DNA of 64,000 bases from an uncultured Candidatus Saccharibacteria bacterium (GTDB lineage: Bacteria; Patescibacteriota; Saccharimonadia; CAILAD01; JADZBC01): contig CAZCAO010000002.1 of NCBI GenBank assembly GCA_964496815.1, positions 6,265 through 70,264 of the forward strand, in the 5' to 3' direction. The translations under genes and the position numbers were made by a program. How positions within the stretch are numbered: position 1 is the first letter of the stretch; every line of letters begins with the position of its first letter. Positions 1 to 64,000 of this stretch are shown piece by piece. Under the pieces are notes generated by a model. The model searched no databases, was not told the DNA's origin, and worked only from the letters and a program-made list of their open reading frames with translations.

Positions 1-41
1 CGCTTTTCATTCGGAACATTTGTACCTGCAATACGCGCCAT
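1..41 (-). CDS. rpsM: 30S ribosomal protein S13, first 13 codons only (gene runs off window start)
   Basis: Reverse complement of 1..41 reads MARIAGTNVPNEK, a canonical S13 N-terminus. It lies directly after rpmJ. Confidence 0.7.
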   Translation of the reverse strand, partial: MARIAGTNVPNEK

Positions 42-155
42 CTAGCCCTGCCTCTGCTTATGTTTAGGATTTTCACAAATAACCCGTACGACGCGCTTGC
101 GCACGACGACTTTGCACTTGGAACACATTTTTTTAACTCCGGCTCGGACTTTCAT
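42..155 (-). CDS. rpmJ: 50S ribosomal protein L36
   Basis: A 37-aa ORF below the track cutoff. Hand translation: [37 protein letters not shown]. It lies between infA and rpsM. Confidence 0.85.
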
Positions 156-174
156 AAATATTACCCTTACTGCA

Positions 175-396
175 TTACTTGTGACGGTATGTTATTCGCC
201 CCTTACTCAGATCGTATGGGGTCATCTCAACGGTAACCTTATCGCCAGGAAGAATTTTTATATAGTGCATACGCATCTTGCCAGATATGTGGGCTAAGAT
301 GGTATGGCCGTTCTCTAGTTCTACCTTAAACATGGCATTTGGTAGAGACTCGAGTACGGTCCCGTCAATTTCAATTACTTCCTTTGTATTTGCCAT
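175..396 (-). CDS. infA: translation initiation factor IF-1
   Basis: 73-aa protein with an S1-like IF-1 sequence ([35 protein letters not shown]). Confidence 0.95.
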
Positions 397-469
397 AGAT
401 TACGCGCTACAAGTTGTTATTATATAGGTTCCGAGTGTCATTGTAAAGGGTTTTCCAGGTTAAAGTTGA

Positions 470-1786
470 TTAATACTGATCGTACGTTGCAGTCAGGGCC
501 TTTGCTTCAATTTGGCGCATCGTCTCAATTGCCACAGCAACCACGATAAGTAAGCTTGTACCGCCAATTGCCAACGAGGCAGAGGTACTAATTACTGCCT
601 GTAGGATGAAGGGCAGGATAGCCAAAACACCAAGCGACATGGCTCCAAAAAGAGTGATGCGGTTAACAACCCGCTTTAAGTATGTTGCCGTCTCTTTTCC
701 TGGACGAATTCCAGGTATAAAGCCGCCTTGCTTTTGGAGGTTTTCAGCAATGTCAGTTGGCTTAAAGATGATTGAGGTGTAAAAATATGTAAATGCTACG
801 ACAAGCACAAAATAGGTGGCGGCATACACCCAGCTGGTTGGGGCAAACACTCTCGAAAGCGTCTGTGCAAAGCTCGCTACCCACTCCGTTTTGGCCTTAC
901 TAAACAGCTGCCCGATAAAGGTTGGTACCTGCAAGAATGCTAGTGAGAAGATAATTGGGACCACACCAGCTATAATGACCTTGAGCGGCAAATGTGTGTC
1001 TACAGAGCCATAGGCGGCATTAGCACTTGTGCGGCGCGCGTAAGATACGGGGATATTACGCTGGCCTTCATTGATATATACAACGCCTACCACCGTCAAG
1101 AGGAACAAAATACCAATCGCCACAATACTGACAACTTTCGACGGATCGGCTTGCAAAAGACTAATTTGCTGCGACAACGTAGATGGCAGCCTCGAGACAA
1201 TACCAGCAACGATAAGGATAGATATACCGTTGCCTATACCGCGATCCGTAATAATCTCACCCAACCACATAAGTAGCATGCTACCGGCTGTAATAGTAGC
1301 GACCATAAGTATCCACTGAAACGGTGAGGGCTTACCAATTAAGTCAACGCCTGCTATCTGTTTTGACGTTGTCTGCACAAAGAATATCATTGCAACCGAC
1401 TGGATCAACGCCAGCGGCACAGTCAGTAGCCTCGTGTAGTAGTTGATCTTATTACGGCCTGACTCCCCTTCTTTACTCAAAGCATCCAACTTTGGTACTA
1501 CCTGCGTCAAAAGCTGCATAATAATGGATGCGTTAATGTACGGGCCCAACCCCATCAAGATGATTGAAAAGTTCGTCATTGCGCCGCCAGAGAACAAGTT
1601 TGCAAAACCTAGTAGCGGATTAGACTGGAACAGGCGCAACAAAAAACTCTGGAGCTTCACGGTGTCTGGCACCGGAACGGGCACGTTGGATATAAGAGCG
1701 TAGACGAATAGCACAAGAGCCACAACACCGATTCGCTTGCGCAAATCTTTGTTTCGATACATCTGCCTCAGCACTGCACTATTCAT
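470..1786 (-). CDS. secY: preprotein translocase subunit SecY
   Basis: 438-aa polytopic membrane protein with SecY-type sequence. It follows rplO in spc operon order. Confidence 0.95.
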   Translation of the reverse strand: MNSAVLRQMYRNKDLRKRIGVVALVLFVYALISNVPVPVPDTVKLQSFLLRLFQSNPLLGFANLFSGGAMTNFSIILMGLGPYINASIIMQLLTQVVPKLDALSKEGESGRNKINYYTRLLTVPLALIQSVAMIFFVQTTSKQIAGVDLIGKPSPFQWILMVATITAGSMLLMWLGEIITDRGIGNGISILIVAGIVSRLPSTLSQQISLLQADPSKVVSIVAIGILFLLTVVGVVYINEGQRNIPVSYARRTSANAAYGSVDTHLPLKVIIAGVVPIIFSLAFLQVPTFIGQLFSKAKTEWVASFAQTLSRVFAPTSWVYAATYFVLVVAFTYFYTSIIFKPTDIAENLQKQGGFIPGIRPGKETATYLKRVVNRITLFGAMSLGVLAILPFILQAVISTSASLAIGGTSLLIVVAVAIETMRQIEAKALTATYDQY

Positions 1787-1807
1787 ACTACCTACCCTCT
1801 CGTTTGA

Positions 1808-2299
1808 TTACTTTGCGTCAGCTGATTCGGAAACTTCTGCTTTCGGAGCGGCAATCTGCTTAGCAGTATCCAATACAACCTTTCCACCAGCTTGTTCGAT
1901 CTTCTTGATTGCAGCCTGACTAGCTGCAGTCACCTTTACAGTGTAGGCAGCACTTACTTCGCCAACTGAAAGGAGCTTGATAAGCCCATTGGCTTTTTTG
2001 ACTAATCCATCGGCAGCCAACTTGGCACCGTCAACTGAACCAGCCTTGTACCGCGCCAAGTCACCCACATTTACCACTTGGTAGGTGGTAGGGTTCTTCG
2101 ACTTAAAGCCTCGTGCCTTTGGAAGACGCTGGGCTAACTGAGTCTGGCCACCTTCGAAACCAATTCGGACGCCACCGCCGGTACGAGCATTCTGCCCCTT
2201 AGTACCACGACCAGCAGTCTTACCTTGGCCTGAACCAATACCACGCCCTAGGCGCTTTTTGGCCTTATGAGACTTGAGGGGTAATTCATGGATCTTCAT
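1808..2299 (-). CDS. rplO: 50S ribosomal protein L15
   Basis: KRLGRGIGSGQGKTAGRGTKGQ motif. It has a C-terminal extension. Confidence 0.95.
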   Translation of the reverse strand: MKIHELPLKSHKAKKRLGRGIGSGQGKTAGRGTKGQNARTGGGVRIGFEGGQTQLAQRLPKARGFKSKNPTTYQVVNVGDLARYKAGSVDGAKLAADGLVKKANGLIKLLSVGEVSAAYTVKVTAASQAAIKKIEQAGGKVVLDTAKQIAAPKAEVSESADAK

Positions 2300-2781
2300 T
2301 ATTTGGCCTCCTTGGCTACTGGCTTAGCACTAAAAGCCGCGACACTTCCAAGCGTAGCGAGGGCTTCCTGAGTGGCATACGCGTTGTTAATCTTGTTTGT
2401 CGAACCAAGTGACTTTGTTAATAGGTCTTTAATACCCACGGCCTCTACGACTGATCGTACAGCGCCACCAGCAATTACACCGGTACCGGGACTGGCTGGC
2501 TTCATAAATACCGTTGCTCCGCCAAACGTAACTTGGGTTTCGTGAGGGATCGTGTTGTTTTTGAGCTCTACAGTGATCATCGCTTTCTTTGCCTTGCTAA
2601 CGGCTTTAGCGATAGCAGTCTGAACATCCTGTCCTTTACCTACACCAACACCAACTTTGTCTTTGCCATTCCCAACAACTACTGTTGCTCGGAAGCGAAA
2701 ACGTCGACCACCTTTTACTACGCGCGTCACGCGGTCAAGGGCAATAATCTTTTCTTCAAATTCTTTTACTGCTTCTACCAT
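2299..2781 (-). CDS. rpsE: 30S ribosomal protein S5
   Basis: S5 core sequence (RVTRVVKGGRRFRFRATVVVGN). It abuts rplO, leaving no room for rpmD. Confidence 0.95.
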   Translation of the reverse strand: MVEAVKEFEEKIIALDRVTRVVKGGRRFRFRATVVVGNGKDKVGVGVGKGQDVQTAIAKAVSKAKKAMITVELKNNTIPHETQVTFGGATVFMKPASPGTGVIAGGAVRSVVEAVGIKDLLTKSLGSTNKINNAYATQEALATLGSVAAFSAKPVAKEAK

Positions 2782-2783
2782 AT

Positions 2784-3131
2784 CTAGAATTTTAATCCTT
2801 TCTCGCGAGCAGCGCTAGCCAAGGCAGCAACCCGTCCGTGGTAAATGTGTATACCGCGATCAAATATCACCACTGAGACCTTCTTTGCTTTGCCGGCTTC
2901 AGCTATCTTTTCGCCTACCCAGGTGGCCTTTTCTGTCATATTCTTCTTCGCTAGCTCCTGTTGACCAGTTGACGTTACGTAAGCAATCGTCTTTGCGCTA
3001 TCATCATCAATAAGCTGCGCGGTAACCTGTCGATTTGACACGCTGACGGCCAAACGTGGACGCTCGGCTGTGCCATGAATCTTGGCGCGTATTCGTTTCT
3101 TTTTGAGAATGTCGGCTGTTAATCTTTTCAT
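2784..3131 (-). CDS. rplR: 50S ribosomal protein L18
   Basis: The track ORF is trimmed to the internal Met (MKRLTADILKKKRIRAKIHGTAERPRL), which begins just after the rplF stop. Confidence 0.9.
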   Translation of the reverse strand: MKRLTADILKKKRIRAKIHGTAERPRLAVSVSNRQVTAQLIDDDSAKTIAYVTSTGQQELAKKNMTEKATWVGEKIAEAGKAKKVSVVIFDRGIHIYHGRVAALASAAREKGLKF

Positions 3132-3135
3132 AATA

Positions 3136-3675
3136 TTATCCCTTCGCCGCCGTCTTACCGGCTTTACGTCGAATGTGCTCGCCGGCGTATTTAATACCTT
3201 TACCCTTATATGGCTCTGGCTTGCGGTAAGATCGGATCTTAGCTGCCGCTTCACCGACCAACTGCTTATCATAGCCTGAAACGATAATCTTATTACCTTC
3301 TACCTTCAAATCAACACCTTCAGGAGGTAAATAGCTAATCTTATGCGAATAACCTAAGCTCAAGCTAACACCGCGGCCTTCTGCAGCTGCACGGTAGCCA
3401 ACCCCGTTAATCTCGAGGGCTTTCTCAAACCCTTGTGAGACACCAATGATCATATTGGCAATGAGCGTACGAAGCAGGCCAAACTGTTTCTGGGTTTCGC
3501 TGTTTTCAACTTCACGCACTACAGTAACGAGGCCGTCCTGCTGATCAAGCTTGAAGCCTGGCAATAAAACCTGGCTAAGAGTGCCTTTTGCGCCAGTAAC
3601 TACGATGTTGCCATCTTTTACTTCAAGGGTTACGCCGGCTGGTATTGTAACTGGTACTTTTCCAATTCTACTCAT
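3136..3675 (-). CDS. rplF: 50S ribosomal protein L6
   Basis: MSRIGKVPVTIPAGV N-terminus and operon order. Confidence 0.95.
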   Translation of the reverse strand: MSRIGKVPVTIPAGVTLEVKDGNIVVTGAKGTLSQVLLPGFKLDQQDGLVTVVREVENSETQKQFGLLRTLIANMIIGVSQGFEKALEINGVGYRAAAEGRGVSLSLGYSHKISYLPPEGVDLKVEGNKIIVSGYDKQLVGEAAAKIRSYRKPEPYKGKGIKYAGEHIRRKAGKTAAKG

Positions 3676-3682
3676 GCTACAC

Positions 3683-4078
3683 CTACCATACCTTACAGAT
3701 TAATTCGCCGCCAAGACCTTTTTGACGAGCCTCTTGACCAGTCATGAGGCCTGACGAAGTTGACACGATAACGATACCTCGTCCGCTTAGAACGTGTGGG
3801 ATTTCATCTCGCTTGGCATACACCCGTCGACCTGGCTTACTGACGCGCAGAAGCTTCTGCAAAGGACGTTTCACGCCTTGGCCATCAATACCTAATTCGA
3901 GCACTTGAAAGGCTCCATTCTTCACCACATTAACACGTGAAACATATCCTGATTTGGCAAGAATATCAGCAATCTGGTGCTTAATTCTTGAATAAGGGAT
4001 AGAGACTTGCGCCATTCCCGCTCCACGTGCATTGCGGATGCGAGTAAGCATATCTGCGATTGGATCTGTAGTAATCAT
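3683..4078 (-). CDS. rpsH: 30S ribosomal protein S8
   Basis: DPIADMLTRIRNA motif. Confidence 0.95.
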   Translation of the reverse strand: MITTDPIADMLTRIRNARGAGMAQVSIPYSRIKHQIADILAKSGYVSRVNVVKNGAFQVLELGIDGQGVKRPLQKLLRVSKPGRRVYAKRDEIPHVLSGRGIVIVSTSSGLMTGQEARQKGLGGELICKVW

Positions 4079-4094
4079 GCTTGTCTCCTTTCCT

Positions 4095-4364
4095 TTACCA
4101 ACTTGATTTCGTTACACCAGGGATCTGTCCCTTGGAAGCATACTCACGGAATGTAATACGTGATAACCCAAATTTGCGAATATATCCACGTGATCGTCCG
4201 GTAACCTCGCAACGATTACGCATACGATTTGGGTTAGAGTTACGCGGCAACTTTGCCAATCCCTCTAAATCCCCTACTGCCTTTAGCTCGGCGCGCTTAA
4301 CGGCATACTTGTCTGCTAATTTCTGGCGCTTTAGCTCGCGCTGCAATAATGCTTTTCTAGCCAT
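4095..4364 (-). CDS. rpsN: 30S ribosomal protein S14
   Basis: 89-aa protein starting MARKAL and ending GVTKSSW, as S14 does. Confidence 0.9.
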
Positions 4365-4912
4365 TAGTTCGCTCCTTTCTCAAACGGCATGCCGAGGCCT
4401 GCTAGTAAAGCCTTAGCGGCGTCCTTGTCATGCCCGCTTGTAATTATATTAATTTGCATCCCATGTGTGGTGTGCGCTTCCTCGTAGGATATCTGCGGGA
4501 AAACGGTTTGCTCTTTGATGCCAATACTGTAGTTGCCCTGTGGGTCAAAGGCACTAGCTTTTACACCATGGAAGTCACGAATGCGTGGCAACACGACACT
4601 CACCAGCTGGTCGAGGAAGTAATACATGCGATCACCTCGCAACGTAACCGTTGCGCCAATCTCGTTGCCTTCACGTAGCTTAAAGGTGGCGATGCTCTTG
4701 CGCGCCTTGGTGATAACTGGTTTCTGACCAGTTACTTTAGTAAGGGTTGCGATTGCCTGCTCAAGGTGCTTACTGTCTTGCAAGGCACGGCCGACACCAA
4801 CACTAACAACGATCTTCTCGATGCGTGGCACTTGATTAGGGTTCTTGAGTCCTAACGATGCAGCCAATTCCTTGGCAAGTGTATTCTTATAATGGTCTTT
4901 GAGTCTATTCAT
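4364..4912 (-). CDS. rplE: 50S ribosomal protein L5
   Basis: L5 sequence ([13 protein letters not shown]) and operon order. Confidence 0.95.
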
Positions 4913-4914
4913 GG

Positions 4915-5295
4915 TTACTTCTCACTCTTTTCTGCTTTGGCTGGCTTGGCAACTTTTGCTTCTGCTTTCGGCTTGGTCTTGTTCTGGAAAGAAGAGACTT
5001 TGAAAACGCGCTCTTTATTACCTTTGGCATCTACTTTGTAGCCAATACGAGCTGGCTTACCCGTTGCAGGGTCCAAAATCATCACTTTTGCAGCATCAAG
5101 CGGCTTAGCCAACTCCACAATGCCGCCACGTGGAGTCTTGGCATTTGGCTTGGTGTGCTTTTTAACTACATTAATACCCTCCACGACCACCTGGTTCTCT
5201 TTAGGAAGCACTGCAACAATCTCACCCTTTTTACCTTTATCGCGACCTCGGATTACCATTACCTTGTCTTTAAGTCTAAGTTTCATGGTATTCAT
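4915..5295 (-). CDS. rplX: 50S ribosomal protein L24
   Basis: KOW motif (VMVIRGRDKGKKGEI). A GGAGG sits 9 nt upstream of the 5295 start. It has a Lys/Ala-rich C-terminal tail. Confidence 0.9.
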   Translation of the reverse strand: MNTMKLRLKDKVMVIRGRDKGKKGEIVAVLPKENQVVVEGINVVKKHTKPNAKTPRGGIVELAKPLDAAKVMILDPATGKPARIGYKVDAKGNKERVFKVSSFQNKTKPKAEAKVAKPAKAEKSEK

Positions 5296-5296
5296 C

Positions 5297-5665
5297 CTAA
5301 AGTACCTCCGGAGCGAGTGATACGATCTTCATGTAGCCACGTTCACGCAATTCGCGGGTAACCGGGCCGAAGATGCGGGTGCCGCGAGGCAAACCAGCTT
5401 TATCGATTACAACTGCTGCATTCTCGTCAAAACGAATCGATGAACCATCGGCACGCAATGTTTCTTTGGCAGTGCGAACCACTACAGCCCGAATGACTTC
5501 TTTCTTCTTAACAGTGCCATTTGGCGTGGCAGTCTTAACACTAGCTACAATGATATCTCCGACACGAGCATAGCGTCGACGTGAGCCACCGAGCACCTTG
5601 ATGCACATAATCTGCTTCGCACCGGTGTTGTCGGCTATTTTAAGTCGGGTTTGGGGCTGAATCAT
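5297..5665 (-). CDS. rplN: 50S ribosomal protein L14
   Basis: [18 protein letters not shown]-terminus. Confidence 0.95.
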
Positions 5666-5922
5666 GCCTTACCTCCCTTAACAATAACTTCACCAGTCTT
5701 CTTGGTGACAGTAAACTTCTTGGTCTTACTCAAAGGTCGAGTCTCGGTCAATTCAACGAGGTCACCAACCTTGTATTGGTTGTTCTCGTCATGCGCTTTG
5801 AATTTAGCAGTCGTTTTGTACTGTTTTTTGTACAATGGATGAGTCTTGAGGCGCTCTACCGCAACCACAACCGTCTTGTCCATCTTGTCTGATACGACTT
5901 TGCCGTTTAGTACTCTACTCAT
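5662..5922 (-). CDS. rpsQ: 30S ribosomal protein S17
   Basis: S17 sequence ([18 protein letters not shown]) and operon order. Confidence 0.95.
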
Positions 5923-6127
5923 TGGTTTTCTCCATATCTTTGATTTGGGCCTCGCGCTGAAGCGTCATAACTCGAGCGATATCTCGCTTGAGTGCCTTTA
6001 CTTGCTTTACATTCGGCGTTTCTTTAACACGCATGTCGACGTGCGTCTGGGCTAGTTTAACCTGCAAGTCCTTAAGCATCGTAGCCAGCTCTTTGGTTGA
6101 TTTTGTACGCATTTCCTTAACCTTCAT
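5915..6127 (-). CDS. rpmC: 50S ribosomal protein L29
   Basis: Trimmed to the Met preceded by AGGAGA (ccaggagaaagtcATG). The sequence is L29-like helical ([14 protein letters not shown]). Confidence 0.85.
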
Positions 6128-6548
6128 GACTTTCTCCTGGTGATGCCTTAACAATAAACTTCGTCTTGACTGGCATCTTCATTGCGGCAAGTCGCATTGC
6201 CTCTTTGGCTACTTCTTCGCTTACCCCATCCATCTCAAACATAATTCTACCTGCCTGAACCTTGGCAACATAATGACTCAACGCACCCTTACCGCTACCC
6301 ATTCGAACTTCGGCAGGCTTGGCCGTGACAGGAGTATGAGGAAAAATTCTGATCCAAATCTTACCACCACGCTTGATATAACGTGTCATAGCACGACGAG
6401 CAGCCTCAATCTGGCGCGATGTAATACGTTCATTACCCATTGCCTGCAGACCATAGCGGCCGAAGTTAATTTCGGTACCACGAGTAGCCAGGCCTCGGTT
6501 CTTGCCCTTCATTGCTTTTCGGAATTTCGTTTTCTTTGGTAATAGCAT
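6117..6548 (-). CDS. rplP: 50S ribosomal protein L16
   Basis: [12 protein letters not shown]-terminus. Confidence 0.95.
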
Positions 6549-6563
6549 TTCTTTTTCCTCGGC

Positions 6564-7181
6564 CTACTTCTTATAAACCCATACTTTAACGCCGATAATG
6601 CCGTACGTCGTCTTGGCTTCGGCAGTACCATAATCAATATTTGCCCGCAGGGTATGGAGTGGGATGCTACCCTGAGAAGCAACTTCAGCACGGGCCATTT
6701 CAGCTCCGTTCAACCGACCAGCGACGCGAACTTTAGCTCCAAGAGCTCCGGCCTTTACGGCGCTGTCTACAGTCATCTTAATAACGCGTCGAAACGCGAT
6801 ACGACGCTCTAACTGAGAAGCAACGTTTTCGGCGATCAACTGGGCGCGCATTTCTGGCTGCTTAACTTCTTCGATATTAACTTTCACATTCGGACCAGCT
6901 ACTTTGGCTATGGCCTTCTTGAGAGCATCAATGCCTGAGCCGCTACGGCCAATTACGACACCAGGTTTAGAAGTATGAATCGTGACCGTTACCGCTCCAG
7001 TAGAACGCTCAATATCAACCGCGGCCACGCCAGCACGGAAAGTCAGGTTCTGTGCAATAACGCGTCGGATTGCAATGTCCCCAGAAAGATTCTTAGCGAA
7101 ATCCTTAGTTGCGAACCACTTGCTCGACCAGTCTTTGTTGATCTGGAGGCGGAAACTCGTTGGATTTACTTTTTGACCCAT
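6564..7181 (-). CDS. rpsC: 30S ribosomal protein S3
   Basis: MGQKVNPTSFRL N-terminus with KH domain. Confidence 0.95.
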   Translation of the reverse strand: MGQKVNPTSFRLQINKDWSSKWFATKDFAKNLSGDIAIRRVIAQNLTFRAGVAAVDIERSTGAVTVTIHTSKPGVVIGRSGSGIDALKKAIAKVAGPNVKVNIEEVKQPEMRAQLIAENVASQLERRIAFRRVIKMTVDSAVKAGALGAKVRVAGRLNGAEMARAEVASQGSIPLHTLRANIDYGTAEAKTTYGIIGVKVWVYKK

Positions 7182-7570
7182 TATTTGGCCTCCTTCGTTA
7201 CTGGCTTTGCATTACTTTTTGGTTTTGTTACGGCAGGCTTTGCGTCAGTCAACGTAATTACCAGGTGTGAACTACGATGCAGTATTGCACTACTGGCACC
7301 TTTAGCACGTGGGCGCATACGCTTCAGCGTCGAGCCTTCATCAACACGGATTTCATCAATCCGCATCACTTTAGGATTAAGGTTATAGTTGTTCTCCGCA
7401 TTGGCACTGGCACTTTTGAGGGTTGCGTACACCATATCGGCGGCCTTCTTGTGTGTGACTCGGAGTAGCTGCTGGGCGGCCACAACGTCTTTTCCACGCA
7501 CCATATCGGCTACAAGTCGCAGCTTCCGAGCAGATATTGGTAATTGACGTGTCTTGGCTTGAACTTTCAT
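7181..7570 (-). CDS. rplV: 50S ribosomal protein L22
   Basis: Trimmed to the internal Met (MKVQAKTRQLPISARKLRLV) beside the rpsS stop. Confidence 0.9.
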   Translation of the reverse strand: MKVQAKTRQLPISARKLRLVADMVRGKDVVAAQQLLRVTHKKAADMVYATLKSASANAENNYNLNPKVMRIDEIRVDEGSTLKRMRPRAKGASSAILHRSSHLVITLTDAKPAVTKPKSNAKPVTKEAK

Positions 7571-7571
7571 A

Positions 7572-7850
7572 CTATTTACCTTGCGCCTTTGCGAGTTTAC
7601 CACCGTGACCACGGAATTTTCTGGTAGGCGAAAATTCACCGAGCTTATGACCAACCATATTCTCTGTCACAAACACTGGTAAGTGTTGCTTGCCATTATG
7701 AACAGCAATTGTTTTACCAACCATTTCCGGAGAGATGCTACTGGAACGGGCCCAGGTCTTAATAACCGTCTTGTCATTCGGACCTAGCGCCATGACTTTC
7801 TTCAAGAGCTTTGCGTCTACGTATGGACCTTTTTTGAGAGATCTACTCAT
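7572..7850 (-). CDS. rpsS: 30S ribosomal protein S19
   Basis: [13 protein letters not shown]-terminus. Confidence 0.95.
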
Positions 7851-7856
7851 AATAAC

Positions 7857-8690
7857 CTACCTATTTCCCTTTCCGCGTCGGCGTATAATCATATCAATGC
7901 CCTTTTTGCGACGGCGTGTTCGCTTACCAATTGCATGTTTGCCCCATGGGGTTTTCTGGAATGGCATACCAATATCAGTACCGCCTTCACCACCACCGTG
8001 TGGGTGATCAACCGGGTTCATCGCCTTACCACGTACGGTTGGACGGAAGCCCATGTGCCGTTTGCGACCGGCATTACCGACTTTGATATTCTGGTGTTCG
8101 GCATTACCAATTGCGCCTAGGGTAGCCATACATGTCTGGTGTACAAGTCGGACTTCACCCGATGGCAACTTAACCTGCACATAAACGCCTTCTTTTGCAG
8201 CCAGCTGAGCGCGCGCGCCTGCAGAACGTGCCATCTGCCCACCACGGCCAGGAGTTAGCTCGATATTAGAGATGACAGAACCTACTGGTATCGCAGATAG
8301 AGGTAGGCGGTTGCCTACTTTAATCTCTGCGTCTTTACCACTTGTGATAGTCTGACCTACCTTCAAGCCAGCATTTGCCACCACATACGCCTTGCCGCCT
8401 TCTTTGAGTTGCAACAGGGCGATACGAGCACTTCTACCTGGGTCGTATTCGATGGCTACCACCTTGGCACCTTCAACTCCTACGAGCTTAAAATCAACGA
8501 TACGGATAGCGCGTTTTGCACCACCACCACGGTGTCGGGTCGTAATTTTACCCTGGTTGTTACGACCAGCCTTCTGTTTGCGTTTTAGAATCAATGACTT
8601 TTCTGGAGACTTCTTCGTAATCTCAGCAAAATCACTCACGCTCATATTACGTCGGGCAGCTGTATTCGGCTTATAAACTCGTACTGGCAT
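7857..8690 (-). CDS. rplB: 50S ribosomal protein L2
   Basis: 277-aa protein with the L2 motif ([13 protein letters not shown]). Confidence 0.95.
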
Positions 8691-9058
8691 TATTTGGCCT
8701 CCTTGGCAGCTTTAGTAGCTGGCTTTTTGGCTTCGTCTTTAGCCTGCTTCTTATCAGCCTTCTTAACTTCCTTGCTGTCAGCTTCAGCCTCAAAGATTGA
8801 TATACTCTGACCCTCTTTGACGGCAACCATAGCCTTTTTAACGTCAACGCGACGACCAGACTTGCCTTTGAATCGCTTGATCTTGCCCTTCGTAATAACA
8901 ATTCGAACATCCGTTGCGTCAACGTTGAATGCTGATTTTACCGCACGCGCAACTTCAATCTTATTCGTTGCCATTGGGACCTCAAAGGTATACACCTTAT
9001 TTGCGGCAAGCATAATGCTCTTTTCTGAAATTACTGGCTTTAGGATGAGCTGTGACAT
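8690..9058 (-). CDS. rplW: 50S ribosomal protein L23
   Basis: Trimmed to the Met at the rplD stop ([14 protein letters not shown]). It has a Lys/Ala-rich tail. Confidence 0.85.
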
Positions 9059-9687
9059 TATTTCGTCCCTCCAAGCCATTGCTTAATGGCCTCTAGGGCT
9101 GGTTGTTCAATGATAATGGCATCTGCATTGAGTACGTCAAATGTGGTAATGCGCTGCGGTGTTACTGCTTCAACGCCTGGCAAATTCGCTACTGAGCGGG
9201 CAACTGCTTCGGTCATAGCACTCACGACGACCAACACTCTACCCTCTACTTCAAGTTTAGCGAGTAAATCAACAGCGGCGCGAGTCTTGGACTCTGCAGG
9301 CTTAAATGAATCAATGACCTTAATACGATCAGCCTGGGCACTCAGTGCCTGGGCTACAGCACCACGGACCATTTTCTTAGTCATGGTGATGCTGTAATTT
9401 TCGTTGCCAGTTGGACCAAAAACAATACCACCTGTTCGCCAAAGCGGCGTACGGCTCGAACCCACACGGGCTCGACCAGTACCTTTTTGACGCCACGGTT
9501 TCTTACCACCGCCACGAACCAAGCCACGGGTAAGTGTCTTGGCATTATTTGTACGGCGATTTGCTAACGCGCGACGGTAGGCCAAACCAAGTAACTCCGC
9601 GTTTACTTCCTGTCCAAAAATTGCCTTATCGAGCGTTACTTCGGTCGTGGCTTTCTTGCCGGCAGATGTATATGTTGCAACCTTCAT
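9058..9687 (-). CDS. rplD: 50S ribosomal protein L4
   Basis: L4 sequence (GGGKKPWRQKGTGRAR). Confidence 0.95.
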   Translation of the reverse strand: MKVATYTSAGKKATTEVTLDKAIFGQEVNAELLGLAYRRALANRRTNNAKTLTRGLVRGGGKKPWRQKGTGRARVGSSRTPLWRTGGIVFGPTGNENYSITMTKKMVRGAVAQALSAQADRIKVIDSFKPAESKTRAAVDLLAKLEVEGRVLVVVSAMTEAVARSVANLPGVEAVTPQRITTFDVLNADAIIIEQPALEAIKQWLGGTK

Positions 9688-9690
9688 AGC

Positions 9691-10296
9691 CTAACCCCTT
9701 ACCATTACTAAGCTTTTTTTCGGTCCTGGTACAGCGCCTCGTACGACAAGAATATTGTTTTCAACATCAATTTCCATAACCTTGAGATTCTTAACAGTCA
9801 CAGCCTTATGGCCCATTTGACCAGCCATTTTCTGGCCTTTGAAGACGTGCTGAGGATACCCTGCGCCAATAGAGCCAGGCGCACGATGGTTATGGCTACC
9901 ATGCGTCATCGGGCCACGTGCAAAGTTATGACGCTTAATTGTTCCGGCGAAACCTTTGCCCTTAGAAACAGCACTTACTGTTATGCTGTCACCGACGGCA
10001 AAAACATCGGCTTTAAGCTCATCACCAACGGTCATTTCTGGCTGATCGCCATCGACGCGATATTCGGTCAAGAAACGGCTATTGGCCTTGGCTGGCTTGA
10101 GGTGCCCAGCCTGTGGCTTAGCTTGGTGCTTGGCTTCTCCAAACCCAATCTGTACAGCACTATAGCCATCTCGCTCCACGCTTTTGAGTTGAGTAATCAC
10201 ACACGGACCAGCCTCCAGTACCGTTACTGGAGTCATTACACCTGATTCATCAAAAATCTGTGTCATGCCGATCTTTTTTGCAAGCAATGCTTTCAC
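9691..10296 (-). CDS. rplC: 50S ribosomal protein L3
   Basis: GTG start with AAGGAA 7 nt upstream. L3 N-terminus ([14 protein letters not shown]). Confidence 0.95.
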
Positions 10297-10433
10297 GCGT
10301 GGGTTCCTTAATGTGATTATTGTAGAAAAACAAATCCTGGCAAGTAGATGGGTTTCCGCTCAGATGGTTGGGCCGAACGGACCTAATCACTTCCCAGCCG
10401 TTAAGCTTGAAGGAATGTTTTAAACCAAGCGCT

Positions 10434-10463
10434 AGTGTACCAGATAACCAACAGGAGTGTCAA
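10434..10463 (-). promoter_or_regulatory. sigma70-like promoter for the rplC...rpmJ operon
   Basis: The minus strand reads TTGACA-18 nt-TACACT, about 140 nt upstream of the rplC start. Confidence 0.5.
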
Positions 10464-10486
10464 CTGTTTTCTAGGCTCGATTGTCA

Positions 10487-10813
10487 CTATGCCCGACGAA
10501 GTTCAATCAGAAGGCCCCTCCGAACCATTCTAAGCGCTATAATTCCGAGAAAACCACCGACGAGATAGGATATTGCCCACCAAGGGTTTTGAACGAATAT
10601 ACGCCATTCCAGGATGGCAGGCAAAAGTGCAAAGCAGGCAGATATCATGCCTAAAGCTCTACCCTGAACATAAAGCTTACTTGAATTTAATCGCTGGCTG
10701 CGATTACGCTTGCGAACCTCGAGAAGCAGCAATCCAACCCTAATGTTCAAATAGGTCAAAAAGGGCAATGGCAGTAAGCTCACCCAGAAAGCCGGTGTCG
10801 GTGCAAAGTCCAT
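10487..10813 (-). CDS. hypothetical small membrane protein (about 3 TM segments)
   Basis: 108-aa hydrophobic ORF abutting the next ORF. No family recognised. Confidence 0.5.
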   Translation of the reverse strand: MDFAPTPAFWVSLLPLPFLTYLNIRVGLLLLEVRKRNRSQRLNSSKLYVQGRALGMISACFALLPAILEWRIFVQNPWWAISYLVGGFLGIIALRMVRRGLLIELRRA

Positions 10814-10815
10814 AA

Positions 10816-11079
10816 CTAAAGTGTAATCGCAATTGTTAAGCCAATGCCAGTGAATACAAGCCCAAGAAGCGCCCCGACTACCAAGAGCGCATATTCAATC
10901 TTTCGATCAATCCTAAGTGCATCTACCTTAGAGAATATAAAGCCCAAGATTACCCCAATCGGTACCACCCGGTGCCCATTCACCGATATCCATGTAAGCC
11001 CCAAGATGAGGTAAAGGCCTGCTTTTACCAAAAAGGCAAAATCAGACTCATAATATCGTTTACTAACTTTATTCTTCAT
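10816..11079 (-). CDS. hypothetical small membrane protein (2-3 TM segments)
   Basis: 87-aa hydrophobic ORF with a weak SD. No family recognised. Confidence 0.45.
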   Translation of the reverse strand: MKNKVSKRYYESDFAFLVKAGLYLILGLTWISVNGHRVVPIGVILGFIFSKVDALRIDRKIEYALLVVGALLGLVFTGIGLTIAITL

Positions 11080-11129
11080 TACTCTATTTAAGCATAAAAA
11101 CTATTTTGAGTCGAAGAAAAAATTGCCCT

Positions 11130-11672
11130 GAAACGGAAGAAGACCCTGAACAGAGTTCAAGGTCTTGTATGGGTGCGGCGGGGTGGCCCGGAGGCCACCC
11201 CGCCGACCTGCGCCATCCCAGGCGGCGGATCCCGGGAGGCGTCGTGCGCGGGGTGGGAGGCGGACCCACCCTACGCGACTGAGGGGGCGGGGCCCTCAGC
11301 ATGTGGCCGACTGCTTAGCAGACGGCGCGTAGCTCAGAGAACAATACTGGCAGCAAGCTGCAAGCGTAAATTCTCTGGCGACACCAGGAAGCAGTGGCCC
11401 TCAGGCCGTGGCTTTCGGTGTCATCCGACCTTACAGGACGTTGTAGTATGCTAGGAGAAACGGTGGCGTAACCGGAGAACCGGTGGACGCGCGCTCTTCC
11501 CTGCAGACTACTGCCCCTTTTGTGACCGAAGTCCCAATGAGGTCGGATTGCAATTCAATGGACTATATCTGAAGTAGTTGGCCCATACAATCAACCCTCG
11601 ATTTATCAAGAGCTGGTTGTATGGACCGAAGTCCACAAATATAAGGTGCAATTTGGCGCAAACCAAACTTAG
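11130..11672 (-). ncRNA. unclassified GC-rich structured RNA candidate
   Basis: At least 9 hairpins. Three have C(UNCG)G tetraloops only on the minus strand. There is a promoter-like site at 11679-11707 and a terminal hairpin at 11140-11166. No SD-led ORF is present. Confidence 0.45.
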
Positions 11673-11678
11673 ATACAC

Positions 11679-11707
11679 ACATTAACACAGCAAACTTCCT
11701 TTGTCTA
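11679..11707 (-). promoter_or_regulatory. candidate promoter of the structured RNA
   Basis: The minus strand reads TAGACA-17 nt (ending TGT)-TAATGT, an extended -10 type. Confidence 0.35.
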
Positions 11708-11728
11708 GCCTTTTTGTCAACAAAATTA

Positions 11729-11757
11729 TTGACCTCTCAAACTATCTGTAGTATGAT
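11729..11757 (+). promoter_or_regulatory. sigma70-like promoter of ORF A1
   Basis: TTGACC-17 nt-TATGAT. It is back-to-back with the minus-strand promoter across the inverted repeat TTTTGT-ca-ACAAAA (11712-11725). Confidence 0.55.
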
Positions 11758-11806
11758 TTGTGCACATTAGGGCATAGCCTTAAGCACTTTGCAAACTTTT
11801 TGAAAT

Positions 11807-11852
11807 TGTGGCCGGTGAATTGCAGATACAGTCTGCGGCTCACCGAGCCACA
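11807..11852 (+). promoter_or_regulatory. long imperfect hairpin in the A1 5' leader
   Basis: Pairing is TGTGGC/GCCACA plus CGGTGA/TCACCG plus GCAG/CTGC, with the loop ATACAGT. It ends 10 nt before the AGGAGG SD. Confidence 0.4.
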
Positions 11853-11874
11853 AACTTCGAAAGGAGGTTCGGTC

Positions 11875-12189
11875 ATGGTTGAGTTCCAACCCCTAGCATT
11901 CAGCCTCCACAGAATGGGGGAACGCCTCGAACTGAGCATTCCCAACCGTCCCTCCTACGACCTTACCTGGGTCGAGCGAGCAATGGCAGGAATCACCCCT
12001 GCACCGTCTGTGAGTCAACAGTCGGGAGAGAAGAGTCCCATCTTCATCCTGACGCTCCCCTCTCCCACGAGAGAAGACCTCGAGGCTCTGCGCCTCAAGG
12101 TTCGAGCGAGGCTCCAGGAGATCTCGGATCAGCGACCCGCGTTCGAGCCTCCCTACCCCAAAGGAAAGCCTTTCGCACATACCGCCTGA
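11875..12189 (+). CDS. hypothetical protein A1 (104 aa), no recognised family
   Basis: The ATG is preceded by AAAGGAGG with 8-nt spacing. Codons are GC3-rich. The stop lies inside a terminator stem. Confidence 0.6.
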   Translation: MVEFQPLAFSLHRMGERLELSIPNRPSYDLTWVERAMAGITPAPSVSQQSGEKSPIFILTLPSPTREDLEALRLKVRARLQEISDQRPAFEPPYPKGKPFAHTA

Positions 12190-12210
12190 CCCCTTCATCG
12201 GGGTCAGGCG
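12183..12210 (+). terminator. GC-rich hairpin after A1
   Basis: An 11-bp perfect stem CGCCTGACCCC/GGGGTCAGGCG with a 6-nt loop. The U-run is weak. Confidence 0.5.
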
Positions 12211-12254
12211 GGCGGACCAAAGCTATTAAGCGATTAATGTCTTTGTTCTGCCTC

Positions 12255-12293
12255 ATTAATAAAGCACCCGTTTAAATTGGGTGCTTTATTAAT
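12255..12293. terminator. AT-rich 15-bp hairpin between convergent A1 and A2
   Basis: ATTAATAAAGCACCC-9 nt-GGGTGCTTTATTAAT. Its composition looks native, and its core resembles the hairpin at 33373-33414. Confidence 0.5.
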
Positions 12294-12311
12294 TCTCTGA
12301 GTAAAGACATG

Positions 12312-12338
12312 GCCCGCCCGAGACAACCCCGGGCGGGC
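12312..12338 (-). terminator. GC-rich hairpin after A2
   Basis: A 9-bp stem GCCCGCCCG/CGGGCGGGC with a 9-nt loop, 25 nt downstream of the A2 stop on the minus strand. Confidence 0.45.
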
Positions 12339-12362
12339 ATTGCGAACACTAAAAAACTACGG

Positions 12363-12671
12363 CTACTGGTCCGAGAACTCAACACGAACGTCGCTGGCAT
12401 CTTCGATCCTCGGATCCCGGAGGTGCTGCTTAAACCTCGTCTTGATGAGCTCACGCAGTTCAGGGTCTCGTGGAGCAAACCTTACCACGACCTTCCACTT
12501 GATCCTCTTCGGCATAGCCCCGGCGGGCATGAGTTTGACCTGTTTTACTTGCAGTCGTGACTCACCGTTCAGGAGGGTCTTCATGAGCCTTGTGTAGCTC
12601 TCCTGGGCCCCCTGGAGACCCCAGTTCTCAACATCTCGCTTAAGACGAGATGAGTGAATCGTGATTTCCAC
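12363..12671 (-). CDS. hypothetical basic protein A2 (102 aa), no recognised family
   Basis: GTG start with AGGAGA 7 nt upstream. The protein is Lys/Arg-rich and its codons lean GC3. Confidence 0.55.
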   Translation of the reverse strand: MEITIHSSRLKRDVENWGLQGAQESYTRLMKTLLNGESRLQVKQVKLMPAGAMPKRIKWKVVVRFAPRDPELRELIKTRFKQHLRDPRIEDASDVRVEFSDQ

Positions 12672-12699
12672 TGCTTACTCTCCTCGTCTAGGCGGATGT

Positions 12700-12728
12700 T
12701 ATACATACTTTAACATAAATCATGTCAA
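12700..12728 (-). promoter_or_regulatory. candidate promoter of A2
   Basis: The minus strand reads TTGACA followed by TATGTATAAC. The -10 register is ambiguous, with a 15-19 nt spacer. Confidence 0.4.
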
Positions 12729-12818
12729 TACACAAGTTCTAGACTCTTATGCTTGGCTCAAAGCATCACTATACGCTACTCTAAAGTTGTCACCCTGCGA
12801 CGACCAAAGGAGACAGTT

Positions 12819-13187
12819 GTGACACCCAAAGGAACGTTCCGCCTCTTTCGCATCGTCATCCAGGACGACAACGAACTGTGGCTGATCGAACTGCCGCCTG
12901 AGGACTCTGACACGATCGGGGACGTTAGCATCCTCGTGATGCTCTCAGGACTATTCAGCGATGAGCTCGACTACGACGAGGAGGCCTACCCAGAAGGCCC
13001 CATCATCATCTACGAGCCAGACGACGTGCCAACCGAGGACTTTCCAGAGGCCGATTCCTGCGCTTTTGTGGTCTGCCTAACCAGACAAGCAACCCTCGAA
13101 GACGCAGATCGCGTCCAAGAGTCGCTGCTCGCCTGGCTGAAGGCCAACAACGAGCAGGCGCAGATCGTCATCGAGAACCCCGTCTGA
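12819..13187 (+). CDS. hypothetical highly acidic protein A3 (122 aa), no recognised family
   Basis: GTG start 5 nt after AAAGGAGA. GC3 is 37/50 in the first 50 codons (hand count). The protein has about 28 Asp/Glu versus about 6 Lys/Arg (hand count). Confidence 0.65.
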   Translation: MTPKGTFRLFRIVIQDDNELWLIELPPEDSDTIGDVSILVMLSGLFSDELDYDEEAYPEGPIIIYEPDDVPTEDFPEADSCAFVVCLTRQATLEDADRVQESLLAWLKANNEQAQIVIENPV

Positions 13188-13193
13188 TAACCG

Positions 13194-13226
13194 CTCCTCC
13201 CTACACCCTATGGTTGCTGGGAGGAG
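13194..13226 (+). terminator. hairpin after A3
   Basis: An 8-bp stem CTCCTCCC/GGGAGGAG with a 17-nt loop and no U-run. Confidence 0.3.
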
Positions 13227-13295
13227 GCCCAGCCCGAGCGCACCATCCCGAGATGCGTTGAGGCTGCGTCAGAAGCCTAGAACGACATACCTACC

Positions 13296-13332
13296 AATCT
13301 AAAAACCCCTCATTAAGAGGGGCTTTTAGATT
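13296..13332 (-). terminator. rho-independent terminator after rpsJ
   Basis: The minus strand reads AATCTAAAAGCCCCTC-TTAAT-GAGGGGTTTTTAGATT, a stem with a U-run 20 nt after the rpsJ stop. Confidence 0.7.
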
Positions 13333-13352
13333 CACACTAGGTCTCTAGCAAA

Positions 13353-13673
13353 CTACATTTTAATTTCGATATCCACACCGGCTGGAAGATTAAGATTCAT
13401 AAGTGAATCAATCGTCTTCGGAGTTGGTTCAGTAATATCGATTAAACGTTTGTGTGTCCGCATCTCGAACTGTTCACGAGCGTCTTTGAACACATGTGGG
13501 CTCGATAGAACCGTGAATTTGTTCTTGTCAGTTGGTAGTGGTACTGGGCCCACTACCTGAGCACCGGTGCGCACGGCAGTATCCAAAATCTGCTTAGCAG
13601 ACTGGTCGATAATCTTACTGTCGTACGCCTTGAGGCGAATGCGGATACGTTGTTTGTTTGCTTGTTCTGGCAT
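13353..13673 (-). CDS. rpsJ: 30S ribosomal protein S10
   Basis: [11 protein letters not shown]...GPVPLPT motifs. Confidence 0.95.
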
Positions 13674-13697
13674 GTGAAGGTTCCGTTATAGTCCTGG

Positions 13698-14882
13698 TTA
13701 CTTGTTAATCTTTGTTACAACACCAGCGCCTACGGTTCGGCCACCTTCACGAATTGCGAAGCGGAGACCTTCTTCCATGGCGATTGGAGCGATAAGCTTA
13801 ACTTTCATTTTAATGTTATCGCCTGGCATAACCATCTCTACGCCGTCTGGCAATGTAACTTCACCGGTTACGTCGGTTGTTCGGATGTAGAACTGAGGCT
13901 TGTAGCCCTTGAAGAATGGAGTATGGCGACCGCCCTCTTCCTTCTTAAGAACGTATACTTCAGAATCAAACTCGGTGTGAGGAGTAATTGAACCTGGCTT
14001 GGCCAAAACCTGACCTCGCTCAATGTCGGTTCGTTCAATACCACGTAAGAGCAAGCCTACGTTATCACCAGCACGACCTTCGTCGAGAAGCTTCTTGAAC
14101 ATCTCTACACCAGTTACCGTAGTTTTCTTGGTGTCATGCAAACCAACGATTTCTACTTCTTCACCAACGTTTACGATACCCTGTTCGATTCGTCCGGTAG
14201 CTACCGTACCACGACCTTTGATCGAGAATACGTCTTCGATTGGCATAAGGAAAGGCTTATCGATTTCGCGCTTTGGCTCTGGAATACTTTCATCCATTGC
14301 CTTCACAAGCTCCATAATAGAGTCTTCAGCAGCAGCGTCACCTTCGAGAGCTTTGAGAGCAGAGCCCTTGATGATAGGAGCGTTTTCGTCGTAACCGTTC
14401 TTTTCAAGAAGTTCGCGGATTTCGATTTCAACAAGCTCTGCAAGCTCTGGGTCTGCCATGTCCATCTTGTTCATATAGACAAGAATGTATGGTACACCAA
14501 CCTGGCGAGCCAAGAGAACGTGCTCGCGGGTCTGTGGCATTGGGCCGTCAGCAGCAGATACTACCAATACAGCGCCATCAATCTGAGCAGCACCAGTAAT
14601 CATGTTCTTAACGTAGTCAGCATGACCAGGCATATCTACGTGAGCGTAGTGTCGCTTTTCACTTTCGTATTCCTGATGAGAAGTTGCGATAGTAATACCA
14701 CGCTCCCGCTCTTCTGGGGCTTTGTCGATTTCATCGTAGTTAATTGGCTTGTTTACTGCGCTAGGAAGCTTCTTAGCCAATACATGAGTAATCGCAGCGG
14801 TAAGAGTTGTCTTACCGTGATCTACGTGACCCATAGTACCGACGTTTACGTGCGGCTTACTGCGGTCGAATTGTTCTGCCAT
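13698..14882 (-). CDS. tuf: elongation factor Tu
   Basis: Trimmed to the Met preceded by AGGAGA ([26 protein letters not shown]). Confidence 0.95.
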
Positions 14883-14964
14883 ATATTCTCCTTGTTGAAC
14901 GTTGTTAAGTTTATAAGCGCTTAGCAAAGACACATAAAAATATGCCTAGGCCTTAGACTTTTCG

Positions 14965-14993
14965 ATTATAGGTAAAAACTGCCCTAATGTAAA
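14965..14993 (-). promoter_or_regulatory. sigma70-like promoter of tuf-rpsJ
   Basis: The minus strand reads TTTACA-17 nt-TATAAT, about 85 nt upstream of the tuf start. Confidence 0.55.
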
Positions 14994-15009
14994 GACTTTT
15001 AAAGCAGAA

Positions 15010-15033
15010 CGCCCCCGGCAAAAGCTAGGGGCG
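15010..15033 (-). terminator. hairpin closing insert B
   Basis: CGCCCC/GGGGCG stem plus an inner 3 bp. On the minus strand it is followed by GUUCUGCUUU. Confidence 0.4.
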
Positions 15034-15187
15034 CTGTGTGCATGGAGCCTGGACTCGGGATCTCCTCAGGCGGAGATGTCCAGGGCTTACCCATGACTAT
15101 AGCTGCTCCAGGCAGCCTGCGTCTCCCGAAATCTCGTAACACCTGTGAGGTGTTAGCACGAGACACGACGCGCGTACGTAGAGACCA

Positions 15188-15439
15188 TTACGTACACCAC
15201 CCACAATTTGGTTCCTTACGGGCCTTAAGAAGATCTCTGACCCCGATGATACGAACCGTCCAGATGCCTCCGGACTCCTGATTTCTCAGGACATGTGGTG
15301 TTGCAATACAGCCTAACTTCTTCACTTGATCAACTTCGGCGCTGGCCTGAAGCAGCCATGAAGTGAGTTCACGCGGCGGCGCGGAACGATGAAGATTTTT
15401 GGTAGAACAGGTGATGTGCTGCAGCACGCCTGCTTTCAT
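15188..15439 (-). CDS. doubtful 83-aa ORF in insert B
   Basis: The only ORF of 60 aa or more that lies mostly clear of the 3' hairpin cluster (its stop overlaps 15174-15195). It has no convincing SD, mixed codon bias and no recognised family. Confidence 0.25.
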   Translation of the reverse strand: MKAGVLQHITCSTKNLHRSAPPRELTSWLLQASAEVDQVKKLGCIATPHVLRNQESGGIWTVRIIGVRDLLKARKEPNCGWCT

Positions 15440-15540
15440 TGCTTCTACCGAGTCTCAACTAACCCAGCTCCACAACTACCACCTACTATTAGGCTATTTG
15501 CAAGAAAGATCCTATCGATCTCAGAACAAATCATAACCTA

Positions 15541-15577
15541 ACAAAGAGCCTTTGTCAATCTGACAAAGGCTCTTTGT
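15541..15577 (-). terminator. terminator after fusA
   Basis: A perfect 17-bp inverted repeat ACAAAGAGCCTTTGTCA-atc-TGACAAAGGCTCTTTGT, 20 nt after the fusA stop. Confidence 0.7.
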
Positions 15578-15597
15578 GTCTTAGTAGCGAAGGGTGT

Positions 15598-17706
15598 TTA
15601 TCGACCCTCTTCGACGGCCGCCTGGCGCTTGCCAATCAGCTCGTCGGCGACGTTTCGTGGCACCTCGGCGTAGTGATCAAACTCCATGGCATAACTGGCG
15701 CGTCCTTGGGTCATGGAACGCAAACTCGTAGCATACCCAAACATACCTGATAGCGGTACGAACGAGCTGATAATCTTAGCTCCGCTGCGATCTTCCATCT
15801 TTTCAACACGACCACGCTTGGCGTTGATGTCGCCAATCACATCGCCCATGAAGTCTTCCGGGGTCGTAATCTCTACTCGCATAACAGGCTCGAGAATTAC
15901 TGGATCGGCCTGGCGGACACCAGCCTGCAGGGCCATAGAGCCAGCAATTTTGAAGGCGAGCTCCGAGGAGTCTACATCATGATAGCTACCATCATATAGC
16001 TTGGCGTGAATATCGACCACTGGATAGCCGGCCAGAACACCATTACCCATAGCTTCACGAATGCCTTCCTCGACCGGCTTAATATACTCACGTGGGACTG
16101 CACCGCCAACGATGGCATTTTCAAACTCAAAGGTTTTGCGTTCTTCATCTTCCTCAGAATGCACTAATGGACTTAGCTCAAGCCAGACATGACCATACTG
16201 ACCGCGACCACCTGACTGACGAACGAATTTGCCCTCAATCTGAGTTGTTTTGCGAATTGTTTCACGATAAGCCACCTGCGGTCGGCCGACGTTTGCTTCA
16301 ACCTTGAATTCTCGCTTCATACGATCAACAATCACATCAAGATGCAGCTCACCCATACCATCAATGATGGTCTGCCCGCTGTCTTCATCTGAATGAACGC
16401 GGAATGTTGGGTCTTCTTCGGCCAAACGAGACAGTGCTATGCCCATCTTTTCTTGGTCGGCCTTGGTCTTTGGTTCAATTGCAATCGAAATTACTGGCTC
16501 TGGGAAGGTAATCGACTCAAGCATAACCGGATGAGCCGGATCGCAAATGGTATGGCCAGTTATGGTGTTCTTGAGTCCAACTGCAGCGGCAATCTCACCG
16601 GCATAAACTTCATTCACTTCCTCGCGGTTATTGGCATGCATACGCACAATTCGACCGACGCGCTCTTTTTCCCCCGTAGAGGCATTGAGGATGTAGCTTC
16701 CGCTCTTCAAAACCCCAGAATAGACGCGGAAGAAAGCTAGTTTACCTACGAATGGATCGGTAGCAATCTTGAACGCGAGACCAGCAAATGGCGCAGTGTC
16801 GCTCACTTCGAGAAGTTTGTCCTCGCCAGTTTTGATGTCTTTGCCAAGCGGAGCAGTGATATCGAGCGGATTAGGCAAATAGTCCACTACTGCATCTAGA
16901 AGCTTCTCAACAATCACACCGCGTCCATCACCACCGGAAACAACGTAAAACTGTCCACTCAATACTGATTTGCGAATTGCGGTCTTTACTTCTTCAAGGC
17001 TAAGTTCTTTGCCTTCAAGGTATTTCTCCATAATTTCATCATCACTCTCCACCGCTGCCTCTACGAGATGCTGACGATAGTGAGCGACCTTTTCCTTCAT
17101 GTCTTCAGGAATGTCGATTTCTTTTAGTTCTTTGTCGGTATAATCCTTATACTCATAGGCCTTCATCTCTACAAGATCGATCAAGCCATTAATGCCCTGC
17201 TCAAAACCAATCGGGAGATGAATCGGATAAGCTCGCTTGCTTAGGCGTTCATGAATAGAGTCGAGTGATTTATAAAAATCACCGCCAGTTTGATTGATCT
17301 TGTTAATAAAGCAAATTCGAGGCACGCCATATTTGTCGGCTTGTCGCCACACCGTCTCACTCTGTGGCTCTACACCCATCTTGCCATCGAATACCGTCAC
17401 CGCGCCGTCTAGGACACGAAGTGATCGCTCAACTTCAACAGTAAAGTCGATATGCCCTGGCGTATCAATGATATTGATACGCTTTTCTTTCCAGAAACAC
17501 GTGGTGGCTGCTGAGGTAATCGTAATACCGCGCTCCTGCTCTTGCTCCATCCAGTCCATAGTTGCAGCACCTTCATGCACTTCACCAATCTTATGAACCC
17601 TACCGGTGCGGTAAAGGATACCTTCGGTTACGGTAGTTTTGCCTGCATCGATGTGGGCAATGATACCGATATTACGTGTATTTTCTAGTGAGTATTCGCG
17701 AGCCAT
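15598..17706 (-). CDS. fusA: elongation factor G
   Basis: 702-aa protein with the [10 protein letters not shown]-domain and an EF-G domain sequence. Confidence 0.95.
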
Positions 17707-17779
17707 AAAATCATTGGTTCCTTTAGATAGTTAGTAAACAAAAAAGCCGGTTGGATTTGCCGTGCTTTATTCCTAGGTA

Positions 17780-17808
17780 ATTATAGTGAATTAACTTCGT
17801 TTTATCAA
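17780..17808 (-). promoter_or_regulatory. sigma70-like promoter of fusA
   Basis: The minus strand reads TTGATA-17 nt-TATAAT, about 75 nt upstream of the fusA start. Confidence 0.6.
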
Positions 17809-17826
17809 GTAGGCCGATGGTCTCAA

Positions 17827-20247
17827 CTACTTAGGTGGGGCCGCGGATTGTAAGTCTGCCGCTGCAAGCGTGATAACCGACCCGGGCGTGGTCTCCCCTG
17901 CAAGAATGCGGTGACTAATCGTATTCTCAACATACTGCTGTAACGCCCTGCGCATTGGTCGTGCCCCTAAGCGCGGATCATAACCCGCCCGTACGATAAA
18001 CTCTAGGGCGTCCTGCGTTAAAGCAACCTTGATGTTCTGCTGAGCAAGTGTTTTATTGAGACTATCGACCATTAACATAACTACCTGCTTGAGCTCGTCA
18101 GTATTCAAAGGACGAAACAGGGCAATATCATCAAATCGATTGAGAAGTTCCGGTTTAAAGATATTCTTAGCAATCAGCTGGTCGACAAACTCCTTCTCGA
18201 AGCGTTCCAGCTGCATGCCGGCCGCGATCTTCGTGCGAATTTCATCAGCACCGGCGTTTGAGGTCACGATTATAATTGCTTCCTTAAACGAAGTCACCTT
18301 GCCGCTCGTATCTGTCAGGGTTCCCTCATCAAGCATTTGAAGCAAAAGGTTGAGGATATCAGGGTGAGCCTTTTCAATTTCGTCTAGCAAAATAACTGAA
18401 AATGGCTGCATGGCAACTTGTTCTAAAAATCCACTACCCGATGAGTCGTCAGAAGCAGCTTCGAGAATTCTCGACACGTCAGTAGCCAGCTGATATTCAC
18501 TCATGTCGAGGCGGATAAAGTCGGATTCACTCGAAAAGTACGTTGCCGCAAGAGACTTCGCCAACTCAGTCTTGCCTACGCCAGTAGGGCCTAGGAAAAG
18601 GAAGCTTCCAACAGGACGCCTAGGATCACGAACGCCTGCTCGCGACCGACGTAATGCCTCAGACACTATGGTAACTGCTCTCGACTGGTTGATCATGCGT
18701 TTATGAATGAGGTCTTCGAGGTGGAGTAATTGATCACGCTCAGCCGATGAAGCTTCTAGGACCTTTGCTCCAGTGGTTTTTTCAACTGCCGCCTTAACCG
18801 ACTGTCGTGTGATAAGACCATTGTCTGGGTAATTAAGTGCGTCCTGCAACAAATCAATTGCCTTTGCAGGAAAGGCCTTGTTGGTAATAAACCGCTGAGC
18901 CATGGCGTAGGTTTCTTGTAGGGCGCCATAACCAATAACTACATTTGCTTGCGATTCTAATGGTGTGGCAAAATCCTGTAAAATTCGAATAATCTGCCGC
19001 TCATCTAGCTCTGCCAATTCAATCTTGGTAATCTGCGCGAGCAATGCCGGTCGTGTGGCCGCAAACTTGTGCCAATCTTCCTGTGATAATGCAAAGATCA
19101 TCGGCATGTGGGTTTGCTCTAGCACCTGCATGAGAATATGCGAGATGTCTACGGATCCTGCGCCCTGCTCCATAAACAACTGGGTTTCATCTAGGAAAAG
19201 AATGATGTTTCTAGCATGAACTGCGTCGTAGATAATCTCTTCAATGATACTGTCTACAGATTGCTGTTCACGCACCTGTGAGGTGATGTGGTTTGCATCT
19301 AGTTTGACGATCTGTAAATAAGCTAGTGCTCGACTCTCAGGTCCCCCTTTAAGCATGGTTTCGGCAAGGGCACTAACGAGCGAAGACTTACCCGATCCGG
19401 CAGGTGCAACAAGTGCCACACTATTGCGATTTGGACGAGCTATGATCTGAATCATTTGATCAATCACATCTTCTCTGGCGACGCCCGAGAACATACTATA
19501 GCCAGATTCAATCTGTTTACTCAGGTTTTCACCATAATGATCTAATACTGGCGTGTACCCATTCGACCAATCACGAGCAAGGCCACCAAATAAGCTGCGC
19601 TTGTTTGGACTCAAATAGCGACGGCGGATCGCGTCTTGCCAGCTCAGGCCAGAGAGCAGGTCGCCGCTATCTATGCCAATTTTCTGCAAGACCGCTTGAG
19701 CAGCTGGATGGAGCTCTATCATGGCGACAAAGAGTGATCCTGCAGTAATGTAGTCACTATGCACACTCTCCGAGAGTGAGTAGGCTGCTGCATAAATCTG
19801 TTGTAGGTCAATTTGTGCGGAAGTAAAAATCTTCTCTATTTCAGCCCCTGGTAGACCAAAACGCTGCAAAAAGAACCTAGCTTCCCAGTGCGCGGCCAGA
19901 CTCCTCCATAGATCCAATGAAGACTTTGCTTGCAATATGGGTAAAGCCATATCAGACAGAGTAAGCTCAGTCATCTCCGCTACATTATGATCAGATACAG
20001 GGTGACCGGCATCAATGCGCGCCAGATCCCACTTTTGCCAAATCAGCATGCAGTAGAGGACGGTGGCTAGGGCCAACACAATATATCCGATATTAATACC
20101 CGCTAAGCAGAGGCCAAGCCCCAAAACGCCGGAGAGAGTAAGGGTTAGCCGAAAAATCTGCAAGACAGTCGGCCGCAAAAGGCGCGCTGCAGGAATCTTT
20201 TGAGCACGCAAGCTGCCGGAAACGGTAAGCAGGGCCGTCTGATTCAT
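17827..20247 (-). CDS. membrane-anchored Clp/Hsp100-like double AAA+ ATPase
   Basis: Two N-terminal TM helices precede a divergent D1 (APAGSGKS, ILFLDE) and a canonical ClpB-type D2 ([21 protein letters not shown]). Confidence 0.75.
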   Translation of the reverse strand: MNQTALLTVSGSLRAQKIPAARLLRPTVLQIFRLTLTLSGVLGLGLCLAGINIGYIVLALATVLYCMLIWQKWDLARIDAGHPVSDHNVAEMTELTLSDMALPILQAKSSLDLWRSLAAHWEARFFLQRFGLPGAEIEKIFTSAQIDLQQIYAAAYSLSESVHSDYITAGSLFVAMIELHPAAQAVLQKIGIDSGDLLSGLSWQDAIRRRYLSPNKRSLFGGLARDWSNGYTPVLDHYGENLSKQIESGYSMFSGVAREDVIDQMIQIIARPNRNSVALVAPAGSGKSSLVSALAETMLKGGPESRALAYLQIVKLDANHITSQVREQQSVDSIIEEIIYDAVHARNIILFLDETQLFMEQGAGSVDISHILMQVLEQTHMPMIFALSQEDWHKFAATRPALLAQITKIELAELDERQIIRILQDFATPLESQANVVIGYGALQETYAMAQRFITNKAFPAKAIDLLQDALNYPDNGLITRQSVKAAVEKTTGAKVLEASSAERDQLLHLEDLIHKRMINQSRAVTIVSEALRRSRAGVRDPRRPVGSFLFLGPTGVGKTELAKSLAATYFSSESDFIRLDMSEYQLATDVSRILEAASDDSSGSGFLEQVAMQPFSVILLDEIEKAHPDILNLLLQMLDEGTLTDTSGKVTSFKEAIIIVTSNAGADEIRTKIAAGMQLERFEKEFVDQLIAKNIFKPELLNRFDDIALFRPLNTDELKQVVMLMVDSLNKTLAQQNIKVALTQDALEFIVRAGYDPRLGARPMRRALQQYVENTISHRILAGETTPGSVITLAAADLQSAAPPK

Positions 20248-20609
20248 AATAATACCCCAGCTAGAATCAAAAGAACTGGTGCGAACGGGAGTATTGGCCA
20301 GACTATAAACTGTACTAATCTATAGATCCCAACCCCAAAAATACTTATCGCAACTATAAAGAGTAAAATTAAACGAATACTAAAGCCGATGAAGCGAGAA
20401 ACCAAGTTCCCTATTAGTGCGTTTATTCGATCTTGAACAGCCTTTGATCTCGAAGCGACCACGTCCTGCTTCCAGGGCGCAAATAGTGTTGCTAGCACTG
20501 TTCGTACTGAAAATAGCTGGGCGATGTAAGAAATATTGTCACGGGCAACTGTAGGCACCTGTAGCCAGCCAGCACGATACCACCAGTTAAAGAAGCTAAG
20601 CATAAACAT
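20244..20609 (-). CDS. small membrane protein translationally coupled to the AAA+ gene
   Basis: 121-aa protein with about 3 TM segments. A 4-nt ATGA overlap joins it to the downstream AAA+ gene. Confidence 0.55.
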   Translation of the reverse strand: MFMLSFFNWWYRAGWLQVPTVARDNISYIAQLFSVRTVLATLFAPWKQDVVASRSKAVQDRINALIGNLVSRFIGFSIRLILLFIVAISIFGVGIYRLVQFIVWPILPFAPVLLILAGVLL

Positions 20610-20749
20610 AATACTAACATTGTATCAGGGATTCCATCCTATCCACAACGGCGATGTCCTCACCACGGGCATCTAGGTGCCGACTAGCAGTAGGTGTGGT
20701 TGTCAGCTAGAATATAGTCACGCCAAAAATATGATAGGAGATGGACAGA

Positions 20750-21295
20750 ATGCCACTGCACCTAACCGTGGGTCCCATGAAGTCAGGTAAATCCCTCGAA
20801 CTCATCAAAATCTTCTCGCCACTGGTACACAGTGATATGAAGTGGGTGGTCTTGCAGCCCAGGCTACACGATCGAGAAGCCCAAGTGAGTTCTCGTGCGG
20901 GTGCCAGCATCCAAACGACAAAGGTCGACAGACTCGATGTCGACGACCTTGCGGATTACGAAGTAGTCGGCATAGACGAAGTCCATATGTTCAGCCAGGA
21001 CGAGCTGCGCTCGCTCAATGCCCTGCTTGCAAAGGGAGTGACTGTGTTTGCAGTCGGGCTTGATATGGATTATCGCGGCAAGCTAATCGAAAGTACCGTC
21101 GCCTTAATGGAACTGGGCCCAACCAGCGTACAGTGCCTCGTGGCAGTCTGCGATGTGTGCAGAAGCTACGATGCACGATTCAGCCAAGTTCTCCAGCGTG
21201 GCAAGGTGATCACAGAAGGCCTTCCCTCCATACTCCCAGAGGATGGCACCTATACGTATGAGGCGCGCTGCAGGCAGTGTTTCGTGCAAGCATAG
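20750..21295 (+). CDS. tdk: thymidine kinase
   Basis: P-loop GPMKSGKS and a C-terminal Cys pair region (CDVC...CRQC). The start is set at the ATG 9 nt after AGGAG. Confidence 0.85.
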   Translation: MPLHLTVGPMKSGKSLELIKIFSPLVHSDMKWVVLQPRLHDREAQVSSRAGASIQTTKVDRLDVDDLADYEVVGIDEVHMFSQDELRSLNALLAKGVTVFAVGLDMDYRGKLIESTVALMELGPTSVQCLVAVCDVCRSYDARFSQVLQRGKVITEGLPSILPEDGTYTYEARCRQCFVQA

Positions 21296-21368
21296 CACTT
21301 GCTTCAAGACATGTCTTGCATTACTATATTCTGGGTGTAAATCCTAACCCTCAAACTGAAGGGGCAAC

Positions 21369-21542
21369 ATGCCTGAAGAGCAAACAGGGCAATCGACCAC
21401 TCGAGACACCCTGCTCACGAACTTCCTCGGCCGAGAGAAGCCAGCTCCTGTAGACGCCATTCCGGCGGAAGCCAACCGCAGGGCAAGCTCAGGACCCAAC
21501 AACGGCCTACGGCCGGTTCACCACCCCCTCCCTCCTGACTGA
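21369..21542 (+). CDS. possible 57-aa Pro-rich ORF
   Basis: Hand translation: MPEEQTGQSTTRDTLLTNFLGREKPAPVDAIPAEANRRASSGPNNGLRPVHHPLPPD. The SD is weak (GAAGGGG). It is followed by a strong hairpin. Confidence 0.3.
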   Translation: MPEEQTGQSTTRDTLLTNFLGREKPAPVDAIPAEANRRASSGPNNGLRPVHHPLPPD

Positions 21543-21564
21543 TCCCATGCTGTCGTGGAGACCT

Positions 21565-21598
21565 AGGACCCTAGTGTGCGAAAGCGTGCTAGGGTCCT
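21565..21598 (+). terminator. 15-bp hairpin with GAAA tetraloop
   Basis: AGGACCCTAGTGTGC-GAAA-GCGTGCTAGGGTCCT. Its three G-U pairs are valid only on the plus strand. Confidence 0.5.
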
Positions 21599-21624
21599 TC
21601 CACTTTGCAAGACGTCTAAACACA

Positions 21625-21655
21625 AAAACCACCTCTTTATGCGGGAGGTGGTTTT
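21625..21655 (-). terminator. terminator after rpsG
   Basis: AAAACCACCTC-9 nt-GAGGTGGTTTT stem with flanking U-rich sequence, 22 nt after the rpsG stop. Confidence 0.65.
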
Positions 21656-21676
21656 GTGTAGATATACTAGTTGATT

Positions 21677-22153
21677 CTAATAACGCGCAAAATGTGCAAA
21701 AGCCTTATTAGCCTCGGCCATCTGGTGTGTGTCTTGCTTCTTTTTGACCGCTTCACCGGTGTTATTATACGCATCTACTAGCTCATTGGCTAACAGCTTA
21801 TCAAACGAGTGTCCACTGCGACCTCGAGCGGCTGTCAAGATCCAGGTCATCGCCAAGTGGACTTTGCGATCACCACGAACCTCCATCGGTACTTGATAGT
21901 TAGTTCCGCCGATTCGCTTACTCTTCACTTGTACTTGGGGCGAGACATTCTTAATAGCTCCCTCGAAAACCTCTAGAGCATCCTTTTGGGCTTTTTCACT
22001 TGCTTGAGTTAGTGCATCATATACCAAGCTCTCAGCAAGACGCTTTTTACCACTGCGCATAACTTTGTTGATCATACGAGTAACCATAACATTGTTGTAA
22101 ACAATGTCAGCTGGTAATTCGCGTTTGAGTGATTTAGTTTTCTTCCTTGGCAT
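21677..22153 (-). CDS. rpsG: 30S ribosomal protein S7
   Basis: S7 sequence (MINKVMRSGKKRLAE...). Confidence 0.95.
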   Translation of the reverse strand: MPRKKTKSLKRELPADIVYNNVMVTRMINKVMRSGKKRLAESLVYDALTQASEKAQKDALEVFEGAIKNVSPQVQVKSKRIGGTNYQVPMEVRGDRKVHLAMTWILTAARGRSGHSFDKLLANELVDAYNNTGEAVKKKQDTHQMAEANKAFAHFARY

Positions 22154-22155
22154 TT

Positions 22156-22575
22156 TTACGCCTTTGCTTTCTCTAATTTAGCGCCATATTTACTACGGCC
22201 CTGCTTACGTCCTGCCACACCGGCAGTATCCAGTGCGCCACGCACGATGTGGTAACGCACACCACCAAGGTCCTTTACTCGACCACCGCGAACCAAGACA
22301 ACAGAGTGTTCTTGGAGGTTATGACCGACGCCACCAATGTAGGCTGTTACTTCCATACCATTAGTGAGACGAACACGCGCTACCTTGCGCAAAGCAGAGT
22401 TTGGTTTACGTGGAGTAGCTGTAAACACCTTCACACACACGCCGCGTTTAAACGGCGATGTGTTTGAAGTAGCTTTGTTTTTAAGCGTGTTTAAACTGCG
22501 GCCCATTGCAGGAGACTTACTCTTGCGTCGAGCTTTAGAACGTGGATTGCGAATGAGTTGGTTTATCGTTGGCAT
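22156..22575 (-). CDS. rpsL: 30S ribosomal protein S12
   Basis: [10 protein letters not shown]-terminus and the [10 protein letters not shown]-type motif. Confidence 0.95.
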
Positions 22576-22626
22576 AGTCTTACAACTTTGTTACTTTATC
22601 AGATAGAGCCTATCTGGTCAAGCAGC

Positions 22627-25600
22627 TTATAGCTCCTCCTCATTACGGAAGCCAGTACCTACAGGTATGAGGCGTCCGATGATCACGTTTTCTTTGAGAC
22701 CCCTGAGTTTATCTACCTTGCCTCGCGTCGCAGCACCAATCAATACCTTGGTAGTCTCCTGGAAGCTCGCTGCTGACAGCCAGCTGTCAGATGAAGTTGA
22801 AACCTTAGTCATTGGCATAAGGAGCTGCTCATATGTAGCCGGCTTCTTGCCTTCAGCGACAACTCGACGGTTTTCATCGTCCAGAGCAGCCTTGGAGACC
22901 ATATCGCCCGCTATGAAGTCAGTGTCTTGCGGATCTTCGATACGAACACGTGAGAACATCTGGCGAATAATCACCTCGATGTGCTTAGAGGCGATCGATT
23001 GACCCTGCGAAGAGTAGATGGCCTGCACTTCATCAACGACATAGCGCTGAACTGCTTCTTCGCCGATCAGCTTGAGCATATCCTGCAAGTTAATCGAGCC
23101 CTCGCTCAATCGCTCACCGACTGCAACAAGCTGGCCATGCTTCACGAGTAAGCCAGTGCTTACTGGAATCGTAAATTCACGACTGTTGCCACCGTCATGT
23201 GATAACACAATCTGTGTTTTACTAACCTTAACCGTTCCTGCGGCCTTAGACTTGATAGTACGGCTGCCGTCCTTGCTCTGCGCCATAATGTCACCATGAC
23301 CAACAACCTGACCGGTCTTAACGGCTGATTTCATGTCGCCGAGTTCGTATTCGGTAACTTTGGCGTCGGGTGGTGTAATGGTAATCGTATGTTTACTGTC
23401 ATCACTGACAATCTTTACTACACCTGCGACGTCAGCAAGGATAGCCTGACCCTTAGGATTACGCGCTTCAAAAATCTCTTGAACACGCGGTAGACCCTGG
23501 GTGATATCTGTACCAACACCAGCAAGGTGCTTTGTATTCATGGTTAGCTGAGTTCCAGGCTCACCAATACTCTGAGCGGCCATGATACCAACAGCCTCAC
23601 CAAGCTCAACCGTCGTACCTTTTGCAAGGTCAACACCGTAACACTTCTGACAGATGCCTCTGAGCGACTTACATTTTAGAATCGAGCGGATCTTCACGCC
23701 CTCTATCCCGGCTTCGACAATTGCTCGAGCAGCATCATCGGTGATGATTTGGCCCTTCTTCACAATCACATCGTTAGTCTTAGGGTGAACAACCTTATCA
23801 AGCGACGTACGACCGACCAGCCATGGGCCAACAGAGCTCTCACCAGCTGCTACAGCTTCTGCTTGAGTAACCATGTAGCCTTCTTTGTCGCCACAATCTG
23901 GCTCGGTGATAAGGATGTCTTGTGCGACATCAACCAATCGACGTGTCAGGTAGCCTGATTCAGCAGTACGAAGGGCGGTATCAGTTAGGCCCTTGCGAGC
24001 GCCGTGAGTTGAGATGAAGTACTCTAGAACGGAAAGTCCCTCTTTGTAGTTAGACTTCACTGGCAACTCAATAATGCGGCCCGATGGCGAAAGCATCAAA
24101 CCACGCATACCAGCCATTTGGTTTACTTGCTTAATGCCAGACTTAGCGCCGGACGCGATATCAATCGCGAAAGTTGAATTTTCTGGACTAAGTTCTTTTT
24201 CAATCTCGGTTTCAATACGGCTCGCAATGTCTTTCCAGTTTTCTACTACTTTCTCGCGGCGCTCTTGATCGGTAATCAAACCTTGATTGTACTGCCCTAG
24301 TAAATCGACTGTGCGCTTATCGCCTTCGGCAATAAGTTCAGGCTTTAGTTTAGGAGTAATCAAGTCATCCATACCGATTGAAAAGCCAGATAGTGTTGCA
24401 TAACGGAAACCAAGTTCTTTGATCGCATCGGCGAGTTTTGCAGTCTCTTCATTGCCATGCGTTGCGAAAACCTCGGCCATCACTTGCTTGAGAGAAGCCT
24501 TGTTCTGAGTCTCGTTCTTGAATGCAATGCCTTCCGGTAAAGCTTCGTTGAAGAACAGTCGGCCAGCTGTAGTGTCGATGATCGCGCCGTCGACACGAAC
24601 CTTTATCGCAGCACGCAAATCAATGTGCTTGTCCTGGTATGCATAAATTGCTTCCTTAGAATCAGAGAACACCTTACCTTCGCCTTTGGCACCTTCTTCA
24701 ATTGAGGTTAGGAAGTAACAACCAAGTACAACATCCTGCTGTGCGTTCACGATCGGCTCACCGCTTGAAGGCTTGAGCAAGTTATTGCTTGAGATCATAA
24801 TCTCTCTCGCTTCACGCTGGGCAGCTTCACTTAGAGGGACGTGAACAGCCATCTGGTCACCATCGAAGTCCGCGTTAAATGCAGGACAGACCATTGGGTG
24901 GAGCTGAATAGCTCGACCTTCGATCAGAACTGGCTTGAAAGCCTGGATCCCCAAGCGATGCAAGGTAGGTGCGCGGTTAAGCAATACGTACTTGTCAGCA
25001 ATTACTTCATCGAGGGTGTCCCATACCTCATCACGAGCACGCTCAACCATACGAGCAGCTGATTTTACATTATGTGCATAGCCCTGAGCGATCAACTTAC
25101 CAATAACGAATGGCTTGAAGAGCTCGAGAGCCATTTTCTTAGGCAAACCACACTGGTCAATCTTAAGATGCGGACCGATTACAATAACTGAGCGACCAGA
25201 GTAGTCAACACGCTTACCGAGAAGGTTCTGACGGAAACGACCCTGCTTGCCTTTGAGAAGGTCGGTCAAGCTCTTGAGCTTTTTACGATTGCCAGTTGCG
25301 CTCACTGCTCGCTCACGACGGGCGTTATTGTCGATAAGAGCATCAACAGCCTCTTGTAGCATTCGCTTCTCGTTACGGCAAATTACCTCTGGGGCCTCCA
25401 GGGCAAAGAGCTTCTTAAGGCGGTTATTGCGGTTGATAACACGGCGGTAGAGGTCGTTGAGGTCTGAGGCAGCAAATCGACCACCGTCTAACTGAACCAT
25501 TGGGCGCAAGTCAGGTGGAATAACCGGCAGTTCAGTTGTAATCATCCATTCTGGACGAATGTCAGCCTGGATCATGCCTTCAATTGACTTGAGACGTTTG

Positions 25601-26400
25601 AGGGCTTTTTTCTTCTTCTGGCCAACTGAGCTTTCCGACTCTTCGCGAAGACGATTAGCTAATTCAGTTAGGTCAATTTCGACAAGAAGCTCACGAATGG
25701 CTTCTGCACCAATACCAGCAGTAAAGACGTTGCCGTATTTCAGGTTGAGGTCACGATAACGGCTTTCTGGAAGAAGCTGATATTTTGCGAAGGCGTTAAG
25801 CTCTGCTTTAGCATTCGTATAGTTGGCGTCGAGTTCTTCGAGTTCCTTGAGTGCTTCTTCGCTCAGCTCCTTGCCTTCTTCTGGCTGGTGCTTCTTCATA
25901 ATGTCTGTACGACGTGATTTGAAGTCGGCGTCAAGATCGGCAAGTGCCTGTTTGCGTGCGTCTTCATCGACTGACTTGACGATGAAGTTAGCAAAATAAA
26001 CAACGCGCTCTAGATCGCGAACACCCATATTGAGCACAAGGCTAATCGTTGACGGCGTACCACGTAGGAACCAAATGTGGGCTACCGGCACTGCGAGACT
26101 AATGTGACCCAAGCGCTCACGTCGAACAATACTACGAGTTACGAGAACGCCACACTTATCACAGGTAATACCCTTGTAGCGAATACCTTTGTATTTACCA
26201 CAATAACACTGCCAGTCTTTGGTCGGTCCAAAGATCTTTTCGCAGAACAAGCCGTCTTTTTCTGGCTTCTGGGTTCGGTAGTTAATTGTTTCTGGCTTAG
26301 TAATCTCGCCGTGTGACCACTGAAGAATCTGATCTGGTGAGGCCAAGGAAAGCTTAATCGCTTCAAAATCAATCACCTGTTGTTCGTGAGTAGTTTCCAT
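22627..26400 (-). CDS. rpoC: RNA polymerase beta-prime subunit
   Basis: 1257-aa protein with the NADFDGDQM catalytic motif and an N-terminal Zn-finger Cys cluster. Confidence 0.97.
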
Positions 26401-26401
26401 G

Positions 26402-29400
26402 CTAGACCTCCTCTCCTTCTACTTGTTTTAAATCTTCCTCATCTGGTCCAATTTCCTCTGATACCTGAGCTAATACTTCGAAGCTATCTTCCGCACCTAG
26501 GTCTTCTAAATCAACCACTGCCTGGCCGTCCATTGGTTCGTTGCCGACCATGAGTTCCGATTCACCTAGCTCGATTGCTTCGTCCTCAGTTACGTCAGCG
26601 AGCATTTCCTCGGCATCAATCTCGAGGCCAGGGCCCTTCTCTAGCTCAACTGCAAGGGTCAAGCTCTGCAATTCCTTAACGAGTACGTTAAATGACTCAG
26701 GGATTCGAGAGCCCTTAATAGCTTCGTCTTTAATGATCGACTCGTATGCCTTAGATCGTCCAATAACATCATCGGACTTAATTGTAAGCATTTCCTGCAA
26801 GGTATTGGCGGCACCGTATGCCTCAAGAGCCCATACTTCCATTTCGCCAAACCGCTGACCACCCATCTGTGCTTTACCACCGAGTGGCTGCTGAGTGACC
26901 ATAGCATATGGACCGGTTGAACGGGCATGAATCTTGTCGTCAACCATGTGATGAAGTTTTAGCATATACTTATAACCAACGGTGGTTTTCTGGGCAAAAG
27001 GTTCACCGCTAAAACCGTGGAATAACTGTGCCTTACCGTCTTCTGGTAAACCTGCCTTCTTAAGCTCGGCTTTAATCTGTTCGACCGATACACCGTCAAA
27101 TACTGGTGTTGCTACGCTATAACCTAGCGCGTTTGCAGCCCAGCCTAAGTGTGTTTCTAGAATCTGTCCCAAATTCATACGAGTACCGACACCAAGGGTG
27201 TTAAGGATAATATCCACTGGTGTACCGTCTTCGAGATAAGGCATATCCTCGACAGGCAAAATGCGAGAGATCACCCCCTTGTCTCCATGTCGACCAGCCA
27301 TCTTATCACCAACTGAAATTTTACGTAGTTCAGCAACTGACACGTAGATCTGCTGTAGGACGCCACTTGGTAGATCGTCGCCATTTTCTTTAGAAAGGAT
27401 CTTAACGCCTACTACCTTACCAGACGAACCATTCGGCATAGTCAAGCTTGTATCTTTTACGTCGCGAGCCTTTTCACCAAAGATCGCACGCAATAGGCGC
27501 TCTTCGCTTGAAAGATCAGTTTCACCTTTTGGTGTAATCTTGCCTACGAGGATGTCGCCAGCACTCACTTCAGCACCAATACGTACAATGCCGTTCTCAT
27601 CGAGATCTTTCAGGGCGTCTTCGCTTACATTGGCAATATCTCTCGTGACCAACTCTGGGCCAAGCTTGGTATCGCGTACATCGATTTGGTGGTCTTCGAT
27701 ATGAATCGAAGTATAGCGGTCGTCCTGAACAAGTCGCTGAGAAATAATCACTGCATCTTCGTAGTTATAACCATCAAATGGCATAAAGGCCACCAACACG
27801 TTCTGACCAAGCGCGAGCTCACCATTGACTGTGCTCATACCGTCAGCCAGTACATCGCCTTTTTTGATCTTATCGCCAGCAAATACGGCTACGCGTTGAT
27901 GTATAGCAGCACCCGCGTTACTTCGAACAAAGTTCGTTAAGCTATAGGTTTTATTCTCGCCCTTCTTGTAGGCAACAGTAATTTCTGAAGCAGTCGCGCT
28001 CAGAACCTCACCGTCTTGCTCGGCCAAGATAACTTGCCCGGAATCCATGGCGGCCTTAGCTTCGATACCGGTTCCAACCACTGGAGCCTGAGGTCGCACA
28101 ACCGCTACGGCTTGGCGCTGCATGTTAGCACCCATCAAAGCACGTTTTGGATCATCATGTTCCAAGAATGGAATGAGGGCGGTCGAAACACTAACCGTCT
28201 GCTTCGAGGACACGTCCATGTACTGAACTTTGTCGGCTTCTTCATCATCAGCCTCGCCGTTAATACCACGTACGGAAAGACGTTCTGCCAAGAAATAGCC
28301 ATGCTCATCAGTTGGCGTGTTTGCCTGTGCAATCACACATTTTTCTTCATCAGCAGCGTCCAGATAAACAATTTGGTCAGTCAAGCGCGCTTTTACAGGA
28401 ACAGTTTCAACTCCGGCTTTGGCAATTTTCTTCGCCATAGCTTCGGTTAACTTATCACCCTTTTTCGCCAGTACAGTGCCTTTGGCATCTTTCACGTTTG
28501 CACGCAAGATCTCGCCTGCACCATCAGCTGCATTCACCTCGTTAACCACCTTAAGATACGGAGTTTCAATGAAGCCATATTCATTTACCTTGGCATATGA
28601 AGCCAATGTCGAAACCAAACCAATGTTTGGTCCTTCTGGAGTTTCAATCGGACAGATGCGACCATAGTGAGTTCGGTGTACATCGCGAACTTCGAATCCC
28701 GCACGCTCACGGCTCAAACCGCCTGGACCCATGGCGTTCAGACGACGCTTATGCACGAGTTCAGCAAGTGGATTAATCTGCTCCATGAATTGTGAAAGCT
28801 GGTGAGAAGCATAAAACTCCTTCACGCTCGCCACAATTGGTCGCACGTTAATCAGCTGTCCTGGCGCAACAGTTTCAATATCAGCCACGCCCATACGGTC
28901 CTTAATAATGCGCTCCATGCGCAGAATGCCTAGTCGGAAACGCTGCTGAATCTGCTCACCAACCATCTTGAGACGACGATTAGCTAGGTGATCGATGTCT
29001 TCGCTCATCTCGCCGGCGTTCGACATACGAATTGCCTCAGCGATGATTGCGATCAGATCTTCTTTGCGTAAAACGCGGTTTTCAGGAATATTTTTAACAT
29101 CGAGATTGAGACGTTTATTGAGCTTATAGCGACCAACTTTAGAAAAGTCATAGCGCTTAAAGTCAAAGAACATGCTATCAATCAGACTCTTTGAGTTCTC
29201 TACGGTAGCGAGATCGCCTGGACGAATACGGCGGTATACCTCCATGAGCGCTTCAGCAGTTGAGCTCGATGAATCCTTGGCGATCGTCTCGTCGATAAAC
29301 TTTACTTCCCCCGTATCAACATGAGCGAACAAATCCTTGAGCTCTGCGTCCGTGCCATAACCAAAAGCACGCAACAGCGTCGTAACAGGTAGTTTACGCT

Positions 29401-29944
29401 TACGATCAATCTTAACGGTCATCACACCATTAATGGCAGTTTCGATTTCTAGCCAGGCACCACGGCTTGGGATAATCTTTGCCCCAAAAAATTCATTTAG
29501 GCCGGTTTCGCTGCGAGTGAAGAATACACCAGGACTTCGCACTAGCTGAGATACGACGACACGTTCAACGCCATTAATTATGAATGTTCCGCGCTCGGTC
29601 ATGATCGGGAAATCACCCAAGAAAATTTCTTGAGTTCGGACTTCGCCAGTTTCTTTAATTAAAAGTTCGATGTTGGCTCGCAATGGAGCTTCGTATGACA
29701 GATTCTTTTCCTTCGCCTGCTCTTCAGTCAGCTTAGGCTCTTCGAAATAATGGTCTTTGAAATATAAATCGAATTTCTTACCAGTAAAGTCTGATACTGG
29801 AGAGACTTCGGTGAAAAGCTCGGTCAGACCTTCACGAACGAACCACTTGTAGGATTCAGTCTGGATGTCAATGAGGTTTGGTAATGGTAGTACTTCTTTA
29901 TTATCGTTTAGGTAAATACGATTTGCTGCAGCTTTTTGAGGCAT
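26402..29944 (-). CDS. rpoB: RNA polymerase beta subunit
   Basis: 1180-aa protein with conserved beta-subunit blocks and an acidic C-terminal tail. Confidence 0.97.
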
Positions 29945-30149
29945 AGATGCTCATCTCCTAGGTTATTTTGGCGCCAAACAACACGTTGATCAGACGTGTC
30001 AGAAACACTTTTTACTTTTAACAAATAAAAACGTGATAAAGAAGGTTTTTCTAAACCGACAAAAAACCGGCAGGCCCAATATGGCTATTCCGGTATTCTC
30101 GTTTAAGCATCCTCTTAGATACAATCGTATAGGAGTAGAAGCTAGTTTG

Positions 30150-31397
30150 TCAAGGGTTTTTAACGATTAGTTTATTCAAGCTGCGACGCTGCACCACCAG
30201 ATAGACCACTATCAATACTGCGACCGCAATAAGCACTGTCAGTGGTGAAACTAAATCTGCGGTCACGCCGGCGAGTAGGACCGGTATCGTCGCGGCAATA
30301 TTCACCATCATATTAAGGGCCCCAAATATCTTACCCCGCGTCTCCTCGGTGCTATTAAGCTGCAGGAGCGTTTGTGCCGAAACGCTAACCAAGGCGTTAG
30401 CAAAACCCAACGATAAAGCGAGTACAGACACCGTTAGGGCAATATTTGAAACTGGCAACTCTTTTACTAGCCCGAGTGCCAAAAGACAGGTGGCAGCGAG
30501 CAATAACCCTATCTCGATTAGTCGTACTTTGTTTTTCTTACGCAAAAACTGACCAATAATGATCGCGCCACCGACCATGCCAATCCCAGCAGGTAGAATA
30601 AACACCTGGCTTGAAGTAGCTAAACTACGCCCTAATAACAGAAGTGATAAGGCCGGTGCCAAAACAATGATGATATTAGTCAGGCCCTGCGCGATGGTGA
30701 GCTGAAGAATCGGAAATAGGAGCTTGCGGTTATGATAGATATTGCTGAGATTAGAACGTAAGCTGCCTCGTACTTGACTTGCAATTGCAGCGAGTGGAAT
30801 GTCTCGCTTATCAACTGCGCGCAACGGCGGCAGCATGGCGCTAAGTACCGCTGCGACCAAGAAGCAAACTGATGTAACAACATAAACTGCCTCTATCCCC
30901 CAACTGCCAATAATCGGCCCGGCGAGCGAATAACCAACAATGAAAGAGCCATAGATTGTAAAAAGAAAAAGCGAGTTAGCTGGTACTAAGTCGTTTTTCT
31001 TAACTATATTTGGCAAAGCCGAGCCTTCTGCAGGTACAAAGAACTGTGTAATGGTCGATATCACGAATATCAATCCATACACCAAGAGGAGATTCTTCTC
31101 GACCAGGAAAAACAGCAAAACCAAGGCTGCTCGCAGGATATTCGTGAGAACCAGGACTTTTTTGCGATCCAAGTGGTCGATAAATGCACCAGCAAAAACC
31201 GCAAAGAATATCGAGGGTAACCCGAAAGACAGAATAAATATACTCACCGCGATATTGGCGTAGCGAGTTCCAGCCGCCAACTCATACACGCGAAGAATCA
31301 GCGCAAAGTTAAGAATGTTTGCAGCTAACTGCGAGAAGAGCTGTGCACCCCACAGCTTATCAAAATTCCAGTTCTTAAGTAGACTGCGATAAGCCAT
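30150..31397 (-). CDS. MFS transporter
   Basis: 415-aa protein with about 12 TM segments and an MFS-type loop (DHLDRKKV). Confidence 0.75.
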   Translation of the reverse strand: MAYRSLLKNWNFDKLWGAQLFSQLAANILNFALILRVYELAAGTRYANIAVSIFILSFGLPSIFFAVFAGAFIDHLDRKKVLVLTNILRAALVLLFFLVEKNLLLVYGLIFVISTITQFFVPAEGSALPNIVKKNDLVPANSLFLFTIYGSFIVGYSLAGPIIGSWGIEAVYVVTSVCFLVAAVLSAMLPPLRAVDKRDIPLAAIASQVRGSLRSNLSNIYHNRKLLFPILQLTIAQGLTNIIIVLAPALSLLLLGRSLATSSQVFILPAGIGMVGGAIIIGQFLRKKNKVRLIEIGLLLAATCLLALGLVKELPVSNIALTVSVLALSLGFANALVSVSAQTLLQLNSTEETRGKIFGALNMMVNIAATIPVLLAGVTADLVSPLTVLIAVAVLIVVYLVVQRRSLNKLIVKNP

Positions 31398-31412
31398 GGT
31401 GCGCTTAATCGC

Positions 31413-32012
31413 CTACTTGTCGGAGCTATTTAATACGCTGTCCACTACACCGTAGGCTTTTGCCTCATCGGCGCTCATCCAGAAGTCACGATCACTATCA
31501 TCGGCAACTTTTTCCACTTTTTGACCGGTTTTTTCTGCAATTATCTCATTGAGCTTTTGGCGGATTTTTATAATCTCTTTGGCAGTAATCTCAATGTCAG
31601 ACGCCGTGCCGCTAAAGCCTCCGGATGGCTGATGGATCATTACGCGCGAATTAGGTAGCGCAAATCGCTTGCCTTTAGCGCCGCATGCCGCCAAAAAGGC
31701 GCCCATGCTTGCGGCCATGCCGACTACGATGGTCGATACGTCGGGCTTGATATGCTGCATTGTGTCATAGATTGCCAAGCCAGCAGACACACTACCGCCT
31801 GGAGAATTAATATATAGCTTAATCTCCTCTTTTGGATCCTCACTTTGCAGGAATAAGAGCTGGGCTATTACGAGATTAGCAACTGTTTCGTCGATTTCCG
31901 TACCCAGAAAGATAATACGATCCTTGAGAAGTCGAGAATATATATCATAAGCCCGTTCACCAAGGGCTGTTTTCTCTATCACGGTCGGGATGAGAATTTG
32001 ATTTCTCTCCAT
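31413..32012 (-). CDS. clpP: ATP-dependent Clp protease proteolytic subunit
   Basis: Trimmed to the Met 4 nt after AGGAGG. ClpP Ser/His region (GMAASMGAF...MIHQP). Confidence 0.93.
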
Positions 32013-32041
32013 ATAGCCTCCTTTACTTAGCTGCAAAAAAA

Positions 32042-33322
32042 CTATTTGCCTAAGGCATATTGTACCAAGAGCTGGCGTGCTTTGGTAGCAAGCAAGTGCT
32101 GAGCAAGATCATCTCGGAAATGTCCATGTGTCATTTCTTCAAGCATATGCTTATCGGTATACTGAGTGCGCAGCTTCTGAAGTTCGGTTTCGATTTCGTC
32201 GTCACTTACATCGATATTATTGGTATCAACAATATGTCGGATCAAAAGACCGGTTTTAACGCGCTTCTCGGATTCTTCGTTGAGCTCCTTCTCAAACTCA
32301 TCCTTAGCCTTACCACTTACCGCTAGGTACTTTTCGACATCTAGCCCGCTCTGCTTCAAGTTATCTTCCACCTCATGCTGCAAGCGGTGTTTTTGCTCAT
32401 TGATCAACAACGGTGCAACTTCAAACTTAGCCTGCTTAAGAGCCTCTGCCATGACCTTCTGTTCGTATTCCTGGGCGGCCTGATCAGATTTCTGCACCTT
32501 AATCTTCGCTTCGATATCAGAGCGAAGTTCGGCGACAGATTTGAAATCACCAATAGCTTTAGCAAAATCGTCATCAACCGCCGGAAGATCAATACTATTT
32601 ACTTCGTTTAATTTAACTTTGAATTTAAGCTTAGCGTTCGCTAGATCCTTAGCATGGTAATCTTTCGGGAAAGTTACTTCAAATTCCTTTTCATCGCCCT
32701 CTTTGAGGCCTACAATATTTTCCTCAAACCCTGGGATAAACCGCCCTTCGCCAAGTGTAATCTCGCTATTCTGGGCAGCTGCACCTTCCACTGGCTTGCC
32801 TTCACGAGTTCCTTCGAAGTCAACCTTTACCTTATCGCCTGTCTTTGCGGGTTCCTTGCTTGGCTTTTCGCTCGACATCTGTTTACGTAAACCTTCAATC
32901 GTCTCATCGACCTCTTTAGTCTCAACCTTAACAGCCTCTTGCTTTAGCTTAAGCTTAGTCGGGTCAAAAGAAATTTTTGGCATTATCGCTGCTGTAGCGA
33001 CGTATTCTAGTTCGGTGTAGGGTACAAACTTCTTGAGCTCGACTTTAGGTGAGGCAATTGTCTCAAGCTTCTCGGCAACCACTGCGTCAGTGTAAGAGCG
33101 GGCGACCGCTGCTTCGAGCACTTCAGCCTGTAGCTCATTCTGATCTAGGTGGCGCTCTACGATGTTATCCGGGGCTTTGCCTGGTCGAAAACCAGCTACT
33201 TTTACGCCTGATTTCATGCGATTCACGACAGTCTTCTTGACGTCTTCGAGGTAATCAGCAGTTAGTTCAACTTTCAGCTCAACTTGTGAGTTTTTGGTGG
33301 AGGTAATTTCATGTTTAATCAT
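32042..33322 (-). CDS. tig: trigger factor
   Basis: Trimmed to [20 protein letters not shown]. The upstream part of the track ORF runs through a hairpin. Confidence 0.88.
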
Positions 33323-33372
33323 AGTTCCATATCTTAACAGAAAATTTCCAGATTTAACAGAGCTCCAGTCTG

Positions 33373-33414
33373 CCAATGAAAAGCACCTACGTGACATTGG
33401 GTGCTTTTCATTGG
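33373..33414 (-). terminator. 15-bp hairpin immediately 3' of tRNA-Leu
   Basis: CCAATGAAAAGCACC-12 nt-GGTGCTTTTCATTGG. The stem begins at the tRNA CCA end. Confidence 0.5.
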
Positions 33415-33498
33415 TGCGGATGAAAGGACTCGAACCTTCACGAGTATTACCTCACTAGCTCCTAAGGCTAGCGTGTCTACCAATTCCACCACATCCGC
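33412..33498 (-). tRNA. tRNA-Leu (anticodon UAG), CCA encoded
   Basis: Hand-folded cloverleaf: acceptor GCGGAUG/CAUCCGC, anticodon stem CUAGC/GCUAG with loop CUUAGGA, a long variable arm, and the T-loop GGUUCGAGUCC. Confidence 0.9.
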
Positions 33499-33525
33499 TC
33501 GTCAATAGTTCTTTAATAGCTAGGC

Positions 33526-34059
33526 CTACTTTTTCGTCAGCACAGTAATCATGCTATCGCCGTAGGCCTTTTGCCTGACCACTTCTAGCCTGGCAGGCGC
33601 TTCAAATTCCACCTTGCTTGACGTACTCACTATCAGAGTGCCCTGATATTGTAGCAAATCACCTGCCTGCTCGACTATAGCTATATCAAAGTCCGCATAC
33701 GGTGGGTCCATCAAAATCACATCGTACTCGTCTTTGATGTGTCGCAAGAACTGCTCGGCCGTTCGTGTAAATATCTGCACACCCCCTGATACCCCAAGAT
33801 TATCAACATTTTGTGCAATTACCCGGGCCACCCGACTATGCTTTTCGACAAAGTCCACACTTTCTGCTCCGCGGCTGAGGGCCTCGAGTCCCAACGCGCC
33901 GCTACCTGCAAATATATCAAGTACTTTAGCCCCAACAACTTCATCCCCAAGACTACTAAAGATTGCTCCTCTGACTTTTTCGTTTACTGGCCGCGTTAAC
34001 GAACTCGGCGGTTGAGCCAAGGCCCTCCGCGCATACTTGCCCGAGATAATCTGTAACAC
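33526..34059 (-). CDS. rsmD: 16S rRNA (guanine966-N2)-methyltransferase
   Basis: DPPY motif (LMDPPYADF) and the SAM-binding motif VLDIFAGSGALGLEA. Confidence 0.85.
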   Translation of the reverse strand: MLQIISGKYARRALAQPPSSLTRPVNEKVRGAIFSSLGDEVVGAKVLDIFAGSGALGLEALSRGAESVDFVEKHSRVARVIAQNVDNLGVSGGVQIFTRTAEQFLRHIKDEYDVILMDPPYADFDIAIVEQAGDLLQYQGTLIVSTSSKVEFEAPARLEVVRQKAYGDSMITVLTKK

Positions 34060-34823
34060 TATTTTTCCTTAACCAGATGAGGTGTATTACCCGCCTGCTC
34101 ATAAGCAAGGAGCCAAGCAGCCGCTACAAGCTGGGGTATGCGCGGTACAACTGAAAGCTTAATTTCGCGCGCCAACTTATTACTCCAGCCTTTTTTTAGA
34201 AACTTGTCATACAAGCCAAGTTGCGAAATACGATATGATTCTTCACGCACACAATGCGCCAAGCCATTCTTCTTGATCCGATCATAGAGCGCCCAATCAA
34301 AGCTTGCGCGGATTGGCGACATTATCATCGAAGTTGCAATCCCAGCCTCAAAATGCACATGAGAACTCATCAGCCCCTTGCGACCCCAATACAGCCACCC
34401 TTTACGTGCCTTGCTCTTCTCTTCATACTCAGCTGCGATCAAATCATGACTTAAGTGGTGCGCCGGAGTCAGGCTATCAGTTAAATAATGAGCCATCCAG
34501 CCAGCATGAAAGCTAGCTTCTACCATATCGCCTTCACGTAGAGCCTGCGACAAACTTGCCAGGTGGCTTTCTATCCAGGTGGGTAGAAAACCGATCTCGT
34601 TAACAGGGTCCCACATGTGATTGGTGTCATAATTGCCCTTAAACTTCAGGCCATCTGGTCCACCGATACCCTCAAACAGTAAAATGTCCTTCCGACGCGG
34701 AAATGAATCGTGATCGATTAGGGGCGAGATCAAACGAAAAGCCTCCCGATCAAAGCGCTGGTGCGTGCCAACCGAGCGAAAAGCTTTGCCCTTGACGGCA
34801 AATGTTAAAAATCCTGAGTTCAT
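34059..34823 (-). CDS. zinc-dependent phospholipase C / P1 nuclease superfamily-like hydrolase
   Basis: AHYLTDSLTPAHH matches the superfamily pattern HYxxDxxxPxH, and there are several His/Asp ligand candidates. Confidence 0.5.
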   Translation of the reverse strand: MNSGFLTFAVKGKAFRSVGTHQRFDREAFRLISPLIDHDSFPRRKDILLFEGIGGPDGLKFKGNYDTNHMWDPVNEIGFLPTWIESHLASLSQALREGDMVEASFHAGWMAHYLTDSLTPAHHLSHDLIAAEYEEKSKARKGWLYWGRKGLMSSHVHFEAGIATSMIMSPIRASFDWALYDRIKKNGLAHCVREESYRISQLGLYDKFLKKGWSNKLAREIKLSVVPRIPQLVAAAWLLAYEQAGNTPHLVKEK

Positions 34824-34833
34824 AAGGTTATAT

Positions 34834-36879
34834 TTAATCCAGTGTTGTTATTGCCTTGAGCTGATTAAGGCGCTTAAGCATATGCGGATATTCTACCATG
34901 GAGCCTGCTTCTAGGAAAGCCTCGGCCGCCTTGCGCACACGGGCCACTAACTTCGCATCCATAATGTTTGCCATCCGCAAATCAAGTACACCATGCTGAC
35001 GAGCGCCATAAATTTCACCCGGCCCACGCATTTCTAAATCTATCTGGCTTAAGCGAAAACCGTCATGAGTCCGCTCCATGGCCCGCAAACGCTTGATCGT
35101 ATTAGGGTTATCGCTATTGGCCAACAAGTAGCAATACGCCTGCTGACCACTCCGACCCACACGACCTCGCAGCTGGTGTAGTGCTGCCAACCCGAAACGC
35201 TCGGCACTTTCAATCACCATGACCGTTGCATTCGGGATGTCGACCCCGACTTCAATCACCGTGGTAGCTACTAAGATATCAATCTTGCCTTGGGCAAATT
35301 GACTCATAATGTGTTGCTTCTCGTCTGGCTTGAGTTTGCCGTGCAATACTTCGATGGTGCGCTGCGCAAATACACCACTACTCAAACGATCGTATTCTTG
35401 TTCGACGCTCTTTACTCCTAGGCTATCTGATTCGGTTATCAAGGGACAGACCACAAAGACTTGTTGCCCCTGGCCAATCAACGCGTCGATATGTGCTTCC
35501 ATATCTGACCGATCACCTTCTAGTACTAACTTTGTTTTAACTGGCAAACGGCCGGGCGGGAGCTCATCGATAATACTAACGTCTAGCTCACCATAAACTA
35601 CCAGGGCCAAACTCCGTGGGATTGGTGTTGCTGTCATAGTCAGTACGTGCGGCATAGTGTCGGACTGTGCTTTCAGGAGCCTGCGCTGATTTACCCCAAA
35701 CCGATGCTGCTCGTCAATAACAACTAGCCCAAGCTTCCGAAACGTTACACTCTCTTCTAAAAGCGCATGGGTGCCGATCACCAACTGTGACTCCCCAGTG
35801 GCTATGCGTGCTTTGGCGGCCGTCTTCTCAGACTGCTTCAGGCTACCCGCCAGCCAGTCGACACCTACACCGAGTGGCTCTAGTAATTTCCGGCTGGAGG
35901 CAAGATGTTGGCGCGCCAATATCTCGGTTGGCACCATAAGCGCCACCTGGTAGCCTCCTCGGATTGCTACGAACGCCGCCATCAGCGCCACCATAGTCTT
36001 ACCACTACCGACATCCCCTTCGAGCAAGCGATTCATTGGTTTGTCCTTCTCCATATCCTGAAACACTGCCCAAGCAGACTTTTTTTGGCCTTTCGTTAAA
36101 TCAAAATGAAGCAAGCCTAGAAGTTGTTCCACCGCAGCCAAATCAAAGGCAATCGGCGGTGCAGGGTCAAGCTTTATGTCGTGTTTTAATGCGAGTGCGG
36201 AGACCATAAGCATAAAGAGCTCCTCAAATGCCAAGCGCTCCTTTGCAGCAGTCAAAGCCTGTGACGACGCCGGCTGATGCAATGTCCGAATTGCTTCCTG
36301 ATAACTAACCAGCCCCTGCTCTTGTCGCACAGTCTCCGGCAGGACGTCTTCAAGATCCTTGGCCAAATGAATAACCTGACCCACGAGCTTCATAATAAGC
36401 TTTGAGCTAATCGCGTTATTCTCTCGATAAACTGGAATAATATGTGGACTATTGGCCGCCGGCTTAGTTTCGAAGACGGGGTTTTGCAAACTCAAATGAT
36501 TACTACGAAACTCAAACTTACCCCGAAACAGATATGTTGAGCCTTCGTGAAGCTGGCTTTTTACAAATGGCTGATTAAACCAAACTGCTTTTATCGTACC
36601 TGTGCCGTCCGTGATAATTGCCTCAACCACACTCAGTTTTTTGTTGCGAAATGAGCGTCGTGATTCAATGTGCTCCACTGTGCCGACTACCGTGACTAAG
36701 CCTGGATGAATATGAGCAATATCCGCAACCAAGCTGTAGTCATCCCAGCGACGCGGGAAAAACTCAAGCAAGTCCTTGGCGGTATAAAGCCCGAGCCGGC
36801 CAAGACCACGATTAAGTACATCCCCTACTCCTTTGAGTTCACTCAGCGGGGTATCGAGTCGAACCCGCTGAGAACTCAT
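34834..36879 (-). CDS. recG: ATP-dependent DNA helicase RecG
   Basis: 681-aa protein with a wedge domain and SF2 helicase motifs (GDVGSGKT, DEQHRFG). Confidence 0.93.
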   Translation of the reverse strand: MSSQRVRLDTPLSELKGVGDVLNRGLGRLGLYTAKDLLEFFPRRWDDYSLVADIAHIHPGLVTVVGTVEHIESRRSFRNKKLSVVEAIITDGTGTIKAVWFNQPFVKSQLHEGSTYLFRGKFEFRSNHLSLQNPVFETKPAANSPHIIPVYRENNAISSKLIMKLVGQVIHLAKDLEDVLPETVRQEQGLVSYQEAIRTLHQPASSQALTAAKERLAFEELFMLMVSALALKHDIKLDPAPPIAFDLAAVEQLLGLLHFDLTKGQKKSAWAVFQDMEKDKPMNRLLEGDVGSGKTMVALMAAFVAIRGGYQVALMVPTEILARQHLASSRKLLEPLGVGVDWLAGSLKQSEKTAAKARIATGESQLVIGTHALLEESVTFRKLGLVVIDEQHRFGVNQRRLLKAQSDTMPHVLTMTATPIPRSLALVVYGELDVSIIDELPPGRLPVKTKLVLEGDRSDMEAHIDALIGQGQQVFVVCPLITESDSLGVKSVEQEYDRLSSGVFAQRTIEVLHGKLKPDEKQHIMSQFAQGKIDILVATTVIEVGVDIPNATVMVIESAERFGLAALHQLRGRVGRSGQQAYCYLLANSDNPNTIKRLRAMERTHDGFRLSQIDLEMRGPGEIYGARQHGVLDLRMANIMDAKLVARVRKAAEAFLEAGSMVEYPHMLKRLNQLKAITTLD

Positions 36880-38084
36880 TGCTTTAGAGCAATCCTCTTA
36901 AACCGTTTTTTTCCTATTTGTAAGACATCACCATCAGCGAACTCTATTTCGCCATCTTGAATCGGCTGACCATTAACTTTAAGACCGTTTTGCTCGAGAA
37001 GCCTGCGCACTTCAGATTTACTCATGTCAAACTCACTACTAACCAGAGTGGCGATATCTTGCCGAGCATCGCTCAGACGAAGTTCTTCTATGTCTTCGGG
37101 GAGCTCCTTATTACTAACTTGCTCAGTCCAGGCCTGGCGAGCATGCCGCCCGGCTTCTGCATCGTAGTACATACCGACAATCTCTTCGGCGAGTTGCAAC
37201 TTCATGTCTCTTGGATTCTCACCATTAATAAGTGCTTGCTTAATCTGTTCAATGTTCTGCATCGAAAGCCGCGTACAATCCACGTAAACTTGCACGATCC
37301 CACTATCAGGCAATCTCATTACTCCTGCAAACATCCCGAAAGGATCTTCTTTGAGAGAAACTCCAGTACCTTGGCTCTTGCTCATCATCTTTTCTCCAGT
37401 CAAAGGATCCTCGAGCAAAGTCGTGGTAATTACAAACTTCTCGCGATTCTGGTAGCGCTTCACGAGTGTGCGACCAGCTAGCATGTTAAAGGTTTGGTCA
37501 GTACCCCCAATCTCAATATCTGCCTGCAAAGCAACTGAATCATAGCCCTGCATAAGCGGGTAGAAAAATTCGTGCACAAACAGGGGCTTTTCTTCATTAA
37601 CACGTTTAGCAAACGCGTCCCTTTCCAGCATCTGCTGAACAGTAAAGTTCGAAGCCAGATCAACACTGTCTTCGAATGTCAGCTTAGCAAGCCATTCTGA
37701 ATTAAAACGAAAATGGATAGGGTTAGCCCTATTGTCTAGATCGAGAATCTTGCCAATTTGCAACTTATAGCTTTCGAGATTTTTTTTAACTTCGTCTTTG
37801 GTTAACCGACGGCGAGCTGCAGACTTATCACTTGGATCACCAATCATTGCTGTAAAATCACCGACCAGAACTGTAATATTGTGACCTAATTCGTGGAGGC
37901 GCTCCAGTAATAAATAGTTCGTGCTGTGACCCAAATGAATATAGTCGGCCGTAGGATCAATACCCATGTATACATTCAGCTTTTTATCGCTCGTGAGCAC
38001 CTTTTGCAGATCCTCCCGAGACGGATAGATCGTATCAACCGAACGAGTCAACAATTCTTCAATTTTGTCTTGTTTACTTACCAT
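36876..38084 (-). CDS. tyrS: tyrosine--tRNA ligase
   Basis: HIGH-type motif (YIHLGHSTN), a KMSKS variant (KMMSKS) and a C-terminal S4-like domain. Confidence 0.85.
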   Translation of the reverse strand: MVSKQDKIEELLTRSVDTIYPSREDLQKVLTSDKKLNVYMGIDPTADYIHLGHSTNYLLLERLHELGHNITVLVGDFTAMIGDPSDKSAARRRLTKDEVKKNLESYKLQIGKILDLDNRANPIHFRFNSEWLAKLTFEDSVDLASNFTVQQMLERDAFAKRVNEEKPLFVHEFFYPLMQGYDSVALQADIEIGGTDQTFNMLAGRTLVKRYQNREKFVITTTLLEDPLTGEKMMSKSQGTGVSLKEDPFGMFAGVMRLPDSGIVQVYVDCTRLSMQNIEQIKQALINGENPRDMKLQLAEEIVGMYYDAEAGRHARQAWTEQVSNKELPEDIEELRLSDARQDIATLVSSEFDMSKSEVRRLLEQNGLKVNGQPIQDGEIEFADGDVLQIGKKRFKRIALKQ

Positions 38085-38192
38085 ATGTAGACATTATATC
38101 ACCTTCACCAGCTCTATTCGAGCAAGCCGAAATTCGCACTTGTTTTTGCCTGTACATGGTATAATTAGAACAGTAAATTACATAGGAAATGC

Positions 38193-41030
38193 ATGCCAAA
38201 ATTATCCAAGGGGCGGAAAGTTCGTTATCGAGATTCATCCCCAATCAACAGCAAGCTCAAAACCGCCGCCGGCAATAAACGCGTGGCAAAGATTAAAGGC
38301 CTGGCCAAACTAAAGCCAAAGAATATTTGGGCCTGGGTAAAGACTCCCAAAGGTCGTCGCACCGTTATTGGGCTTGGGGCAGCAGGGCTTGGCATGATTC
38401 TTTTGGTATTCCTATGGTTCTCCAAAGACCTGCCTAGTCCTAACAAAATAAATGCACGACTCAATGCGCAAACGACAAAAATCTATGCCAGCGATGAAAA
38501 AACCCTGTTGCTTGAAGTGTACGGCGACAAAAACCGCAGCCTGATTGAGTTTAACGAAATGCCCAAAAGCATCAAAGATGCGACAGTGGCTATCGAAGAT
38601 AAGGACTTCTACAAGCACGGTGCCTTTAGTATCCAAGGGCTATCTCGGGCTGTTTACTATACCGTTTTCAAACGCAACACTCAGGGTGGCTCAACCATCA
38701 CGCAGCAATACGTCAAAAACGCGCTTCTAACTGATGAGCGCAGCGTAAGCCGCAAAATCAAGGAACTCATCTTGGCAATCGAAATCGAACAACTTTATAA
38801 AAAGGATGACATCCTCAAGCTCTACCTCAATGAAATCCCATATGGCTCTACTGCATACGGCGTTCAGGCTGCTGCAAAAACTTATTTTGGTAAAGACGCC
38901 AAAGACTTAACTCTAGCCCAAAGCGCGCTTCTAGCAGCCATGCCGCAAGCGCCAAGTTACTATTCGCCCTATGGTCCAAATAAGGCAATTTTGCTGCGTC
39001 GACAGCGTCGAGTGCTCGACAATATGGCCGAACAAAAATACATTACCAAGGCACAGGCAGATGCAGCCAAGAAAGAGGATATCCTAGCACAGCTCGTACC
39101 GTACCGACCTTATGCCAACATTACTGCGCCCCACTTTGTGCAGTACGTACGTGAACAGCTCGAAGCAGAGTACGGCATCAAGCGTGTCAACGAGGGCGGC
39201 CTAAAGGTCATTACGACACTTGATGTTGGTAAGCAAAAGGTTGCGGAAGACGCTGTAGCAAAGGGCATGGCTGGCGTGCGTAGAGCCAATGGTTCCAACG
39301 CCGCACTTGTAGCGGCCGATCCTAAAACAGGTGAAATCCAAGCCATGGTTGGTAGCTATGATTATGGTGATCAGGAATTTGGAAGCTTTAACGCCGCCAC
39401 AGCAGAACGTCAGCCGGGTTCATCATTCAAGCCAATTGTGTATTCGACATTGTTTAAAAAGAACTATGGTGCCGGCACAACGCTCTATGATGCTGTAACT
39501 GATTTCGGTGGTGGCTATAAGCCAACCAACTATACGCTGCGCACTTACGGCGTGGTGTCCGTCCGACAGGCACTAGCCGGCTCGCTCAACATCCCTGCCG
39601 TTAAGGCATTGTATTTAGCAGGTCTCGATAACTCGCTTAAGACGGCCCAAGACCTAGGTATAACCACCCTGGATCCCAAAAACGACTACGGTTTATCACT
39701 AACGCTCGGTAGTGGCGAGGTGAAGCTGACTGAAATGGTAGAAGCTTACTCGGTATTTGCCTCCGAAGGCCGCAAAAGAAATCAGGTCGCAATCAAGAAG
39801 GTAACAGACCAAACTGGCAAAGTCTTGCAAGAGAACAAGTCGAAGGACAACAAGGGCAAACAAGCCCTCGATCCGCAGATAGCTTATCTGATCTCGAATA
39901 TCCTATCCGACAACTCTGCACGCTGTAGCCTGGGAACGTTCCCGTGCGCCAACCCTCTTACCTTAGCCAATCGTCCAGTAGCTGCTAAGACCGGTACAAC
40001 CAATGATTTCAAAGACGCCTGGACTATGGGCTTCACCCCTGGCGTAGTCGTGGGGGTCTGGGCTGGCAATAACAACAACACGCCAATGAACCAAGCCTCG
40101 AGCATTGTAGCTGCCCCTATTTGGCAGTCCTACATTTCTGCCGTCACCAAAGATACCCCTGTTGAGCAATTCAAGCGCCCGAGTGGTATCAAAGACGTCA
40201 CACTTGATGCCAACACCGGTAAAGCACCAACTCCTGGTACTAAAAAAACCCGCACTGACATATTCCCGTCATGGTACCAGATACCTAAGTCTACCGGGGA
40301 TCAGGAGGCCAAGATCGACAAAATATCTGGCAAGCTAGCCACAGAATGTACTCCGCAAGAAGCGATCGAAACCATGAGCGCGGGCCTCATTACTGCCGAA
40401 GTACCACCAACCGATATCTCCTACGCCCGTTGGCAACCTCCTGTTTCGGCTATTGCCGCATCCTTAGGTATGAGCGGTGGCAGCCTCCCGACACAAAAAG
40501 ACGACGTACACGACTGTGGGGACACCCGTCCAGCTGTAACAGTTACCACCGATAAATCAACAGGGACTACCTTTGCTGTAACGGCAAATGTTGTCAGTGG
40601 CCGCTACCCTGCCAACCGTCTCATTTTCTACATTGATGGAACAGAGATTTCTAGCCAAAATATAGGCGGCGGTGGCTCTTACACGATTGAACATAAGCCG
40701 ACGTCAGCCGGTTCGCACCAGTATAGTGCCAAAGTGATTGACTCTGTGCTATACAGTGGCTTAAGTAACACGGTCAGTGTTGCCGCGGTAGCCGGGCCAA
40801 CTGTATCGCTCAACTGCACCCTTGCATCAGGTGGACGCTGTATCGCGACTATTAGTGGTGGGAGCGGCAACTATTCAGCAGCTTTCTACTTCAATAACGT
40901 GCTGCAAAATACCGACTCGAGTGCGCCCTACCAATCTAGCCCTGGCTGGTCAAGCGGTGTACCTGCTAGCGTCAAGGTGACAGATAATACCTACGGTGGG
41001 ACAGGTGAAGATACTTACCCAAGCACTTAG
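38193..41030 (+). CDS. class A penicillin-binding protein (transglycosylase/transpeptidase) with a C-terminal Ig-like extension
   Basis: GT51 motifs (EDKDFYKHGAF, GGSTITQQ) and transpeptidase motifs SSFK and KTGTT. It is the only native plus-strand gene. Confidence 0.9.
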   Translation: MPKLSKGRKVRYRDSSPINSKLKTAAGNKRVAKIKGLAKLKPKNIWAWVKTPKGRRTVIGLGAAGLGMILLVFLWFSKDLPSPNKINARLNAQTTKIYASDEKTLLLEVYGDKNRSLIEFNEMPKSIKDATVAIEDKDFYKHGAFSIQGLSRAVYYTVFKRNTQGGSTITQQYVKNALLTDERSVSRKIKELILAIEIEQLYKKDDILKLYLNEIPYGSTAYGVQAAAKTYFGKDAKDLTLAQSALLAAMPQAPSYYSPYGPNKAILLRRQRRVLDNMAEQKYITKAQADAAKKEDILAQLVPYRPYANITAPHFVQYVREQLEAEYGIKRVNEGGLKVITTLDVGKQKVAEDAVAKGMAGVRRANGSNAALVAADPKTGEIQAMVGSYDYGDQEFGSFNAATAERQPGSSFKPIVYSTLFKKNYGAGTTLYDAVTDFGGGYKPTNYTLRTYGVVSVRQALAGSLNIPAVKALYLAGLDNSLKTAQDLGITTLDPKNDYGLSLTLGSGEVKLTEMVEAYSVFASEGRKRNQVAIKKVTDQTGKVLQENKSKDNKGKQALDPQIAYLISNILSDNSARCSLGTFPCANPLTLANRPVAAKTGTTNDFKDAWTMGFTPGVVVGVWAGNNNNTPMNQASSIVAAPIWQSYISAVTKDTPVEQFKRPSGIKDVTLDANTGKAPTPGTKKTRTDIFPSWYQIPKSTGDQEAKIDKISGKLATECTPQEAIETMSAGLITAEVPPTDISYARWQPPVSAIAASLGMSGGSLPTQKDDVHDCGDTRPAVTVTTDKSTGTTFAVTANVVSGRYPANRLIFYIDGTEISSQNIGGGGSYTIEHKPTSAGSHQYSAKVIDSVLYSGLSNTVSVAAVAGPTVSLNCTLASGGRCIATISGGSGNYSAAFYFNNVLQNTDSSAPYQSSPGWSSGVPASVKVTDNTYGGTGEDTYPST

Positions 41031-41048
41031 CTCGCAGAGTAGCCCCTT

Positions 41049-41090
41049 CTACACTAAAATACCCCGATATGCCGGGGTATTTTAGTGTAG
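41049..41090. terminator. bidirectional 18-bp hairpin between convergent genes
   Basis: CTACACTAAAATACCCCG-atatgc-CGGGGTATTTTAGTGTAG. Confidence 0.7.
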
Positions 41091-42014
41091 CTACTTGTCT
41101 TGGGGTTGCCTAGCAGGCTGAGCTGGGCCTTGTTGATTGAGCCGAGCCTGTTGTCGAGGCGGCCGGGCGTGATACGGTTTACCGTTTGAGTTGCGGACGG
41201 GTTTGGTGTCTGGTTGCGGTGCGGGTTTATGCCGACCTTGCCCAGCACTCGCGGTGCCTTTCTTTTCTGCAGCAAATATCATTTTGCCGGCAACGGTCTG
41301 AAAAATTCGTGTAACCTCCGTGGTAACCTCCTTGCCCATCAACTTGTCACCGTTTTCGACTACAATCATTGTGCCGTCAGCCAGATATCCTACGCCCTGG
41401 TTTTTTTCCTTACCTGGCTGTACGACCTTCACCGTTAACTCTTCGCCTGGCAGAACTACTGGTCGTATAGCATTAGCCAGCTCGTTGACGTTTAAAACCT
41501 TCACGGTATCAATTGTCGCCACTCGATTAAGGTTGTAATCAGTGGTTAATATGTTGGTGTTAAACTTCTTAGCCAAATATACTAGCTTATGATCAACTTC
41601 TTTTATTTCTTCAGGATTCTCTTCGATAATGTCCAGCTCTACATTTGGATCCTGGCGCATTAAATTCAACATCTCCAGCCCCCTGCGTCCTCGACCACGT
41701 CGCATTGCATCATCACTGTCGGCAATATTCTGCAACTCGGCGAGTACAAATCTAGGCACAAGCAACTTACCAGGAACGAATCCAGTCTTGATGATATCGG
41801 CAATCCTGCCATCAATAATCGCCGAGGTGTCTACGAGAACCTGCGGTGCGCCGCTTGGTGTGGCTGTGTCGACCTTAGCTGGTTTAGGCTTTGCCGGCTT
41901 GTTATTACGAGCCATGAACTGAGTCAAAAACTGCTGCTGAGTATAGAACATTACAACTAGTAGAACAGCAAACAATATAGTAAGCCCAAGGGCCACGATC
42001 AGAACGGTATTCAT
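41091..42014 (-). CDS. PIN/TRAM domain protein (YacL-like) with a disordered Pro/Gln-rich tail
   Basis: An N-terminal TM segment, a PIN-like VDTSAIIDGR motif and a TRAM-like C-terminal region. It is next to radA, as in Firmicutes. Confidence 0.7.
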   Translation of the reverse strand: MNTVLIVALGLTILFAVLLVVMFYTQQQFLTQFMARNNKPAKPKPAKVDTATPSGAPQVLVDTSAIIDGRIADIIKTGFVPGKLLVPRFVLAELQNIADSDDAMRRGRGRRGLEMLNLMRQDPNVELDIIEENPEEIKEVDHKLVYLAKKFNTNILTTDYNLNRVATIDTVKVLNVNELANAIRPVVLPGEELTVKVVQPGKEKNQGVGYLADGTMIVVENGDKLMGKEVTTEVTRIFQTVAGKMIFAAEKKGTASAGQGRHKPAPQPDTKPVRNSNGKPYHARPPRQQARLNQQGPAQPARQPQDK

Positions 42015-42030
42015 GATTATTAAAATTCCT

Positions 42031-43374
42031 CTATGATTTAGTGATTTGTTTTATTGCGTCAGCAATGGTTCGTGCCTTTATGGCCTTGACGCCACGAACT
42101 GTAGCCTTGGTCTGCGGTGAAACAAGTGCTGTGAAAAACCCTTGTCGATAGGCTTCTTCGAGTCTCCGTTCAGCAAAGCTGACCGATCGCAATTCACCAC
42201 TTAATCCAACTTCTCCGAAAGCCGTGAGCTCAGCTGGGAAGATTATACCTTTGTAGGCGGAGGCGATTGCTAAAATAATTGCGAGATCAATTGCCGGCTC
42301 ATTTACCTTGAGACCGCCTACAATATTAACATAAATGTCTGATGAGCTCAAATTAATCCCCCCTCGTTTGGTCATGACCGCAGCGAGTAAGCCGAGACGA
42401 TTCATATCCACGCCAACAGCCGTGCGTTTAGGATAACCAAATACTGAAGGTGACACCAGGGCCTGAACTTCAATCATAATCGGACGGCTCCCCTCCATGG
42501 CAGCAAATACGACCGAGCCAGGCAGTTGCTGACGTTCAGCCAAAAGCGCAGCTGATGGATTTTCTACGGGCAAAAGCCCACGATCGGACATTTCTAATAT
42601 GCCAACTTCATTTGTGGATCCAAACCTATTCTTGTTTGCCCGAAGCACCTTGAGCGATCCATACTTCTCTCCCTCCAAATACAACACCGCATCGACCAAA
42701 TGCTCGAGTACTCTCGGGCCCGCCACATTACCCTCTTTGGTGACGTGACCAATGATGATAAATGCCGTGTGGCTTGCCTTCGCCACATTCATGATCCGAG
42801 CTGCAATGTTAGTCATTTGTCCGACAGTACTAATCGCCGATGCCGCATCATTACCAACCATAGTCTGAATAGAATCGACGATAATTAGATCGTATTCACT
42901 ACTTCCAGCCTGAGCCAAAACTTGATCCGCATCGGTCGAGGCCAAGAAATCGAATTCCACACTCACGCCCTGCAATCTGTCAGCACGAAGCTTAATTTGT
43001 GACGGTGATTCCTCGCCACTCACATAGAGCACTCGCTTACCTTTGGCGATATTGCTAGCCAACTGTAAAACGAGAGTGGATTTTCCAATGCCAGGATCAC
43101 CAGCAAGTAGTATGAGTGATCCGGGAACAATCCCGCCTCCCAATACCGTATCCACCTCACCAATGCCAACCGACAAGCGATCAAGCGCCGTGGCCTTCAC
43201 CTCGCTTAGTTTGGAAGCCTTAATGCGAGCTACTTTTACTTGACCTGGTGCACTTGGAGCGTTCGTCATCTCCACGATGGATTCCCAGGCCCCACAGTTT
43301 AAACACTTTCCACTCCATTTTACAAAGGTAGCGCCGCATGCCTCACATATGTACTGTGCCGTTTGTTTTGCCAT
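42031..43374 (-). CDS. radA: DNA repair protein RadA
   Basis: Zn-finger CEACG...CLNCG, Walker A GDPGIGKST and a Lon-like C-terminal domain. Confidence 0.93.
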   Translation of the reverse strand: MAKQTAQYICEACGATFVKWSGKCLNCGAWESIVEMTNAPSAPGQVKVARIKASKLSEVKATALDRLSVGIGEVDTVLGGGIVPGSLILLAGDPGIGKSTLVLQLASNIAKGKRVLYVSGEESPSQIKLRADRLQGVSVEFDFLASTDADQVLAQAGSSEYDLIIVDSIQTMVGNDAASAISTVGQMTNIAARIMNVAKASHTAFIIIGHVTKEGNVAGPRVLEHLVDAVLYLEGEKYGSLKVLRANKNRFGSTNEVGILEMSDRGLLPVENPSAALLAERQQLPGSVVFAAMEGSRPIMIEVQALVSPSVFGYPKRTAVGVDMNRLGLLAAVMTKRGGINLSSSDIYVNIVGGLKVNEPAIDLAIILAIASAYKGIIFPAELTAFGEVGLSGELRSVSFAERRLEEAYRQGFFTALVSPQTKATVRGVKAIKARTIADAIKQITKS

Positions 43375-43410
43375 ATAGTCAGTATATCATGCGAATATTA
43401 TACGAACAAA

Positions 43411-43758
43411 TTACTTTTTCAATTGAACTCGAATAGCAACAACGCCATATCGATCTTCGTCGGCTTCGGTATAGAATTTTCGGTACACACTTATGCCCTC
43501 AGTAACAGATAAAATGTTAGGTAAGACATTGCCAACACCTTCAATTAGCAACATATCGAAGAATCTACCGTAATGGACCACCTCAAGAATTTCTACCTCA
43601 ATAACTTCGTTGTTCTGCGGCTCCCTGTGGACCGCTATTGTATCCCCTGCTTTCATTGCAGAAAAATTCCCTTTGTCGAGTCGACCCCCTACTGTCTTCC
43701 GGCCAATCTTTAATTGGGTGAAATATGGTTCTTGTATATTAGTTTGCCAATGAGCCAT
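43411..43758 (-). CDS. ASCH domain protein
   Basis: 115-aa protein with an ASCH-like N-terminus (EPYFTQLKIGRKTVGGR). Confidence 0.55.
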   Translation of the reverse strand: MAHWQTNIQEPYFTQLKIGRKTVGGRLDKGNFSAMKAGDTIAVHREPQNNEVIEVEILEVVHYGRFFDMLLIEGVGNVLPNILSVTEGISVYRKFYTEADEDRYGVVAIRVQLKK

Positions 43759-44341
43759 TACTCAGTCTCTTCAGTTCTTTTAGCGCCTCTCCCCAGCTGT
43801 GAACGAGATGAGGCATAGACGCAACATCCTCCTGATTCAATCTCGTTGCAAATATAACCACCGATACTCCGGCTTCCTTGCAGGCAAGAATTTCTTTTAT
43901 TTCGTCTTCAATTAAGACATCTGCCTTTTCACGTAAGCATATTGATGCCTTGGTTGGCTGCACGCCATTCTTCATTTCTGCTTTTGTAAAAATCACCTTT
44001 TTAAACGCGTCGCCGAAGTTACGTTTCAACCATTGTCTGGTTGACTCATGACCGGCTTGTTCGCGGTTCGAGATGATAATCAGCTCATGCTGTTTTGCTA
44101 ACTCTGTGATCGCATCAACCGCACCAGGCACAAGCAGCCAGTCTTTCGAATGGTGACTCGCTCGGTAGTGTTTGCTGATTTGATCAATATCTTCCTCGGC
44201 CACACCAAGTACCTCCCAAAAGCCTTTGTCTGGCGTAAAGTCTTCTTCGCCGAAGCTAGTACCATACGTGGAGTTAAAGTAGCGTAGATAGCTGGCTAGG
44301 CCTCGGGCCAATACCTCGTCGATATCAACGGCTATCTTCAT
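43739..44341 (-). CDS. HAD-family 5'(3')-deoxyribonucleotidase-like hydrolase
   Basis: DxDxV nucleophile motif (IAVDIDEVL) near the N-terminus. Confidence 0.6.
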
Positions 44342-46815
44342 TTTGAGGCAGGCTGAAGCTGATCTAGGGCTTCTACGCGAATCTCACCTGCTTTGGCAGA
44401 CACCTTAATGTTATCACCGGCCTTGAGCTTACCTTCGAGCATGTCTAGTGCCAACCTGTCTTCTACGAGTCGCTGAATTGCACGCCTGAGTGGTCGCGCT
44501 CCTTGCTCAACATCATAGCCCTTATCAATGAGGAGGTCTTTGAGGCTGCGGGTAAACTTCACTCCAACTCCTTTGGTAATTAAACGCTGTGCCAAATTAC
44601 TCAGCTGCAAGTCTACGATTGATCGGACATCGAGCTTTGAGAGCGCTCGGAAGATTACAATGTGATCGATTCGATTGAGAAACTCTGGACGGAATGCCTT
44701 TTTCAATTCAGCATGAACAGTCTTTTCCATTCGATCATGCATCGCTTCGAGCTTCTTTTCTTCAACCACACTGTCAGTAGCAAAGCCCAGCACAGCTTCT
44801 TGGTGCAAGAGTTTTGCTCCGACATTGGATGTCATGATAATAATCGTGTTTCTAAAATCAACCTTGCGACCTTTCGCATCGGTAAGGAAACCGTCTTCGA
44901 GTACCTGCAAGAGCATATTGAATACCTCTGGGTGGGCTTTTTCGATCTCATCGAACAGAATCAAGCTATACGGCTTACGACGAACCTTCTCAGTAAGCTG
45001 TCCACCATCGTCATAGCCCACATAACCAGCTGGTGCACCGACAAGACGAGCTACGTTATGTCGCTCCATGAACTCACTCATATCAACTTTAATCAGCGCA
45101 TCTTTGTCATGGAAAACTTCTTCCGCCAGGGTGCGGGCTAGTTCGGTCTTACCTACACCTGTTGGACCGAGGAATATGAATGATCCAATTGGTCGATTAT
45201 CGTCAGCAATCCCTGTGCGCGACCTGCGAATAGCATGAGCGACCGCACTCACTGCTTCTTGTTGACCGATAATACGGCGCTGTAGTGTCTTCTCGAGCTT
45301 CACCAGGCTCTCAGACTCAGTTTTAATGAGCTTAGTTAACGGCACGCCAGTCATCTGGTTGACCACAGCAGCGATGTCCTCAGAGTTAATAACGATCTTC
45401 CCGGTCTTCTCATCTTTAGATAGTTGAGTGGAGATTTTTTGCTCTAAAATACTCGCTTCGGACTTCAGTCGGGCAGCATATTCAAAGTCCTGGTTATACA
45501 CTGCTTCATCGATTTGCTCCATAATAGTCGCCAGTCGAGTCTGTAAGTCTTTTAAGCGCTTGCTCGTTCCGCCCTTGCGAATCCGCGCAAGCGATGCAGC
45601 CTCATCTATCAGGTCTATTGCTTTATCAGGCATAAATCGGTCGGCGATATAGCGCGCTGCTAGTTTTGCTGCATCTTCGATTGCTTCGTCAGATATCTCG
45701 ACCTTATGAAAGTCCTCGTAATGTCCCTTGAGACCTTTGAGCACATCAATTGTCTCTTCAACCGTAGTTTCGGGTACAATTACCGGCTGGAAACGGCGCT
45801 CTAGTGCCGTGTCTTTTTCGATGTGTTTGCGGTATTCTTCGAGCGTTGTCGCGCCAATTGTCTGCACTTCGCCGCGTGCCAAGGCTGGCTTGAGAATGTT
45901 CGCAGCATCGATTGCACCCTCGGCCGAACCGGCACCAACCACAGTATGCAGCTCGTCGATAAACAGTATCACCTCCTTGTGGGCTTTAGCTTCATCGATA
46001 AGCTTTTTGAGTCGCTCCTCGAATTCACCACGATATTTCGTGCCAGCGATTACGCTTGCCATATCGAGCATGACAATGCGCTTATCCGACAACATCTCAG
46101 GCACTTCGTCGTTTACAATCCGCTGCGCCAAGCCCTCAACGATGGCAGTCTTACCCACGCCAGGTTCACCAATCAAAACAGGATTATTCTTACTACGTCG
46201 ATTGAGGATTGAAATCATCCGATCAATTTGTTTTTCGCGACCGACGACCGGGTCTAGTTCAGCTGCAGCAGCGCGCGCTGTTAGGTCAATACCAAAATGA
46301 TCGAGGGTAGGAGTCTTGCTGCCCTTGTTTTTGCGCCCAGCCTGACGAGTCGCCTGCTCTTCATAAGCATAGGACTGTGCATTCAAGTAGTTTTCCAATT
46401 CACCGCGAATGTCGTTTGGATCAACTTTAATGCCGCGTAAAAGCACATTTGCCCGCGCATTATCCTGACCCAAAATCGCAAACAGCAAATGCTCCGTACC
46501 GGCATAAGGCTGGCCATACTCTTGAGCTACACGCAACGCCAAAGTAATCGTCTTACGCGCTGTCGCGCTCAAGGCCTGAGGCGTAGATGCACTCGCGCCA
46601 GCTTGCAAGCTTGGTACGGTACTAAGATTCAATCGATCGAGTGACACACCCATGTCGGTCAGAATCTTTGAGCCAATCGATGTTTGCTGCTTAAGAACGC
46701 CGAGCAATAAATGCTCCGTACCCACGTAGGCAGCCCCCATGCCCATAGCTAGCTCGCCGGCGTTTTGCAAACTCCGTTTGGCATTTTCTGTAAATCGATC
46801 GAATTCTGGAGACAT
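44338..46815 (-). CDS. clpC: ATP-dependent Clp protease ATP-binding subunit ClpC
   Basis: Clp_N repeats and two AAA+ modules (GEPGVGKTA; [11 protein letters not shown]). Confidence 0.92.
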
Positions 46816-46863
46816 GAACTCACTCCTTTATTACTATAATCATTATAGCATATTGATAACCAA

Positions 46864-46890
46864 AAAACCGTACAAAAAACGTACGGTTTT
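46864..46890 (-). terminator. terminator after nusA
   Basis: AAAACCGTAC/GTACGGTTTT stem followed by a U-run on the minus strand. Confidence 0.65.
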
Positions 46891-46927
46891 AACCTGGAAT
46901 TAGCACTCAGGGGTTGACAGTGCTAAT

Positions 46928-48055
46928 TTAGACTTGAGTTTCTTCAGTGGAATTTAAATCTTTGACTTCCGGCTCTGCGGCATCAGCTTCTGGTGCGGCA
47001 GCCTCAGCAGTCGCTTCGATTCCGGCATCGTCGGCACCATCTATATCTACGTTCCAGCCGGTCAATTTAGCAGCCAGGCGTACGTTCTGACCTTGACGAC
47101 CAATCGCAAGCGACAACTGATCCTCTGGCACGCGCACTACGGCCTTCTTTTCCGCTTCATCAAGTGTCACGCTCAGCACCTTAGTAGGGCTCAGGGCAGA
47201 AGCAATAAACTCCTCAGGGTTTTCGCTAAAGGGGATGATATCGATCTTTTCCTCTCCCAGATCGGCCATCACAGCCTGGACGCGAGCACCACGGCCACCT
47301 ACGAATGTACCAACAGCATCTACGCCATCAGCGTTTGATTTAACTGCAATCTTAGTACGAGCTCCGCCTTCACGAGCAATCCCTGCGATTTCTACCGTGC
47401 CTGCTTCGATCTCTGGTACTTCCATCTCGAAGAGTCTACGGATCATGTCAGGGTGCGAACGACTTACGACGATCTGTGGGCCACGAGCAGTTTGCTCAAC
47501 GCGCACGATGTACACCTTAAGCCGTTGTCCTGGGTAGTAGTGCTCACCACGAATCTGTTCAGCGGGGAACATAATGCCCGAAGCCTTACCGAGATCCACA
47601 AACACATTATTGCCTTCCACCCGCTGCACAACAGCATTAAGAATGACGCCTTCTTTGTCGCTATATTCTTCGAACACCACTTCGCGCTCGGCTTCACGAA
47701 TGCGCTGTACGATCACCTGCTTGGCAGTCTGTGCGGCAACGCGACCAAAGTCTTTATTGTCTTCTTCGTACTCTATTACGTCTTCTAATTTGGCGTCTTT
47801 TTTGTGCTTTTTAGCATCGCTCAAGCTAATTTGCAAAAATGGATTTTCTACTTCCTCAACCACCTCTTTGCTGATAAAGATGCGTGGTGCGCCAGTTGCT
47901 TCATCGAGCTGCACCCGTACTTCCTGATCGCGATCGCCATAGTCCTTTTTGTATGCAGCAGCCAAGGCTTGCTCTACGGCCTCGAGTACGATCTCTTTGC
48001 TTAATCCTTTTTCGTCGCAAATCTGTTCGATTGCTGACATAAACTGTGTATTCAT
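46928..48055 (-). CDS. nusA: transcription termination/antitermination factor NusA
   Basis: S1 and KH domains with an acidic tail. No rimP lies upstream. Confidence 0.92.
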   Translation of the reverse strand: MNTQFMSAIEQICDEKGLSKEIVLEAVEQALAAAYKKDYGDRDQEVRVQLDEATGAPRIFISKEVVEEVENPFLQISLSDAKKHKKDAKLEDVIEYEEDNKDFGRVAAQTAKQVIVQRIREAEREVVFEEYSDKEGVILNAVVQRVEGNNVFVDLGKASGIMFPAEQIRGEHYYPGQRLKVYIVRVEQTARGPQIVVSRSHPDMIRRLFEMEVPEIEAGTVEIAGIAREGGARTKIAVKSNADGVDAVGTFVGGRGARVQAVMADLGEEKIDIIPFSENPEEFIASALSPTKVLSVTLDEAEKKAVVRVPEDQLSLAIGRQGQNVRLAAKLTGWNVDIDGADDAGIEATAEAAAPEADAAEPEVKDLNSTEETQV

Positions 48056-48090
48056 AGTGCTTCCTTTCTGTTAGTAGCTGAATTGTGGTC

Positions 48091-48115
48091 AAAAAAAGCC
48101 GGCCAAGGTGCCGAC
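48091..48115 (-). terminator. terminator after yraN
   Basis: The minus strand reads GUCGGC-ACCUUG-GCCGGC followed by UUUUUUU. Its G-U pair is valid only on the minus strand. Confidence 0.6.
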
Positions 48116-48167
48116 TGTAGTAATGACTATCAGAATAAATCAATTCTACCCAATTGCAGCAGTGTTG

Positions 48168-48530
48168 TCAATCCGTGATGTTCTCGATGTGCTCAACTGT
48201 AGGTGATTCTATGCTCCCCTGGACGAACACGGCATCTATCCGAGGCTGAAAACCAGTATATTCCTGGTGTTCTGCCAGCCAGACTTCGGTTGCATTGCGA
48301 AGCCGCCGCAGCTTATCAGCTGTAATCGCAGCTGCACCGCCGCCGAAGTCTGTAGACTTGCGATACTTCACCTCAACAAAAACTATCGAATCCCTATTAG
48401 CTACGATCAAATCCAATTCTGCAAAACGTGTGCGATCGTTACGCGCGACAACCCTGTAATCGACAGATTCCAAATACGTGGCGGCCACATCCTCTGCCCT
48501 CAGTCCAATTGCGGTAGTGTTTTTAGCCAC
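48168..48530 (-). CDS. yraN: YraN family (UPF0102) endonuclease-like protein
   Basis: 120-aa protein with the ELDLI...VFVEVK motif. Confidence 0.8.
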   Translation of the reverse strand: MAKNTTAIGLRAEDVAATYLESVDYRVVARNDRTRFAELDLIVANRDSIVFVEVKYRKSTDFGGGAAAITADKLRRLRNATEVWLAEHQEYTGFQPRIDAVFVQGSIESPTVEHIENITD

Positions 48531-49146
48531 GGCTCTTTACCTTGAAGCTACGACGGTGAATCGGACTTGGCCCATATTCTTTAAGCGCTGCTAAGTGCTG
48601 TGCGCTTCCATAGCCTACATTCGTAGCAAATCCGTACGCTGGATACAACTCAGCCTGGCTCTGCATCCATTCATCCCTGGCTACTTTGGCAATAATTGAA
48701 GCGGCCGCCACGCAAGCTACTTTTTGGTCTGCCTTGATGATGGGCTCCACAAAGTCCTGGTCAATTATTCTATGTGGTCCATCAATCACAAGTCGGTCTG
48801 GCTTAATCTCTAAGCCTTCAAGTGCCCGAGTGTAGGCCAAGCTAATAGCCGCACTCAAGCCCAGCTCATCAATCTCGGCATGCTCCACCCTACCAAGCGA
48901 GTATGCTTCGGCCTCGCCCCGTATCTGTTCAGCCAGTAACGCTCGCTTTTTGGCCGAAAGTAGCTTAGAATCAGCCAACCGCAATACACAACCCACCGGA
49001 AGGACCGCCATACCAACCACCAGTGGCCCGGCCAAACAACCACGCCCCACCTCATCAGCCCCTGCTATACTGCTCGCACCTTGCGCCCGTGCCCCCACTT
49101 CGTAATCATAACTTGCCCAGATCATACCTGAAGTATAGCAAAGCAC
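48523..49146 (-). CDS. rnhB: ribonuclease HII
   Basis: GADEVGRGCLAGPLV catalytic motif. The exact start is uncertain. Confidence 0.9.
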   Translation of the reverse strand: MLCYTSGMIWASYDYEVGARAQGASSIAGADEVGRGCLAGPLVVGMAVLPVGCVLRLADSKLLSAKKRALLAEQIRGEAEAYSLGRVEHAEIDELGLSAAISLAYTRALEGLEIKPDRLVIDGPHRIIDQDFVEPIIKADQKVACVAAASIIAKVARDEWMQSQAELYPAYGFATNVGYGSAQHLAALKEYGPSPIHRRSFKVKSRG

Positions 49147-49212
49147 TGATGCCTTTTACGATAAGTAATTGTGCTGGCTTCTTGTTGACTGCATGCATCT
49201 GACGTACGTCAT

Positions 49213-49250
49213 AAACCAAAAGCCACCTCGATACAGGTGGCTTTTGGTTT
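49213..49250 (-). terminator. terminator after rplS
   Basis: A 15-bp stem AAACCAAAAGCCACC/GGTGGCTTTTGGTTT. Confidence 0.65.
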
Positions 49251-49263
49251 AACTAGAGTCTGT

Positions 49264-49887
49264 TTAAGCTTTTGGATCTGCTTTGGCTTCACCAGCTTCA
49301 GCTTCAACCTTTTCGGCAACAGCTTCGTCATCTTTGGCGCCAGCGTCTTTTTCTGGGTCGGCCTGCTTGGCTTCTTTAGCTTCTTCTTTGGCAACTTCTT
49401 CAGTCGTTACCGTGTCAGCCTGCTGCATTACGTCTTCGCCGGCGTTCTCGGCTGGAGCTTCGGCTGCAACCACTTCGGCCTCAGCTTCAGCTGCAATCTG
49501 AGCCGCAGTGCGTCCATCGGCTTCGTTTGCGGCCGCTCGGTCGAATTCTTGTTCTGCCATACGAGCAGATTTACCACGCAAACCACGCATGTAGCCCAGG
49601 AAGGCTCGGCGCACTTTAGCACGTCGCATTACCTCGATCTTCACCACGTTTGGTGAGTGTAGGAACCAAGTTTTTTCTACGCCTACACCAGATGCGATCT
49701 TGCGCACAGTGATACTAGCCTGCAAGCCATTCATGCTCTTGCGACGAATCACAACGCCCTCGAACACCTGAACGCGCTGCTTGTTGCCTTCGCGAATCAT
49801 CTGATGTACACGAACGGTGTCACCAGGGCGAACATCAACGACCTTGGCTTTGTAATTCTTCTTTTCTACGAGTTCAATAGCGTTCAT
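49264..49887 (-). CDS. rplS: 50S ribosomal protein L19 with an acidic Ala/Glu-rich C-terminal extension of about 90 aa
   Basis: An L19 core (residues 1-115) followed by a low-complexity tail. Confidence 0.9.
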
Positions 49888-49966
49888 AACTTTATGAGTC
49901 TAGCATATTACACCCATCTAAGCAAGAGGAATTAAGACGGGCAGCGGCTAAAATTAGTAGTCCTAA

Positions 49967-52900
49967 CTAGTTCATAACTCCAGCGGCGCTTTCTTTGACA
50001 ACCACGTGCTCTGATCCAAGCAACTCGTTTAAATGACTCGTTAGCACGTCGGTAATAGCAACCTTGTATGGCAGCTTGATCATCTTCCTGTCCGCCCCGC
50101 CGAGAACCAGATAGCTCGCACAAATACCTTTGTGCTCCTCGAGTATCTTCTTGACCGCTATGAGCTGTGTGCTGTCCTTTAGGTCATCAAGGTGCACGAA
50201 TAGCTCGTGGCTTGCGACTGGCGCAACCTCCTCTACGCTCTCCTTACGTGGCTTGGGAAGCCACTTGCGAGCCTTTTCTATATCGATTGGCTTTACTTTG
50301 TCCATCAGTATCTTAAGTTCACCACCTGTCTTGCCATCTCGATCCTTGGTACTTACCTTTCCCTCGATTTCGACGACCGCATCTACATGCAATACAGCCT
50401 GATACTGTTCATAGGCCCGTGGAAAGACAATCAACTCCACTTCTCCATCTTTGCTCTCGAGACCTACAAATGCCATGCTCGAACCTGTTTTAGTAGTAAT
50501 CTTGCGAAATGTCGTAATAATACCGCCGATGTGGACGGAACGATTCTCCAAACTGGCATCAAGCTTATTAAGCGGCATAGTTTGGTCATAAAGATAATTA
50601 TCATATTCATCAAGTGGATGAGAGGAGATGTAGAGGCCAAGTAATTCCTTTTCCCAAACCAAGTGCTGGCGCGCATCAGGTTTGGTTGAAGGAGCGTCAA
50701 ACTGCAATGGTGGCATTTCGTCTTGCATGCCGATCGCGCCGAATATATCGATCTGCCCCGACAAAGCGTTCTTTTGCGCCCTAGTGGCATATGAAGTAAT
50801 CTTATCCACATTAGCGAGCAAAGTGTCGCGATCACCCATACTGTCAAACGCCCCGGCCTTAATGAGACTCTCCATGGTTTTACGGTTTACATAGGCCGCA
50901 TCTACACGCTTGGCAAAGTCCTCTACAGACGTGAAGTTTCCACCTTCTTCGCGGGCCGCTATAATCGCAGCAATAGGTCCAGAGCCAACATTCTTGACCG
51001 CTGCCAGGCCAAACCGGATATTGTCAGTACCTGGTACCACGGCAAATTCATAAAAGCTTTCATTCACATCGGGGGGCAAAAGCTCCATACCCATCTTGCG
51101 ACATTCCGTGACCTCGATGGCAATTCGGTCTAAGTTCCCATAATCACTGGTCATTAAAGCCGCCATGAAGGCAGCTGGATAGTGCGCCTTCAAATAAGCC
51201 GTCTGCACAGCAATTAGCCCGTAACAAGCGGAGTGGGATTTGTTAAAGCAGTAGTCAGCAAACCCGAGTAAATGATCCCAGAACCGCTCCATGATATCGC
51301 GCGGTACCTTGGAGTGCGACACACCTCCATCAATAAATGCCTTTTTCATCTTTGTCATCGTCTCGATATTCTTTTTACCTATTGCCTTACGCAATGTATC
51401 GGCCTCACCCCCGGTAAAACCACAAACGTCCTTAGAAAATTGCATAACTTGCTCCTGATAGACCAGAACACCATAGGTGGTCTTGAGTGATGGCTCCATG
51501 GAAGGATGGTCATAGGTAACCTCTTCGAGGCCGTTTTTGCGACGTACGAAGCTGTCAGTCAGGCCGGCCGAAAGCGGACCGGGTCGATAGAGTGCGCACA
51601 TGGCTATAATGTCGTCAAAACGATCGGGTTTAAGCTCTCGCAGATAGCGTTTCATGCCAGATGATTCAAGCTGAAATACCCCTGTTGTGTCGCCATGAGC
51701 AAGCAGTTCATAGGTCTTTTTATCATCAAGCGGGATATCGCTCGGGTTCAGGTCGACATCGTATACCTTGCGCATAATACGCAGGGTGTTCTTGATAATC
51801 GTGAGGTTAGATAGGCCCAAGAAGTCAAACTTAAGCAGACCAAGCTCCTCGACTGGACCCATGGCATACTGCGTGGCTATGCCGCCCTTCGATGCCCGAG
51901 TCAGCGGCACCCGCTCTACGAGAGCTTCGGGAGCAATCACTACGCCAGCCGCATGTGTCCCGGTGTTACGAATGGTACCCTCGAGCTGCATCGCTACATC
52001 GATCACGTTTTTAGCTCGAGGGTTCGAATTATACTCGCGCGACAAATCCTGATCGTCAATAATCGATTTGGCTAATGGGATGTGTCGACCTTGCACTGGC
52101 GCTGGAATGAGTTTGGCAATCGCATCGACTTCGGCGTACGACATACCCAAAACCCTGCCGGTATCACGTACGGCGTTGCGGGCAGCCATGGTGCCAAAGG
52201 TAATAATCTGAGCCACTCTATCCTGACCGTATTTTTCGGTCGCATAAGCAATTACCTCTTCGCGTCTATCATCGGCGTAATCCATATCGATATCTGGCAT
52301 TGAAATTCGGTCTGGGTTGAGGAAGCGCTCAAACAGCAAGTCATACTCAAGTGGATCAAGATCGGTAATGTTCGTTAGGTAAGCAACAATCGATCCAGCC
52401 GCACTGCCGCGGCCTGGTCCACAAATAATTCCTTGGTTTTTACTCCAGTTAATCAAATCTGCTACGATCAAAAAATACCCTTCATAACCCATCTTACCGA
52501 TAACTTCGAGTTCATATTCGATGCGTTCAAGGATCCGCGGCTCGAGCTTGGAGGCAACCTCTTTTTCTTTGATAGTCGCCAGATCTTCTTTTGGTGTCTT
52601 CAGATAACGCCATGCCGCACCGGTAAAAACTAGGTGACGCAGGTAACTCTTTTCCGTTTGACCCTCGGGCACATCAAACTTTGGAATCAGGATCTGTCCT
52701 AATTCGATATGCAAATCACACATGTCGGCAATCTTGACGGTATTAGAAATCGCCTCTGGCAAATTGGGGAACTTTTCCATAAAAAATTCACCACTCCGCA
52801 CCGACAAGTCCTGATCGAGCCGCATACGGTTTGGATCCTCAAGTAAACTACCGGTCTGCACACAAAGTAGGATGTCATGCGTGTAGTGATCTGTTTCTTT

Positions 52901-53584
52901 GGTATAGTGAGCATCGCCAGTTGCAACCAAACCAAGCCCTAGCGTCTTGGCTATAACTTGCAACCCAGCGTTCACGCGGTCCTGAGGCTTCCAGCCAATA
53001 TGGGGCTGGACCTCGAGATAATAATTTTCAGCTCCAAATAAATTCTTATACCACTCAGCCGCTTCCATAGCATCTTCTGGGTCACCATTGAGAATATGCG
53101 TGCCTAGCTCACCACCAATACAGCCGGTTAAGCAAATAAGTCCGTCGTGATATTTTTCGAGCAGCTCCCTGTCGATACGTGGCTTGTAGTAGAATCCCTC
53201 TAGCCAGGCGATCGTGGAAAGCTTCATCAGATTCTTATAGCCCTGTTCGTTTTTGGCGAGGAGGGTTAAGTGATACGGAGTACGGTCTTCTTTGGAGTTC
53301 TTGTCGGTGTGTTTGCGTGGTGCTACATAAGCTTCCATGCCAATTATTGGCTTAATACCACGCTTAGTGCATTCTTTGTAGAACTCTATGGCGCCTGAAA
53401 GCGTGCCGTGATCAGTAATCGCCACAGCCTTTTGTCCTAAAGCCTCTACCTGGTCTAGTAGCTGTGGGATCTTCTGCAATCCATCGAGCAAGCTGTAGTG
53501 AGTGTGATTATGTAGATGCACGAAATCAACGCCCGAGCGCTTAGCTGACGTAGGCTGATTATTTGTTTCAGTTTTTGAAGACAC
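49967..53584 (-). CDS. dnaE: DNA polymerase III alpha subunit
   Basis: 1205-aa protein with the PHP domain HLHNHTHYSLLDG and a polymerase core. Confidence 0.95.
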   Translation of the reverse strand: MSSKTETNNQPTSAKRSGVDFVHLHNHTHYSLLDGLQKIPQLLDQVEALGQKAVAITDHGTLSGAIEFYKECTKRGIKPIIGMEAYVAPRKHTDKNSKEDRTPYHLTLLAKNEQGYKNLMKLSTIAWLEGFYYKPRIDRELLEKYHDGLICLTGCIGGELGTHILNGDPEDAMEAAEWYKNLFGAENYYLEVQPHIGWKPQDRVNAGLQVIAKTLGLGLVATGDAHYTKETDHYTHDILLCVQTGSLLEDPNRMRLDQDLSVRSGEFFMEKFPNLPEAISNTVKIADMCDLHIELGQILIPKFDVPEGQTEKSYLRHLVFTGAAWRYLKTPKEDLATIKEKEVASKLEPRILERIEYELEVIGKMGYEGYFLIVADLINWSKNQGIICGPGRGSAAGSIVAYLTNITDLDPLEYDLLFERFLNPDRISMPDIDMDYADDRREEVIAYATEKYGQDRVAQIITFGTMAARNAVRDTGRVLGMSYAEVDAIAKLIPAPVQGRHIPLAKSIIDDQDLSREYNSNPRAKNVIDVAMQLEGTIRNTGTHAAGVVIAPEALVERVPLTRASKGGIATQYAMGPVEELGLLKFDFLGLSNLTIIKNTLRIMRKVYDVDLNPSDIPLDDKKTYELLAHGDTTGVFQLESSGMKRYLRELKPDRFDDIIAMCALYRPGPLSAGLTDSFVRRKNGLEEVTYDHPSMEPSLKTTYGVLVYQEQVMQFSKDVCGFTGGEADTLRKAIGKKNIETMTKMKKAFIDGGVSHSKVPRDIMERFWDHLLGFADYCFNKSHSACYGLIAVQTAYLKAHYPAAFMAALMTSDYGNLDRIAIEVTECRKMGMELLPPDVNESFYEFAVVPGTDNIRFGLAAVKNVGSGPIAAIIAAREEGGNFTSVEDFAKRVDAAYVNRKTMESLIKAGAFDSMGDRDTLLANVDKITSYATRAQKNALSGQIDIFGAIGMQDEMPPLQFDAPSTKPDARQHLVWEKELLGLYISSHPLDEYDNYLYDQTMPLNKLDASLENRSVHIGGIITTFRKITTKTGSSMAFVGLESKDGEVELIVFPRAYEQYQAVLHVDAVVEIEGKVSTKDRDGKTGGELKILMDKVKPIDIEKARKWLPKPRKESVEEVAPVASHELFVHLDDLKDSTQLIAVKKILEEHKGICASYLVLGGADRKMIKLPYKVAITDVLTSHLNELLGSEHVVVKESAAGVMN

Positions 53585-53697
53585 GCGAACTCTACCCCTC
53601 CTTACCTCACTTTTCCCGTTAAGACTTATTATAGTCCTTTCGCCTCATAAGCATAAGCCTTGCGACTAAAGTTTTTTTATTCCCTTGTATTACCTGC

Positions 53698-53726
53698 TTG
53701 CGAATATCCCTCGAGTCAGGCAAAAT
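53698..53726 (+). promoter_or_regulatory. candidate promoter of ORF D
   Basis: TTGCGA-17 nt-CAAAAT. Confidence 0.3.
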
Positions 53727-53764
53727 GGATAACTGCTGCATCCGACAAACTCCGGAAGGAAACA

Positions 53765-54262
53765 ATGCAAGCAACACTTCAGCGCATACCCATGCCAGGC
53801 AGGATCGCCTCAGGCACGGGCTACTCCCACGGCGATCTGCTGGTGGTGCAGTTTCGTGACCAGGGTGACCCTGACAACGACGTCGAAATCGAAACGGCGA
53901 TCGAGAACATCCGCATCGCGGGCAAGGCCGAGGGCAGCATCATCCAGCTGTCCGTTCCGCTCAAGGCGCTGTTGCGCACAAGCCCGGATGGCCAGTTCTC
54001 TCACGTCATCGGAGATGATCGCATGCGAACGGCCATCGGCAAACTGATGGGCGATGACTTCGCCGCCAAGCTCATTGACCGAGCGAACTCCCAGATCGGT
54101 TGGGAGACAACCATGCAGGCGGAAGTTCCCGCCGACCAGCTCAAGCAACAACGAGCCATCGTGCTGTGGCTGGACTACAAGGCCAGACAACTCAAGGCAC
54201 CACGCCTGTCGGAGTTCAACTCTCGCCAGTCTTGGGAGCTGGAAGACGCCACGCCGGCATGA
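53765..54262 (+). CDS. hypothetical protein D (165 aa), no recognised family
   Basis: The ATG follows GGAAGGA. The frame is strongly GC3-rich. The antisense 168-aa ORF is judged a shadow. Confidence 0.65.
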   Translation: MQATLQRIPMPGRIASGTGYSHGDLLVVQFRDQGDPDNDVEIETAIENIRIAGKAEGSIIQLSVPLKALLRTSPDGQFSHVIGDDRMRTAIGKLMGDDFAAKLIDRANSQIGWETTMQAEVPADQLKQQRAIVLWLDYKARQLKAPRLSEFNSRQSWELEDATPA

Positions 54263-54273
54263 CCAAGAACCAC

Positions 54274-54307
54274 CCCCACCCGGGTGCTCCAACGCACTCG
54301 GGTGGGG
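54274..54307 (+). terminator. GC-rich hairpin after D
   Basis: A stem of about 14 bp (CCCCACCCGGGTGC/GCACTCGGGTGGGG with one G-U pair), followed by ...CAUUUAUUC. Confidence 0.5.
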
Positions 54308-54331
54308 TGCCCGCATTTATTCTAGATAGAT

Positions 54332-54364
54332 AAAAAGAAGGCGCCTTTTAGGCGCCTTCTTTTT
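54332..54364. terminator. native bidirectional terminator
   Basis: AAAAAGAAGGCGCC-tttta-GGCGCCTTCTTTTT. Confidence 0.75.
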
Positions 54365-54381
54365 ATCAGCTACGAGCTTTG

Positions 54382-54666
54382 CTACATACTAGGTGGAACG
54401 GCCGCCTGACCTGCTGCCTGGCCTATCTTCTGAATAAACTCCCCAATCAAAGGTATTCCCCCTAAATAGGTCACTGCAGCACCAATTAAAACTATCGCTA
54501 TTGCGGCACCGATAACACTAGCCAGACCACGTATAAAACCAGTGTAAAAATTTAACCAGGCCAACCGCTTAGGGCTATTGAGCAATTCAATAAAATCGCT
54601 CATCGACACCTTTGAGCTGGCCCCAACTGCTGCGTCTAATTCCCGTTGCTGTTTACTACTTGCCAC
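54382..54666 (-). CDS. small membrane protein
   Basis: 94-aa protein with 2 C-terminal TM helices. It is coupled to the upstream YtxH gene. Confidence 0.55.
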   Translation of the reverse strand: MASSKQQRELDAAVGASSKVSMSDFIELLNSPKRLAWLNFYTGFIRGLASVIGAAIAIVLIGAAVTYLGGIPLIGEFIQKIGQAAGQAAVPPSM

Positions 54667-55106
54667 TACTTTTTCTTAGAATCTTTTAGCTTTGTAGCTT
54701 CCTTTTTGACAGTTTCGCCAACTACACCAGCAGACTTGCCTAGCTTTTCAATTAGATCCTGCACTTCACGAATCAGCTCCTTGGCTTCTTTGAGAGCTGC
54801 TTCTGACATGTCTTGACCGTCCTCAGCTATCTCTTTGGTCTTCTTTGCCAACTCTGCCTGGAGCTTCTCTGCCTTCTTGAGTAGCTCCTGGGCTTCTTTG
54901 GATCCATTTTTTTTGAGCTCTTTCATTTGGTCTTCTAGCTGATGGCTCATGTGTTTAGCTTTCTGAACAACAGCTTCGCGATTTTCTTTACCACTCTTTG
55001 GCGCCAAAAACACTCCTGCTACCGCACCAGCGATCGCCCCGACAGCTGCACCAATCGCGAATGCCCCACCCGATCCTTGTTTTTTTGCTCGTTTATCCTT
55101 ACTCAT
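54666..55106 (-). CDS. YtxH domain protein
   Basis: A Gly/Ala-rich N-terminal helix (GAVAGVFLAPKSGKENRE) plus a coiled coil. Confidence 0.7.
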   Translation of the reverse strand: MSKDKRAKKQGSGGAFAIGAAVGAIAGAVAGVFLAPKSGKENREAVVQKAKHMSHQLEDQMKELKKNGSKEAQELLKKAEKLQAELAKKTKEIAEDGQDMSEAALKEAKELIREVQDLIEKLGKSAGVVGETVKKEATKLKDSKKK

Positions 55107-55363
55107 TTCTTGCTCCTTTTATGTGCTTGTTTATTAATATAATTGCTTATGAAGCTTGCGACAATACTAGGGCTGACCACACTATCACGTACCCCCTCTA
55201 CTACTTCTGTAACAGCATCAGCACTCTCTTGTGCTTTCTCTGCAATATGGCGAACTGACTTTAAAATCTTAGCTGTATAAACGGTAGCAACAATCGCCAG
55301 AACTAGCAGCACAAATGTTGCGATAGAAATCACTACTGACCAGACAAACAATGTCGTATCCAT
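55103..55363 (-). CDS. DUF948-like membrane protein
   Basis: An N-terminal TM segment plus a helical region. It is the usual partner of YtxH. Confidence 0.55.
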   Translation of the reverse strand: MDTTLFVWSVVISIATFVLLVLAIVATVYTAKILKSVRHIAEKAQESADAVTEVVEGVRDSVVSPSIVASFISNYINKQAHKRSKK

Positions 55364-55416
55364 GCGTTAACCTTTCTTATAATTTCATTATAGTGCTAGC
55401 TACCCCAGATGCCAAA

Positions 55417-56838
55417 CTACTTGAGCATGTCACGCAGTAATTGATTGACCATGCCGGGATTGGCCTGACCTTGGGTGACTTTCATAACTTGACCAACCAA
55501 GAAGCCGAGAACCTTTTCCTGTCCAGACTTATACTCTTCGACCGCAGCCTGGTTGGCGTCCAAAACTTCCTGAATGATTTTTTCAAGCTCACTTGAATCG
55601 GAGAGCTGACTAATTCCTTTTTCCTCCACTACTGCCCGTGGCGATTTGCCGGCAACTACGTCGGGAAATATATCTTTCGCAATTTTAGAACTTATCTTAT
55701 TGGCTGCCACCATCTCAACCAGCTCGGCTAAATGTTCGGGCTTTAGTTTTGACTCGAGGCCCGCTGTCAGTAGTGCCTGGTAATCTCCTACAAGCCAATT
55801 TACTAGTTTGGGCGACAGGCTAATGTCAGCTAGTTTGTGACGAGCCTGTTGAAACAGCAAAAGAGTCTGCGGCTGACCTATCAGAACATCTTGCTCATCA
55901 ACTCCTACGCCGGCCTCAACCAATTCTTTGCGCACTACAATTGGCAAAGTAACAATTTCTTTTTGGGCAGCCTGTACCATCGCGGCACTGATATTAAGTG
56001 GCGGAAGATCTGGTTCAGGGAAATAGCGATAGTCATGCGCCATTTCCTTGCCGCGCTGAGAAAACGTAATATTCTTAGCATCATTATAGCCCCGAGTCTC
56101 TTGCTCGATCACGCCACCAGCATCCAAGACATCGATTTGGCGGGCAATCTCATAATTCAAAGCCCTCTCGGCATTTCTAAACGAGTTGAGATTTTTCAAC
56201 TCCGTCCTAGTACCGAGTGTTTCGTTCGAGCTAACCGAAACGTTCAAATCAAACTTAAAGTTACCATGCTCCAAATCACCATGGGTCACCCCGAGCGCAG
56301 TCGCGATATTGTAAACTTCCTGTAAGTAGCGGCGCGCTTCTTCTGGCGTGTGCATGTCGGGCTCGGAAACAATCTCAATCAACGGTGTGCCAGCTCGATT
56401 AAAGTCCACGAGTGAATAATTGGCTCCGTCTGGATGGGTTGATTTACCAGCATCTTCCTCGAGATGCGCATGGTGAATACCAATTCGTTTAAACTCGCCA
56501 TTGACTAAGATTTCCACATAGCCCGGGCCAATAATTGGCTCGTCCATCTGAGTAATTTGATAACCCTTTGGCGAATCAGGATAAAAATAGTTCTTGCGAT
56601 CAAAGCTCGTCCGTTTGGCTATTTTGGCATTCAACCCCTCACCAAGCTTGATAGCAAGCTCGACTGCTCGCTTATTCACTACTGGCAGCGTACCAGGGTA
56701 AGCCATGCAAACCGGACAAATATTAGTATTAGGATCAGCCGAGCGCGAGTCGTTATCGCAGCCGCAAAACATCTTCGTTTTTGTGGCTAATTGTACGTGG
56801 ATCTCGATTCCGATAGTCGGAGTATATGTTTTACTCAT
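55417..56838 (-). CDS. gatB: Asp/Glu-tRNA amidotransferase subunit B
   Basis: 473-aa protein with GatB sequence (IGIEIHVQL, CPVC). Confidence 0.95.
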   Translation of the reverse strand: MSKTYTPTIGIEIHVQLATKTKMFCGCDNDSRSADPNTNICPVCMAYPGTLPVVNKRAVELAIKLGEGLNAKIAKRTSFDRKNYFYPDSPKGYQITQMDEPIIGPGYVEILVNGEFKRIGIHHAHLEEDAGKSTHPDGANYSLVDFNRAGTPLIEIVSEPDMHTPEEARRYLQEVYNIATALGVTHGDLEHGNFKFDLNVSVSSNETLGTRTELKNLNSFRNAERALNYEIARQIDVLDAGGVIEQETRGYNDAKNITFSQRGKEMAHDYRYFPEPDLPPLNISAAMVQAAQKEIVTLPIVVRKELVEAGVGVDEQDVLIGQPQTLLLFQQARHKLADISLSPKLVNWLVGDYQALLTAGLESKLKPEHLAELVEMVAANKISSKIAKDIFPDVVAGKSPRAVVEEKGISQLSDSSELEKIIQEVLDANQAAVEEYKSGQEKVLGFLVGQVMKVTQGQANPGMVNQLLRDMLK

Positions 56839-57290
56839 ATGCGTACCCCTAGTTCAGAGATAGCCTTGCCGAGATCATGCACGGCTTTCTGGACCTGAGC
56901 TGGCACGAGGTCATGATGTAGGCTATGGGCAAACTGATTGCGCAGCTTATGGGCAGCCCACACATCATTCAGGTTAGACAGCCGCTTACCGTCATACTTT
57001 AGTCGCTCGCCCATCGTTTCGCCCTTGAACCCTTTTGCCTGCATGACGTAATCGAGTAATTTATCGGCCTCGAACAATGCACTCCTCAGACCACTTGGGC
57101 CGTTTTTGAGCATAGCCTGGATATCATGCCAGCGTGGCGCCACAATGCTTAAATCATATACCTCGCCCCGGCTCTCAACCTTCATGCCACGATACGGCTT
57201 GCGTTTCTGCGCAGTCTTTGCCGATTGGCGTATCAAAACATAGGTAAGTAAACTCAAAACTAAAACCGCTATCAGTGCCGAGGAATTCAT
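56835..57290 (-). CDS. membrane-anchored protein with a HEPN-type Rx4H motif
   Basis: An N-terminal TM helix, and KLRNQFAH near the C-terminus of an all-helical-looking domain. It shares 4-nt overlaps with both gatA and gatB. Confidence 0.5.
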   Translation of the reverse strand: MNSSALIAVLVLSLLTYVLIRQSAKTAQKRKPYRGMKVESRGEVYDLSIVAPRWHDIQAMLKNGPSGLRSALFEADKLLDYVMQAKGFKGETMGERLKYDGKRLSNLNDVWAAHKLRNQFAHSLHHDLVPAQVQKAVHDLGKAISELGVRI

Positions 57291-58738
57291 AATTGCGGGC
57301 TCCTTTGTTTTAGATCATGCCAGGCGGTCTGCTGCTGATAGGCTGCCGCCAAACCGAGCGCATCAGCATCCTTGCCTTGTGGCGCAATTATTTGTAGTCC
57401 GACCGGTAAGTCGTCGACGAATCCCATTGGTACGCTCACTGCCGGAACGCCGACTAAATTTGCGGCAACCGTCATGATATCAGCTAAATACATATCTACA
57501 GGATCTTCATTGGCGCCAAACGTAAAGGCGGGGGTTGGCGTGGTAGGCCCTAGGAGTGCGGTCACCCCGTTCATAGCTTTTTCAAAGTCTTTGCGCAATT
57601 GGGTGCGCACTTGCATGGCCTTTTTGTAGTATGCGTCGTAGTAGCCCGCCGAAAGAGCGTACGTGCCAGTCAGTACGCGACGTTTTACCTCATCACCAAA
57701 GCCTTCATCGCGCGAGGCATCGTAAACCGCCTGCAGGCTATGTGCCTGCTGGCTACTGTGACCATAGCGAATCCCGTCATAGCGACTCAAGTTTGAGCTT
57801 ATTTCGGAAGGCACAAGCACATAATAAGCGGGCAAAGCATTGGCAATCGTCGGGATGCTAACCTGCGTAACCTCTACATTGAGCTTTTCTAAGTCAGTTA
57901 TCGCCTGATCAAAAGCTGCCTTACTGGCACTGCCCAGTTGGGCTACATACTCCTTCACCACGGCTACCTTCTTGCCTTGCCAGTCCTGGCGTAATGTAGG
58001 CTCATAGCTTGATTCGATTGTCGTGGCATCGCGCACGTCACGGCCGCTAATGGTGTCGACCACTGTGGAGACATCTTGGGCGCTACGTGCCAACACCCCG
58101 ACAGTATCAAAACTGCTGGCCATTGCGATCACGCCATAACGACTCATCAGGCCATAGGTTGGCTTGTAGCCAACAATCCCGCAGAACGCTGCTGGTTGAC
58201 GACTTGAACCACCGGTGTCGGTGCCCAAGCTAAAGATACCGAAATCAGCCGCTACTGCCGCGGCAGATCCACCACTGGAACCGCCAGGTACTCGCTCTAA
58301 GTCCCACGGATTATGTGTAGGATGATAGCCGCTATTTTCCGTACTCGCACCATGTCCAAACTCGTCATGGTTAACCTTGGCTATGAGTATAGCGCCGGCG
58401 GCATCAAGCTTTTCAATTACCGTAGCAGAATATGGCGGAATAAAATTCTCCAAAATTTTACTAGCAGCAGTAGCGCGTACGCCCTTGGTCAGAAACATAT
58501 CCTTCGCCGTGTAGGGAATCCCTTCGAGCAAGCCGATTTCTTCACCTGCGGCAAGCTTGGCATCGACCCGCTTGGCGGCAGCCAGAGCTTCTTCACTGCA
58601 AATGGTTAAGCAAGCTCGCACTTTGCTGTCAAAGGCTTTGATGCGACCCAAATAATACTGCGTCAGCTCAACTGCAGAAACCTCTTTAGTGACTAAAGCA
58701 TCATGAGCCTCTTGAATAGATAGGTAGTCCATGCCCAT
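57287..58738 (-). CDS. gatA: Glu-tRNA(Gln) amidotransferase subunit A
   Basis: Amidase signature (GGSSGGSAAAVAA). Confidence 0.95.
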   Translation of the reverse strand: MGMDYLSIQEAHDALVTKEVSAVELTQYYLGRIKAFDSKVRACLTICSEEALAAAKRVDAKLAAGEEIGLLEGIPYTAKDMFLTKGVRATAASKILENFIPPYSATVIEKLDAAGAILIAKVNHDEFGHGASTENSGYHPTHNPWDLERVPGGSSGGSAAAVAADFGIFSLGTDTGGSSRQPAAFCGIVGYKPTYGLMSRYGVIAMASSFDTVGVLARSAQDVSTVVDTISGRDVRDATTIESSYEPTLRQDWQGKKVAVVKEYVAQLGSASKAAFDQAITDLEKLNVEVTQVSIPTIANALPAYYVLVPSEISSNLSRYDGIRYGHSSQQAHSLQAVYDASRDEGFGDEVKRRVLTGTYALSAGYYDAYYKKAMQVRTQLRKDFEKAMNGVTALLGPTTPTPAFTFGANEDPVDMYLADIMTVAANLVGVPAVSVPMGFVDDLPVGLQIIAPQGKDADALGLAAAYQQQTAWHDLKQRSPQL

Positions 58739-59031
58739 TATTGCAGCACTCGCTTTACCTTTATATAACCATCCTGCACTGCCGGTGCGTTTGCGAGCAG
58801 TTCATCTCGGCTGAGCGGGCACTTGACTAATTCGTCCTCGCGTAACACGTCTTCTAAACCGGTAACCTGGCTTGTAGGATCAACCCCTCTTGTATCAACA
58901 GCCTGCAGAGCGTCTACAAACTCCAAGACTGAACTCAAACTCGTCACGAGCTTAGATTTTTCTGCTTCGGTTGCACCTATTCGAGCAAGCCCAGAAACCT
59001 TATCTACTTCTTCTTTAGAAAACTTCGCCAT
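58738..59031 (-). CDS. gatC: Asp/Glu-tRNA amidotransferase subunit C
   Basis: 97-aa GatC-like protein at the head of the gatCA-x-B operon. Confidence 0.9.
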   Translation of the reverse strand: MAKFSKEEVDKVSGLARIGATEAEKSKLVTSLSSVLEFVDALQAVDTRGVDPTSQVTGLEDVLREDELVKCPLSRDELLANAPAVQDGYIKVKRVLQ

Positions 59032-59079
59032 ATGGACTCTATTCTAGCAGCCAACAAGAGTAATGTGTAGCTTAAGACA

Positions 59080-59108
59080 TTGACAAATTAGACATGTTAT
59101 TATAAAGT
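59080..59108 (+). promoter_or_regulatory. candidate promoter of ORF E
   Basis: TTGACA followed by TATAAA (15-nt spacer) or TAAAGT (17-nt spacer). Confidence 0.45.
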
Positions 59109-59151
59109 ATCAACATTCCGAACGTTCCAAACTAGGAAGGAGGTGGTCCAG

Positions 59152-59466
59152 ATGGCCACCATCGATATGTCCCGGCTCGAGAAGGGCGATTGCCTTATCG
59201 TGAAGACAGTCACGGCCATCGGCCGTGGAGAAACCCGTCGCGATGTGTTCACCATCGGCGTCCATGATGTCATCGAACGACGGGTAAATGATCGTGAAGT
59301 CCGCATCCTCAAGCTGATGGTCGGCTGCACCTGGAACCCGACGACACCCACATGGGACGAATTCCTGGCCGAAGGTGTCCTCGAAGAGGGCAAGGGGATG
59401 CCCTGGTGGCACCACTTCAAGGCAACGCGAGCCGAACTGAACGGCGAGGTCGTCTTCGGAGACTGA
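59152..59466 (+). CDS. hypothetical protein E (104 aa), no recognised family
   Basis: The ATG lies about 10 nt after AGGAAGGAGG, and the frame is GC3-rich. Confidence 0.65.
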   Translation: MATIDMSRLEKGDCLIVKTVTAIGRGETRRDVFTIGVHDVIERRVNDREVRILKLMVGCTWNPTTPTWDEFLAEGVLEEGKGMPWWHHFKATRAELNGEVVFGD

Positions 59467-59489
59467 AGAGCCAACAAGCCCAGACCCAC

Positions 59490-59547
59490 AGAAAGAGCAC
59501 CGCAGAGGATTCACTCCCTGCCCGACTCCTTCTGCGGGTCTCTTTCT
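59490..59547 (+). terminator. long imperfect hairpin with U-run after E, abutting the ligA stop
   Basis: AGAAAGAG...CCGCAGAGG pairs with CCTTCTGCGG...CTCTTTCT, followed by TTTTATT. Confidence 0.55.
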
Positions 59548-59548
59548 T

Positions 59549-62275
<2,727 letters not shown>

Positions 62276-62279
<4 letters not shown>

Positions 62280-63181
62280 ACCCTCACCTCCATTTCACGT
62301 AATTTTCGTACTCGCTCGGCAGTTGGTGGATGTGTACTAAATAAACCAGCAAACCAACTACGGCCGCCTTTAATGTTCGATCTCAGTGGATTAATAATAT
62401 AAAGATTAGCCGTTGCCTTGTTGGCCTCTTCTAGCGGCTCTGTGTCAGCTTCGATCTTTTCTAGCGCCCTGGCTAAGCCTTCCGGATAACGCGTCAAAAG
62501 CGCTCCCGAAGCATCGGCCAGGTATTCTCGTTTTCGACTAACCGCTAGCTGCAACATCGAGCCAATTATAGGTGCGAGGATAGCCAAAAACACCCCTGCC
62601 GCAAGCATAACAAGCTGGAACTGACTGTTGCCACTATCGTTATCATCACGACCCCACAGAGTCATGCGTAAGAACCAGTCGCTTAATAAAGCTACGACCG
62701 ATACTAGCACTACCACCAGGCTCATCAGACGTATATCATAATTGCCCACATGACTTAGTTCATGGGCAATTACGCCTTCTAGCTCAACCTTATCGAGTTT
62801 ATCGACGATCCCCGTAGTAACAGCTACTATGGCGTGCTCAGGGTCTCTGCCGGTCGCAAAAGCGTTTGGAGCAGCATCTTGTATTACATAAACCTTCGGC
62901 ATGGGTAGGCCGGCAGTAATTGCTAGATTCTCCACAATCCGGTAGAGCTGCGGGGCGTCCTTCTTTTTGATCTCCTTAGCGCCCGAAACGGCCAAAATCA
63001 TCTTGTCAGAATAAAAGTAGCTTATGAATGTATAGCCAAGTGAAAAAATTAATGCGCCATACAGGAACCAACTTTCGCCAAATGCCTGCGCAAACACCCA
63101 GCCCAAAATGGTGATAAGTACAACAAAGCAGCCAACTAGCAGCCATGAATTACGTTTGTTCTTGGATATTGAGCTATACAT
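62276..63181 (-). CDS. htpX: zinc metalloprotease HtpX (M48)
   Basis: HELSHV motif. The start is trimmed out of the lemA terminator hairpin; the alternative GTG at 63211 is not excluded. Confidence 0.85.
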
Positions 63182-63199
63182 AACTCCTACTATTATACC

Positions 63200-63227
63200 A
63201 AAAGAGCCCACTTAAGTGGGCTCTTTT
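63200..63227 (-). terminator. terminator after lemA
   Basis: AAAAGAGCCCAC-ttaa-GTGGGCTCTTTT. Confidence 0.65.
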
Positions 63228-63240
63228 CAGGTAGGAATGC

Positions 63241-63810
63241 CTAGAACTTTACGTCGACTGGCTTGTCGACTTTTACTTTCTCGTCAGCTTCAACGTCAAA
63301 GAATTCGCGGGATTTAAAGCCGAGGGAACTCCCGATCAAGTTAGTCGGAAACACCTGAAGCTTCGTGTTGAGATCGCGCACATTGCCGTTATAGAAGCGG
63401 CGCGATGCCTGAATCTTATCTTCGGTATCTACTAGCTCTTCTTGTAGCTGTTGAAAGTTCTGGTTACTCTTGAGGTCTGGGTAGCTTTCGCTGACTGCAA
63501 ACAGACTCTTGAGAGTGCTGCTTAACGCGTTGTCTGCCTTAGCCATTGCTGCCGCATCACCTTCTGGTGCGTTCATTGCAGCAGTACGAGCCTTGGTAAC
63601 TTCTTCTAGCACAGACTTTTCTTGTTTAGCGTAGCCTTTAACTGTTTCGATTAGGTTCGGTATCAAGTCCAAACGGCGCTTCATTTGTACCGTAATATCA
63701 CTAAATGCCTCGTCAGTTCGCAGCTTGGCTTTTACGAGCCCGTTATATGTAGCCCACAGCCAAATAGCAATCACCACTACTACGAGCAGAATTATTAATC
63801 CAATGTTCAT
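63241..63810 (-). CDS. lemA: LemA family protein
   Basis: An N-terminal TM segment plus a LemA sequence (YNGLV...RRFYNGNVRDLN). Confidence 0.88.
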   Translation of the reverse strand: MNIGLIILLVVVVIAIWLWATYNGLVKAKLRTDEAFSDITVQMKRRLDLIPNLIETVKGYAKQEKSVLEEVTKARTAAMNAPEGDAAAMAKADNALSSTLKSLFAVSESYPDLKSNQNFQQLQEELVDTEDKIQASRRFYNGNVRDLNTKLQVFPTNLIGSSLGFKSREFFDVEADEKVKVDKPVDVKF

Positions 63811-63871
63811 CAGTTACTCCATTCTTATCAATGCTTATTATACTACCATTACTAACGCAAGAACATGTCAT

Positions 63872-64000
63872 CTAGAGACGGTTGGGATCGACTAATTCGT
63901 AAACGTCATAAGCAACTTCTTCGTACGGATGGACTGCCTTCATTGCAGTAAGAACACTCTTCGCCACTTCACGATCGCAGGTTACCTCAATCCGCTCTTC
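63872..64000 (-). CDS. NIF3-family (YqfO/YbgI-like) protein, C-terminal 42 codons only
   Basis: Hand translation: ...KAVHPYEEVAYDVYELVDPNRL*, which matches the NIF3 C-terminal HPYEEPAYD pattern. The gene continues beyond the window end. Confidence 0.6.
   Translation of the reverse strand, partial: EERIEVTCDREVAKSVLTAMKAVHPYEEVAYDVYELVDPNRL

Follow-up and report, generated by a model that had tools for sequence, protein, structure and literature searches.

What is the hairpin-dense stretch of roughly half a kilobase between rpsJ and rplC, in the ribosomal-protein gene cluster of this Candidatus Saccharibacteria (TM7) contig? The original prediction, made from the window (the whole stretch of 64,000 nucleotides analysed here), was of a structured non-coding RNA of no recognised class on the minus strand, carried by an insert. 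We find here a stand-alone, highly structured RNA gene of about 545 bases (from about 11672 to 11130, minus strand; the transcript is predicted), which belongs to a previously undescribed family confined to one narrow Candidatus Saccharibacteria clade and always lies between rpsJ and p87, with p87 preceding rplC. The Rfam searches, the homology searches with the shadow reading frames, the covariation and the strand comparison all favour a structured non-coding RNA outside the recognised classes, and our searches of the literature brought up no account of a regulatory or structural RNA specific to a lineage of the Saccharibacteria phylum. Directly downstream, in the same orientation and followed by rplC, is:

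10816-11079, minus strand: p87, an open reading frame for a small membrane protein

About 10 distinct homologues were recovered, all at the rpsJ-p87 locus within the narrow clade. Members range from 545 to 690 nt and keep the promoter hexamers, the terminator and the fold while their sequence diverges. As to the insert, the content of the rpsJ-to-p87 gap is indeed variable across Saccharibacteria, but the RNA itself proved to be a clade-constant element: within the clade it is the constant neighbour of p87, and it is the genes on its other side that differ by species.

All of the hairpins listed originally are present, including those at 11306-11326, 11380-85/11417-22, 11471-84 and 11583-11626, as are the UNCG loops on the minus strand (UCCG at 11189-92, and UUCG in the hairpins at 11524-33 and 11622-35). 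The G+C content of about 75% given for the element applies only within 11167-11330 (76%), the values being 58.2% for 11130-11672 and 51% for 11331-11672. Likewise, the hairpin at 11622-11635 and the long stem at 11583-11626 both exist but are mutually exclusive because they share nucleotides 11622-11626, and in the window sequence the energies speak for the long stem, by about 11 kcal/mol. The minus strand folds at -274.2 kcal/mol (z = -12.2), which 0/100 shuffles equal, versus -251.9 kcal/mol (z = -6.3) for the plus strand. Moreover, the covariance model gives 98 bits for the minus strand versus 29 for the plus strand, and overall 80-126 bits for the RNA strand versus 17-33 for the opposite one, and G.U pairs are conserved on the RNA strand, for example at columns 6/25 and 66/98. 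Because fold z-scores, conserved G.U pairs and covariance-model bits all favour the minus strand, we assign the RNA to it, as first proposed.

Whether this RNA has its own transcription unit can be judged from the following elements:

11679-11707, minus strand: promoter of the RNA, from its sequence and its conservation in 11 homologous sequences
11127-11166, minus strand: intrinsic terminator from a consensus scan, a 12-bp hairpin (11166-11140) with a U-rich tail (11139-11127)
11086-11094, minus strand: extended -10-like element TGCTTAAAT, 6 nt before the p87 ATG and outside the RNA
11729-11757, plus strand: divergent, back-to-back promoter TTGACC-N17-TATGAT, which serves p104
11875-12189, plus strand: p104, the gene under the divergent promoter

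The RNA promoter, already noted as TAGACA-N17(TGT)-TAATGT, consists of a -35 TAGACA (11707-11702), a 17-nt spacer and an extended -10 TGT-TAATGT (11687-11679; hexamer 11684-11679), and the RNA start is predicted near 11672 +/- 2. It is kept in all 11 homologous sequences, where the positions of the -35 (TAGACA or TTTACA) and of TGnTAnnAT are fixed in 11/11 and the spacer sequence varies. The 3' hairpin at 11140-66 with its U-rich trailer, also noted before, was matched by the terminator consensus scan; one of its 12 pairs is a G.U on the minus strand (the plus-strand C/A 'mismatch'), and a hairpin with a U run occurs in every member, the U runs being clearer in L015-type members. The TGCTTAAAT element before the p87 ATG implies that p87 has its own promoter, and TGnTAnnnT-type elements likewise stand a few nucleotides (in most cases about 6-12) ahead of the p87 start in many RNA-less Saccharibacteria, often after the terminator of the preceding gene. 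Judged from sequence, the fixed promoter hexamers, the terminators in all members and the separate p87 -10 element suggest that the RNA is its own transcription unit. On the divergent side, GTCAA (which reads TTGAC on the opposite strand) is kept in all members together with the -10 region, whichever gene follows, and the genes that follow belong to unrelated families. A conserved protein partner among these divergent genes was considered and rejected, as the p104-type and MHVR-type proteins share only an (F/W)EPP motif (hhalign probability 0.2%).

The same arrangement could be read as a cis leader or attenuator of a p87-p108-rplC operon, p108 being a second small membrane-protein gene, with the terminator (11166-11140) regulated, for example by ribosomal-protein sensing. 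The RNA is co-oriented with p87 and immediately upstream of it in a ribosomal-protein cluster, and its terminator ends 60 nt ahead of the p87 start; however, a conserved extended -10 intervenes between terminator and ATG, the order terminator-TGnTAnnnT-ATG is found also in RNA-less species, and the folds show no antiterminator pairing that competes with the terminator stem. At 545-690 nt the RNA also far exceeds the known ribosomal-protein leaders in length. We consider a cis leader quite improbable.

Could it be a known RNA in disguise? At the gathering score Rfam 15 returned one tRNA only for the whole window and nothing for 18 related loci; cmscan named no family for the RNA. With the cut relaxed to E <= 10, only sub-threshold, chance-level matches appeared for the window region and for five further members; over 4227 families, this cut would hide matches below about 20-25 bits. 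ARAGORN on the window gave only a tRNA-Leu (33412-33498) and no tmRNA; neither a tRNA-like domain nor a tag reading frame was found, ARAGORN and Rfam both being without a match. One might nevertheless suppose that a housekeeping RNA (RNase P RNA, tmRNA, SRP or 6S RNA) has diverged so strongly that it escapes the Rfam models, and window-type members do carry GGAAGAGCGC, reminiscent of GGUAAGAGCGC in the RNase P RNA of E. coli. CPR RNase P RNAs can in fact score below Rfam thresholds and have been reported as missed by Rfam (PMC8172020). Yet six members had no RNase P, tmRNA, SRP or 6S match at E <= 10, and by alignment inspection the universal RNase P core (GGAAAGUCC of P4, and ACAGAA...GGCUUA) is absent from the conserved stretches of the family, AAAGUCC being found in L012 only. 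The stretches conserved family-wide are, by inspection, UUGYACCUUWUA, AAUCAG/UUGAUUCUA, CAAAGGAG and GCCGCCU. The GAGCGC stretch is missing from L015-type members, the folds contain no supported long-range pairing of P4 type, and the central helices differ between close species. In addition, none of the other Saccharibacteria loci examined gave a match to the model: a search with model R1 recovered no member among 66 more distant Saccharibacteria rpsJ-rplC loci, in which p87 is preceded by an ORF of 130-170 aa or by nothing. A housekeeping RNA is thus, in our judgement, extremely improbable.

A further reading dispenses with a functional RNA: the stretch would consist of palindromes that belong to the DNA level, or would be what is left of a mobile insert or of a decayed gene at a hot spot of recombination. 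The highly variable content of the rpsJ-p87 gap fits such a view, and so do the orphan neighbouring ORFs (all of the neighbouring small proteins are without a match in Pfam, NCBIfam, PHROGs and PADLOC) and a weak likeness to the model of the integron-linked sRNA-Xcc1 (18 bits, E = 4.6). A decayed gene, however, agrees poorly with the two shadow ORFs, for which the search gave no convincing protein homologue and no Pfam match: among 5.8 billion proteins nothing homologous to the 93-aa ORF turned up, the two matches of the 72-aa ORF (E = 1e-5 and 1e-3) are weak, multi-stretch and not convincing, and frame-breaking indels of 1 and 2 nt distinguish the window from its close relative L006 in the ORF stretch. 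A mobile element agrees no better, there being no second copy of the RNA within the window, no tandem array and no match to the region in collections of phage, plasmid-free E. coli, viral and metagenome sequences; BLAST against phages (region and surrounding 20 kb) and against E. coli genomes (region) matched only a 62-nt rplB stretch. Combined with the strand-asymmetric signal and its conserved G.U pairs, the conserved promoter and terminator, and compensatory changes over about 10 species, these results make a non-functional remnant very improbable. Several candidates raised by the scans were also discarded. Nine metagenome loci from the second of two pattern scans (the first was empty) scored only 13-22 bits with the 5'-domain model, and are taken as chance for that reason, as are 24 viral-contig loci found with the 15-mer CCAAATTGCACCTTA, the best of which reached 17 bits. 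A tandem-array reading (TIGR-like or type III antitoxin-like) was dropped as no periodic repeat was found.

What, then, does the RNA look like? Its conserved 5' domain comprises the P1 hairpin, the unpaired UUGYACCUUWUA, a P2 junction in which four segments allow an alternative pairing, and a P3 junction:

11650-11669, minus strand: P1 hairpin, AGUUUGGU-UUGC-GCCAAAUU (covariation, folds)
11640-11651, minus strand: unpaired motif UUGCACCUUAUA, family consensus UUGYACCUUWUA (conservation, folds)
11559-11635, minus strand: P2 three-way junction (covariation, fold energies)
11423-11548, minus strand: P3 three-way junction (independent folds of all members)

Compensatory changes were indeed found in the stems among the homologues. 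In the 5' domain 89.2% of pair cells hold standard pairs, versus 28-44% when the partners are slid, and 11 pairs (32 cells) show double changes, a score reached by 0/500 shuffles; because the family is narrow, with about 10 related sequences, some covariation measures are inflated. P1 is predicted in every member, with 96.6% of cells paired in 11 sequences and 2 pairs doubly changed. The motif UUGYACCUUWUA is near-invariant in the 11 sequences and mostly unpaired in single-sequence folds, being partly paired in a few. In P2 the outer helix pairs segment 1 (11635-11630) with segment 4 (11564-11559) around a long hairpin P2a (11626-11579; 20 pairs, 95% paired, 7 doubly changed) followed by a variable arm, while in the alternative segment 1 forms a hairpin of UUCG type with segment 2 (11626-11622). 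In 10/10 members the nested fold is the more stable one, by 1-11 kcal/mol, and the four segments change in concert between subgroups. P3 is closed by AUCCGACC/GGUCGGAU (11548-11541 with 11430-11423) and holds P3a, a hairpin with a UUCG loop (11533-11524), and P3b, a long hairpin that includes 11484-11471. This architecture is predicted independently in all members, with closing helices of 9-15 bp that differ in sequence (GGACUCC/GGAGUCC, GAGCUCC/GGAGCUC and GGAUUCC/GGAAUCC). A P3 covariance model built from L015-type members misses the window-type P3 domains, even with the filters off, and hence P3 covariation across subgroups is read from single-sequence folds. Similarly, the MAFFT alignments of P3 and of the 3' hairpin H10 are out of register between subgroups and were therefore excluded from the pair counts.

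In the 3' half, long G+C hairpins form an array that varies between species; one to three hairpins have an apical CCGCC, and the last is capped by a UNCG loop:

11332-11422, minus strand: H4 (11422-11380) and H5 (11379-11332), the variable central part (folds)
11306-11326, minus strand: H6 (compensatory changes)
11210-11299, minus strand: H7, H8 and H9, G+C hairpins with CCGCC at the apex (folds, motif statistics)
11279-11299, minus strand: H7, 7-8 bp, loop CCCCGCC
11246-11276, minus strand: H8, loop UCCGCCU
11210-11241, minus strand: H9, loop AUCCGCCG at 11230-11223
11171-11209, minus strand: H10, a 16-bp G+C hairpin capped by a UCCG tetraloop (11192-11189)

Other helices replace H4 and H5 in other members, L013 and L115 carrying a different module, and the central part cannot be aligned across subgroups with the covariance model. 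H6 shows double compensatory changes in 6/9 pairs among the window, L012, L115 and L013. H10, listed before as a 13-bp hairpin at 11176-11205 around the UCCG loop (12-13 bp by our count), has one compensatory pair within the window subgroup, and 9/10 members have a UNCG-loop hairpin of 10-18 bp, with differing stem sequences, immediately before the terminator. The CCGCC loops number 21 in 10 members (1-3 per RNA) versus 0.45 +/- 0.59 in dinucleotide shuffles, and their density is about 3.5/kb inside the RNA versus about 0.1/kb in about 680 kb of other Saccharibacteria DNA, or about 33-fold. The number and position of these hairpins differ between species. The loops and stems of H7-H9 are near-invariant within the window subgroup, as expected for sequence-specific contacts.

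Separately, we observed a second conserved structured RNA candidate about 3 kb away in the fusA-tuf gap (14934-15597), which has an invariant CGCCGCC at a hairpin apex. As cis sites elsewhere, no recurrent CCGCC-loop hairpins were found beyond the two RNAs.

Taken together, these features lead us to propose, tentatively and at not quite an even chance, that a stable, stand-alone RNA acts in trans by multivalent binding of a partner through its CCGCC loops and the unpaired UUGYACCUUWUA. The loops and the 5' motif would be the contact surfaces, and the G+C stems and UNCG caps could hold the loops outward and resist nucleases. Were the partner a protein, the RNA might serve as a decoy or sponge like CsrB/RsmZ, in which hairpin number and position also vary between species; were it G-rich RNA sites, the RNA might be a riboregulator with C-rich loops, as sX13 and RsaE are. 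In the locus comparison no protein gene strictly follows the distribution of the RNA, and the locus offers no candidate for a titrated protein. Counting against binding in trans, CCGCC would not pair as a complement with the Shine-Dalgarno GGAGG upstream of p104, the complement of the 5' motif is not in excess in the window (6 sites vs 5.6 expected), and the window has only two further CCGCC-loop hairpins.

Alternatively, it could be a large RNA with an architectural or catalytic role, of the kind of OLE, ROOL and GOLLD, whose loops would make tertiary contacts or hold an RNP, possibly with p87/p108. Its length and very strong structure are suggestive, as are the two multi-helix junctions of the 5' domain, its conserved unpaired strand, and the apical CGCCGCC of the fusA-tuf RNA. 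In all members, moreover, the gene lies upstream of and co-oriented with p87 and p108, a placement that parallels ole-oapA. However, Rfam gave no match to OLE, ROOL, GOLLD or any ribozyme, and in the predicted folds one local hairpin follows another, with no supported pairing over long range (minimum-energy and RNAalifold predictions, which do not extend to pseudoknots, give local domains only). The middle is swapped helix by helix between species, which is unusual in a catalytic core, and p87 is present in most RNA-less Saccharimonadia, p87 and p108 being found also in species without the RNA. We regard an architectural or catalytic role as unlikely, and retain multivalent binding in trans as our working reading.

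Bacterial structured RNAs above 500 nt are rare, and those described (ribozymes, OLE, ROOL, GOLLD) are biochemically unusual. The clade of this RNA belongs to the CPR, described as episymbiotic and ultra-small, and Saccharibacteria genomes measure about 1 Mb or less; that a non-coding gene of 0.55-0.7 kb, perhaps two, is kept in such a genome argues for a real function, here with a narrow distribution of about 10 species-level sequences in one clade. A bolder and rather doubtful possibility is that at least two lineage-specific large RNAs in the translation-gene superoperon form a new class of CCGCC-loop-hairpin scaffolds or regulators with a common partner. If so, the two-RNA class might tune the supply of ribosomes and translation factors, or deal with a G+C-rich actinobacterial host, host association being known from cultivated Saccharibacteria. 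Should the CCGCC loops be binding sites, they would offer a handle on an RNA-binding regulator or regulon in genetically hard organisms.

Among known systems, the diverged CPR RNase P RNAs (PMC8172020) come from the same organism group, are comparable in size and G+C-rich helices and likewise escaped default Rfam annotation, whereas the present RNA shows by inspection no P4 core sequences, in its predicted folds a series of local hairpins with no supported long-range pairing, and no counterpart in the other Saccharibacteria loci examined. Similar to OLE, ROOL, GOLLD and raiA, it is lineage-restricted, highly structured and above 500 nt, and like ole it is immediately followed by the gene of a small multi-pass membrane protein; however, RF01071 is unmatched in the Rfam search, p87 and p108 match no family in Pfam or NCBIfam and also occur without the RNA, and the central helices are poorly conserved compared with OLE and the other large RNAs. 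With CsrB/RsmY/RsmZ it shares a species-variable number of hairpins that repeat one short loop motif, within a stand-alone, strongly terminated transcript (here a predicted one), but the loops are CCGCC rather than the GGA bound by CsrA/RsmA, the stems are far longer and more G+C-rich, and there is an extra conserved 5' domain. Also close in design are the C-rich-loop riboregulators, sX13 (RF02232, a Xanthomonas sRNA) together with RsaE and RNAIII-type RNAs: several G+C hairpins with a short C-rich loop motif, then an intrinsic terminator. Against the sX13 model the 3' end of L122 scores 27.1 bits (E = 0.11), below the gathering score of 50, and the window sequence is not among the matches listed. 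sX13 is 115 nt long versus 545-690 nt here, comes from a different phylum, has CCCC rather than CCGCC as its loop motif and is without a large conserved 5' domain. The Saccharibacteria RNA does carry C-rich loops in several of its hairpins, as sX13 does, and the resemblance is one of design, not of descent.

The window is a piece of bacterial chromosome whose minus strand bears the str/S10/spc ribosomal gene cluster, in which rpsJ and rplC stand an unusual distance of about 3 kb apart and the gap is filled by orphan ORFs, two of which, p104 and p87, flank the RNA candidate:

15598-17706, minus strand: fusA, ribosomal cluster
13698-14933, minus strand: tuf, ribosomal cluster
13353-13673, minus strand: rpsJ, ribosomal cluster
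12753-13187, plus strand: orphan ORF p144/122
12363-12671, minus strand: orphan ORF p102
11875-12189, plus strand: orphan ORF p104, with a good GGAGG ribosome-binding site
10816-11079, minus strand: orphan ORF p87, membrane protein
10487-10813, minus strand: orphan ORF p108, membrane protein
9691-10296, minus strand: rplC, followed by rplD and the remaining cluster genes

Searches of Pfam, NCBIfam, PHROGs and PADLOC gave no family for any of these orphan ORFs. A perfect 12-bp G+C hairpin without a U tail (GCCCGCCCGGGG-TTG-TCTCGGGCGGGC; 12312-12338, minus strand) is placed at the start of a plus-strand ORF, 12309-12560.

Folding of 11130-11680 in either orientation gave -274.2 kcal/mol for the minus strand (z = -12.2; dinucleotide shuffles, -195.9 +/- 6.4) and -251.9 kcal/mol for the plus strand (z = -6.3). 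All hairpins of the original prediction were found in place, the three UNCG loops read on the minus strand as it had them, and a consensus scan likewise called a minus-strand terminator at the 11140-11166 hairpin, where the supposed mismatch is a G.U pair on that strand. The predicted hairpin at 11622-11635 and long stem at 11583-11626 are each present but overlap; in the window sequence the stem is the more stable by about 11 kcal/mol. The G+C content of about 75% ascribed to the RNA was too high, as we measured 58% over 11130-11672, with 76% reached by 11167-11330 only (whole window, 48.5%). A decayed gene, the alternative raised at the outset, was rejected on the evidence of the two overlapping frames examined: neither has a Pfam match or a convincing protein homologue (none for the 93-aa ORF, 11173..11454; two weak multi-stretch matches only for the 72-aa ORF, 11084..11302), and indels of 1 and 2 nt separate close relatives. 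The RNA is also not a tandem array, and no second copy was found elsewhere in the window.

Loci of the same arrangement were reached through relatives of p104 and p87. Among the best 80 of 228 confirmed p87 loci from a back-translated search (L011-L090), almost all record titles were Candidatus Saccharibacteria, Saccharimonadia or Patescibacteria, and practically all the Saccharimonadia loci sampled have p87 placed between rpsJ and rplC; p87 itself, 83-95 aa long, is a small membrane protein carrying the motif RIDRKIEYALLVVGAL. One contig (L001) is identical to the window and yields no variation. Using nhmmer and a covariance model we found homologues of the RNA in L012, L013 (= L002), L014, L015, L016, L115, L116/L117, L120 and L121/L122, so that with the window the family comprises about ten distinct sequences (580-714 nt as extracted, from just upstream of the first helix, P1, to the p87 promoter region). 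The family is real but narrow, because every member comes with a p87 that shares 82% identity or more with that of the window, the covariance model (R1) found no member in 66 other Saccharibacteria loci, where p87 is preceded by an ORF of 130-170 aa, by other genes or by no more than about 70-140 nt, and chance matches were all that came from two pattern scans of metagenomes and one of viral sequences. In one further MAG the RNA locus (L011, 3640-3870) holds G and C runs and an N block followed by unrelated sequence, which looks like an assembly artefact within the G+C-rich hairpin array; such arrays may often be broken in short-read assemblies, and further members could thereby be hidden.

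The predicted minus-strand promoter was borne out in all 11 sequences aligned, each having a -35 element (TAGACA or TTTACA), 17 nt of freely varying spacer and an extended -10 (TGnTAnnAT) that ends 6-7 nt before a conserved CUAAGUUUGG, and a hairpin with a U run closes the RNA in every member. Downstream, a conserved CTTCGAC-N18-TGCTTAAAT lies 6 nt before the p87 ATG. Lying upstream of p87 on the same strand, the RNA could be read as its leader or attenuator. However, p87 is probably driven by its own promoter, since TGnTAnnnT followed by ATG is also found in Saccharibacteria without the RNA, often after the terminator of another gene. In many Saccharibacteria (window 11080-11110; L019-L081) this element ends about 6-12 nt before a p87 start codon with no clear Shine-Dalgarno sequence, which points to an mRNA with little or no leader. 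Because of this putative promoter and message the leader or attenuator reading is disfavoured, and the RNA appears, from these signals, to be its own transcription unit. A divergent TTGAC-N17-TATGAT is conserved upstream, back to back with the RNA promoter, and the gene behind it, on the opposite strand to the RNA in each case, varies by species (p104 family, 'MHVR' family or others, including a 106-aa protein):

window 11729-11757, plus strand: promoter, by consensus scan
window 11875-12189, plus strand: divergent gene
L012 2904-3266: divergent gene
L015 2883-3176: divergent gene
L016 2829-3149: divergent gene

The products have in common only a C-terminal (F/W)EPP motif, and profile comparison found no homology past those six residues. 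In the p104 5' untranslated region (11758-11874, plus strand), roughly 50 nt with the potential to fold into a small hairpin (CACATTAGGGCATAGCCTTAAGCACTTTGCAAA) are kept among the window, L012/L006 and L013, better conserved than the adjoining coding sequence.

For the 5' half of the RNA, independent single-sequence folds agree on these elements:

P1: hairpin
UUGYACCUUWUA: nearly invariant unpaired strand directly after P1
P2: three-way junction of an outer helix (seg1:seg4), a long hairpin, P2a (seg2:seg3), and a variable arm
P3: three-way junction of a closing helix, a short, usually UNCG-capped hairpin and a long hairpin

In an 11-sequence alignment of this domain with a 39-pair structure, 89.2% of cells are standard pairs, compared with 28-44% when partners are slid by 1-3 columns, and the covariation sought from the start is present, with both sides changed in 11 pairs (32 cells), 7 of them in P2a alone; none of 500 shuffles reached the observed covariation score or fraction paired. 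Several of the conserved pairs are G.U, which the opposite strand would show as C/A mismatches. The P3 closing helix has 9-15 bp in every member, with sequences including AUCCGACC/GGUCGGAU, GGACUCC/GGAGUCC, GAGCUCC/GGAGCUC, GGAUUCC/GGAAUCC and UGAGUUUC/GGAAACUCA; there is no formal pair count across the two subgroups, because a P3 model from one does not recover the other. Since the four P2 segments (UGGAC/GUCCA/UGGRC/GUCCA in window-type and GAGCC/GGCUC/GAGCC/GGCUC in L015-type members) can pair either way in both subgroups, all members could adopt either the nested fold, which has the advantage by 1-11 kcal/mol, or a serial three-hairpin fold with the 11622-35 hairpin, and a switch or a folding pathway may lie behind this pairing.

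As originally noted, no known family was recognised: Rfam 15 gave nothing at gathering score and nothing relevant at E <= 10 for the window region or five further members (best sub-threshold match sX13, 27.1 bits, on L122), and ARAGORN found no tmRNA. Diverged RNase P RNAs of CPR bacteria escape Rfam (PMC8172020), and for this reason we sought an RNase P core directly by inspection. That the RNA is such a molecule seems highly improbable, as we saw neither P4 sequences nor a long-range pairing conserved across the family, and the sole RNase P-like stretch, GGAAGAGCGC, is confined to one subgroup.

The 3' half consists of an array of long G+C hairpins, which differ in number and order from species to species. 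Within the window subgroup, hairpin H6 has compensatory changes in 6/9 pairs, and H7-H10 are nearly invariant in stem and loop. One to three hairpins per RNA present CCGCC at the apex, in the loops AUCCGCCG, GUCCGCCA, UCCGCCU, CCCCGCC or AUUCCGCC. Across ten members we counted 21 of these loops, where dinucleotide shuffles gave 0.45 +/- 0.59 (maximum 2 of 40). Their density is about 3.5 per kb inside the RNA compared with about 0.1 per kb in some 680 kb of other Saccharibacteria DNA, and only two other CCGCC-loop hairpins occur in the 64-kb window. Separately, the fusA-tuf gap (14934-15597, minus strand) holds another non-coding region that is conserved and strongly structured, about 0.5 kb long (MFE -265.6 kcal/mol; z = -7.5, versus -4.8 on the plus strand), with the fusA terminator on one side and a conserved tuf promoter, TTTACA-N17-TATAAT, on the other. 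It is retained from end to end in L012 and L013, RNAalifold on the three sequences gives 179 pairs, 42 with compensatory double changes, it has no Rfam match, and an invariant CGCCGCC sits at a hairpin apex as in the rpsJ-p87 RNA.

Taken together, these data establish a minus-strand gene with a conserved fold and a repeated loop motif, its boundaries predicted from sequence signals. Literature searches found no such RNA described in Saccharibacteria or Patescibacteria, and it is a new RNA family, of interest for its size, structure and host lineage, offset by its narrow distribution. Its function we infer from its design. We tentatively favour multivalent binding as the most likely mode of action, in which a stable stand-alone transcript would display one short motif on a variable number of hairpins, the conserved unpaired strand completing the design, with a protein or a G-rich RNA as candidate partner. 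Against this, CCGCC is not complementary to GGAGG, and we found no targets, no partner and no co-distributed protein. The main rival, by which the RNA would be architectural or form an RNP in the manner of OLE or ROOL, perhaps together with p87/p108, we consider unlikely. A stable stand-alone transcript with repeated-motif hairpins and an unpaired strand is the design of multivalent binding RNAs, among them the protein sponges CsrB/RsmZ and the C-rich-loop riboregulators sX13, RsaE and RNAIII. The loops of CsrB/RsmZ carry GGA whereas those here carry CCGCC; in design the RNA resembles these multi-loop binders, and given its size and 5' domain it could also be something further from the known kinds.
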